From Glycera tridactyla (taxonomy: Eukaryota): a stretch of 64,000 nt of DNA. The notes under the pieces were generated by a model. It saw only the letters and a list, made by a program, of their open reading frames with translations. It made no database searches and was not told the DNA's origin. Position 1 is the first letter of the stretch, and every line of letters starts with the position of its first letter. Location of the stretch: assembly GCA_965644265.1 (NCBI GenBank), contig OZ286468.1, positions 70,866,001-70,930,000 on the forward strand, written 5' to 3'. Below, piece after piece: positions 1 through 64,000 of the stretch. The position numbers and the translations under genes were made by a program.

Positions 1-1104
1 TAGTATAGTTGCAGATTTTATACATAGTCTCTGGGGTTATTGGAGCATTATGGACCATCAATACCTGCTGGCCCCACTCTTCATGGAACCTCCTACCTAG
101 CATCCATCTTGCCCAAGTAGGGAGAAGTTTCAATCATCTAGAGGATGACATCCAACATACTCACTGTAAGATTCAGGTATAAAACTATATTTCGAAATAC
201 ACTATAATGATGTACAAATGACATGGTGGAAAAATGCATTTTCTTATTGATCTGAACACGCATTTTCAAAAATATTGCAAGGCAGTTTCTAATAGTACTG
301 GTTTGATTACTCTCAGCATCGAAATATTTGTGTGAAATGTTCCCAGTGGTCAGATGACAAGCTCTCCATTAGGTGGGAAAATGATAGGGGAGGATATGGA
401 ATAAAAGCATCTTGCAGGTGCCGTTGCCGTGGCGATGTGTTCATCTTCATGACTATACCTGGATGACTGTGACTATGAAGTGTCGATGCATCTTACTGGT
501 GTATAGTCCCATGTATATCTCAGGTGTAATATGTGAGATGCACATCTATATGATGACCTGTTGATTTTATCAACACAGAGTTGTCCACCCAAGTAGTGGC
601 CTACTTTGGCTTGTCTATTATAGTTCATCTCAACGATACAGTATGATTGAGATTGAATAACATCTAAAAATAAGCTATCTGTGTTGTTGCACCTCATTGG
701 ATGAATTGGAGGTCATTAATTTACATTTCTTTACCGTACTTGACCTGATGATTTCAAAGAACATTTGATCAATTTCTATTTGGAAATATTGAGAAAACGA
801 ATTTTTCTATTGAATTTCATGGAAGAAGAGTGTGTTTGGGAGAATCTGATCTGGTGTCTACCATGTTCGATCAATAAACATTGGTAAACATTAGGGACAG
901 TAGAGGTGTGAGTGTGCTGATGGCTATCAGTGAGCACACGTCAAGGTGTGAACGGATGGGTGAGGTGTATATCAACGATGCTACGATTGATATCATCTGT
1001 TGATTGCAGTCCCATCTGGCCCACATACTTTCTCCATCCCATGGCATTATCCGCACCCTGGGGTACCCTGGGCCAGCAACCCTGGCTACTCACCTTCATT
1101 GGTA

Positions 1105-1276
1105 CAGTGAAACCTGTCTTGGGAGACCACCCTTTTTGGGAGACCACCCTCTAATTGGAGACTGCTCTTTATCGGTTCTTCTCTATAGTTAAATATACCT
1201 CCAATGAGAGACCACCTGTCTTGAAAGACCGCATTTTGTTGGCGTTTGGGGCGGTCTCCCAAGACAGGTTTTACTG
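1105..1276. mobile_element. Intact pogo/Tigger-like (Tc1/mariner superfamily) MITE
   Basis: Flanked by TA (1103-1104 and 1277-1278). It has a 24-bp TIR, CAGTGAAACCTGTCTTGGGAGACC / GGTCTCCCAAGACAGGTTTTACTG (1 mismatch), and internal repeats of GAGACCACC. Confidence 0.9.
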
Positions 1277-1934
1277 TATTTGTGAGTCCCTTGGTGAGTC
1301 GCTCATGCAGGTGTGAAGTCTTATCCTATATATTTGGGATTTGACTTTTATGAAATATTCAAAATTCAAAGACATTTCTACATTCCATATCACAATATAT
1401 GTAATATTGGTAACTACTTGGTGATAAAGAGACACACAAGGAACACACAAAACACATACAGTATGAGAATAAACCAAATCTAATCTCAGTCTCCACATCA
1501 CAAGTGGGTTTTGCAAATGGTTGAACATGAAAAGGACTGGATGGTCCACAGGGGTCTCTCAGTGTGCAGGGCGTAGAGTGTGCTCCTGGGTTGGCTAGTC
1601 AGCTGCTGTTTCATGGCAGCCTGCATGGCTCAGTGTCCAGAACAGCTTGCTCCTATCCAAAGTAGTCAGTTGCCACCATGCAGAACGCTCAGTTTCAAAT
1701 CCACAAAAAGAAAATCAGATGATCACTGAGTTTGCAATTTGAACATTCCCTTGTTGTTCCATGAAATATACTTTCATTGTACTTGGCTGTCTGCGTATCT
1801 CATTCAAGTCAAAGTAGCCCTGAGATATATAGGTTTTAATGATTGGTTTGCCTCATAGACATGGAGTCTTCATCTCAGCCAATGAGTGCAGCAGCTCTGA
1901 AGATGTAAATCATGATCATCCATGCAATGATGAA

Positions 1935-2017
1935 CTTTTATTCACTTTTTTCCATTTCCATCTTTTGTAGGTGAGTTGCAGTGTGGATTTCAACACATTC
2001 ACAGTTCTCAGATAAGT
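1935..2017 (+). other. Candidate recursive splice site (zero-length exon) with downstream AT pseudo-donor
   Basis: A ~30-nt pyrimidine tract (ttttattcacttttttccatttccatcttttg) leads to TAG(1968-1970)|GTGAGT(1971-1976). CAG|ATAAGT follows with +1 at 2012 (41 nt spacing). Confidence 0.75.
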
Positions 2018-4468
2018 CATTTCATCAACTGTTCATATGTTTTCTGTGTAATTTTTGTCTTGCCAGCCTCCTCTCATAAATTGTCTACTTGTGGGATAGT
2101 GATGACATTGAGTAAAGTTGATCTTATGGATTGGAATGTTTTTCCAATTTGTTATCAATTCTGTGAATAAACTAGAGTCAAACCTGTATCAAATGAGCAC
2201 TCTTTGGAAGGCAAAAAGTGGTTGCAAAGGAGAGGTGGTTTTCGATTCAGATGTTCATATGGCAGGTGATTTCTTATCACATTGGTAGCCTAATGCAAGT
2301 TGGACTGTTACCATACCATACTTCAGCCATTGTAAAATTTGCTTATGATTACTTCCCATTGATGTTGGATGAGAATTCATTTTTGACCTCCATTTGGTGA
2401 TATATAATTACTTCAAAACATGGAATGAATATGGTGTAATGTTGGTCTGATTCGATGAATATCAAATAAAGAGCATCATAGTTGAGTGAGCATGTTTAGC
2501 ATTCAACCATGATGCTCTGCCACAAGCATCTGATAAGGAGGCCAACTTGTGATGAACTCCACCGAACACACCTCCTGTTCAGAAGCTGTAGAAATGTCTG
2601 ATTTATGTGAGTCTTTGTGCTTCATAGCAGCGATCATATCAATCCATCTAGCTGCATTGGAATGCATATATCTGAATTAATGTTCCTTCACTGACCATAC
2701 AGAATGGCTCATCATTATTTGGTTTGAAAATGAAGGACAACAGATAACGATTTAATGTAGTGTTGAAATTCATGTACCCTCTGTGCAATATATCACAGGA
2801 TACGGCCTAAATTGTACTTTGTATGTGTCCTTATAGGGCTACATCTTCAGCACCCACTTTATCTTCATGTAAGTCAATTCTGAATTTGGATGTTTAGTTA
2901 TTGATGGTTGATCCGATTTTGACGAGATATCAGATGATTAAATAAACCAAATGCCATATTTAGGATATACTCTATTTGCTGCCAAGTATACTCCCAGGGT
3001 ATAAATAAAATTGAAGCCTTTCTTTCATTCTTGATTGAACAGAAATTGATTATAGGTGAAATACAGATAGATGTAGTATTAAAAGGGTTGTTATGTCTGC
3101 CACACCTGCCCTGGTCAAAATTGAATGCTTTTTGACAATTGAGTCGGGAAAGAGCAGAGGGTTTTCTCTGTGACTCGGTGTATGTGGTTAGTGTGAAATT
3201 TCACATTTCGCTGACAATTGATCGGAAAAAGGTACCAAGGTAGTATTTTTGACCTTATTGACCTCGAACATCTAGGGACTTTTGAATTCTCTGCACATTT
3301 GAATTTCCATCCTTTTCACCATATGGTCTCAAGTTCTATGTTGTTTTTAATCTGATATCATCATGTACTGAATACGGAGTATGGTTTGTTGGTTGGCAAA
3401 CCAACCAACAAACAAACAAATGAATGGACAATATAGAATTGGGGGAATACTGAATTTTCCCTCATCATAGTGGGTATCATGTATGCATAGGTTGTTTCTA
3501 TCAAGATTTGAGAATCAGTGAATTCTGATGACAAACACAGATTTCATTTTTACTGTCCCTTTCTCGCTGAATGTGGAAGTATTTCTACCTCACCAATTTA
3601 CATCAGATGTAGACCTGGACCTTTTTCCCTACATCACATCTGTAGCTTAGTATTTCTTCAGATTTTTCTTTGATAGACATTCAAATCCATGCTGGTGTCA
3701 GTTGAATAAACACGTCGCTTTGATGGGTGCTCATCTGCTTTCTCCCCATTGTTGCTTCATCGCATTGTTGGCGATAAATCGAGAAAAAGCATTTAGCAGT
3801 CGGCGTGCTTCAAATATAAAAATTGTCCGTCACTGTAAACCTGAGCCAATCTACAAATATTTTGTCGAGGATTATTCCTCCAGCCACCATTATCAATATT
3901 TGTGAGATGCATCCAGATTTTTCCCGAGAATGAGAATTGCTAAAAAAAAACAGGAAAATATTTTGCAAGCACCATAATGTGCGAGTACTACACATTGCAA
4001 GTATTATTGTTCATTTTTATGATGAATCTTTCATCAGTATGTATTGTCAGGTAGCTTCTTGAAGTTGATTGGTACCACCCATATTATGTTCAATTTATCC
4101 AGTTGTAAAACATCTGTTGTGATGATAGACCACCCCCAAGTATCAGTAAAACGTGGTAAAACAATGGAGATGGTATTATCTAGTGTCTCTTTTAATACAT
4201 CAAATAGGGCAGAGACCTCAAACAAAGACCTGGAAAGCAGATGGTCTTATCATCACAAATCCTGGTATACAATGAAATATGGATCAAGACAGGGAGATCT
4301 ATGATGAAAGATGAAAGCCCAGATACACACACATTCAGACAAACAACAGAAAAACAGAAGCAAGGACAGACGGCAGGGCAAATCAGTAGTAAGGCTAACT
4401 TCATCAGGAAAAAAGGTGGACAGTGAACCTGATCAGATTATCGTAAAAACTGTTACTTGTGTTGTATA

Positions 4469-4612
4469 CAGTGAAACCTGTATTAAGCAACCTCTGTATT
4501 TAGCAAACTGTCTTGAACAGCCACATTCAGATTTCCTGCTAGATATTATTCACTTAGTATTCAGCAACCACTTTTTAGCTTTCTGTGGGTGGTTGCTGAA
4601 CACAGATTCTGC
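4469..4612. mobile_element. Degenerate pogo-like MITE (GCAACC subfamily)
   Basis: ta-CAGTGAAACCTGTATTAAGCAACC ... GGTTGCTGAACACAGATTCTGC-ta, with internal agcaacc repeats. Confidence 0.65.
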
Positions 4613-5261
4613 TATATTTCATTTCACTGAACAGGTTGTCCCATTAACAGCTTTCACATAAAACAGTGGAAACTGCAATGAAAGACTTTTGGCAAGAGGT
4701 CACTTTGAATGGAATACCACTCTCTCTTGGCTGTATTTCTATTCAGATGAGTTAATCATACCTCTGTTGAGAGACCACCTCTTCTGAGAGTACACTTTTG
4801 GGAATCATTCATCAGTGTCTGTGATCATGAGTTTCGCTGCACCACTCGAATGCATTTCCCTTTATTTTATTTTTCCTGAAAATGTATCTTGTTTGTGTAT
4901 CATTTTGCGGGGCGCTTGTATACATGAGATGGTGTCTGCATCTGGTCTTTAAGCCCTTATAATCATCTTCTAGGAGGGCTGCATGAGGTTGGAGGGATTC
5001 GTTATAGAAGAAGACTGCCATCCCAGCTTCCTTCCCTCCCCATCTCAGATTCTTCATCATGATGGATCACCATAGTAACCAGGAAAAAGAAACAGATGCA
5101 CCCATGCTCTATTGCATCACAATTCCACGTATGAATTGTACGATTCTTCTGGTTTATATGATAGGACCACAGTCTCAGAATGTCCCGTTCTCATGGTTAG
5201 GGTTTCTGAAATCCAGAGTCATTCACTATTGAAAATACTATCTCAGCCACAGCTCAGAGTG

Positions 5262-5315
5262 ACCTTCATAAGTAGGTGGTCTTTATAGAGAGGCGGTCTC
5301 GAACAAGTTCAACTG
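5262..5315. mobile_element. Right-end fragment of a pogo-like MITE; similar fragments at ~2172-2270, 4665-4800, 26930-26995, 27194-27270, 36355-36423, 37135-37260, 41838-41898, 58195-58240, 59975-60055
   Basis: ggtggtct...ggcggtctc...caagttcaactg-ta. The other fragments share gaccacc/ggtggtc and aaacctg/caggtt motifs. Confidence 0.5.
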
Positions 5316-7984
5316 TATATTTTCGAAGGAATGATAGAAACCTATTCTGGAATACATGCATGCTCATCACAGGCTCCCCTTGTACATGAAAATTATTCCC
5401 TTTTTTCTCATGTACAAGATTCACTGACAAAAAAACATCTTGTATGAAAGACCAAATTTTGGGAAAGAGTAGGTATTTCTCCCCAGCAAGAGTGCCACTT
5501 CTTCATCACCATCATACTGTAACATACAACCCAGTAGACATTGAAAGAACATCAAACTGATCAATTAATCGATGAGATAACCAGGCAGACCTTTTAGACA
5601 TGGATCTTTTAGACATATTTGAGCCACAATTATGATATTCTAGAGAACTCCATCACAAACCAAAAAGAAAAGAAATTCCATCACAGATGAGTAGGTGGGT
5701 GTTTGGGTGGTATGGGGTGGGGATTTCATTGTTGAGTAGGTGCAGACATGGATGCCCTCAGCATAAACACTCTGGGTTGATATAAACACAGTGTTTATTT
5801 GGGAATCCCCCAGCACCCATCTAAACCATATGCATCATAAGCTGCACTGCATTTGAGGGTCCACTGTCAGACAGGTCCGGTTTCCTTCTGCATGTTTTCT
5901 GAACAAGCAGATGTATATACCAACTGGGATCTGACCAATTAATTCTGAGTCCAGTCTCTGTGTGGTGGTGCCATCCTTGTCTGCGCACTTCAGAATTGCA
6001 CAGATGTATCCCAAGATATATATACAGTCTGTTGTATCGTAGATGGCAGCTGGAGAAATATCAGCACATCTGAATTTTTACCCCACAAGATCTGATGTGG
6101 AACACTCCCATTATTGGGTCAGATCTTGAAGCGCATCAGTTCAGGGCTCTGCCTTACATGGGTGAATACGTACATTGACTGTTAGGACAGATAACTTGGC
6201 TTGGGTGCATACCCAATTAGGCTGGTCCATGATCCTGTATCCGTCCATAGTTTGTTGTGACAGGGCATGTCAAAAATCAACTCTACCTGTTTGGAGGCTC
6301 ATTATCACTGTTTCAAAAAAGGCAGGTGAAGTGAAGAGTTTATGTAGAGTTTAAATGTTCAGTTATGCGTGGTTCATTCCTACCTAGGTGTTGATCCTTA
6401 TCCGCCTAGAAAAGGATTACCATCCAAAAACCGATTCAGTGTATTATGGAAAAAAATTCTATTCAAAACCAGAATGCAACAATCTGATATATCTATCTGT
6501 ACAATATGTTTCCATCTTGGGATTTTGAATACTGGAAAGAATGTTGGGGAGTGTGTGGGCCCTGTTGTAATGCAGATGATATATGGATGGAAAAATGGCT
6601 GAAAATCTGGCAGTGTGCTGTCATAGTATAGTGGTTGCCACCTGACGGAGCAGCTGGTTCCGGTTATATGAGGGATTACTTCGTTAGCCCTATCTGCTTT
6701 CATCATCATCATCACTACTGGCACCTGTAAAATGCTGATTTATTTCATATTTTCCTACTTTTTCTTCTTTCTCTCTCACCGGATGCATGCAAGACCTTTT
6801 CAAAGCCAGCTCATCTTAAGCCACCATGCTGTGTCTCCTCCACCTAGAGATCGAATGTAGCGTACCCTGAATAAAACAACAACTTCATATTTCAGTCTTG
6901 ATATAGATTGCTATAATTGGAGAATTTCTATCCTCTTCCTGTGAGTAGTTTTTATCATAGACTTTATTTTCATGAGATGTTTGAAGTGGTCAGCTTCCTC
7001 ATCCGTGTAGATCTCAGAATCATTGGCCACAGTAGGATAGAGAGGAGACAATTGCATGTGAACCTTATAAATGTATGATACCCAAGATGTCATTGCTGTT
7101 TATTTCTTCCAATCCATTTGGGACCTGGGCATATTCATATTGGTAGGCGCTCTGCTCATATACTATAGTTTTCTCTGCGTACAAGAGGCACATGAATTTC
7201 AAATTCATTTTGTATTCATATAATGCCAACCTTTGCTTGGCAGCTATGATTTTGTTAGCTTGAAACAATAACATTAGTTTCAAATCAAATTAAGAAATAC
7301 ATGAAACTTTGTTCAATTTACTCTAATGACATCATGCAAGACTCCTGCTCTATGTCACATTGTTATTGTGGTTGTTTTGAGTACAAATTGAAAATCCCAA
7401 AAAGATTAGAAATTGTCGCAAAGGAAACTTTATTGATGGCACCGAAAGTGCTCTCAACATCCTATTTTTTCAGAAATAATGAGTGCAAAGCCATGGTGTA
7501 ATAATGGTAGGGGATTATCAGGGAATCATTGAATGATTGAATAATCGTGTAACATAAACATTATCGTATAACGCTTCACATGCACCAACCTGACATGACC
7601 CGTATGTCATTCTAAAGTCGAACTCAGTCAACTCCATATTTTTGTAGTAAAGTGTTTTGAACAAGTGCTGCTGAACCCTACACACAAGAGACTGAATGGC
7701 CATCTACAGTTCATTCTGTATACAATGCTTTCCTAGTTGCATCAAAATGTCTGAATACCAACACAGGAGCCCAATATTGATTGAATGATTCATTCATATA
7801 TTGTAAAGATTGCACTCAGTGTTTATAAACAACTGACAAATGTTCTCCTTTCTAGCTTTTTCATTGATGACTTAGATACTCCATTCAAATGAGTGCGTCT
7901 TTCAACTTGTAATAGTGGGTGTTCAAAACACCCTATATAGGTGAAACAAGAGGCACACTGATAAGATTGTAAACCTTCCATTGA

Positions 7985-8159
7985 AATCAAGCCTGCTCGA
8001 GAGACCAGCTCTATACAAAAATTTCCCAACTACAAAAACTGCACCCTGGGTGATGACAGTAGTATTTTATACAGTAAACAACCTCCCTACGATGGCAACC
8101 AGTCAACAGAGGCCCTTCTGTCTTGGACCAAGGGTAGTCCTTGAAGACAGGTTTGACTA
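7985..8159. mobile_element. Degenerate pogo-like MITE
   Basis: Right end AAGACAGGTTTGACTA-ta, left end aatcaagcctgctcgagagacc, with internal gagacc/gcaacc motifs. Confidence 0.55.
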
Positions 8160-10534
8160 TACTCAGTTGGTCCTTGGCCTTCACTGCAGCAATGGGCAGA
8201 AATCCAGTGATATTTCATCTCAGATTGTGCAGTCTGAGTACAGAAAGTTTTGTTGAGTGCATGTATGTATACCGGGAGAATCAATGATCGAGTGAAAAGT
8301 TACTCGTTGTTTGTCTGCGAGACAGATAAGTAGATGTAAGTCCTCCTCTTAAGTGATCGTGGTTTGAATCGCTAGACGGATCAGCTTACCTTGTGCAATT
8401 ACACAGGTAAGACACCAACTGTCTCTTCAGATGAGTATAGAGATAATTTTTTTTCTTCTTCAGTGCATTTGGATGTTTACAGACCACTACCTAGGAGGAG
8501 TGGAGCAGTGGGGGATTGAGAATCAGCTCAGTTTGCTCAGCTCCATGGCTGCTCCATGATTGCAAAACTCTCAATGGAGCTGCATTGGAAGTTTACTTCA
8601 GCCTCAGGGGGTCACCCAACATCATTGTAGCCCAGCTCAGAGTTTTGACAGTGCAATTGAGCATATAATCAAGTGAGAGTGCCTAATTGTGTCCCTGGTC
8701 TTGTAAAGATTTGACAAATATGAAGCATGTGAGAATGCTACATGTCAAGATTTTCATCATCTGTGTCCACTCAGAGTTGAAGTATCCCGCAGAAGCTTCA
8801 TATTTTTGCAGTGTCTGGAGCATGCTGGGGTGCACTTAGCACCCCACTGTAGAACCACACCCCCACGCCTGTCAGAGGTGTCAACTAGGGCCACCGCCTG
8901 GATCCTATTGTCAAGATTTATAACACATGCTCCAAAAGATGATCCAGAAATTCAAACCATGTTCTGTATCCTGCTGCTTTGTGAATTGCTTCAAGATTTA
9001 TGTGCTCGGCCTTCACTTCCTGTCATGCCAAGATCTGTGTATAGCATGGAATTTGCAATGAGGCATCAGTTTCAGATATGAATTCTACTGGCACTGCTAC
9101 TCTTCGAGATTAGCACTGCTACTATTTTGGGCCATCAGGGGTTGGCATTCATGGGAAAGCATGTCAGGAACATGCAAAATGGCATCTTTTTTACCAGCCC
9201 ATGTTCCTGTATTAGTCTCTTTCTACCTTCATTGGAACTTCTTCACTCCCAGGCTATTTGAGGCCTGCAGTACTAGATTTTAATGTCAGCATCGTCAGAA
9301 TGATGCCAATAGAATGCATTGAATGTGTGATGAATCATCCTCCACTTTCCCATTCAGTAACTTGATTCCGGATGGTCTGTAGAATTTTGTAGCATCTTGC
9401 TGAAAATTTGTTGTGTGGCGTGTGATCTGGCTATCGATGCTTGTATGTATGCTGGTTCATTTTTGCCGTGAACAATCAAGGTAACATGTCTGTTGCACTT
9501 GGTTGCTGTTTGTTTGTGATTCTTCGGTGCCACCTGTGTGGCAGGATGTCATTCTAGATGTGGGGTGATGGTGTACAGCAGAAAGCACCAGCAGGCGCAC
9601 ACATAATGCCATGAAATATATCTATATGTATTGAGTGTAAACCTGAGAAGAGAGTAATTGTTAGCCTGGGGACATCCAACCCCATCTCACTCATCCTATA
9701 ACACTTACTGTGTCACATGTTCCGCAGTGTTACATGCTCGCGAATCCACACCGCTTTTAGCAGAGAAAAACTGCTTCAGGAATAGGATGTTCAGTTTCAT
9801 ATACAGTGAATGAGAATATGGGGAATTTCAAAATTGAAATCGCAGTATTCTATTCTCTTAGTAACGGTCATATTCATTGAATATTTTAATTCCAACATTC
9901 AAGTCTGTGTTTCATGATAAAGGGTAGATGGGGAAGACATTAGGAGTTATAAGCACAATAGTACATTTTTGTCCTCGATAGTCTTAATGATCGGGACATT
10001 CTGATTTGAAAATTTGGTATGTCTATTAAACTAGAATGATCAATAAAAACTAGGAATGGACATTTAGAATAACGGTTATCCAACATTGTTGTTCATTTTT
10101 TTTTTTTGTTCAGTAGTTTGTGTGTTTGGATGAGATCCGTGGATCAAAATATGGAAGGGAGTGGGTATATAATCAATGATATATACATCTGAATAATATC
10201 AAATTCAGAGAAACTACTGCATCACTGATGGAGAGATTTTGAATGGAGCCAGTTGCTGCTTTTCAGGTAAACTTTTTGAAGGACTGGAAACATTGCTGTC
10301 CTTTGTGCAAGCCAAGAATTGCTTCATTGTCCATGAAATGAATACATGAAGTTCACATACTATTGGGGGTCCATGTGTTGAATGTATGTATGTATATATG
10401 TAATGCTATATGGGTATTGTTTGTTCGGGTCACTATTGTCAACAACTAATTATCATGATTTTGTTTTGTATTCAATGAAGAAATGGGAGTAATATGATCA
10501 CCACTCTCAGTATCACTCAGGCTTGTGCACGTAA

Positions 10535-10598
10535 CACACACATATGCACACATGTGCAAATGCATGCATGCATGCATGCATATACATACACACACATA
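10535..10598. repeat. Alternating purine-pyrimidine microsatellite incl. (ATGC)5
   Basis: acacacacatatgcacacatgtgcaaATGCATGCATGCATGCATGCATatacatacacacac. Confidence 0.85.
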
Positions 10599-10916
10599 GC
10601 TTCCAAAATGGTCTCTCACTATAGGTGGTTCATCATCAGGAGGTCCATTGCACTAGAGAAGTACAAAACAATAATTACCTATATCGCCCTTTAAACTAAT
10701 GCTGCAGAAATTGCCAAAATTAGAAGTTATACTTGAAAGTCCCTCCTACTTTGTGAAATAAGAAAAATGTTTATCCATCTCACATGACTGCAAAGTGAAT
10801 CATGGAAATGTCAATGGCAACTGTTGATTCATTGTAACCCAGTCTCCTGCACTGTCAGGTGAGATGTATCATAGGGCATACATCACTGTTTAGGACCATT
10901 TTGAAAACTGGTAGCA

Positions 10917-11098
10917 CAGTAAAACCTATTATGGGAGATGGCCCAAATGCCAACCACAAGCTGTCTCTCAACACAGGTCAGGTGGTCTCTCATTAAATAT
11001 ATATTTTATCATGTCAAATAGAAAAGAACTGATGGAGAGCAGTCTCTCGAAAGAGGGCTGTCCCGTAAAATATGGGTGCCTCAAAACAGGCATCTCAT
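10917..11098. mobile_element. Degenerate pogo-like MITE
   Basis: CAGTAAAACCTATT start, internal caggtcaggtggtctc and gcagtctctc, and a decayed right end aaaacagg. Confidence 0.55.
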
Positions 11099-14000
11099 GA
11101 ATACAATCCACTCTCAGCTGGGATAAGGGCAGGCACATTCTCCTGCCAATTTACCAGGAGATCCTACACACATCACATCACAAGATCAATGCTACTACCT
11201 CGCAGTTGCCAACAGCTGAAGAAAGGGGCCGGATGGTATCCCTGAAAGCTTCTGAATAACTTTCAACCTTTCCCTGTGAGTACTGTGAAATTTCTACATA
11301 AGGTTCTACTGTGTCAATTATGTTGGTACAGAGGCTGTATTTTCACCACATTTCCCATTTTCAATTCAGTGCTACTCAGGCAGTAGGTCAGGATGTAGAG
11401 TGGACTTGGAGAAGTACAGGTTCTGGACTAGCATGCACTCCCGTCTTTATTATTTCTGTGCCAATAAAAATATGTACCCTCTCAACATGACAGTGTTTAT
11501 CTCATCTTGTTCCCCCAGGTAGAAGGAGAGAGGCAAAATGACCAGACATAAAAATGATGTGTAATAATTCTTGCTATCTCTTTGCAGTGTAACACAAATG
11601 GATTTTCATCTATGTGATGAGCTCCTGGAAATATGAGCTTCATACTGCTTTCCATGATAGCTTGGACTTTTAGCTAGAACCTCTGATGAACAATCATATC
11701 CACCTCCACAACATTCTTCTAGAATTCCAAAAATTAATATTTAGAGATTGCAGCAATCTGCCTGGAACTATCAGTATAGGTAACCTTGAGACTATGTGAG
11801 GGTGGTATAAGAAAATCCACCTATTTTTCCAAAGATCTATCTTCATCTCATCCCTGTGATCGGAGGTTGGTATGTAGCACCTGAATTCAGCCTCCTCCTG
11901 ATCTGTGTGGGACGGAAAACGGCAATGTTGACCTCCTCACATTTTGCCGGTGCAACCAACATGGATAGTGAGAGGAACATGGATTCTGAAAAGCCTGAGG
12001 TCTTTGTTTATGTGGAGCTGCCATGGTAATCAGACAGCTGTCAGTTTCGGCCAATTACTCATGTTTCTGGTTTGTGTAGCAGAAGGAATCTCTCGCAGTA
12101 GTTTCAGCAAATTTAAGGTGTGTTTGAATTGGAGTTGATATTCACGGTTTCCATGGTGAACCATGACAGCAGGCAACACCTATTCTGATTGGTGGCAACC
12201 TACTTTGAATAAATTGCCCCCACCCCATCATGCTCGAGTATGGGTATGTTTTGGCTGAAAAAATGCCACAGAGGGAAATTAGGACTTCAATGTCCAGTTT
12301 GTATTTGTGGATAATTTAGATAAAATACTCACTTGCCAATGTATAAAATTCAATGAATGAAGTATATTTCCATTTCAAGTTTAATTGTGCACAGTACAAT
12401 TCCGAGTTTGAAACTGTATGGGATGGCCGCCATTGCAGAGGTTTCCATGATAATTCAGCATTTCGGGCAAGTCTGCGACCTCAAAATGTAGTGAAAACAT
12501 GTGATATTCCACAGCTGGGTTTGGGCTGGTTGCTGTTCCTGATGCTGTTCCCGATGGTCCAGGAGATCCTTGAAGTAGAAAGAGAGGAAGGGTCTGCAGG
12601 GGTGCAGATTCTCTCACGCCCGCTTCCAATACCTGCTGTGAAACGATGGCGGCAGGAGGAAATATGAAAAAAAATTATGTAAACCTACACAGTCGGTGTC
12701 TTAGTAATAACTCTTTCTGGACTGGGTGTGTGATTTTGGAATTCTCCCGGAAATATCTTGCAAAATTAGACAATTCTTTACATTGGCATACGCCAGCTGG
12801 TTCTTATGCCATTGAGCAGTTCAAAATCTGCTGAAAATTTCCTGACATTTAATGAAAAAATACATTTGCCATTGGAATTTACCCATTTGAACATTTCAGT
12901 TCAAAAGAAACCTCCAACTTTTTTCATTTGTTTTAAGAATCCTGATCATGACGAGCAGACTATAATATGATCGTTACTTCTCTTGGGATTTATTTATTCA
13001 GGATTTGCTTTGTCATTTTGATGTATGAATGTACGAGATACAGGAAGCTGGCCTCTTCCCAGCAGGAGATGATCTCCATCATACCAGAATCGAGAAATTC
13101 GTAAGTTACCGGATATGCGTTCATGATCCAAGATGAATTAGATAACAGTCTGGTACCTCCTCCACAGGTTTCAGATCAAATACCTACTAGCAGATACATA
13201 TTTTCTGCTAGTAATCATGAAATTCTTTCCAGTGATTAATGGCCCAGAGGAGAGAGAGATGGCCGAGTTTTATGCTGGATCTATGATATATGATGAGCCT
13301 GATGTACCCGGTGATATCTTTGGGGAAATGTAGCGTGGGTGAAACTAGACTGGTAGGTAGCCAATTACTGAGATAAGCCTAATGAAATATGATAGCTTGT
13401 GCATGGAAATACCCCAGGTTCATGCCCTCTCTCTTTAGGTATCTCATGGAGAGTGCTTCATTGCTCATGATATGGGAGCAGTATCTAGATATCATGACAG
13501 GAAATGGCCTCCTTCAGCTGGTAGCTGCACCCTAATTGATGAATCTATATTTCTATCCGTAATTTTGCCCAAAATATGCACAGCGATAGATACACATACA
13601 TTGTAGTTACATAGAATTCCTGCCTCAACATTTTGACACATATCCAAGTTTCAAGATACACCAAATCCTTTCCTTTGAAAGTGATAGTGATTTGAAAACT
13701 AGATTTTGTGGTTACAATTTTTGTGGAATTATGCACAGAATGGTGAATATGTGTCATATCCGGCTTGCTGGGAAATTTTCACTTTTCTTTTGTTTCTTTA
13801 ACATATTATTCAGGCAACTCCACCCTTGTGATTAGTCTCGGTGTATGTTTTGGAGAGGGTGGAGTTACTTCTATATCAGCGGGCAGGTATGAATAGCTCA
13901 TAAAATATTTAGACACAATAGCCACCAGGAAGAAATATGAGTCATATCCATCCTTAACTGACTGTGATTGTGAGTGACATACAATAGTCATTGGGGTATC

Positions 14001-15397
14001 TTATATGGCGTGAACTGGTCAGTCTCACTTCTTCCTCCTTCACCCCAACTTTTCAGTATGCTTGGAGGGCATTTCCCGTTGCTCATTGCGGGTTAACTGT
14101 ATAGATTTTTTCCAGCTCACTGAAGCATTAATGAAATGAGAGGCTTTACATTGTACTGACTACCAAAAAAGAGTAGATCATGTATTCCAGCAGGAAGCAG
14201 AGAGACGTCAGTGTTCACATCTGAGCAAATGAGAACTCCCAAATAGTTATACGAATACAAATGCAAGGTGGTACTTTTTTTTAACTGAATTTGTCCAGAC
14301 TGTTGAAGTATTTTGTTAAGAGCGAGTTTTAGTTTTCTTGTGTGGCATAATTGGTGAATTGGAGCCAGCATTGTGGCAGTAATGGTTAATATAAACAACT
14401 AGTTGCTGTAAAAAAACTATAGTAGCAACATACATCAACAGCTCCCAAATATTTGGTTTGTGTTTTGGTAAATAACATTTTGGGAGGCCGCCAGTTGTAA
14501 TAGAGACGTGGCTGTAGACGAATCCCAGTCGCCGACTCTTTATTGACACTCGCTCACTATCGGAGAAGTCTGCACTCACTGGCACCTGCGTTTCTACAGC
14601 TGCCTCTAACACACCATTTCCTTTTGTGAATAGACTTGTGAATGATCCATGAATGCTTCATGGTGGTCAACAGTCACTGACTTCTATTCATAACCAGTGG
14701 GAAATACATTCAGCATTGATATTCAGTGCCTAAACCACTTTTTTGGGGTGACCTTCTGATCATATTCTGAGAAATGTGGTCTTGTGAAAGACCATTCTGT
14801 ACCTATGTTTTCTGTGGAGAGGTGCTCCATTCCCCAGTTATGAGGAGATGTCATTCAGATGGCAAATCCTGGAAGCATATACCTGCTGTTTTCTGATTTC
14901 ATGCCTACACCCTCACCTAAAAGAATCACGCCTCAATGGCATCAAGAGGTTTGAGTATCATTCAGCCAATATATTTGAGAATTGGCTCATTAGCTTGGAA
15001 TGAAAATATGGTTAACATTGACCATCCATTCACTCACTCAATCAAATATATTTTCATGATTCACCCAACAATTCAGATCAAATAGGTTCTGCTCGGCAGT
15101 ATGTTGGGAATTTTACAGGTATATCATGGCTCTGTTTTGCTCCAGCAGGTCCCTCCCCATAAAACAGGGAAAAAAACCTAAAGTTGAGATTGTCTGGGGT
15201 TGAATTGAGTACCTATGACGCCTGGCCTGATAGAATCCAGAAGACATACCCTGGAGGTTATCCGTAGACAAAGTGGACAGTTATCTGGGAGGGCAGTCTG
15301 CGAGCAGGGAGTGTTTGCCGAGTTAGATATCAGGGCATCATTCTTGGAATCCTGCTGGAAGCCTCGGGTTGATATTCATGTGCCATTCATACAGGAT

Positions 15398-15462
15398 GCT
15401 TGCTGCTTGTTTTCACCCCAGGTAAGGTTTATAAAAACTGCCTTGCCAGTTAGCAGATAAGA
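15398..15462 (+). other. Candidate recursive splice site with downstream AT pseudo-donor
   Basis: gcttgctgcttgttttcacccCAG(15419-15421)|GTAAGG, then CAG|ATAAGA with +1 at 15457 (35 nt spacing). Confidence 0.6.
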
Positions 15463-16964
15463 GGATGTATACAGACAAAAGTGTTGCTAACAGCTGAGAG
15501 CAAATACTAACAAGTAGATGCTTGCCTGCAAGAGACTGTGAAAACAAGCAAGTCACATCATTGTCTTGGCACACTGCAAGCTACGGTCCTTAAGCACTTC
15601 ATATTCTGACCTACAACTTTGTCAAAACCTTCTCACCTCCCTTATCTTCCAATCATTTTGTCGAGATGAACAAGGTTTAAATTGATGTATCATATCGTGA
15701 ACAAAAACATTTTCCATATTTTCACTGAATTCGTTGATGTCCCTCAATGTTCTTCTCCTAGTTTTTCGATCGCAGGATATATGAATGAATCAGAGCTAAT
15801 GATGCAAAACTTACAAATGAGAGAATGATCAGATATGATCAAGGGCACAGCTGACAGGGTTTAGATTATCAAACTTTATTTCTCATTGTCACCCTGAAGC
15901 CATTTTGAAGCATGAGGCCATGAATGCAAAGAGAAGATATGGATGAGAGATTGAAATAATATTCTCTCTCAAAGTTGGTAGGGTGTTTGGCCTGTCAAGG
16001 TGAGCTTATTCCACTTGGCTACATCCCGGGGCCTGCGATGATGGACATCTTGCACACACTGACTGAGTTCTTACTACAGATTATACAAGCCCGGGCAAGC
16101 TACTGGTGTTTCTCAGCTCTCACCAGTTTGTTGTTTCACCAGATCACTTGGCTAGATAAACTTCCCATGAGAGAGCTGGGGCTATGCACTTTGCTCCTCT
16201 GGCACTTGCCCAGCTACCTTGACAGGGACTACTGCGTGTGGTCTCTCTGTCTGTCTGTCATTCTGTCTGTTTGTCTACCTGCATATTCCACATCAGTGGC
16301 CTATTCTAGAGCAAAAATCATCTTCAGAAAGTCAGCATGTCAGGTCGATGTTGATGAGCCTGCATATCTGTCATTTTTGTACAGGCAAACTTGTCCTAAG
16401 GGAGTCCTATACTGAGCATGAACATGCTCTGAGCCCACAGTTTTATAAGGGCCCATGGCTTCATGCTTAAGGACACATTTGCCTATTCATTCTCCTCCTA
16501 ATCTGTTGAATCCCAGAATTGAGGGAAAATAGTCTTTGGGAGATTAGCCTCTGACATTCCCTTGAGAAACAAAAATATTTTCAATAAAAAATATGATAGT
16601 GAAAAGATATTGGATACATCTCTCTCATCAAGTATTATGTGGAATGCTAGGGAATGACTGAAGTGGGAGGTCCTGGTTGGGTTATCATTTAAGGCGAGAT
16701 GAAAATATTATAAGGCTACAAAATACCTACGTTCTGACATGCGCAATGGATTGATTGATTGATTATTGATTGACATGACCAGACTGGACTCAATAGTGAT
16801 AGCTTTCACCTAGCTTTCACGAACTTCCGAGACCCAAACATCTCTTGAATGATGAAGGAAAAGCTCCAACTCCACAACATGACTGCCTAGTACACCCCTC
16901 ACAAATCTTCTCTGTTATGAGGGGTAAAATCTAATGGCCTGTAGCAGGAGCAATCATTCCCAGG

Positions 16965-17056
16965 TTATGAGAAAAAAAGCAGACTTTGAGGGCTTGTGGG
17001 CTGACAGCCTGATTATGAGAAAAAAGCAGACTTTGAGGGCTTGTGAGCTGACAGCC
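16965..17056. repeat. Tandem duplication, 2 x ~48 bp
   Basis: ttatgagaaaaaa(a)gcagactttgagggcttgtgRgctgacagcc is repeated at 16965 and 17013. Confidence 0.95.
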
Positions 17057-18578
17057 GTGCTACACGTGTTCTGATCTGGTGGTAGTGGAGGACAGAGGGG
17101 CAGCAGGGGTGTTAGGCCCATGTCAGTGGCTTCACAGATGTCAAGTTGTATATGAAGGTAGGATTGTGATTTGAACTGGCTGTATTTTTGAAACCAATGA
17201 ACTTCTGGGGCACACCAACCAATGACTGACTCTATGTAGGCCATAGTGCATTATTCCAATAGTTCTCATAGTCGTGGTTGATTGATTATTGATAAAAGTT
17301 TGAGCATTTCACTGTGGACTTTGTACATTGTAGCTTGACTTCTTTCATTCATGCAATGATGCGCACCATATAGGAATGCCTGAATTGTCACAACTTGATG
17401 TTCTCAGGGTTGTTATCAAATAAAGAAATGATCAGCAAATCCAAGATCGCTATTTCTCAGCTGATTACGATCAGATGAATTTAATTGCAGATATGCTATA
17501 TCAAGACTGTTTCATGATTGTCATTTAATAAAGGAACAAGATAAGATTGTAATTTATTCCTGCTCACCATTAGAATAATTGTTAATCATATTTTTATAGA
17601 AAGAAGCTGGATTGAGAGGCTAGAAACCTGAGTTAGATTGGTACTTCACATAATTGAAACAGTAGCAGAAACAAGAATTCATGTTGGGATGAAACTATAT
17701 TTCAAGTTATTCAATTATAGCTTCGCCGAGCATGTTTTCAATCTGGAGAATTTGAATCTTCCACTCACTTCATCTGGGATGAGGGTACATTATTTCTGAG
17801 AAATATCTCAATGAAAGAGTGAGTATGTGGCCTTGAGATTTCATGAAGCTGGGAGCTTCTTGGTATTCCAATATTGAATCATCTGATATTGTGCGGGATA
17901 CTCCATAGGCATGGTGTTTTCCCAGTCCACAATGTATTCTACGAATGCTCATGCCAGACATCCAGGATGACAAAGTCTGAACTTGTGTAAACAGGTCTAC
18001 ACTTTCAACATCACGGTGGCCCAAAACATGCTATGGGAAATACGAGAGATCAGACAAAAAAAGGTTGCAGATATTTACCTCCGATTCTGCCAGCCTCATT
18101 CTGGCAATATTTGTTGTGACACATGGTAATATTGACGTCTGGGTCGGTTTAGCAGCATATGATAGTGCATGTAAAACAACTGCAGAGTCATCATTGCCTC
18201 CATGCAGTGCACATATATATTCTTTCATCGTCCCTTCCTGTGCAGTGCACATATATATTCCTGCCAATCAATCCTCATATTTGGATGGTGACTCCATTGG
18301 TCTTGGATCCCCTTTCCAACCCAGAAGGGGGATGATGGTCCCCAATGATGATCCAGTAGCTTCCGTCAAATGAAGTCAATTGGCTACCTTTGCATAAGGT
18401 TGACCATCATATTGGGCACAAAGGTGTGTCTTGCCTTGACCTGGTAGTCCTATATCTTTCTAAAGAGCCAGGTTGAGACCATGTGAACTGAATCATAACT
18501 GATCGGCAAGTTCACATGATTGTGACTTTTCAAGATATTTTCTCGCTATTTTTCCCTCACTGCTAGCCACTGAAAGGA

Positions 18579-18729
18579 NNNNNNNNNNNNNNNNNNNNNN
18601 NNNNNNNNNNNNNNNNNNNNNNNNNNNNNNNNNNNNNNNNNNNNNNNNNNNNNNNNNNNNNNNNNNNNNNNNNNNNNNNNNNNNNNNNNNNNNNNNNNNN
18701 NNNNNNNNNNNNNNNNNNNNNNNNNNNNN
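18579..18729. other. Assembly gap (151 N)
   Basis: Run of N bases. Confidence 1.
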
Positions 18730-19441
18730 ATTGCCCATGTATGTGAGGAGACTAATCATTGTAAAAGTCCAAACACATATGAAGCATTATTAGCGTGGTA
18801 GTAGACCTACACACATCAACCTGATGACGTGATAGCTTGGACCTGCTCATCATAGATTAACCAGTCCATATTTCAACCATCCATTCATCATATCATGTAT
18901 CCATCATAGTCATCCCATACCAGTTGTAGTCATTCCATATCCAGTCCATTGTCTGAATATGAAATGAAATTCGAAAATGTATACCCTCCCAGATGTGTAT
19001 TTGTTGCTTGTATGATGATCATCACCATTTCTAAAAGCTGTCCTCCGAAATTGTGGTCTCTATTTGGAGGGTGTATTTGAGTATACCAAATAGAAAAGTG
19101 CCTTCCCAAAAACGGTTTCCCAAGACATGTGGTCACACATCGGGGATGGGGCTTTCATCATATCTTCGAGTGTATTTGAATATTTGACAGTAATCATTAA
19201 GATTGGATCGTGAAGATCATCATCAACACCATCATTGCCATCATTGTTGATGTCATCAGCATTGCCATCCAGGACGAATGATATTTTCTTCCCAACATGG
19301 GGATCACGTGATGAAGCACCAGCGTACTTTTACCACTGAGTTGAGAAAAGAAGCCGGATGGATTTCTGAAAGCTCCTCACTTTTACCCTACGTTGTGAGT
19401 ATTCATACTAATTCTTCTACCAAAATGTTTTCCTCAGTTCT

Positions 19442-19530
19442 CTGATCAATTATTGTGTATTTTATGGTTTCAGGTGAGTGTCGTTTTTGCATCTTAGCTG
19501 GTTGTTTTATGCATCATCAAGCAGATAAGT
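19442..19530 (+). other. Candidate recursive splice site with downstream AT pseudo-donor
   Basis: Branch-like CTGAT (19442-19446) and T-rich tract, then tttCAG(19471-19473)|GTGAGT. CAG|ATAAGT follows with +1 at 19525 (51 nt spacing). Confidence 0.75.
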
Positions 19531-19564
19531 CAAGATACAATATTTACATATATATATATATATA

Positions 19565-19740
19565 CAGTCAAACCTGTATTCAGCAACCACCCTTGGGACA
19601 GTGAAAAGTGGTTGCTTAAGATAGGTGATTGTCTAATACAGGTTAATCATAGTGAGAAATACTCTGGAGGGATTTTCGAAAGTGGTTGCTTAAGGCAGGT
19701 GATTGCTTGATACAGGTGCCCTTTATAGCAGGTTCAACTA
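19565..19740. mobile_element. pogo-like MITE inserted in a (TA)n run
   Basis: (TA)n-CAGTCAAACCTGTATTCAGCAACCAC...two copies of gtggttgcttaagRYaggtgattgYYtRatacagg...GCAGGTTCAACTA-ta. Confidence 0.8.
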
Positions 19741-19769
19741 TACTTCCTTTGCTTTATTTCTTTACTGCT

Positions 19770-20215
19770 GCTGTCACCACTATTACCATTGCTACTACTA
19801 CCACTATCAACACTACTATCACTAACCACCACTTCCACCACTTCTACAGCTGCCCCACCACCACAATTGGTAATGCCTCCACAGTCACTGCTGTTAACAC
19901 CAGCATCACTACTACCATCACAACCACTGCTGGCTCTGACACATTGGAGACTGCTGCTGCTGCTGCCACTGACAGTAGCAGCGCCACCACCGACAGCAAC
20001 AGCACTGCTGCCACCACCATCACAAGAAACCAATGATTGCCGTGGCCACCACTACCACTACTACCATCACTAGGAATACCATCATCACCTTCACTGCTGC
20101 CACTACCACCACCATCACAACTGCCACCACAACCACTGTTGCCTCTGACCCAGTGACTGCTGCTGCTACCACCACTGTCACTGCCACAGCCATCACAACC
20201 TCCACAACTACTCGA
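19770..20215. repeat. Cryptic trinucleotide low-complexity tract (ACC/ACT/CTG/ATC)
   Basis: Degenerate accact/ctgctg/accatc repeats give Thr-rich (+) or Val/Gly-rich (-) spurious ORFs. Confidence 0.85.
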
Positions 20216-21201
20216 GTGAGCTCATCTACAAAGATGAATATGACTGAGGTTGGTGGTCGAGGGAGGGGTACTACAACTTCACCTGTATGAACAAAAATCT
20301 GCTGGCAATATTTTCACAACCTCTTATCTGCACTGCATGGGGAAGAAAGACTGGAGTGATATCTTGCTTACAGCATCCACATGGCCGAGATGTTGCATCA
20401 ATTTCATCCTGGCTAAGTTTATTTATCCAAACTGCTGGCTTTCTCTCCGGCTTCCATTATGTTGGTCTACCACAGTCCTCCTCAATGACTCTCCTGACTA
20501 TTAACAGCCTCCCCCAACCCACGGAGGTCTGGAACTCATTTATGAACTACACCAAAGATAAAAACACAAATACTGCTCCAAGATCTTTTATTGATCAGTG
20601 CTTTTTTTGAACTGTATAAATAACTGAAGTCTTAAGACAACATGTTTTTTTCTATTAAAAAAAAGGTATTCCAGTACATTGTTTTTCTTTCAGTCATGAT
20701 ATCCACCTCTTATCTTACACACCACAGCATTGGATTTCACAGTACTCAGTTTTTTATCACGTCAGTTGTAAGATGTGGCATGCAACTAGAATTGTCCATC
20801 GATCATAGCTTTGAAATTGTGAAATATTCTCCAAACCCCACTTCTATTATCAGAAAGTGTATGAAAAAGTTTGAATCATAATAAGGCTAATCATGATGGA
20901 AATAATGAAGTAGGTGGTGATAATAGGCAAACTGGCAAAAGATTCACTTCAATATAATTGGCAATAAAGAAACATAATTTGCCAAGCTCTTGTTGAGGTG
21001 CCCAGTGAATGCTGCCTGGAATACCCATGTATTGGTTCCTTCGCTTATGATCCTACATGGAAAACTTCCGCAAGAATGAGAGGAGAGGGGATCATTCAAG
21101 AGATCCCTACTCCAGGTCTTACGAGTTGGAAGAACCTTGTGGAATCCACAGACACAGGGAAAAGAGAAACATCATGTTATGCCTTTTTTGTCCAACATTT
21201 C

Positions 21202-21360
21202 CAGTCATACCTGCTCTAGATACCACCTTTCTATGAAGGCCACCTGCCAATAAGAGCCTCCCTGAACAGTGACTGTTATAGAACTCTGAACAGTAAATGA
21301 CCTCCAGAAAGACCAACTGCCTATAAAGGCTCATTTTTGGTGTAACTGAAGGTTCGACTA
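21202..21360. mobile_element. Degenerate pogo-like MITE
   Basis: CAGTCATACCTGC start, repeated (t/g)accacc/ggccacct/agacca motifs, and a GGTTCGACTA end. Confidence 0.6.
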
Positions 21361-24300
21361 TGTTACTTAATTATGTGGGGAGATTGAAGCAGTGGTTTTT
21401 CTTTCCAGACATGTAGCCTCCTCTGTGAATGTTCGTTGTAGACAGGCGATGTTGTCTGTACAGAGAGTGTCATGGTACATGCGTCACATTATGACACAGA
21501 TGTCAGTTTCATTGTTTTGTCACAAAGTGTGACCATGTTTACACTTCTCATCCTCTTGTTGTTCCTCCACATGCGACCATATTTATGTCTTCCTGCAGCT
21601 TTGACCCCAGGACAGCAGGGCTGGAGCAGTTTCTCCGACCTGTTTGTGACCCTTGGTGACTCCATTTAGTATGTAGAACTGTGAACAATTTCACTCATGT
21701 CTAGGATGATATAAAACCTGAGTATTTCAGGGAGCCTCCCTAATGCAAATCCACACTCAAAGACAGTTGCACTTACCCCATACTGGTTGAACCCATTTAA
21801 AAAGATTTCACGAAGAAACGCTCTTTACTTCAAATTTTAATCAGCAAAGGCCCCCAATTCTAAAAATCTTGGCTACAACCCTGCATCAGAGTTGGTATTC
21901 TGAGTCACTATTTTTTTCATAATTATATAAAAGGAGAAAATGCCTTATATTTCCAAGTATACACACTAAAGTGGAACAGACGTCTCATAAAAGTTTTATA
22001 GCACAGTTTATTTTTTCAGTCACATCTAGACTTTTCCAGTCAAGAGATAATCTCAACCTTAGTTTGGGTAGTTTGGTGTATACAATTAGGTGGATTATGC
22101 AGAGGAATATTTTCTCAAGGCGGGGTATTCAAGATCAGAGTTTGAAGTTCGTTGATGTAAGTTGATGTTAGGAGAGCTGGTTAGTTGGGGTAGTAGAGGC
22201 CAGCACACTGATCTCATTAGCTTGTATGGATACCCCAGTATTTACACCCCATCTGTCACTTAACCATGTTGACTTAACAAACATATATGTCCTGACACTC
22301 TCCAACAAAACACCACCACCAGACAACCAAGGCTAGACCCACATTCATTGAACCCTGGTGTCCGTGTGAATAGATTCCAGTTGGCTGACATCGGAGCTCT
22401 CAAAGAGTCAGCCTTTTTTCATACATTCTTGTGGTGAAATATGCTCCTGGGAATGTGATAACAGTGTTGATATTAAGGAAAAGATGGCAAGAGGTCTGAT
22501 ACTGCATTTCCACAACAGGTTTTTATCAGCTTTTCAACTTTACTTGCATTTCCTGTCTTTCACTGACATTTCCTGCATCATTCTGATTGTTTGCTGGACA
22601 GTGTTTGAAAAAAACTGTCAGAAATGTCACTTGTCAGAGGAAAAAAATTGAATGTGATCTAGAATTCTGTCTGACTGATCATCAGATGCAACAAACCAAA
22701 TTCAGTTAACAGTCCAAATGTCAGACATAAACAGGCAATTGTCAGACAATGGACAGATTTATGTCTGACAAATTGTCAGACAAGGCTGAGGACCTTTCAC
22801 AACTGCTGCTGCTGGGACCTTCAATTTGTCTGATAGTCTTACTCAATCATTAGAAATAGGATCAGAGCCAGCTTGTAGATCAGACTGACTGACCAACCAA
22901 CTGCTAAAATCATGAGCACATGTATAGTGAAGTATGCAACCACAGGGCTCAATGTTGGCCAAAATATTCATGAGCCAGACATTCATATTTTAGGAGCCAA
23001 ATCTGTATTTTGGAGTAATTAGTTGATTGGGTAATGACAGTATTAGTTCAGTACTGGCATGAGACACTGGATGTGTGATGAGCATTTCTTGTTTTTTGTG
23101 TCTTCACTTTGGTGACTTCACGGAAACCCCACACAACCACACAAGACAGGAAATGAATTCTTGAAAGAACCTCATGTAATCGAAAACTAGAATTAAAAAC
23201 TTGAAGTAAGAGTTGATTGGTTTAATACATTTAAGAGTTCACACAAGTGTGTGAAATAAAAAGGACGTGTCAGGGCTCGGTTTCCTGTCTGTTTTGCCTG
23301 TTTATTGTCAACATTCGATTTTTATCATTCATGGCATGTGCATAATGATAGCTGGTCTATGTCCATGGACTGTGATTACTGTCGGTTTCTGGGAGTACAA
23401 CCTAATATCGTACATCATCCTCTCAGTATATCTCAATGACAATTTGACATTGTTGATATTGGTCTTGATAGCATTTTCATCTCTCATTTCCATCCACTGC
23501 ATATGCTGTTATTCTTGTACTAATATATTATGTACTTATCTAGCATTATACTGAGCTCATTTTGCCAGTCAAATATCAAATTATTGAAAGACCATGTGTT
23601 GAACCTGTTGCAGGAAGAAACAAAAATATTTGGGGGGACATTATCTCTTGTTTACAGCCACCTGCATGTGATTAGTCTGGCACCCATACTTGTAGGTTGC
23701 TGATCTTGTTAGTTACATCAGAGGTGGTACCCGGCTGTCTGAGATGTCTCAGAAGTTACATCTTTGTTTATATTTGTACCAGGGGTACCCAGCACACACA
23801 GCAAGGTGGCAAAGCAAAACATCGTGCAACTGATATCACCTCCCTTATCTCAGAAAATATTAAAGCGGCATTATTTCAGATAAAAATTCAGAATCAAATT
23901 TAATAACTGTTTGTGCAGTTGTCCTAGTGTTTTCTTTGACTACAACTGTACATCAGTCCATAATGTTTGTGTTTGACTATTTCATGTTTCCACCTTGTCT
24001 CTTCAGTCCATCATTTCATTCTTGCTGTATTTTGCTCTCAATTCTGTGCATGATTGAGGTAGAACAGATTGTAGGGGAGTGATTTCTAAGTGGGATTGAG
24101 TCAGACATGGATTTTTATGTGAGATCAGATCTGTGTTTAGTAGTTCTCAAGATCAGGTTTGCACATTTGAATGATGAACAGATGGGTGAGAAATTCCCCT
24201 TTGCCAAAGTTTGGCAGTACACTCACCTAACTGAGCAGTCTGAACAGGATAATAACTAATATTATTTATCTGATCCTGGTAATGATTGATGTATATTTGA

Positions 24301-27300
24301 TCAGCAACAAAGTGACTTATGATCGGGAAAAAGGAGTAAAACATATTTCTGTCTCAGTTTTTCAGTTATCATTATATGGAAAAGTGATAGGAAATATATC
24401 AAAATGAATTTGAAGAAAAAAGGGTTGGATCACATCTCATCATTATTTCAGAAGGGAAGGGTTAAATGGGGAAGAATCATGTGAATTAGAGTGAAGACAA
24501 GAATGTGGAACATCAAGAGGCCAGTAAGTTGGTGCAGCATTTCTCATGCAAAGTTCTCATGAGTAAGATGGATTCCTGTGGCCATGAGATCGCGATGATG
24601 CTGATGATGCTCGGGGATGAGCACATTGAATGTGTCCCGAGATGTGATCAGCTCATTAGCATTGCAACAATCACACCTGTTAAGCTCCTGAAGCTCAGAG
24701 TGATTCTCACCCACACATTCACTCACTTAACTCACATCTCACACCAGCATGCTGTGACTTGAATGAGTTACTTCATGTGTAAATTTAAATGCTATTTTCT
24801 ATGCCAGTTGAAAATTATGCAAATCCATTCGACTGAAGATGGAATAATTTGTGGTGATTTTGGTTGATGTTGGGTTGGCAGAAATGGGGTGCTGCCATCT
24901 GGGAGTGAAAGTGTTGCAATGCTGCCATCTGGCACATTTTCATTGTTTGATTGACAACTGGTCACCGCCCAGCTTCTGATTGGCTAGCCATTGATGTGAA
25001 CCATAGTCTGCGGCTGATCTCCATTAACCCTTTCATGTTTGAGATGATCAGGTTTATGTGAGCAAAAGGCAAATATATGATGACCACATTACAATTAGGA
25101 AGTTAAAGTTTGAATTCTTTTTTGAGAAATAAATCATAAGAAACCATCAACTACTTTAAAAATTCAGGAAGTTTTTTCTCGGTTCTCATATATTTGTGTA
25201 TCTTATGTGAGATATCCAGAGATTGGTTCAGCTCCTGGTTTGTTGGACAACCAAAATCCCTTTCTTTCTCAGAAACTTTTCCTGCTTTTCATCAAGTTTG
25301 TACTATTTTTATCTTGAGAGACTTGAAGATTTATTAAAACAAATCATAATCATATGAAGTTGAATTCTGTGAGTACTGATTATGTACTAAATAAGTACTA
25401 ATTATGATCAAATTGATGAGCAATCAGTTGGGGTGACAATCTGAGTGATCAACTACCTTATATCATCACCCATGTCACAACATGGATTCTTCATCATCCA
25501 GATAGATGACAATTATGAGGAAAAGACAAAAACGAGATGATGCTCTTGAGAGAAAATGTATTCGACCTAGAAAGTGTGAATTGATCTGTTAATTGATGAA
25601 TGGGGCCTCATGGAGAATGACTCACTTGTTGATTGTTCCCTGCCGCATCTTCTGGGAGCATTCTTACGCTGATGAAATACTCCATGTTCATCATCACTGT
25701 CTCGCTACTCATCCAAAATGCCTGATCCAATTCTGAAAATAACCTATTGACTAATAAATGAAAATGTATATCATCGAGTCATATGAATGCTTGGAGTTTT
25801 CCTGGTCCTTCTGTATTTCAGGCCTCTGGAGTTAAATAGGATACAGAATAAACAAGGAAAATTCCGAGCTTTGCCTCCTGTAGCAGATGCCCGAGGATGC
25901 TCCCTGTTCTTCATGTTTGACCCACATAATTCCATACAATGTCCTGAACACTGACCTCTCCTCAAATATCTGGTCGAATATCTAGCATCTAGCTGATTCC
26001 ATTCCCTCCTTCATTTCTGTTCAGATTTTATTCTGTGATTCCATATTTGATAACCTGCTTGATGATGTCATAAGCAAATGCATCAGTAATATTGAGAAAT
26101 TCTATTCACAAGGTGACCTATCTTACTATGTTTGTATCTAACTCTATTTGATGGAATCACAATTGTCCGATATCTTCTCTACCGAGAATGTTTAAGTTCC
26201 CCACCTTCAGTATGTATTATCTTTAAAGAAAGTATGCAGCAATTAATCCGAGACTGTATGTAATGCTTTGATTTGATCCATGCATTATTGTCTGGTAAAT
26301 TCTTGGATAATCTTCAAGTTTCACCATGGTCTTCAGCTCAACTTATTGACTTCTTATCTGAGCTATTCACTCAACTTTATTTGATTCAAATTTACATCAT
26401 GAAATAGTCCTGTCCAAAAAGATATCCTGGTGCCATTTGTCAGAATTGTCAAGGGTTAGGCCATTCAACAACATACTTGACAAAGCAACACTTGTCTTTA
26501 CTTGTGACTTACATAGCTAACTTATGGATTGGTTTGTAGTTGTGTGATGAGCTTTTAGTTTTAGTAGTTCTTTGTGCTCATAAGTATGAACAATGGCATG
26601 CTGGGAGGCTTTGACATGCTGCCGTGGTAACATGATTGGCTCTCGTCATGTTGGGTTGCATTAGTTGAAGGATAAGAGATAATCCCATGACTGATCTAAA
26701 TACAGCATCCTTTAATCCTCCAGATTACCATGGTAACATCTGTCTTAATCCCATCATAGATTACCATTGGTATGTGAAGGTCATGTTATGGGGTCAGCTG
26801 ACGGGCAAAGTTGGCACAAATCATAGACTACCGATCTTTCTGAGAGATGTGTGGCTATCTGAAATACTAATTAAAACTTGACACTATTTGTTTGATTTGA
26901 TTTGATTGATTTTTAAATCAACATCGTACAATTAAACCTGCTCAAGTGGCCACCTTCATACAAAGCCGCCTGCCTACAAAGGCTACAGCGGGTGGTTGGT
27001 TGGTCACTTATGATTTAACATCATATTAGTGCCAGATGTGCTATATTGTAGTACTCAGTGGAATAGGCATGGTGGGATCATTCAAGGCCCCTCCTTTCTG
27101 TTCCCTAACAGTAGGTAAGATGATATGGAATTCACAGACACCTAAAGTGCCATTTCATGGATCACAGTGAGCAGTGACTGATATCATTTTCTACAGTAAA
27201 ATACCTCTCTATGAAAGCCACCTGTCTGCAAGGGCTTTCTTTTTATGGGCAGGGAGTATTTCAGTCTGTATCAATCCTATTGTCTGATGTCATACAGGCT

Positions 27301-30300
27301 GCTTGGAATCCAGGGATGCTATCATCCTACAGATCCACAGATTTCCTGGTTCTTGATCACTAATGCAGCAATCCATGCATAGCCATTAATCAACAATTGT
27401 TTGGGTTTCTCGGTCAACAATCTCTTGCCTCCAGCCAGGTTTTCAAAGACTTTGGTTGTTAGCCAATCACATCCATGGATGATACTATGGTGCCACAGAT
27501 GTTCATAGGCCATTGATTTGCATGCTACTTAACCTCCAGTATAAAATACTTGATGTCTAGCCAACTAGGCCACCAGACTTTGATCACTGGTCGGTCACTC
27601 ACCCACACTTAGATTAAGTCATCTCAGATGTGGGGGTGGGGTGGACATATTATATATCTAGAGACTTTTACATCAAATACCCAGCCCTTTTCTTATCTTC
27701 ACATGAAAAAATACATCAATCTGATGAAAAGAAATCCCTATCAGTAACATCATTCAATTTGAGCTGCCATTGACCGATTCAACTCTTATGCCAGGAGAGG
27801 GAGTCTTTCATGATTCCACCCATGCCCATTGCCCAGTTGTCACAATATAACATATACGGCGCTGACGTGATGGTAAACAAAACCAACCAAAAAGGAATTG
27901 ACTGTATACTCAAACAGACTGTGATTCTTGCATTTTTCTTTGGATTAGGTTAGTCTACTTTTTTCTTGCAAAGTTATGTGAGTAGCCGGGGAGATGGTGA
28001 ATTCATTGATGACTCCTAAGTGGATCTACAGCCAACAGGATGAACATTTGTTACATCGAAGGTACAGATCAGGATCTGTTTCTGTCAGAAGATGAAAACA
28101 TGGATGAGAAAAACCTGATAGATATGGGAAAGGTTGTTTACATCTATCTGTTACTCCTTGAGAGTGAGAGGTGATGATTTGATTGAAGGATCAGTGTTGT
28201 GGTGGTAGTTTTCAGTGAAACCACATCAACCAGCAGGCTGTAAAGTATGCAGGGTAACCTATAAACTGTGAAGTAGATGATGTTGACTTCATCCTGTATG
28301 ATGCCTCTTGAGATAAGTGGAGATTTTTCTGTGGCATCGGAGTTTGCTTTCAAATGTAAACTGAACTCCATATCATATCACATTCAAGAAAGTTGATAGT
28401 TGGTTCACTCAGCAAGTAAATTTGTTTGAGAATTCATCCAACTGTTGGTCACTTTTGGTCGAATGTTTTCTCCCCCTAAATATATCATGGTAACCCTCTA
28501 GAGTATATATCATATCCTCTATATTCACCTTCTGAATTCTGAAATTGTGATACTTGAGAAAGCTGGTTGGTAGGTTGGTTGTTTTACATTCTGTGTACAT
28601 CATTTGAGCTATATTTAGACACCCATACAGTGACCATAGGTGGGATCTTTCAAGACTTCTCCCGTGTCCCTAATAGAAGGTGAAAATTATGAAATTTACA
28701 GACACTATAGACTTGACACCCCTGTCATGCTGACAGTGATGCCTCAACACTGCTTTGCATCTTCTGGTTTCTACAAGCACTTTAGATTTACTGGACAGAA
28801 CTACCGCAGTGATCATCCATTTGGTTGTAATATGCTGCGGATAATACTGTGATATTCTTGAATATTGAAGTATACATGATGCAAGCGAGCAGTTAGTATT
28901 GGTCCAGTACTGCACCCAGTTGGCTCTGGATTAGTCAGACACCATCGAGCCACCCACATATTGTGCTTTATTAAGAAGCTTTTAGTCACATCAGTCGTGA
29001 ATTATGCAGTACCATGCTCAAACGCCATCTGTTTTTACCACCAGATGGTAGTCATAACCCGATTATTTGTATTACCCATGTTCTAGAGTAAATTATCCCC
29101 TGAAACCACCTCAGGAGAGTGATGGACTTGGTAAAAAAGAAGTAGCCTATGTTTGTACTGAACATCCAAAGTCAGTTAGTTATTCCTGATCTTGATAAAA
29201 AGAGCGTGTACATCAAGGTTGTAGGTGTTTTTCCAAAAGCCACTGAGAATGCCACATGTTGAGAAATGCCACTTGTTGAAAGCGTCTCATCACCCTTGTA
29301 ATATTTTCTGTTATTTATAGTGGATATGATTTGGAGGTAGCTGATATGATATCAGTTTGTGTGGGTGATGCATTCTTCCAATTCTCAGTTTGATTTTTGT
29401 GTAATAAATCAACCGGATTATCACCATCATTTATGTATGACTTTTCTATTTTATCCATAATTCATTATCACCACCTCCTTTTTCACCAAGAGTACATTTC
29501 AGAAATGATACTCAGGGATATACTCTCCTCCTGTTTGAGGGATTCTCTGACATAAATTAGTAGATGAGTGAATAAGTAAGTAGGTAGGTGAGTAATTAGG
29601 TGAATGAGTATTCATGTATTTCACTCCATCAGGAATAGATGTTCACTCACTTCAGTTGAAGGTTAATAGGGCTGTAGAAGAAATTCCAGTACTCTATCAC
29701 ACAATTTTTCCCTATGTGCGTTAAAAATTGGTCAGAGTTGAATGCTTCAAGATCCAGTCAACTATTGTCTGTTCATGCTGAGAAAACATTGGTCTTTATC
29801 AGTGTTTATTGGATGCAGTGAAGTCTGAAGGGTTTGGGTGTGATATGGAGATGAAGAACAGAGTGGAGTCTTTCGGCCAGCACAAGCCGTGATGCTGGTA
29901 GCTCAGTGTGTAGGAGGACACTTGAAGATGGTTTAAGACATACCTTCCTGACTAAACAGCTAGAAGTGTCCTCAAAGGTGGCAAATCAATATTTGCAGAG
30001 CTGGGTCGCCACCTCAGGTGTGGATATATATGTGCGCCACTGCTTCTGTATATACCAGCCTCTTCAAATCGGGAAGAGATGGAGAGCCTCCTTCACGTAA
30101 GCTCAAGAGTCTGCAAAGAAGAAAAAACTGGAACAGTCAGTACACAACTGGTGCTTTTGTGTCAAATAATTCAGATTTGAGATTTTCTCGCTGATCTTTA
30201 GATTTTGACCCAGTTAGCTTGAGAAATGCCAATGGATTGAACGAGAAGGTTCCTCATAATTCCCTCCCATTAGAAAATCATCAGTAGTCCGATGTTCAGA

Positions 30301-30468
30301 ATTCCAGCAAAATGATTTGTGTGAATTGAATACAGTCTCCAATGTTGTTATCCCTTGGAATGGTCTTTGTGGTTTTGTTGGCTCTGTATAGAGGCAGTCT
30401 TTCAAGCAAGTTTCATTGTAGTTTCATGGTTACCGGATTTTCCAGGTAGTCCAAAATATATCCGGAAT

Positions 30469-30493
30469 GGGGGGGGGGGGGGGGGGGGGGGGG
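30469..30493 (+). repeat. Poly-G run (25 G)
   Basis: Homopolymer seen directly. Poly-C runs of 12-14 nt occur at 34982-34993, 39546-39559 and 44680-44693. Confidence 0.95.
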
Positions 30494-30826
30494 CTGAGCT
30501 CAAGTATTGGAGCAACTTTACTTTTTGACAGAATGATAATGCATCCAAACTTTGAAACCCACTATACTGACAATTTACGCATTCCATTATCACAATATAT
30601 CTTCATTAGTCTTGCATTATTAGGAAGTGTCTTTCCTTCGAGAGTCATTACAAGGTATTGACATTTGATTAAGAGATAAGATTTTTCAGTAATTTTAGAC
30701 AGTCTGAGAGTGAATCTTCACGCCTAATGCACCTTGCCTTCTCCTGAGTATCGACTATATATATTTCTCCCACTGCTTGCACCTGGGTGTTGAGAACTTT
30801 GTCAAATAAGTTTCTGTTGGCTCAAA

Positions 30827-30986
30827 CCAATCAGAAGTTGTCGACAAGCTCTTTGGTCAATAAATTCTCACATTTTTCAGACATCATCTGATATTTAGAT
30901 GGGGAGTGATACGTTCTTGAGGTGTAGTGATTAGGTTCTCTAAGCAAACATTTGATTGGTTGATCTCCCCTGGTTGCCATGGATAC
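30827..30986. promoter_or_regulatory. Candidate enhancer: two CCAAT boxes plus an RFX X-box
   Basis: CCAATC 30827-30832, TGATTGG 30953-30959, GTTGCCATGGATAC 30973-30986. Confidence 0.3.
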
Positions 30987-33103
30987 CCACTCTTCCTGTT
31001 GGTGACCTTTCAGTAAACCAGCTGACCTTTCAGCAAACAGATCAGTGAATTCGCTGAGCATGTGTATGGGATTCGATGTACTGGTTGCTTCAGGAAAACA
31101 TTTATAGACCCTCAATGCTGATCTTTTCACCCCTACATATATTTTTGCCGTACACGACTGCATTTTTCATTTCTGAAGACCTTGATTCTGATTGTTCAAA
31201 TGATATATTTTGTGCCAATGAATATTTTGAATTTTTTTTAACTGCAATGTGTTCATTCTCATGAGTTTGACCTGAATATAAATTCTTTAAACAGAATGAA
31301 TTATGTCATTTTTTTCAATCGATGTAGCAAGTAGAGTGTTATGAAAGAAGAGATGAACAAAGTCCCATTGTAGAGCTCATCTTCGCTCATGCTCTTTTGT
31401 GTGCAGAAAAGATAGAGAGGGAAATACACCCACTTCTGTTATGACATACAGGTATCGTGCCTGAAATTGATATAGCTATTATTCTCATATGTAGTTATTG
31501 ATTTTCTCCTGTTGCTATCTAAACAATGTGTGAGCTGAATGTCAAGCTGGGGATTGTACTGTCGAATGATATTTGAAGTGAATTTGAGCTCTGTCTCCTG
31601 CCATGTGTCCATTGTTATACAAGCTACCTGTTATGATATCAGTTTGGAATTGATTATTCATTTATGCTCGATTCTCCTGTTGATTCCCAACAATATCATG
31701 GCATGAAGGGCCATCCAATTATTATCAATGATGCATTATTCTTATCAATGTTATCACCACTGGTGGGTCAGTCATCATATATCATCGATGATCAGTTGAA
31801 ATGGACTAACTGGCTGGTTTTGAGAACCATTTTTTTATACTGATGATGTCAATTTACTGCAACTATCTGGATTTTTGAAGATTGGGTGAAGAATTGCTGC
31901 AATCATCAGCCAGATATTCCATCCATAACTGCCTCGGTAGTGAGTATAATCAGGGTCTGCAGTGGTTCAGACTAGGCCGGTCAGGTTGAGTGTGAACCAT
32001 CAGTGAACCGGGACTGGGGCCGGCACTCCCTCCCATCAAGTTGCATAATTCAATCCCAGCTGCAGGACAGTTACTCACTGATGAGGGAATATAGATGTAT
32101 TCCAAAAGTTTCACTTTGCTCACTCACTAAAATTATTTTGCCGATTTTCAACTTGATGCCATGCTGATTGTATGGTTAAGGTTCGAGCTTGTCACATGAC
32201 AGTCTCTGCCATTGATGGATTCCCTCAGTACAGACACAATACATTGTAAAGATGAGATACAAAGGTCAATATATGAATTGTTCAGTAAGACAGGACAGAT
32301 TCAGTATCTCTACAGTCACAGCAAGACGAGTCACAGCAACCCCTCCGCAGCGTGAAAGGAGCGAGCTGTAAGAGGAGCTGGTACAGCTTTCACATCCCAT
32401 AATACTTCCATCTCCCTCCCATAATGCTCAGCGCACTCGCGCGCATAATACAGCATTCACAAAGTCATGCACAACATTGTGTAGGGAGTGAAAACATCGG
32501 CTGTGACAAATTTGAAAGGGTTGATGTGTCAAATATAAATTAGACAGGCTGTCAGATCTGTTATGTTTGGCCCCCCTTGTTTGTATGGGTGTAAATATAC
32601 TCTCAGAGTAAAGCATGAAGTATGCTATTATGAACCCATTGCACTTTCATCATATTCTTTCCCTTTGATGGATAGCTCTTCTCTGGTTCCACCATATTTG
32701 ATGATTGATTTCTTGGTTATCATCAACTTGACATTGAATGATTTCAAAGAATGGTCTGACACTGGTATAGTGGTTGACTATTCTCATAGGATTCAGATGT
32801 ATCTAGCCTACGAGAATTCCCACATCAAGAGATTATCCAAAGAGTGCAATTCATGATAGTGGTGGATTGAAACCGAAATGTTGGCAAAAAGCACTTCCTC
32901 AAAAGAGATAGTCTGCCTCTGGTGAGGTCTACAGGGTTTTTGGTTGTTACACCCCTGTGTATTTGAATGACAACCGTTGTGGTGCATGTCCTAAATTTTT
33001 ATTGAATATTGAGATTGGCATGAATAGAGAAAACTTATATAAGTATGATTGACTTCTTAAAATAGCATGCAATGTCGTGACAAATGACGGAATCTTCTGC
33101 AGT

Positions 33104-34424
33104 TTCAATTCAATTCAATTCAAAGACTTTTATTTTACCTTCACACACAAACACGCAACACAGAGGTCAAGATATGAGTAAGCGCGTGACAGAGATACCA
33201 CCGGGAATTCAATTTAAGAGAACTCCTTATATATATAAGAATTTGTAATGTCACGTGGCGTTTTCCAAGCGGAAGAACTACCATGTAGTAGAATCGTATT
33301 GTGGGAACTCAGATATTGACGAGAGGTGGATTCATTGCATTGATGTTGGTTAGATACCCAATGTGATACTTGTGAAAGCCAGTAGCCTTCCCCTCATAGT
33401 ATCATGTACTTCTATGAATTTCTAGTCTGCTCTAAGCATCATAGAGATAGCATGTCAGTTGCTCACCAGTAATCTAGTTGACATCTTGCATTCATCGGTT
33501 TAGTCGGCATACCGCCTCCAAAAATATTGATGCAGCCACATTACAATATCTATTTAGTCGGCAGCGGGCCTCATACTGATGGTTTTAGGCGGCTCAATGC
33601 CTCCGACATATTTTGGATTATCGCAATTCTGTAGGCCTGCCCTGTGTGAGCCAATCTATGATATGGTTTCTGAATGTTTTTCCCGTCACATGCTGTTTCA
33701 TTTTCAAATGATTGGGGAGAGAATTCCAACTTAATGGTCCTTGGCAGGCAAAGGATCTGATTCTTGCATTAGTTCTACATAGAGGTAATTCATAATCTCC
33801 AAGAGAGGCCCCTCTAGTATAATGTCTATGAGTTTCACACAGAGGGGTTAGGATGTCTAGGAGATACTAAGGAATTTCTCCTTTAATGGCTTTTTGCATG
33901 ATCATGATCAGATGCAGATCTCTGTAATCGGACAGTCTTAGGATCTTGGTCCTAAGATGCATGTCGTCTGTGGAGGCCGATCTATTACTTTTGGTAATGG
34001 TTCTTAGTGCCTTGTTCTGTTGTAATTGGAGGAGATAAGAATCCCTGTTGGAGACCTGTTTCAGGACTGCATCACAATAGAAAAACAATGGTAGCACTAA
34101 GGCTCTGTATAAAATGAGACTGGCACTTTCAGACATCAATTCCCTGGATCGCCCCAGTAGGTATAGTCTCTGACTGGTCATTTTGACAATATAGGAGACA
34201 TGTTCAAAGAAGGTCATATTTTGGTCCAAGAAGACTCCTAGGTATTTGAATGTCGGAACTGCTTCAACTTTTTCCCCATTTATTAGTGTATCACATGGAG
34301 GAATGTGGTTCAGCATGTGGCGGGTGCCAAAATACATAAGTTTGGTCTTCTTGACATTGAGGGATAGCCTATTGGTATTTAGCCATCTCTCAATGTCAAG
34401 GAGATCCTCTTGGATGTTCTACTC
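33104..34424 (-). mobile_element. 5'-truncated non-LTR retrotransposon (L2/CR1/Daphne group), C-terminal RT region plus 3' UTR and (TTGAA)4 tail
   Basis: Minus strand reads NIQEDLLDIERWLNTNRLSLNVKKTKLMYFG...FKYLGVFLDQNMTF..HV...LVLPLFFYCDAV...QNKALR...EIP*YL...HRHYTR...RSFACQGPLSWNSLP, with one in-frame stop at 33867-33869. AATAAA lies at 33129-33134 (minus) and is followed by four TTGAA units (33104-33123). Confidence 0.9.
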
Positions 34425-36035
34425 ATGAAGATGTTATCAAACACACCATTTCTCATAGCCAATATTTCTCCTCTGAAAATTGGGTAGGAATAAGTTTAAA
34501 AAGTGCGCTGAAGCCTGTGATCTGGGACTGTCCCATGGGTTGAGGAGACATTAAGCATCAACCAATCAATCAATCAATAAATCACCCCTAAATAAGAGAA
34601 ATTGGTCTCTAAAACAATTGATCATTCATCAGATTTATATTTAAAAAATATGGGGAAAAAAATGACCCTTCAAGACAGTTGGTGGGTTGGCCAACCTATA
34701 CATTTCCATTATCTCTTTTCCCTTATTTTCAATGCATGAAATTTAAGAATTCATCCATCTCCAAACAGATCATGCATGATTCTCCCGAAGAGGGGAGCGA
34801 TTAAAATGCAAATCAGAAAAATGTGATAATTTTATGATTTGTCAAGGAGTAATGGTCGAGCGTGATCACACTGAGGTGTTAATCTGGAGTCGATCAGATT
34901 GACATGAGAGCAGATGTATTTCCATTGCTTTTCACCCAGTCGTGGATGATCACCGATCCTCCTCCTCCTTCTACTCCTTCTCCCCCCCCCCCCATCCTCT
35001 TCTCATTAGGCTGTGGAATAATCATCAAAGTTGAAGCATCGACAGGCAGTTTGGATTAGCTCAACAAGTAATTGGTCAGAGATGATCTCAAGCATTTCCA
35101 GTATTCCGCTCCAATTCAAAATGTACTTTAAATGCATATCAGTCATGGATAAGAGAATAAAATATTCATTGAACTGATCTTAAGGGAATTGAACTTTAAT
35201 TTGTAACACCCTGTCTACATTGCAATGTTTATGCTAGTGGGTTTAATGTATTTGGATACAGAGGGATAGTTTTGCATTCAACCTTGAATCTTCTTGTACA
35301 CAATTCAATGAGCTCCAATGAATGAAAATTGATGTTGAAGAAGACTGTCGTGATAAATATATTCTGACATAATTTCTCATTTTGTCCTCCCCAGTGGTGG
35401 ATCAATTATATAAATCTTCTGTGTTTTTTTGATGGGTTGCTCGAGTGGGACTATGTTGGGATTAGATGAAAATGAAGGTTTTGTACTGTCCCATTACTGT
35501 CTCTCTGCCAGGAACATCCTGATTTGTGTGGCCAGCAAAACTTTCATTATAGTATACAGTTGGCTGGCAGGTTTTTTTCTCAATCTGTCTGACTTGATCT
35601 CCCAGATGTAGAAATAAAAAGGTTGAAGATGTGCTTGGAATATTTGAGATGGGCTCCATGACAACATGTGTATGTTGATTCTTTGACCCCCATCTCTTAA
35701 GAAACTTTTATTTGTACATAAACATTAGCATTCTTCCTGCTGTCACTCAGATTCAAACATCCCAACATTGTGTACTCAAAACCCACTGTCATTTTGACAT
35801 TTATCACAGAGTTGTCACCAGGAGGTGATAAGGACGGGGACAGGCTGTGATGGTGAGCTTCATATATGATGGGAGCAATGATAAACACTTGCTCACCATG
35901 AGGAGTCACTATATGCTTCATTCCTCAAAGATGAATCGACTGTTGAGTTCAGACACAAAACAATCATTTCAGGACATGATTACATATTTGTTGGAATCTA
36001 CAAATTGCAATCTGAGAAATCAGTCAATTTCTTGT

Positions 36036-36078
36036 GGATTAGAACCTGGATCTTCAGCATTTTGCCAACTGACTAGCC
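36036..36078 (-). mobile_element. Possible decayed tRNA-derived SINE head (pol III A and B boxes)
   Basis: Minus strand reads GGCTAGTCAGTTGGCAAAATGCTGAAGATCCAGGTTCTAATCC, with an A-box-like start and B-box-like GGTTCTAATCC. There is no anticodon arm and it is not a functional tRNA. Confidence 0.35.
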
Positions 36079-37702
36079 TGTGAATGAGCATCCATATGTT
36101 CAATAAGCTGGTGACATAACACCCTAGTACAGCCTACCCAGAAGTAAGTTCTTCCAAGTGCCAATAGTGATGCTGACGTGCAATCATTTCTCCGTGCGTT
36201 GTTTATTGGTAACCCCTAGATTAACAAGCAATACATGTACAGAAGTTCTTTATGTACTGCACTGACATCTGAGATGTGAGTCCCTATGATGAGTGACCAC
36301 CACTGATGTGAAACTACTTCAGCAGGGCAGCTTTTTCTATCTGACATAGTCGAATGTACCTCCTACGAAAAACCATCTCTTTTGAGTGACATTTAAGGTG
36401 GTTTCGCATTGCAGGTTACACTGTATGGGGGAGAACTTTTTAACTGCCATGACAACAAATGCACGCGATAATTTCCCACTTTCCTCTGTGAAATGAGAAT
36501 TTCCTTTTGATCGTATCTTTGTGAATTATTTTGTAGAGGATAGGGGATGAACTTTGCTGATTGCAGCTAGTGTGTCAGTTCAGCTCGGAGTGTATTCATC
36601 TATCTAATATACCCAGGCATTGTTTGAGTGGTATTGTGTGAAAGAGCAGTTGGTGCGATATTGAAATCAGAAGCACTGAGTAGGCTGTAGGTGATGTTGT
36701 GCCAATAGGAATTTGAGAAGATGGAAAAAAAAGTGCACCAGTCAACACGTCCATGGAACATCCTTCAACTCTGCATTTGTATACAGACGCACTACTTTCT
36801 CAAGACAATGTTCATGTTCCAGGTGGGATTCATGATTTCTACAGCTGTTAAGAATTCTGTGGTGTCAGCAAGTTTTTTTTCCTTCAAATCTCTATACACT
36901 TTATCTAATACTGGAGGCATTGGTCCTACTGTATTAATCATGTGAGATGTCATGTTTATTCCAAGATATGGCTTTTATCCAAGTGTGAAATATGGTGTGC
37001 TGTATCTCTCACTAGGGATATCACCTCCTTCCATATCCTAAAAGAGAATATGAGTTGTAATATCCATTGGAAATTTGTTGAACTCTGCATAATAGGCATA
37101 CAATCAGACCTGCCTTAAGAAAGCCCTGTATAAAGTGAAAACCTGTCGCAAGCACATTAGCTGTGTCTATCCCTCCAGAGTATTTTCTCTTTCAATCACC
37201 TGTCCTAGATACGAACCTGTTTTTGGCATGACCTTTTGTCTCTTACAGACAGATTTGTTGGTATATTTTGAACTGGAGAAATAATAATTGAGGCAGCTTT
37301 GTTATCACAAATAATTTGCTAAGACATGTGAATGATGAAAAATATCATTGTGTACATCAGATTCTGTCGATGAAAACAGCTATATTTTTGGTCGCTGATA
37401 TCAGAATCAGGTGGCGTAAATATTTATGTATTTGATTGATTGCAGAGGATGGGGTGTGATAATGATGTACCCCGGGATTCGGGACCTCATGTCACATGTT
37501 TACCAAACAAATTGAATAAATCAGGTTGTTTATGTATGCTTACAATCAGTCCATGTTAGTGTCAGACTGGAGTTTTCCTCTGATAAAGAAAAGAACATGA
37601 AGTCTGCTCATGTTTGATGTGAGCTCCGGGGCTTGTTAGTATATCGTAAGAGTCTATCGGGGGTTATACCTATATTGAATGATAGTCACTCTCTATGAGA
37701 AC

Positions 37703-37798
37703 CTGACCCATTTTGATTTACAATGTTTTCCTATATTTTCAGGTGAGTGAAACTCCCTCATATGTCAACAGAGAGAAAAAGTTTGTGTGCAGATGAGT
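37703..37798 (+). other. Candidate recursive splice site with downstream AT pseudo-donor
   Basis: Branch-like CTGAC (37703-37707), then tgttttcctatattttCAG(37740-37742)|GTGAGT. CAG|ATGAGT follows with +1 at 37793 (50 nt spacing). Confidence 0.75.
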
Positions 37799-37813
37799 GA
37801 GAATATTTTTTTG

Positions 37814-39369
37814 TTTTTTATACCCCGCTTTTGAAAAAGCGGGGTATAATAGTTTCACCTCCGGCTTCCGTACGTACGTACGTACGTACGTCCGTCCGCT
37901 CACATTTCATGCAATCACTTTGAATTGGCTGGTCCAATTTTCATAAAACTTCATAACTGTGATCTATGAAAAAATCGTATTCGAGAATTTGATTTTCGTA
38001 CCCAAAGGTCAAAGGTCAAGGTCACAGGAGCTATTTATAGATTTTCTTATTTTACACTCTATCTCGAGTTAGCCTCAATGGATATGCACCAAACTCACAT
38101 AAAGTAATGACCCAATGTTGGGCCACCTCCCTTTCGATGCATGTGACCCTAGGTCAAAGGTCAAGGTCACAGGAGCTATTTATAGATTTTCCCATTTTAC
38201 ACTCTAACTCAAGCGAGCTTAGATGGATATGCACCAAACTCACACAAAGTAATGACCTAATGATAGGCCACCTCCCTTACGATGCATGTGATCCCAGGTT
38301 GAAGGTCAAGGTCACAGGAGCTATTTATAGATTTCCCCATTTTACACTCTAACTCAAGCGAGCTTAGATGGATATGCACCAAACTTACACAAAGTAATTA
38401 CCTGATAGTAGGCCACCTCTCTTTCGATGCATGTGACCCCAGGTCAAAGGTCAAGGTCACAGGAGCTATTTATAGATTTCCCCATTTTACACTCTAACTC
38501 AAGCCAGCTTTGATGGATATGCACCAAACTTACACAAAGTAATGACCTAATGGTAGGCCACCTCCCTCTCGATGCATGTGACCCCAGGTCGAACATCAAG
38601 GTCACAGGAGCTATTTATAGATTTCCTCATTTTACACTCTAATTCAAGCCAGCTCTGATGGATATTCACCAAACTTACACAATGTAATGACTTGATGGTA
38701 GGCCACCTCCCTTTCGATGCATGTGACCCCATGTCAAAGGTCAAGGTCACAGGAACTATTTACAGATTTTCCCATTTCACACTCTAACTCAAGCGAGATG
38801 GATATGCATCAAACTTACACAAAGTAATGACCTAATGGTAGGCCACCTCCTTTACGATGCATTTGATCCTAGGTCAAAGGTCAAGGTCACAGGAACTATT
38901 CATAAATTTCCTCATTTCACACTCCAGCTCAAGCTCGCATTGATCGATATGCACCGAAATTTCACAACGTAAAGACCCAATGGTGAGATATCTCCCATTT
39001 GATGCATGTGACCCTGCGTCAAAGGTCAAGGCCATAGGAGCTATTTTTAAATTTCCGCATCTCACACAATAATTCAGGCTAGCATTGTTGGATGAAGATC
39101 AAACTGATCAGGGATGATCAAGCAATGTTACAACATCTCACTTACAATGCATGTGACCCTAAGTCATAGGTCAAGGTGAATGTTTTAGGTGCTACTACAT
39201 ATGTATTAGATTTTCTTATTCTACACAGTGATCCAGTGACTTATTACATAGCCAACCAAACATCTCAATGACCTTTTCCGATATGGGTTACCCACTGTGC
39301 TCCAGTGTGCGATATGGGTTACCCACTATGCTCCCGTGTGCGGGGTATATTGCCCCTCTGTGGCCTTGT
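37814..39369 (+). mobile_element. Non-autonomous Helentron-type element (DINE-1/HINE/pearl-like) with internal tandem array, copy 1
   Basis: Starts with tttttTATACCCCGC and a 14-bp hairpin (37819-37848). Then come a (CGTA)n(CGTC)n microsatellite (~37867-37897), a 145-bp tandem array, a 31-bp duplication, the 3' subTIR GCGGGGTATA (39340-39349) and a short terminal stem-loop ...ttgcccctctgtggccttgt. Flanks are T-rich and no TSD is visible. Confidence 0.85.
38011..39176 (+). repeat. Tandem array, eight units of ~145 bp, inside Helentron copy 1
   Basis: The anchor (aag)GTCACAGG or a variant occurs at 38021, 38166, 38311, 38456, 38601, 38746, 38886, 39031 and 39176. All spacings are 145 except one of 140. 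Confidence 0.95.
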
Positions 39370-42300
39370 CTTCTTTTCTCATCCTAGGTTTGGTCACTTT
39401 ATCAGTGTCAAATGAAAGATTTGGTCATTTAAGGAAATTTTAGGATGGCATTCGTGTTTGGCATGGGTGATTTTCTGTTCACTAAGATCATCAAAGCACA
39501 CCCTGGCATGCGTCTACACATGTACTATGTTTATTCTGACCTATGCCCCCCCCCCCCCCATAATGTAGCTGAAATAGTTCAGACTGGAAGCTAAATCCAG
39601 TATTTGTTCATTGACATTGGGCTAAGTATAGACTATTTGCTTCTGAACTCAGACAGGCACTATCAAATACACAGCCTCATCTGAAAAACATGAATTCATT
39701 GTCATTGATTGTACTGTCATTGCGGGGTTTGCTTGGCTTTGATTTTGGAGTTCATGGTATGTCCCGTTGATCTTGACCTTGAGAGAAAGCCAAGTCAAGG
39801 TCAGATTCCGAAGCCATGCTATGTGACTCACATTCTCTAATCTCCTCGAAATGACAAAAGTCTTGGTCATGTCTTCTGAATCAGCCAATCTACTCAGAAT
39901 CACTAATGTATTCGTAAAGGACAATATTTGCATATTTGCAGTTGCAAATTCGTGAGTCCTCCTTTATGTGGGTGAATGCTTTCACTAAATCCCTACAGGT
40001 GGCCGCGATATTGGACCTCAAGATGGCGGTAAATAGTGAACCTCGGACAATCGACAGTCGTATTGTTCAACCTATTGTTCGATGTGCGTTTATTTGCTCG
40101 TACATTATGCTTAATAGTGAAGAAGAAAAGTGATAGTGAGACACAGATGACTCTTTCCTGTCTGAAGTGATTTATAACACTGCATGTTTGATTTCCGCTT
40201 CCACATGGTTTCATCAAATGATATACAAAAGGAGGTAGTATTTGGTGTTGTGATTAGAAATACACCTTTACCAGTCAAAATATCACCTGAAAAAATAATG
40301 ATTTTCAATTGAAATCAAGAATATGATTCCACACAATGTGTTATTGATTCTTTGAATCACTGACAACCTTTTTCAATTGGTGGGAGAGGAACATCGCGCC
40401 CAAGAAGTCAAAATATCAATTAATTGATAGTCAATAAAAACTTCCATAGAATAGTAGGCTTATGGCATGTCAGATGGCAGAATAATTCCCGATGTGCTTT
40501 CTTATTTGTCTTTGGCTTTCGTGGAAAAAGCAGTTGCTTTCATATCTATTATCGGCTTCTGTTAGCAAACATTTTTTTTCACTTTTTACATAAGATGCAA
40601 CTGCCTTGGAAGGTCTCACATTGCCAATGAAACTCACATTGTCTACAGAACCCAAAACAATGTAGCCTCGACTCTGTGGCAGATATCTTCATACAACATG
40701 AGGCACATTATGATTTCATGGAATTAACATTGTTTATTTTATTCCACATAGTTGAGAAATGAATTACCAAAGCAAATAAGGTATTCTTGACTGAAAAAAA
40801 TGACTCAATGAATGCAATATCATTTGAAGAGTTTTGTTGTCACGAAATGTAGGACATCAGATGTATGAATTGAAATCATATAATTGATGAAATAGTTGTG
40901 AGAGATAATTTAGGCATCTTCAGGTTGCTCTCATGATATTCGACTTTATTTCAAGAAATGTTGTCTCAAGTGATAGATTTTGTTGCTGTTGTAATCTTGT
41001 ATTTCATTGCTCAGAAATGACTACAGCACCATAGCAAGCTGATAGTTGTATTTAAAAATCAATATATGATGTGCCTGAATGCAGGACCATAGCGAGCAAG
41101 TAGTTGTATTCAAAAATCAACTTATTTCGTGCCTATGTTTTCGAAAGTGTCACCACATCTGTCATTGAATCATGACAGAAATTTGCTGCTGATTCTTCAT
41201 GTTTTGACTATTGGAGTGACATGCAAGTTGGAGAGGAATTTGGCATATGTCAGGTAGGCAACAGACAGCCATTATTGTCCTCAGTTCAGTCTGATTTTTG
41301 CCTTGCTTTCATCAGCATATGAACACTTTTTGACAATAATGATCCATAATTGAGCACAGAATCAAACACTAATAGCAGCTGCCAGTATTCCAGTTCACAC
41401 CACCAGTCACGAAGAGGCATGCTGCCTCATATTTATCAAATCATTTGCAAAAGTGATCGACAAAGTCCGCTTCTCACATAAAAGCTAATCTTCATCTTTC
41501 TCTTTCATATTTTGTATTTTCTTCTTCATCTTGGGGAGTTTTACACCAATGTTGGTATTACATTCAGATGGATTCGCTTGGGACATCAAATGGTAATATT
41601 TCAGGAGATTTATGGGGATCTGAAATTCACAGCTTGATCACATGACTTGATCACATGACTGAAGTATGTGGTTCTTGACCTCATCCATTATCACTGTTAT
41701 GACATAATTCAGGTCAATTTCTCATGATGTCATTCCATTGGTGCATTGCTGTCAAACAGATGAGTGAGGTTTCATCGTTTGAAATTCAAAATGTGAAGGA
41801 AAACAGTAATCTTTCTCTGCTTCAGATTGTTCATTAAAGTGAAACAGGGATGAGAGATCTGCTGTCAAGAGACCACCTTTTTGGGAAGACCACTGTATAG
41901 AAGTCTTCTTTTAGGTTGAGGTGAATATCACCTCTTAGCAAAAGAGCAAATTTGCTCAATTGATTTTGAGCATTTCATCTTTGCAAGCCAAGATTGTGGA
42001 TTGGCACCATGATTCAAGTATCTCCAGTTAATATTTCATTTCATATTTTGGCCTCTCGGTAATGTGAAATGAAATGTGGAAACCTCCTCAATTTCTTGAG
42101 GTGTGAAATTCAAGTTGTTGTGAAGTGTTTGGGCGGATGCATTCCTGTTGCCAAATTGAGCGTGTCACATTCATCCAGCCATGCATGGCCATCAGACATG
42201 CCAACTACTTTCTTTTCTTTGTGAAAAAGATAATTGTTATTCTTCATCATGGAACACAGGACGACACTTCTGATGATAATAGGAATAATGTCCTGTCAAA

Positions 42301-42370
42301 GAAAATAAGTCAAATCTATCATCTTCCCCAAACTTTTATGTTCTAATGACTCACTTGATATTTTTGGCCA

Positions 42371-43860
42371 TTTTTATACCCCGCTTTTGAAAAAATGGGG
42401 TATTATAGTTTCACCTCCGGCGTCCGGTACGTACGTCCGTCCGTCCGCTCACATTTCATGCAATAACTTTGAATTGGCTGGTCCAATTTTCATAAAACTT
42501 CATAACTGTGATCTAGGTAAAAATCATATTCCAGAATTTGATTTTTGTGCCCAGAAGTCAAAGGTCAAGGTCACAGGAGCTATTTATAGATTTTCTTATT
42601 TTACACTCTAACTCGAGCTAGCCTTGATGGATATGCACCAAACTTACACAAAGTAATGATCCAAAAGTGGGCCACCTTCCTTTCGATGCATGTGACCCCA
42701 GGTCAAAGGTCAAGGTCACAGGAGCTATTTATAGATTTTCTTATTTTACACTCTAACTTGAGCTAGCGTTGATGGATATGCATCAAACTTACATAAAGTG
42801 ATGACCCGATAGTGGGCCACCTCCCTTTCGATGCACGTGACCCCAGGTCAAAGGTCAAGGTCACAGGAGCTATTTATAGATTTTCTTATTTTACACTATA
42901 ACTCAAGCTAGCCTTGATGGATATGCACCAGACTCACACAAAGTAATGACTCAATGGTGGGCCACCTCCCTTTTGATTCATGTGACCCCAGGTCAAAGGT
43001 CAAGGTCACAGGAGCTATTTATAGATTTTCTTATTTTACACTCCAATCAAGCTAGCCTCGATGGATATGCACCAAACTCACACAAAGTAATGACTCAATG
43101 GTGGGCCACCTCCCTTTTAATTCATGTGACCCCAGGTCATAGGTCAAGGTCACAGGAGCCATTTATAGGTTTTCTCATTACACACTCTAACTCAAACTAG
43201 CTTCAATGGTTACGCACTAAACTCACACAAAGTAATGACCCAATAGTGGGCCACCTCCCATCTGATGCATGTGACCCCAGGTCGAAGGTCAAGGTCACAG
43301 GAGCTATTTATAGGTTTCCTTATATTTTACACTCTAACTCAGGCTAGCCTAGATGGATATGCACCAAACTTACACAAGTAATGACCCAATGGTGGGCCAC
43401 CTCCCTTTTGATGTATGTGACCCAGGTCAAAGGTCAAGGTCACAGGCGCTATTCATAGATTTTCTCATCTTACACTATAACTCAAGCTAGCGTTGATGGA
43501 TATGCACCAAACTTACACAAAGTAATGACCCAATTGTGAGATATCTACCATTCAATGCATGTGACCCTGGGTCAAAGGTCAAGGCCACAGGAGCAATTTT
43601 TAAATTTCTGCATCTCACACAATAACTTAGGCTAGCATCGTTAGATAAAGATCAAACTGATCTGGGATGATCAAGCAATGTTACAACGTCTCCCTTACAA
43701 TACATGTGACCCTAAGTCATAGGTCAGTGACTTGTTACATAGCCAACCAAACATCTCAATGATCTTTTCCAATATGGGTTACCCACTGTGCTCCCTTGTG
43801 CGATATGGGTTACCCACTGTGCTCCCATGTGCGGGGTATCTTGCCCCTCTGTGGCCTTGT
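42371..43860 (+). mobile_element. Non-autonomous Helentron-type element with internal tandem array, copy 2
   Basis: Same termini (tttttataccccgcttttgaaaaaatggggtat ... gcggggtatcttgcccctctgtggccttgt), the same (CGTA/CGTC) microsatellite, 145-bp array and 31-bp duplication as copy 1, in the same orientation. Confidence 0.85.
42560..43726 (+). repeat. Tandem array, eight units of ~145 bp, inside Helentron copy 2
   Basis: Anchors at 42570, 42715, 42860, 43005, 43149, 43294, 43439 and 43584, plus a last truncated anchor at ~43721-43726. Confidence 0.95.
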
Positions 43861-44813
43861 TGTCTTACTAGTTGTTGCTCCAAAGCTTCGGTGGTTCCCT
43901 CTCACAGTATGGGGTGTGAAATCTTGATAGCACTGCTCACTGAAAATTTGTCAATTTTTTTTCATTTTATGCATGTGTATGCAAGTTTACACGAATACAA
44001 GTCATTTTTTAACAGTCCTCAACAAATCCAGGTTAGATCATCGAAACTCTCACTATTGTGAGATTTCTTTCCTGATTGGGACTCCGATAGTTATTATCGG
44101 ATGGTCCCGTAATCAAAATTCAGCTACTTGTATAGAATGAGGTATAGTTGTAGCTTTAAGCATGCATTAAGCATCTCACCAATGAGATTCATAATTCTGT
44201 TGGGTTAGTACATGACATCAAACTCCAACCAATCAATCAACTATTTACCCATAGGCAGCAGGTATAGTCAGCCTTGCACTAAGAGGATGCCCTGAAGATC
44301 ACCAAATGGTCATCCCTTAAAAGATGTCATTTCTCATCAGCGGTTTATTCAATATGTTGAATGAAACATTGTCCTGATAAGGCATTAGGGCCTGTCCTCA
44401 GGGCCTCTTAACACAGATTTCACTCTAGTGAAAACAGTGCTGATTGGGAGGCTGTCTGAGAGAGGCTAATATATTGTTGACTGAAAGAATTGTGACCATA
44501 GCTGAGAGAATTGGGCATTTTTGCCAGTGCATATAAGGTCCTGCTGTCAAGGTACATGGTGAGGTTGTGAGGTCAGATATCTTGTCATGGATGATGATGT
44601 GTCCTGTGGCCGAGCCCAGGTGTGGTGAGAGAAGATGATAATTCTCTCATATTAACTGCCCACCTGAGCCCCGAGTCAACCCCCCCCCCCCCCTCCTCCA
44701 CAGATCAGCCCTGTAAGATGACTATTACCAGTCATTCTGTTTGTACCCATGGTCTGAATGCTGCTATTCAATTTCCCTATCAACCAGAGTGAATCCACCC
44801 GTTGGATTTAATA

Positions 44814-44990
44814 CAGTGAAACCTGTCTTAAGTGAAAAGTCGCAGGACCAAATTTTTCTTTCACTTAAGACAGGATTTTGCTTAGCGCAGGACAATTATA
44901 GTGAGAACAAAAAAACCGGGCCGATTGTGGGGTATGTGCTTAAGACAGGATTTTGCCTAGCGCAGGTTTACTCTCGAGCAGGTTTCACTG
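44814..44990. mobile_element. Intact pogo-like MITE, twin copy A
   Basis: ta-CAGTGAAACCTG...CAGGTTTCACTG-ta, with an internal hairpin cttaagtgaaa/tttcacttaag and two cttaagacaggattttgcYtagcgcagg repeats. Confidence 0.9.
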
Positions 44991-45825
44991 TATTGTGTTA
45001 AAAATATGGTGTTTTTCAGATGCTGACATATGTTTATGGAATTGAGTTTTTTGGGGCAGTGCTCATTCTGCAAGGTGCTTCTTTGTTGCAGCGTTGGCTG
45101 TGTCGGCCATTTTGACTGGAAGGAATGGTAAACAAGATGGCTTCCAATGTCACTCGAAAATGACCAGGGAAAAGAGACTATGGTGCTGCTCATAATTAAA
45201 ACACACTATGAGAGTTCAAAGTGAACATCTGTCTTCCTGTTCTATCCTCTTTCTTCCTATATTTTTACAAAGAGCCATGCATAATTGCAGAAAAAAGTCA
45301 GGCAAGTCGGATGAAAGTATTCTGCCCATCCATTATAGTAATGTTGACTCCACTCTTCCATGCAGGCTTGCAGTTGTGAGGCTTTCAACTTTGCTTCATG
45401 ACCCGATTCATAGCAGTTGATGGCTGATCTTAGCACTTGTAACAAATCAAGCCAAGTCCCGATACTACTACTACCAGTTTGTGTGCCTGACATTTGACGT
45501 GATTTTATCTCTGCCGAGTGTTCCGGTATCACCCCTGCCAGTAAGTGTTACTCGTAGACTGAGCCATGAAATTGAGCACAGATGAGTGTAACCGAGGTGT
45601 CAGAACAAGTGTAAACATTGCACAGAAGAACTCCAACAAAATTGTTCAGATTTTTTTCACTCCTGGGCAATATTTATGTGTTTCATGATTGGTACAAATT
45701 AGGATTACTTTTCAACTATACCCCATTCACAGGGTCTAATTGTTAACATTGGTACATTTTCTTTGGCATGTCGAAGTTGACTTTCTCAGAAAATTATGCT
45801 AGACTCAACCACATTTTGCGCACTA

Positions 45826-46001
45826 CAGTAAAACCTGTCTTAAGTGAAAAGTCATGGGACCAAATTTTTCTTTCACTTAAGACAGGATTTTGCTTAATGC
45901 AGGACAATCATAGTGAGAAAAAACATCCGGGCAGACCGTGGGGCATGTGCTTAAGACAGGATTTTGCCTAGCGCAGGTTTACTCTCAAGCAGGTTTCACT
46001 G
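45826..46001. mobile_element. Intact pogo-like MITE, twin copy B
   Basis: ta-CAGTAAAACCTG...CAGGTTTCACTG-ta. Roughly 90% identical by eye to 44814-44990, in the same orientation. Confidence 0.9.
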
Positions 46002-49000
46002 TACTTGCAATGTTATGGGTGTTTTTTTTTTTAAACTACAGCTACAACCTGTCATTTATGGGCAATATTCACATCAACTCACATTTCAGTTTTTGTAGAA
46101 GACTTCAGGATCAGATAAAACATGATTGAGATGTGAAAGAGGAAAAATTTGAATGACACAATACTGTCATACTTACCCCAAATCAAATTTTCATTTCATG
46201 AATGGATCAACAATGGTGAATGGGTCGAGGGGGAACAGTCCATTTTCTATTTTGTTCACTTTTTCTGCTGACTAATATGTTTTGTTGAAAAAGGAGAAGT
46301 AATCAAGCTGACCTTGATTCAAATCGCGAGATTGTGTTCCACGCTATTGTTGGGATAATGATCCAGACATGACCAGGTATGAATGGCTGCGATGTAAAAA
46401 GACATCTGCAACTGTAAATGTAAAAAGACATCTTCGCGTACCAGATTAATTCATATGTCTCACTGTGGCAAGACTTTTCGAATAATATTTCTGCCAGTGA
46501 GTGATTTCTAAATTCATGTAACATTATAGTTGTGGATAATATTGGATTATGGGTTTTGGCATTTCTGTTTTGCTTGGCATCTGGATGGACTGTCACCATC
46601 AAGTATTGATGGGGAAGAATGTATGAGAGGTGGGGAGCATTAGCTTCAGCATTGCCACAGAGTATTGGGTTGCGTTTCACTTCATTTGTTGAGCTGATTA
46701 TTATTATTATCTATTCTCTTCTCAGTGGGAAGCATGACTCCAGCATACTGAATGAGATGGAGAAAAAAATGGAGTCTCACATTCTGACATTTCTCAGTTT
46801 CCTGATTATTAGGTGACCTTATCAGGTGAACATTCAAGATTCATAATCTCCAACAGTTTAACTGCATTTCATACTTATTGGGTGGAAATTAAACCAATGT
46901 CACTCTTTCATTTTAACTCACACAGTGTACAATTCTGATGTGGGCAGGAAAGTTTTCCTCTTCTCCCTCTCACATTCCATGTGATTTTAGTCAGTGAAGT
47001 AAGGCATTCATCTATATATCCTACCATAGACTTACCATAATTTTTAGTCCAAGTCTGCATTGGTATACATCCTTTATGGTCACCTCAATAGTTGTCATAT
47101 GCAGACCTCATTGTATTTATCCCCATCCTCCAAACTTTAGTGCTGGATACCACTGGAAAACTGATGAAACACTGTTGAACTGCTTCTTCATGAGAAATTG
47201 TCCCGAATTATAAAAGACAATCGAGAAATTTGCTGAAAAACTTGACTTTTACAAAACTGGATCTTGATGATATCACGCAAGAGGTGCACATTTGTATGAG
47301 CTATAGATACAGACAAATATGTGATATCAGACTTGTCATTTTCTCTGCAATCCCAGGGTGGAGCACACTGCAGTCATTGATACAAGATGACAGTAAATGA
47401 CCATTCCTAATTGCGCAAGTGTATAGTTTGCTTCTTTGTTCATTCCTTCAAGATTTTCATCAAAGGTAGAACCCGGCAGAGTGACAGAACACATAAAATT
47501 ACATCCTCTGCATTTGCCTAATGAAACTGATATGAATTAATGGCATCCTGATCAGAGATAGTTCTCCTAATTTTGTCAGAGAGGACTATTTCTGATGAGA
47601 TTAGGCACAATTATACTTGTCATCGATCTTATTTGTGCTTTGTTGTAGGTTGTTGCAATTGCGGCAATTGCTGTAGCTAGCCCGGGGACAGGCCGTCCAT
47701 TGTCCAAACACTCAGGCGGGTCAAGAAATCAGTGACCCAGTATGCATAATTGCAGGAATGTGAATTAGCATTATATCCCAACAGGCCATTATGCAGGTTC
47801 TCCTGCAGGGGATGGGAAACCAACAGCCATTTTGGATGGGTCCTCTTATTAGTTTTATGCATATATTTTGTTTGAATCAAACTTTATCTGCTCTCCCTTG
47901 CACTGACCATAAATCAAATTCACAGAGAAAACAAAATTGAAAAGGATGCTGAAATACATTTGACCACTCAGCGTGATGGGTTGCAGGTGGCCGTTCACAA
48001 ATTAAATGTTTTCAGCTTTTACTGTGAAGAAAAACAGAAAATTCTATCACAAAATGTTACCACAAGTTCTTGTAAATACAGATAATGCATATCCACCTGA
48101 CTCAGAGAGGAATTTTCAAATAATTCTGTGATCATAGCTATGGAAGTTGGAAGTTCAAAAGTAGATCAGGCACCAGTCAGATATATAAAGTTAAGAGTTG
48201 TGATGGATTTCAGGAGAGAGACAAATATATGGCATCAGAATGGAGGGTATTGTGTAGAAAGTCTTGGGTGGACCATACTGGATACTGCCAATGTATCGTC
48301 TCTTCTGTTTGCGTGTTTTGGGCAAGAAAGATGTTGACAAATTGGGATGTCCAACTGCTTCATTGCCGCGAGGCGTTTTATCATGATTTGTGGAAAGGCA
48401 AGTAATCCATGACAGGTGAATTATGGGTAAATGACCAAGATGACTCATAATGACTCGTCATTACTGAATAATATCTCTGTCTTCATATATCATGTTTCTA
48501 CCTGGATGAAATGACCGTGACCATTCACCATAAATACTTTGGCAGTCATGATGTGCTTCATTCATCATGGTGACACAACACATTTGGGAAGATCATGATC
48601 TGCACTCGAAGAAACTGCAAACTTTAGGATTGGATGTTCTGTCTTCAGGTCAAATGAAGCTCATGAGTAGTAACCACCAGAATAAATAGATTGAAGAAAA
48701 TTGAAATCGTTCACAAAATTATACAACTGAGACCAGTTTGTGGGAAATGGACTAATGCTTCAAGATCTATTGCAAACTTGCTGAACTCAGTAGACTTGCA
48801 GAGCTGCACTCTCCCACATGGTTGTGAATCAACAAAAGATGGGATTTGCATGTCTGGAATTTTATTGTCTCTACGGCAACAATTAGTGAGCCATGAATTT
48901 GGTGAAATTATGCTGTAGAAAGAGATACCCTGAATGTGCAAGGGTTGTTGTGTTGGGAGCCCTTGTTGTCGACTTCTGCCATCACTGATTACATCTCCAA

Positions 49001-49745
49001 AATTATCGTCATTATTCTGACTACACGCACGGTTATTTGTTAGTGATAAGGAACAATTGTCATTATCACCATTAGAGGGATATCTCCCATGATGTATGTA
49101 CACTCACTATTGCATGATTATTGTGGAAATGGCTTCGTGGTCAGTTAGTCTTCTCTGTCATTCTTGTCTCACATAACAAGCGACTGCAGCCTGAATGACT
49201 GTGGCTAAGGTGATTTTGTGTTGAGTGATGGAGGTTTTTCTTGATTTTGTGGGCATGACCATTTGGAATTGTGCGACAGAGATGGTGACTACCATGGTAT
49301 TGAGCAATGAAGACTCGTGAGTGGGAAAGGATTGTTAGTACAATTACAGTGTAGTTATGTTATTTATTGTGAGAGAGCTGCCTATTGTGTGTGGACAGGT
49401 CCTTCCTTTGTCCAACGCCAACCCCTTTCTTTGCTCCAATGACCAGAACATGGAAATGCCATCTTTGTGTTGGCCCTTACTCAGATCAACATCATGGTCT
49501 TCAATATGGGCTGAGATTTTCCTCAAGATGATACATATTGTGAGGACCTTCTCATGAGCATGTACGGCAGCATGAAAGTAGATTTTCATGAAGTATGAAA
49601 TTAACAACAAGGACATCTCCTGAAACTTTAGTAACTTTTGTTGCTATGAGGGTCTATTATATAGCAATGCTTGCAAGGGATGAAGCATCAAGCTTTCATG
49701 GATCTGAAAATCCCATAAATTGGCACATGCTGTCAAACCAATCAA

Positions 49746-49777
49746 ATGAATGAATGAATGAATCAATCAATCAATCA
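49746..49777. repeat. Compound (GAAT)n(CAAT)n microsatellite
   Basis: aatgaatgaatgaatgaatcaatcaatcaatc. Confidence 0.85.
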
Positions 49778-51384
49778 GTGAAAGCTTTTTCAGATACTAC
49801 TCATACCATTCTGTCAGTTATCAATGGCAAGTGAAAATATTAACTACCAATATTAGAAGCTTGTATGTAGGATTGGGTAGAAGATATTGGTGATGATCTT
49901 ACTTGAAAATACACTGCTTAATTTGTCAATACCTGGGAACATTTCCTTCTGTTTTTACATTCAAGAGTAACATTGGCTGTCTATCCACTAATTTGGCTTA
50001 CTGAGTTGGTATTGAGTGTAGGTATGAAAAATTTCCTAGAACATGGTCTCTAGTTTGTCCAAGTTCAGCATCATGGTAACATTGTACAATAATGTCGTAA
50101 TGGATTATTGGCTCATCATTGGTAAATGGCTATACCCATCAGATGAACCAACATTTAATTGTTCCTAATTTATGAGGGATACAACTGCGAGTATGATGCA
50201 ATAGTAGATTAGTACACTGGGATGCTGTATATGTCCATGTTCATTCCCATCGCTGCTTACAGGTAATCCCTAATCCAGTAAAGATGCCAAACATTACGAT
50301 TTCAGGGTTATTATCACTCCCTTCGATTTCAGAGTATTTCTCCCTTTGAATCAGAGTTGGGTATTTTTTGAATATCAGTTTTGAGTCCCAGACATTACAG
50401 TCTAACATGTTCTAAGCAGCCACTTTTGATTTCCTCACTCTTTGATTCACATGTCCTGAGCAGCCAACTGTCCTATGTTGCCAGATTTTCCCTCCCCAAG
50501 GGTAGCTGCTGTGAAGAGGTTGCACTATATTTGCTTGATATCACTTCGAGGTCAGCATACATATTCCTGTGGATTGATACATGCTGTCTTACTTCGACCA
50601 AACCGAACCAATCACTCTTGGGCTGTCTATACAGAGCATACAATACACATTAGCAAATTCAAATGCAATAATAATTGGATACATGAGGTGCATGTAGGCA
50701 TGCATATGTGCATGCGAGTGGTCATATATCCGGCTGAACCTTGCATGTGAGGAAGGCTATCAGTCGGTCCAAGTTCACCAGGAGAGACGTAGAGATAGAC
50801 AGACTCCCAGTGGGGGCAGATGCATGTTATATAGAGTTATCTGTACCCATTGTCAGATGGAGATCATGAAACATGAGCTGACATTACCAAAATATCCTCC
50901 CATGAGCACTGAGCTGTCTGTTTCTCAGTCTGTCCGTCTGTTCGTCTATCAGTCTGTCCAGCTGTCTGTCTGTCATCCATTCATTCAAGAATAGCACTAA
51001 TGAGGCTTTTCTTGAGTCTTGATATGCTGTTTGTCCATCTGTCTGTCCATCCATTTTTACTGGGACTGATGTTCTCATGAATGGTCTGTGATTTTGAATT
51101 GACTGGGGGATATCTTTCATTTGTGTTCATTTATCCCTGTCTCAGAGTTAGGCCATGTTTTCTGTTTCATATGATGTTAACATTCTTTTGGGTATTTTTA
51201 TGGTGCCAGTCTCAAGTTATTTTGTAAACACAAATACCAGGACTGGATCTGGTCTTTGCCAAAATGATACTCCCCACCCTGGGATGTAGGTTTAGAGGAA
51301 TCAAATGAGTGATCTCTGGGTCATATTCCACTGTTAAATTATTGGGATGGATATACCACACAAACACTCTTTAATGTGATGCTA

Positions 51385-51533
51385 TCAGGCTCTATAGAGA
51401 CCATCTCTCTATAAAGGCCACCCTGCGATTATGGTAGTATTTTCAACAGTGATGACCTCTCCATTAAGACCACCTGCATATGAAGGTCATTTTTTATGCA
51501 ACCGAAGGCGGTCTTTATAGACAGGTTCGACTG
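51385..51533. mobile_element. pogo-like MITE, left end decayed
   Basis: Repeated agagaccatc/aggccacc/aagaccacc motifs, then ggcggtctttatAGACAGGTTCGACTG-ta. Confidence 0.7.
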
Positions 51534-53510
51534 TATGCCATCAATAGGATAGTCAGATGTTTGTGACATGTCATGTGTAGAGGTGTGTCAACTGCTTCCA
51601 CTTTATGACCTCTCTCGGTCCTCCTCATCTTGTGTCCAGGGTGTGTGACAGTGATATGATGTCCGCAGTGGACAGAACCTTTCATAGATCAGAAATACAC
51701 TGGCATACTTATTTCTTTGGATTGGTACATGCTGTCGGACATCAACCAACCAATCATCTAGATGAAGTTGAAATGGGAAGTTTCCTCATTTAGTCAGGTG
51801 ATTTCTCATAAATATCCAACCATTAAAGATGATGATTACATCATGAGCTATCAGAATGCTGCACATGACTATCAACCCTCCTTAGCAGGCACCCCTGGCC
51901 TTCAGGATGCCAGTCCCTCCCAAGGCAGGGATGGACTGGTTGATTGAGCCTCTGAAGCAGCCGTTGCCCATCTGCTCATGGTGTTCATTGTGAATCATAA
52001 GGAAACAGGTCATGTGACCTCATATGGACATCAACTGTTGGTTGATGGGATGACTGCCCAACAGATCACATAAATGTATACAATAGAGATGGAGATTTGC
52101 TGTCTGCAACCTAAACACAGATGGCATTGTTTAGGACTGTGTTTATGCTTCCACAACAGCCCAGTCGCCAAAAGTGACTCCTGTATGTCTCTCACACCCC
52201 AGATGTCACTCTTGTGGTCTTCCAGGTCACATGACATTTCTTCGTTATGGGTGTAGAGGGCATGTCCAAGGTTTCACACCACTTGATATCATTCAGTTGA
52301 TCAAATCATTCCCCCCTGTTCATGAGTTGCTAGTTGCTCAGTGTCTGCTCAGAAGTTTTCAAAATTTGAACAACCTAACATACTGGTGGTGAAAAGTATG
52401 TAACATGACCCATGTGGTCTTTGTCTTCTATAATAATAAAATGCTATTCAGTTTGTATTGCCATCCTTCCCATGCATTCTTGTATGATACAAATTGACAC
52501 TAAGACTGATGATAATTGTGAGACGATGTTCAGGGTGACGTCAGATTGCCATGACGTGTTTTAAGAAACTAAGTTGCTGAATTGGCTAGCTCTTGACCAC
52601 AAAATGTGTGCACACGTGATCCCATATTTTTCTCTCAAGTTTGCAGAAGTATGCTTCTTAGGCAAGCAGAATATGCCATATTGTGAATTTTGTTGTAGAA
52701 ATTTCATCATAGAAAAAATAACCAAGAATGTACTTGGTATTATGGCATACTTTGGGTTGAAAAAAGAATGTTTGAATTCTGAAATCGGCAAGCAAGCTAT
52801 TCAGCAGCTCTCTCCAGCCCAATGTTGTTCATTCATCAGAACTCAAGGTGTTGGACCTGGGATCTGTCATGTTTCCAAGGAGACCCCTCCTGTTCTAGTT
52901 GTGTGCCATTGTTATGACAACATGTGCCCTGGACATGGACAGCCATGTGTATTGTGATCACATGTTTTGAGGATGGGTTATTTCAAAACAGGTTTCTGAA
53001 TTTGTTTTAATTATTCTGGCAGATTAAAAAAAAAGACAATATTCTAAACTCTCCAGTATGAATTGATGGATGTTTTTTGGAAGTTCCTCCGAGTGGAGTG
53101 AATAGCCAACATGTATTTTACCTCCATTATTGTGGTTGTTGCTGACAAAGGGATGTTGTTGGACGAATAACCCGCAATATTGGAAATGAACAATACACCA
53201 CAAATGCTGTGCAAACTCTCTCTGGTGTATATTCATTCAACTACAAAATGGGATGAATGAACGTTTCTTTTCCACAACCAGGGTGCTACTTCTAACCAGT
53301 AGCTTTCTTATAAGAGATATCACCCTGGTTGTGGAAAAGGAATGTTCATTTAATGACGATTCTAACCTTATCAAACTTTCCACAGATAGAAAATATAATG
53401 TTTGTGACATACTCTCATTTATTCCTCTTTCAAAGTATAGGATATATATTTCAGGAGCTTCTCATTGGTTTCTTGCTCTGATGAATAGAATAATTGTCCG
53501 CAAGTTGAAG

Positions 53511-54419
53511 TTAAAGGGCTTACCCTACAGTGAGTTTCTCAGAGTACGTAGAATCTGTAGCACCAACCGAGACTTTTTCAGGAATATTGCCATGCTGAGT
53601 GCCCACTTTATCAGGAGGGGATACCCCCTCCAAATTCTGGAGGAGGCTTTTGAGAAAACCAAAATGGTCAACAGAGATGATCTACTTAGCACTGAGCTAC
53701 CAACACCCACCCAGGGCCCCACCCAACCCAATACATCAGAGAACGATGCAACACTGAACACAGAGAAATTTTTCTCCATCATCACTTACAATCCCAGAGG
53801 CAACCCCAACCAGTCAGTCATCAGGGAAAACTGGAACATTCTGGGAACATCACAATCAACCTGGGACATTTACAACCACCAGGTAATACATGGGTATAGG
53901 CGGCCCAAGAACCTGAGAGACTTGCTTGTCCATTCTCGACTAAAGAAACCAGGTAAGCTTACCATACCAGGTCTATCAGGCAAAACCAGTCATGAATGCA
54001 CACAATCTCAGTGCAGGTACTGCCCTAAACTAAACACTACAGGTACAATCACGTCACCTGTCACAGGCCTAAAATCTAAGTGCTGCACTAACTACACTTG
54101 TGAGAGCAGCAATCTCATCTACTGCCTCCTTTGCAGACACTGTTCGAAACTCTATGTGGGACAGACCAAACGCAGGCTCAAAGAAAGAATGTGTGAGCAC
54201 TTTCGCTCAATTAACAAGAAGATTATCACAACCCCCATGGGCCAACACTTTTCTACCCCTGGCCACCCAGGCCTGGACACCTTGGAAATCTTTGTCTTGA
54301 AATTTATCAAAGCAAATCCGGATTCCCAAACCGCCCAAAAACTTCGGGATCACCATGAACTCAGATGGATCCACAGACTCAGATCAGCATTACCATTTGG
54401 CCTTAACAGCATGGACTAA
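53511..54419 (+). CDS. Open C-terminal part of the PLE ORF (thumb, linker, GIY-YIG endonuclease)
   Basis: Uninterrupted reading frame from LKGLPYSEF to stop at 54417-54419. The upstream part of the listed 388-aa ORF (53253-53505) looks like fortuitously open flanking DNA. Confidence 0.85.
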   Translation, partial: LKGLPYSEFLRVRRICSTNRDFFRNIAMLSAHFIRRGYPLQILEEAFEKTKMVNRDDLLSTELPTPTQGPTQPNTSENDATLNTEKFFSIITYNPRGNPNQSVIRENWNILGTSQSTWDIYNHQVIHGYRRPKNLRDLLVHSRLKKPGKLTIPGLSGKTSHECTQSQCRYCPKLNTTGTITSPVTGLKSKCCTNYTCESSNLIYCLLCRHCSKLYVGQTKRRLKERMCEHFRSINKKIITTPMGQHFSTPGHPGLDTLEIFVLKFIKANPDSQTAQKLRDHHELRWIHRLRSALPFGLNSMD

Positions 54420-54732
54420 CCATTTGGGTAAATGGGTGCCCCTTGACCCCACGTTCATATTCTTCTAAGGGATTCCTATCTACCCAGGGCACAAGTGACT
54501 GGAACTCCACCCTTCACTTCCTGAATGTATACCCTCCTGGCCAACCATCTACTATAGAGACCTATTACAAACACAATTTTTGATTTGTAATCCCAATAGA
54601 TCCAGATACTACATCTGGTAAGTGATCACTCAGACACTGACACCATCCCAAAAGACCAAATAAATTAAGTTATTATGGTACTTGGTGACATACTAGTCAT
54701 TTTGGGATACCATAAATATTTATGGAGACAGC

Positions 54733-54786
54733 TTTGCACCTGATGAGTCCCATATAGGGACGAAACAGCATCACAGTCACTGCCCC
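54733..54786 (+). ncRNA. Hammerhead ribozyme motif (type I-like, PLE-associated), stems I/III imperfect
   Basis: CTGATGA (54740-54746), stem II GTCCC-atata-GGGAC (54747-54761), GAAAC (54762-54766), and a candidate GTC cleavage triplet at 54776-54778. It lies in the PLE 3' region, where hammerheads are known to occur. Confidence 0.6.
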
Positions 54787-54904
54787 TTACTCCACCCAGC
54801 ACTAACTTCTAGCCCTGGATGTAAGAAGAACCACCTGTGTCACCAGGAATCTCACTCTCCTGACCAAACACAATCAACAAAGAACCACTTGGAGGGTTCA
54901 ACCA

Positions 54905-55085
54905 TTGTGACGTCATAGACGTCACGACGTCCCCTTGACGACGTCATTGGTGCATTTGCCATGGGCAACGTTATTTACCAGCCAGAAAACTGGCTAACGC
55001 AGTGACGTAGGTGAACCGGTCGCCATGGTTGCGCCAACGTGTGAATTTTTCATATTCACCTTGCTGTCGTGCTTACAGGACGTCC
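54905..55085. promoter_or_regulatory. CpG-rich cluster of CRE/ATF (GACGTC/TGACG) and X-box-like sites, probable PLE pseudo-LTR promoter
   Basis: TGACGTCA 54908-54915, GACGTCA 54918-54924, GACGTC 54926-54931, TGACG 54936-54940, GACGTCA 54940-54946, TGACGT 55003-55008, GACGTC 55079-55084; TTGCCATGGGCAAC at ~54956-54969. Confidence 0.45.
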
Positions 55086-56808
55086 CGTGGTGATCTCTCC
55101 CCCCGTCTTTGTGTTGAAGTTAAACCTACTCCAATATGCCAAAAGTAGTGATGGCTGGAATATATGATGAGCATAGAAAAGTGGAACTGCCAATCCTGTT
55201 GAAAACTATGTTTTCGTCTCATCTTCCCAATTTTGATGTGGTCCTGGAGGCATGATTCATGAGATTGCCCCATTGTGCGTCCTTCTGTTCATCAACCCAC
55301 AATCCTATCCTCAACTTGAGTGAGTGTGTGCCACATCTATTGTTGCTTTTGTCATCCTGGCCTTTGTTGACAGCTTTCCCGCTCAGAAAACATTCACTAT
55401 CCAGGGTATTTAGTTGAAAGATTCAACGCGCAAACACGGATTGGATAATCCCGCTTCTGATCTGAACGTCATGCCCATTTATTTGTGGAGATATCGTGGT
55501 CTTCGCTCGCTCGGTTTCTCATTCATCCTATGAACTAGTGAGCTAATTTGCCTGTATTCATGACCATTCTGTTCTATTGCTATGGCAAGTTGTGCGGTTT
55601 GATTGATTGTGTCATTTCATTTCTATTCTCTTAGCACATTTGATACCCGCCTCTGCTGGACGAAGATCTGACCAGCATTGGTCTGCGCCTGAAGGGATGT
55701 GGCGAAATATTGTCAAAGTTGCCCGAGGCATGAGGCTAGGGAAAGAGGAAGTTCATGCTAAATCATATTGGAGAATACTCCAGTGGGACTAATGAAAGGT
55801 GTTCTTCAGGCCAATCATTGTTTGGAACAAGTCTTGCTTAGGACAGGTTTGCTTACACTCATGATATTATGTCTACCCTCATCAATACAGCCAGTTCTAT
55901 GCAACCTGGAAAATATTCATTCCTATCTTCAGCGGGATAAAGATTATGAACTTCTTTTAAGCACTGGTACCTCTTTCCAGAAATGTCCTGGAATTCGGGA
56001 AATCTGATGGAAAAATTTTAATCCAAGCATAAGAATCAGTTGAAAGATTAAAATTTATTAGAAAATTAATACACATACTTTCCAATTGCAGTGGAAACTG
56101 TATTAGGCAACCATTGTACTCAGCAAGCATCTGCTTTGAGCCATGCTGATTGTTTCACACCACTCACTAACCCACTGGCCAAGATGGTGAGGATAAATCA
56201 GGTGTTGCTTAAAGGGCTGTAGAACCCAACAAACCAACCAACAAACCTTTAAGAATAGAATATAAGTAGGCATTATGCTGTGTGAGAGTGCAAACATCAG
56301 TTGATGACAGCACGTCAATGAGGGCAATGTTTACACTGTCGAAGCAGTATGTGACAAAGTCAAAAGATGGCCCAGGCTGTGTGATGACAGATTAAACTGG
56401 AGTCACCCACTTATAACAGCCATAGAATAGAGAAGGGCTCAACCTAGCATCCTCTTGAAGCCTAAACATCAGCAACTTTTGCCAGATTTTTAAAGAATGA
56501 ATGAGAAAAAAAATCTGTAGAATAGCCATTTGACTGTGTATCATACTGACAAGTGGCGCTAGTTGGATTCTGGGTGTCAGGATGCTTAGAAATAATTGTT
56601 TGATGAGATACGACAGAATCTCTTTAGAAACAGATTTGTCACTCATGTAATGCAGAGCAATGAAAGGGAAGAAATTGTAAGTTTTATCTGGTTTCACTGG
56701 ATTGAAAGCATTTGATGGGTAGTGTAACATGAGAAGAATCCCACAGGAAACTAACATAATCTCATGTGAGAGGAAAAATGCAATGGATTTTGGTTTCAGG
56801 CATTCTTA

Positions 56809-57115
56809 CAGCAGACCCCAATGAGAGACCGATTTTCAGTAGAAGACAACTTCCTCAGGGCAGCATTTCTTTTTGACATAGTCACATTTGGGAAAAATAA
56901 CGCCCTGGTGTCACTTTGGTTGATTTTTGCCACAGGTTTCACTGTATGAGGATATCAGGGCAAATGCTGGTACAAGATACAGTTGAAGCTGCTTGTGAGA
57001 CCACCTCTCTACAAAGGCCACCTGCCTGTGATAGAATTTTCTACTGTGAATGACCTGCTTACAAAGACCACCTTGGGTCGCATCAGAAAGTGGCCTTTGT
57101 AGACAGGTGGCCTAC
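56809..57115. mobile_element. Two adjacent degenerate pogo-like MITEs (56809-56944 and 56980-~57115)
   Basis: The first ends CACAGGTTTCACTG-ta (56944). The second starts ta-CAGTTGAAGCTG and carries gagaccacc/ggccacc/aagaccacc and gtggcc...agacagg. Confidence 0.6.
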
Positions 57116-60100
57116 ATGTCATATTAGCATACTGACTAGTAATATCCTTCAGAACAGACATAGAACTGAGCCAAAGCTGAGTAGCATCACCTCTTTGAAT
57201 GTCCTTTCTCGCTTATTTCATGATGTTTATGAATCATTTTTGACTGATATGAGCAAGAGAATTATACTCCTAGTGAATGTCTCATCTTGGTCCTGCATAC
57301 AATAACAAGCTGGCTTATTCATGCCGCCACTTTAATATAACATGGGATCAGCAAAAGGCCACTCTAAATCCACTCCAAATGGAGCAAACAAGGAATTCTG
57401 AATGATCCACTTGAGGGTCAGATCATGCAAGATTACCGCTGTTTGTTTCCTCTTCTCAAGGAGGTCACCAACCTTACCGCCTTGTCATCAAAGTGAGGCT
57501 CAAGCCTCGCTTTAATATGATTATGCAAGTTGCGTGGATGTGTTTGTGTGTGCGTTCTCGGGGACAGTCTGAGGTTGTGATCTCTGGTGTATTTGACCTA
57601 GATTACTCTGAGAGATTATCAGGGCGGTAGCCTTGTGTTGTAGGAATTAAGGCAGGAGATTAAAGGATAATCCATTATTACCTGTGTCCTGTATTTATTT
57701 TACTCATCCAATCCTGATTGAATGAGTGTAGTCCACGTGTGCTGTGATTCAGCCATGTTATCAGTTTGAATTTCTATCTACAAATTCTGTTAACAGTGTA
57801 TTATATGTATAGTTGTTGGAATAATTTGGTCACCAGAAATGAGGCAGACTCACCCAAGATTTTGTTTGTAACCTATTGAGAAACCACAATAACGTACAGT
57901 TATACTTTGAGAGTAACAACATCATCTACCTCTGATTACAGGTGGAAAATTCAAGATGATTCCAAGTATTTGATGAATCATAATACAATGAACATGTTCA
58001 GTAAACACCAGAGCTAGATCTAACCAACGACAGAATATTCCAGAAAAGTTTACATCAAATCATAACTTATCAAAGTCCCAAAATTTCTGTACAATTCCTG
58101 ATGTTTCAGATTTGTCTTTCCCTATGCTTTTTGGTTTCTGGTCAGATGCAATAGATTGAATGAAATGTGGAACAAGAGCTAAACCGAAATGTCACAAATG
58201 GTGGTCTCTAAATAAGGTGGTCGCTTGCCAGAGGTGGATTTTCCTACGTCAAATTGAAAGTTTGCCTAAAGAAGCAGAGATGCGGCTTTGTCTGGGGTCG
58301 TTCATTGTAGCAAGTCTCCCTATGCTGTGTTGATGTAGGAAGAAGGAGATTATATTATTCTGATATAGGATAACATATGGTGTATGGATTAATCAATCAA
58401 TCAGCTAGTCAGGCAATCATGTATATACGTATATCTTGGTGTAACACAATTTAATAAGCTGTATTCCCTGACATAGTTAGAGGCAATCAATTGTGATATT
58501 GATTGGGGGTAACATTCCTTCCATCCCCTCTTGTCCTTTTTGTCAACCTGTCAAGATCTGCCCCGATCCTTGTCAACTGTCTGATTAGTAGGAGATCCAT
58601 GGGTGGTTTTGTCAAAGAGGGCGGTCAATCACTTCATTGATTATTATACATAAACAATTACATAGTTGTCAACTTCTTGAGTTGTGCGAAATCTGTTGGT
58701 GGAGGGGGCAGATTATTTCACTGGAAAAAAAGAAGAGGTTTTTTTTCGATCCGGAATGTGCTGAGATCTCTTGGGTGACTTTGACTATGTAACGGCACGG
58801 GTAACCTTGAAGACATTGATCAGGTCAGGATACATGAGTGTTTGTGAAGAGTAAACAACCTGTCAACACTTCCAACAAGATTGTAGGTGAAAGAAAACAC
58901 CTGCCATCCTCCTTGTTGAGAACTGGTTCCCCCTTAGATACCAGAAATTGGTTTTGCTAATGATTCCAGAGACTCTTGGGGTGTATTTATTTGAGGAAAA
59001 GAAGCAAATGTGGCATAACACCAGTTCATCGTGTACCTTAGTCTGTCAGGGGCAACCATTTTAAATCAGGACTTTTAGCTATCTGAAGGCTTTTAAAATG
59101 AGTGTAAATAAACTATTGATGGCTTTCAGCCAGATAAAAGTAATGGAGAAATCTCCTTTCATGTATGTTGTGTATATATTTACCAGGAGTAACTAATCCT
59201 CTGAAGTCTAAATCAACCACAATAAGCTCTGTACTGAAACTGATATGTTTACTCCCAAAGTGAAATGGCCAACACAGAATTTGAAATCAAATTGGGAATA
59301 CTGAATTTCTCTCTTCTGTTTCATCAGCTCACATATTGCAGCTTATAAAGGCTTTGCATCTAAGAAGTGGAGCATGTGTTTTTCAACCCATTTACATCCA
59401 ACATCACATGTTTGTTTTTAGGTATTATTCATTTTTGCAATCATTGAATTGCTGGATTTTGACAAAATTTCTGAAAATGTCTGATGAAAAAGATGTGCAA
59501 GTTTCACTTCAAGTGTCTCTTCATTTCCCACATAGCTGGCTTTTCAGTGCTGTGAATAGACTTGTTAGACACATGGATGAAAATCATCGGTGTGCTTGTT
59601 GATTTAATCGAATCACCTTGCATTGTGATACTTTTCAAGTGTCCTTAATTCACCTCCCATGCAATTTTCTCCATCACATGCATGCATACACCTGCATGTC
59701 ACATATCTGTCACGTTGTCATGGACACCGTCGTGGCCAGATGCTTCAAAATCACCCATGGATATCTTTTCATCCACTGATTACTTCATTATTCTCACAGC
59801 TCACATGATTGTTATGATTGTCAAATTGAGGGGAGTTATTGAGAACTGATTTGGGTGAGTATTGCTGGTAGAGTGGACAAAGCCCTGATCGGAGAGGGTG
59901 GTCTCCCAATTTGATTTTCTCAAGCCCATCCCAGTTGAGAGATCATACTTCTTCAAAAGACTATCCCTTTGTGATCTTAAGGGTGGCCTTTCATTGCAGG
60001 TTTAGTCTTCAGTACAATGAAAGTACAGTCAAAGCTGTTCACGAAGACCACCCCTCAAATTCAAGCTTCAAATCTAAATAATGCCAATTTCTGTGACTGC

Positions 60101-60883
60101 TCTTCAACTCACCAGATGAAAGTTACAGCAGCTATCTTGGGTTTTCATAAGATTGATCTCTATCTCATATTTGGTCTTTAAACTCGGTGTAGTTCTCTCT
60201 TGGCAACAGATTGGCATTTGTATGGAATATCCACTTTCATTTCTTGCAATCCTGATTCAACAATTTGATGACATTTTCTGGCAGCCTAGCACACTGATCA
60301 TTGACCTGTGTGGAATCCATTGAAATGGAAGTTTGCACAGGGTTGAGAAAGCCTGCAGGATTTCAGTGGGTCACTGGATTCTAAGTTGTCAGATTTCTTC
60401 CACTTCATAAATCATGTGTGTTTTGTATTCTGTCACTTTGTGGGGATTGGATTCAGCTTTTTAAAAATTCCAATGAAAAATGTGAAAAGCTAAAGTTGAA
60501 CTCACTCATAACAAAATCATAATTTGAGTGACAGTGGTCCACAGTATGAGAGAAATTATTGAAAAAATGCAGTCATAACTTTTTTTGTATTCTTAAGAAC
60601 ATGACGACTTTTGTACTTTCACAGTTGTCTGTAATTTCATCTTCTCTGGAAATGCATTCACTCATGGATTTCTGTGTCAGAGTGTGTGTTTTGCATTTCG
60701 ATGAAAGCTGACCAGGTTTGATCATTGGTGCATTTATTTAATGTCAGTGATAATTGACCAGCATTCACATTTTTATCTGTCATGACGCACCATGTTTTGA
60801 CACCTTTGAATGTCACTTGTCATATTTGCCACTCCTGGCTGCCTCCCCACCCTTTCCCCACCCACCCAGACCCTCTGTACTCA

Positions 60884-60925
60884 TGCACACATGCACATAC
60901 GCACACACACGCACACACACACACA
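60884..60925. repeat. Imperfect (CA)n microsatellite
   Basis: gcacacatgcacatacgcacacacacgcacacacacacac. Confidence 0.85.
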
Positions 60926-62115
60926 CTAACACCAAGCAATCCTTCAATCAAGTACATGAATTGGTTTCTGGTAAAAAAAACCTGTAAGCTGATAACCTGA
61001 GCACACATACACACCTTTCTATACAAAATATGCTATGAATCATGGACTCCATGTTGGATATTACTTCAGTAATTTTTGTCAAATTACACTCTGAATTTTT
61101 CATTTTGCATGCAAATCTATTTGTACCATTTCTTGCCAATTCACAACTATTGATAGGAGGATCAGGATGTCCTGACGAGGTTGTTATCAGTAAATTGTGG
61201 GTATTTTTCCATTCGGTTAGGCAGCGCAGGTTGCACTTAATGCCACCAAATAAAATCATCTATCATATCAGGCTAGTTATCATAATTAGATGATGAATTG
61301 CAAATTATCGGAGATGGACCCGCATCAGATTATTCCAGTAAAATAAACCTCCCATGTACAGAGTGGTGATCATTCTCACATATCAAACCGTTTACACTTT
61401 TTTTTTCCCCCGGTGACCCACTTTGCCAAGATGGTATTTTCTGATGAACATGGACGTCTCCATGTAGACTACTTACGCTTCAGCTTTCATTCTTAATTGA
61501 TACGGAACTAGTATGTATTTTACTCCTAGCCTTATTCTTGATCTGTTATTAACCCAAACCATCTGTGCAAGGACATTCAGTACAATTACCCATGTGTCAT
61601 TATCATTGTTGATATTGAACCAAACACCCAAAGTTACCACCCATTGTTGAAGAGCAATCCCTTACAAAAAGCATTTTTCCATAATTCCTACATGAATAGA
61701 ATATACCTGAGACTAACAAGCATCCATGTTGAGGACTGGAATTCTGAGGAATTCACAAAGTTTGTAGGTTTCATCACATTGTGTGGTTCAGCCATTTCTG
61801 CTTAGCTAATTCTTTAGGATATGACCTGCTTCTGAATTAATTGCTTGTTATCCCAACAACTGGATTCTTGGTCATCTTACTACCACTGATACCATCACAG
61901 TCATTGTCATCCCCATCCTAGTTGCCATTGCCATCAGCGCTCCCATTGCCTCCAACACCGCCACCGCTTTATCATCATTTCACCATCTCTTTTATCTGTA
62001 GGTTACACTATATCCTCTCTTTCTTTCACTTGTTGAGGTTCTGTCATAATCCAATACCTTGTTGATTTCTGAATGTATCTTACTGACATTTTGTTCTTCC
62101 TGTGTTTGTTCACAG

Positions 62116-62221
62116 CACAATGCCGCAACATGCTAGGAATGCAGTCGTATGAAATACCAGATAGCGCCATCACAGCAAGTTCATCCTATGACATGGAGAG
62201 TGTGGGTCCTTCTAATGCAAG
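62116..62221 (+). CDS. DDR: Internal coding exon of a discoidin domain receptor (DDR)-like receptor tyrosine kinase, N-terminal part of the discoidin/F5/8C domain
   Basis: Acceptor ...tcttcctgtgtttgttcacag| at 62115 and donor |gtaagg at 62222. The phase-1 start reads xQCRNMLGMQSYEIPDSAITASSSYDMESVGPSNAR and ends in phase 2 within the Arg codon. This matches the DDR motif C..LGM...IPDS.ITASSS....GP..AR and, from recollection, the phase1/phase2 ~103-nt exon of vertebrate DDR1/DDR2. No other DDR exon was found in the window. Confidence 0.85.
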
Positions 62222-64000
62222 GTAAGGCCCATTCGCCTATTGATTGATTGATTGATCTGATAAGATAATTGTATTTTCAAGTTCATTGGCCCGACATATT
62301 TGGCACCATTCATATGAATCGTGTCACTCCAAAAGAAGCATCACTTAATACTGATGGGCTCCTGCGGCAGGTAGATTTTCTGGGTTGAATGGTAGACTTA
62401 CATTGCACACCTAATCCACATATTATGTTGCTTGATTTTTCTCCAACCGATGATTTTGAGAAATTTCCCAGTGAAAAAGATTAGCTGCATACATCAGTGG
62501 GAGATTTGACTATGTCATCTACCATTTGGCTGAAGGAAAAAGCTAGCCAATTTGGCTAATGAGAATGAGATTCTCAGTCCTGGCTCAGTGTGGACATTGC
62601 TGGATGGAAGTCTTGCTGGATGACAGAGCCTGGTGTGTTCTAAACTTGGCCCCAGGATAAAGCCGAAGGTCTGTTTACTGTTAGCAGAGAAAGACGTAGC
62701 TAATTGTGTTCGAAGCTGACAAGACTGCAAATGGAAGAGACTGGTTACCTGTCATGTCAGCCGGGATGGGGAACCAGTCAATGCCACACTCAATCTAGAC
62801 GGGACTCCCATTAGCAAAGGTTCAGTTACGAATTCTAGCCACCGAATCTGTTTGAGAGTTCGAAGGATCAGAAGTCTTCACTTTCAAATTCATCTCAGAT
62901 ATCTCTTTTATCAGCAATATCTTTTTCCACCAGCTCTGTTTCACCTTTTTCATGGAAGAATTGAGTCCCACCTGAGGAATCGGTGATGATTATAACCTGG
63001 GGTTTCGGTGTGCTTGTGTGTACAATGCTTTACAGAGTTTGTAAACTGAGCAGCATAGAACAAAGCCCTTGTTCCTTTGTATGAATGGCCCTTGAGCATT
63101 ATTGTTCCTAATATTATGAGCCGATCTAAGTTTACCAACTCAGACATCAGACCCAATGACCTAATGCACCTGGAGTCAAACCTTTGTCAGGAGAGTTGTC
63201 CCTAGTGGTACCTGAGCTAGAAATATAATGGGTCATATGTCAGAACAAAGGGTCATCTCCTATTTATTCTTGATTGAGATGGAGAAGAATTGGACCTGTT
63301 GACCCATAGAAAGAGATAGTTTCGCCAAAAATGCAAAAAATGGGGACTGAGAGCCGAGCCCCAGCAATAATCTGACACTCTCAAACCATAGTATCAAATT
63401 AATCTCCAATTGACAATCATCATATTGTGCAGTTCAATAGTCATGCCATGATTTGTATCGTTTTGATTATCTTGTAATCATGTGATTATCATTTCTTATG
63501 CTATGTCTTCCCCTCATACCTGTTGTATGGGGTTGGAGGGAAGAGGTACATTTCAGTAGGATCCCCAGGAACCAGGGCAGGTGCTGCTTGAGTCATACAC
63601 CCATGTCAAAATCACAACTATAATCATGTAGTACATCTAGACTTAACACAAATGAGCCGAAGATTCGTACAGGTGCATATATTCCTCAAATTCTGCCCAA
63701 AGTGCATTTGAGGGCATGATGCACTTCTTGCTTGACTCTATTGAGAGATAGCCCCTGATCAATGAGCATTTCACTGAGTAGATTCATCAACCAAGTTGTA
63801 TGAGATACGGATTTTATTTTGATAATTTGGGTATGGTATTCTTCTTTCATCTCACAGCTCTTGAGTTGGGTATATTGGATTGAGATGTTCATGGTGATGA
63901 TCAATATTCAATGTGGGTTTGATGTAGTTCCTTCACTTCTCTCAAGTCATTATAGAATTGATATAAAGAGCCTTTCACCATCTGATTACATTCCATATAG

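Follow-up and report, generated by a model that had tools for sequence, protein, structure and literature searches.

A candidate recursive-splicing cassette, closed by an apparently splice-dead U1 site, in the putative giant 5' intron of a Glycera tridactyla DDR gene

Positions 1935 to 2017 of the DNA studied here are likely to be a working recursive-splicing cassette, lying in the giant 5' intron of a DDR gene on the + strand. By "the window" we mean the whole stretch of DNA that was analysed, which is 64,000 nt of contig C28 of Glycera tridactyla (C28:70866001-70930000, + strand), an animal with a genome of 2.04 Gb. Our reading is based on the anatomy of the site, on a chain of like sites, on genome-wide enrichment of the class, on its specificity for distance and for the base at position +1 of the second motif, on the identity of the DDR gene, and on a parallel in the DDR paralogs.

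We call this site cassette 1, and we mark splice junctions within motifs with a slash. Its parts are as follows:

1935-1967, + strand: polypyrimidine tract of 33 nt, of which 28 (85%) are C or T
1940 (TTTTAT) and 1944 (TTCAC), + strand: candidate branch-point A, at distances of 30 and 26 nt upstream of the AG, suggested by the yUnAy consensus only
1968-1976, + strand: ratchet point TAG/GTGAGT, a 3' splice site fused to a consensus 5' splice site (TAG at 1968-1970, GTGAGT at 1971-1976, junction at 1970/1971)
1971-2011, + strand: putative cryptic RS-exon of 41 nt, a length within the genome-wide range of 34 to 64 nt that is enriched for A at +1
2009-2017, + strand: putative splice-dead 5' splice-site mimic CAG/ATAAGT, the complement of the U1 5' end except for the A at +1 (CAG at 2009-2011, ATAAGT at 2012-2017)

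A 3' splice site is joined directly to a GTRAGT motif at 1970/1971, and the sequence leading into this junction reads cttttattcacttttttccatttccatcttttg tag/GTGAGT. A previous reading from the sequence only had noticed a pyrimidine tract leading to TAG/GTGAGT, with CAG/ATAAGT 41 nt later, and its coordinates proved to be exact (junctions 1970/1971 and 2011/2012). It had also singled out the pyrimidine tract as the longest; we find that cassette 1 has the most pyrimidine-rich 30 nt before any AG/GTRAG in the window (0.83 versus 0.70 for the next). The strict ratchet-point pattern YYYYNYAGGTRAGT has one match in the window, compared to 0.03 expected from shuffled sequences. Two details are atypical: the site has TAG rather than the commoner CAG, and it has G at -4.

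Classical ratchet points are followed by a canonical GT donor 40 to 80 nt downstream, and this is absent from cassette 1. Its closing site, CAG/ATAAGT, starts with AT instead of GT, so it does not provide a usable canonical 5' splice site. Because the closing donor has A at +1, which we will write as A(+1), and because it is the A form that is enriched across the genome and not the G form, we consider cassette 1 to be a variant rather than a plain ratchet point.

We also considered whether cassette 1 might be part of a repeat or a transposon, and we rejected this. At the sensitivity of our search, positions 1783 to 2169 are single copy in the genome, and dispersed repeats are found only at the flanks (1700-1782 and 2170-2240). 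There is no notable inverted or direct repeat across the site, and the spacers of different cassettes are unrelated. One of the dispersed repeats, which starts with AGTCAAACCTGTAT and has many copies in the genome, lies at 2176-2190, about 160 nt after cassette 1. It occurs again at 19567-19582, about 45 nt past the dead donor of another cassette (the one at 19473, described below); its proximity to both cassettes is probably a coincidence. A run of 151 N, which is either an assembly gap or masked sequence, lies at about 18.5 to 18.8 kb of the window.

Cassette 1 belongs to a chain of like sites. We scanned both strands of the window and of the 200 kb upstream of it (264 kb in all) for strong sites, defined as YAG/GTGAGT motifs whose 20 upstream nt are at least 65% pyrimidine. 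The + strand contains eight strong sites, versus 0.47 per strand expected when these 264 kb are modeled as a first-order Markov chain. The maximum across 60 Markov simulations was 3, and the Poisson probability of 8 is about 4e-8. The strong sites, along with one weaker cassette, are listed here by the last base before the junction or by the junction itself, with negative positions upstream of the window:

-130155 (L015:9845), + strand: strong site, without a clean A(+1) site
-110839 (L017:9161), + strand: strong site, then AAG/TTAAGT
-97286 (L019:2714), + strand: strong site, then CAG/ATAAGT
-72267 (L021:7733), + strand: strong site, then CAG/ATAAAC; without a clean A(+1) site
-51092 (L023:8908), + strand: strong site, without a clean A(+1) site
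1970 (in the window), + strand: strong site of cassette 1, then CAG/ATAAGT
15421/15422, + strand: weaker cassette (15400-15461) with pyrimidine tract, CAG/GTAAGG, 35-nt segment, CAG/ATAAGA
19473/19474, + strand: strong site, cassette 19451-19533, with pyrimidine tract, CAG/GTGAGT, 51-nt segment, CAG/ATAAGTCA; its second motif is CAG/ATAAGT
37742/37743, + strand: strong site, cassette 37720-37801, with pyrimidine tract, CAG/GTGAGT, 50-nt segment, CAG/ATGAGT

The second motifs after 15421, 37742, -72267, -110839, -97286, 1970, and 19473 all lie 35 to 52 nt past the junction. AGATRAG is found 10 to 65 nt downstream of four of the eight strong sites, versus 0.017 expected. The - strand of the 264 kb has three weaker sites, none of them with AGATRAG downstream. 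Similarly, the + strand has four CAGATAAGT words, three of which follow a strong ratchet point, and the - strand has three, none of which does. The cassettes are not copies of a repeat, as their spacers vary in length and show no relation to one another in sequence.

Several sites that would divide an intron into pieces of roughly 10 to 30 kb are present, as at known ratchet points. The successive distances between the eight strong sites are 19.3, 13.6, 25.0, 21.2, 53.1, 17.5, and 18.3 kb, and the last site is 24.4 kb from the discoidin exon described below; thus, the spacing is 13.6 to 25.0 kb with one gap of 53 kb, from -51092 to 1970. This gap could hide weaker ratchet points or recent insertions, or it could hold the end of another gene and a proximal DDR promoter. 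When the 264 kb are divided into 27 bins of 10 kb, 24 of these have a negative AT skew (T exceeds A on the + strand). The skew has no baseline and shows no boundary; it is consistent with + strand transcription throughout, though not decisive.

Since at least eight cassettes lie on the + strand, from 130 kb upstream to 37.7 kb inside the window, the transcription unit would start well upstream. We think it quite probable that + strand transcription begins before the window. That a + strand unit is already active by about 2 kb had been suggested before, and at the sequence level the suggestion holds up: sites of this type continue for at least 130 kb upstream, and on the + strand only.

The gene that the chain leads to was identified from two exons, which were searched singly and not as an assembled spliced model:

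62116-62221 of the window (C28:70928118), + strand: first discoidin-domain exon, entered in phase 1 after ttgttcacag/ and ending with AAG/GTAAGG
C28:70980721-70981242, + strand: DDR-specific DS-like exon (PF21114, 216 bits, all 177 positions), a single exon 51 kb past the window

The 34 amino acids encoded by the first of these resemble the start of the discoidin domain of neuropilins, DDR1, DDR2, and factor VIII (E values of 1e-4 to 0.2), a match that gives only the type of domain (F5/8 type C discoidin) and fits neuropilins as well as DDRs. The DS-like exon is the DDR-specific one. Cassette 1 and both of these exons are on the + strand, and the discoidin exon is presumed to be the final acceptor of the recursively spliced intron.

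Contig C28 has four DDR-like loci, which we found via their discoidin and DS-like exons:

First discoidin exon at 3079174, DS-like domain at 3171148-3172578, + strand: DS-like domain in three pieces, one of them with a TAG
First discoidin exon at 12430398, DS-like domain at 12358061-12358588, - strand: DS-like domain in a single exon
First discoidin exon at 58507763, DS-like domain at 58554646-58555167, + strand: DS-like domain in a single exon
First discoidin exon at 70928118, DS-like domain at 70980721-70981242, + strand: the locus of this window, DS-like domain in a single exon

The locus at 12.43 Mb, on the - strand, has seven cassettes on its own strand (12457984-12764148), which are 27 to 334 kb upstream of the first discoidin exon. 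The locus at 3.08 Mb, on the + strand, has two same-strand cassettes, at 2.835 and 2.947 Mb, which are 244 and 132 kb upstream of its first discoidin exon. By chance, about 0.02 cassettes would be expected in such an interval, given about 230 pattern matches on the two strands of 2 Gb. Same-strand cassettes are therefore found far upstream in at least three of the four DDR-like loci. Because this arrangement recurs in the paralogs, the cassettes are likely to be within the DDR genes' own 5' introns. The sequence-only reading had expected more than 60 kb of 5' intron in a DDR-like gene. With a DDR gene downstream on the + strand and two paralogs arranged alike, the sequences bear this out, and if the chain corresponds to one intron, that intron is probably about 190 kb or more, which is above the earlier 60 kb.

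We then consider where the gene might begin. An upstream search for a signal-peptide first exon required an ATG, a hydrophobic core, and a phase-1 GTRAG donor; apart from two microsatellite artefacts, it returned a single weak candidate, at -184460 to -184376. CpG-rich spots were mostly young transposons or a tandem repeat. The long open reading frames that we scanned in the 264 kb included no cellular gene: they were piggyBac, Penelope-like, or LINE sequences or had no match in Pfam, and short exons are undetectable in such a scan.

Some of the elements in this region can be described individually. An intact piggyBac-type transposase of 545 amino acids (PF13843, E = 4e-80) is encoded at L026:383-2017 on the + strand, 29.6 to 28.0 kb upstream of the window; the insertion lies in the presumed intron and is CpG rich, and thus probably young. 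Two Penelope-like elements are on the + strand: the one at 53253-54419 of the window has a 388-amino-acid reading frame with a GIY-YIG domain, and the one at L011:4417-6699, 175 kb upstream, has a 761-amino-acid reading frame with reverse transcriptase and GIY-YIG. At L025:4300-6600, about 35.7 to 33.4 kb upstream of the window, some 2.3 kb of tandem low-complexity sequence has a GC content of about 0.59 and a CpG observed/expected ratio of about 1.7, versus a regional median of 0.30, and the GC skew of its 10-kb bin is -0.30.

These results bear on whether cassette 1 might be functional in some other + strand transcript, such as an upstream neighboring gene, a read-through transcript, or a lncRNA, or might be used only from a distal alternative promoter of the DDR gene, with the main transcription start downstream of 1970. 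Such an arrangement would fit with the signal-peptide scan, which did not locate the first exon, and with the interruption of the chain, for 53 kb, shortly before the window. However, the chain keeps to one strand until 24 kb before the discoidin exon, the open reading frames described above give no other cellular gene to which it might belong, and in two DDR paralogs a like chain immediately precedes the first discoidin exon. Overall, we consider another transcript or a distal promoter to be unlikely.

To see how the class is distributed across the genome, we counted matches to AGGTGAGT, then a gap, then CAG-N-TAAGT, where the second word is CAGATAAGT if N is A; the reversed pattern was the control:

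A at +1, gap of 25 to 55 nt: 110 matches versus 31 in the control, nearly all of them unique sequences
T at +1, gap of 25 to 55 nt: 14 matches versus 24 in the control
G at +1, gap of 25 to 55 nt: 107 matches versus 213 in the control, mostly (GGTA)n-type satellites, with about 30 unique
A at +1, gap of 1 to 24 nt: 37 matches versus 32 in the control
A at +1, gap of 56 to 86 nt: 73 matches versus 39 in the control, about 55 of them copies of one transposon family

Given the results for the other gaps, the enrichment of A(+1) is specific to 25 to 55 nt after GTGAGT, which corresponds to a segment of about 34 to 64 nt. A is favored at +1 over T by about 8-fold (binomial P of about 1e-19), and it is also favored over G, the live form. 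Among the 75 A(+1) matches that were listed, nearly all have a clear polypyrimidine tract and YAG in the 15 upstream bases. A degenerate pattern, TYYAG/GTRAGT-N20-50-AG/ATRAGT, had 179 matches versus 53 for its control. The class must be larger than this count, because cassette 1 itself (tgTAG) falls outside the degenerate pattern. When the A(+1) and degenerate patterns are taken together, the matches form clusters on one strand, including seven on the + strand of C28 at 28.49 to 28.83 Mb (340 kb) and seven on the - strand of C28 at 12.46 to 12.76 Mb. Thus, what had been read as a recursive-splicing cassette in a single window belongs to a class that is enriched, constrained in distance, and clustered by strand.

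Another contig contains two near-identical duplicate cassettes that are 32 kb apart (C17:70906150-70906222 and C17:70937831-70937903, - strand). The pair has kept both splice motifs and has several base differences in the tract and the spacer, which is a small hint, from within the genome, of constraint.

The genome-wide counts also help to evaluate two other explanations. First, the cassettes might bind the splicing machinery without any stepwise removal of the intron, either as decoy exons that regulate intron retention or as A(+1) U1 telescripting marks against premature polyadenylation. Decoy exons are reportedly known from long introns, and telescripting would need sites that are complementary to U1 and unspliceable. 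However, A(+1) is enriched only at 25 to 55 nt after a perfect AG/GTGAGT with a polypyrimidine tract, no part of the motif is stronger than the regenerated donor GTGAGT, which is the signature of ratchet points, and the sites are 13 to 25 kb apart, as in flies. We therefore think that decoys or telescripting marks are an improbable explanation.

Second, cassette 1 might have no function, its splice-like motifs having come together by chance. In a genome of 2 Gb, about a thousand chance matches to the stricter AG/GT pattern are expected (0.03 per 64 kb), and even the reversed-pattern control gave 31 pairs genome-wide. But all three elements of cassette 1 are present at their typical spacing, on the strand of the gene, and inside a chain of like sites, and locally only about 0.02 sites with the A(+1) motif would be expected per 264 kb. 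An accident of sequence seems quite improbable.

What might bind the closing site? In this genome, U1 snRNA genes are arrayed in tandem in at least 42 copies (C4:77045576-77171102, L029-L040), which are all on the - strand, about 2.1 kb apart, and identical in score. The 5' end of U1, as read in one copy of the array, is the canonical ATACTTACCTG. We infer that CAG/AUAAGU pairs with this U1 at -3 to -1 and at +2 to +6, and that +1, where C meets A (C·A), is the only mismatched position. We also looked for a variant U1 with a C8-to-U change, which would pair perfectly with AUAAGU; one genome pattern did not find any, and the 42 scored U1 genes had the same score. In other systems, 5' splice sites with a G1A change can go through the first catalytic step, so by "dead" we mean that the site is unable to finish splicing, and not that it is necessarily inert.

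That CAG/AUAAGU is instead a live donor, by A-to-I editing to GU or as a U2-type AT-AC 5' splice site, and that the 41-nt segment is an alternative micro-exon, is very improbable: although introns of the AT-AC type that use the major spliceosome begin with ATAAGT, and although editing can create splice sites, a live donor should have led to enrichment of the GT form, which is not seen; no variant U1 that matches AU was found with the pattern used; the A(+1) sites are tightly coupled to ratchet points, which speaks indirectly against a U2-type AT-AC site; the A is preceded by G, the 5' neighbor that ADAR favors least; and a role for editing or structure is disfavored because the four cassettes that we folded have no RNA structure beyond that of shuffled controls (z-scores of -0.81 to +0.59).

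Returning to the recursive-splicing reading of cassette 1, its use in RNA, the binding of U1, and the order of the steps can be proposed from these features. First, U2AF and U2 would recognize the branch point, the pyrimidine tract, and the TAG (1935-1970). Second, U1 snRNP would dock on CAG/AUAAGU, 41 nt downstream, pairing everywhere but at +1; this docking would define a short exon and so would solve the steric problem of a zero-length exon. Third, the upstream exon would be joined to 1971, which would regenerate a 5' splice site made up of the end of that exon and GUGAGU. The regenerated donor would then be used toward 19473, then toward 37742, and finally toward the discoidin exon at 62116. 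Fourth, the closing site would be unable to complete splicing, and because it has A instead of G at +1, the 41-nt segment would never be kept in the mRNA.

More broadly, the genome may contain a whole system of this kind, with several hundred ratchet points whose RS-exon is closed by an A(+1) docking site for U1 and faces no competing live donor. Exons would be defined by U1 without any possibility of inclusion, a risk that flies and vertebrates have to control through competition between donors. The DDR family (at least three of the four paralogs) would in this way remove 5' introns with lengths from 190 kb to over 330 kb. We consider the arguments for and against this wider proposal to be evenly balanced.

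Recursive splicing has been documented mainly in flies and vertebrates. The cassettes resemble the ratchet points of Drosophila in that a polypyrimidine tract precedes YAG/GTRAGT, multiple sites would share one very long intron, in a gene with a developmental or neuronal role, and a cryptic exon of about 50 nt would be recognized and then skipped (Burnette 2005; Duff 2015; Joseph 2018, 2021, PMC8605326; Pai 2018, PMC6110457). In flies, the cryptic RS-exon of about 50 nt is closed by a functional donor, its skipping depends on the regenerated donor being stronger, and mutating the donor of the ratchet point forces the cryptic exon into the mRNA (PMC8605326). Strong 5' splice-site motifs are enriched after recursive sites, and exon definition has been discussed in this context (Pai et al. 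2018, PMC6110457). The closing donor in flies is a canonical and usable GT, so that two donors compete, whereas the closing site in Glycera has A(+1), with 110 matches versus about 30 non-satellite matches for G. Inclusion of the cryptic exon should therefore be impossible by design in Glycera. The regenerated donor also differs: it is mostly GTGAGT in Glycera and GTAAGT in flies.

The RS-exons of vertebrates share exon definition, a 5' splice site that is regenerated at the start of the segment, and a location in the long introns of long genes (Sibley 2015; Blazquez 2018, PMC6224609). However, vertebrate RS-exons have functional donors, and many of them are annotated and included under the control of the exon junction complex. 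The cassettes of Glycera appear to be wholly intronic and to have a 3' border that cannot be spliced.

A third group of known elements, the splicing-incompetent U1 sites, includes the pseudo-5' splice sites of the Drosophila P element, the U1 sites of telescripting, and mutant G1A donors that recruit U1. Like the closing site of cassette 1, these are complementary to the U1 5' end at nearly every position without being productive donors, and they can recruit U1 and influence their neighbors. Unlike them, the A(+1) sites are in a fixed partnership, 25 to 55 nt downstream of ratchet points, which is undescribed in the literature that we searched. In a full-text literature search, no account came up of ratchet points being regularly paired with an A(+1) site; the coverage of the search was incomplete, and novelty is not proven. 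As far as that search goes, cassette 1 would act like a ratchet point and RS-exon that lack the canonical downstream donor, a design that appears to be undescribed in flies or vertebrates.

For annotation, chains of cassettes could reveal, from the DNA sequence by itself, how far giant transcription units extend and on which strand they lie. In this locus, the chain would put more than 130 kb between the start of the DDR gene and its first recognizable coding exon. In flies and vertebrates the cryptic exon is a liability, as weakening the donor of the ratchet point brings the exon into the mRNA. If our reading is correct, a splice-dead U1 site would be a simple and testable answer to this danger, and Glycera would provide natural evidence that the binding of U1, without a usable donor, suffices to define an exon.
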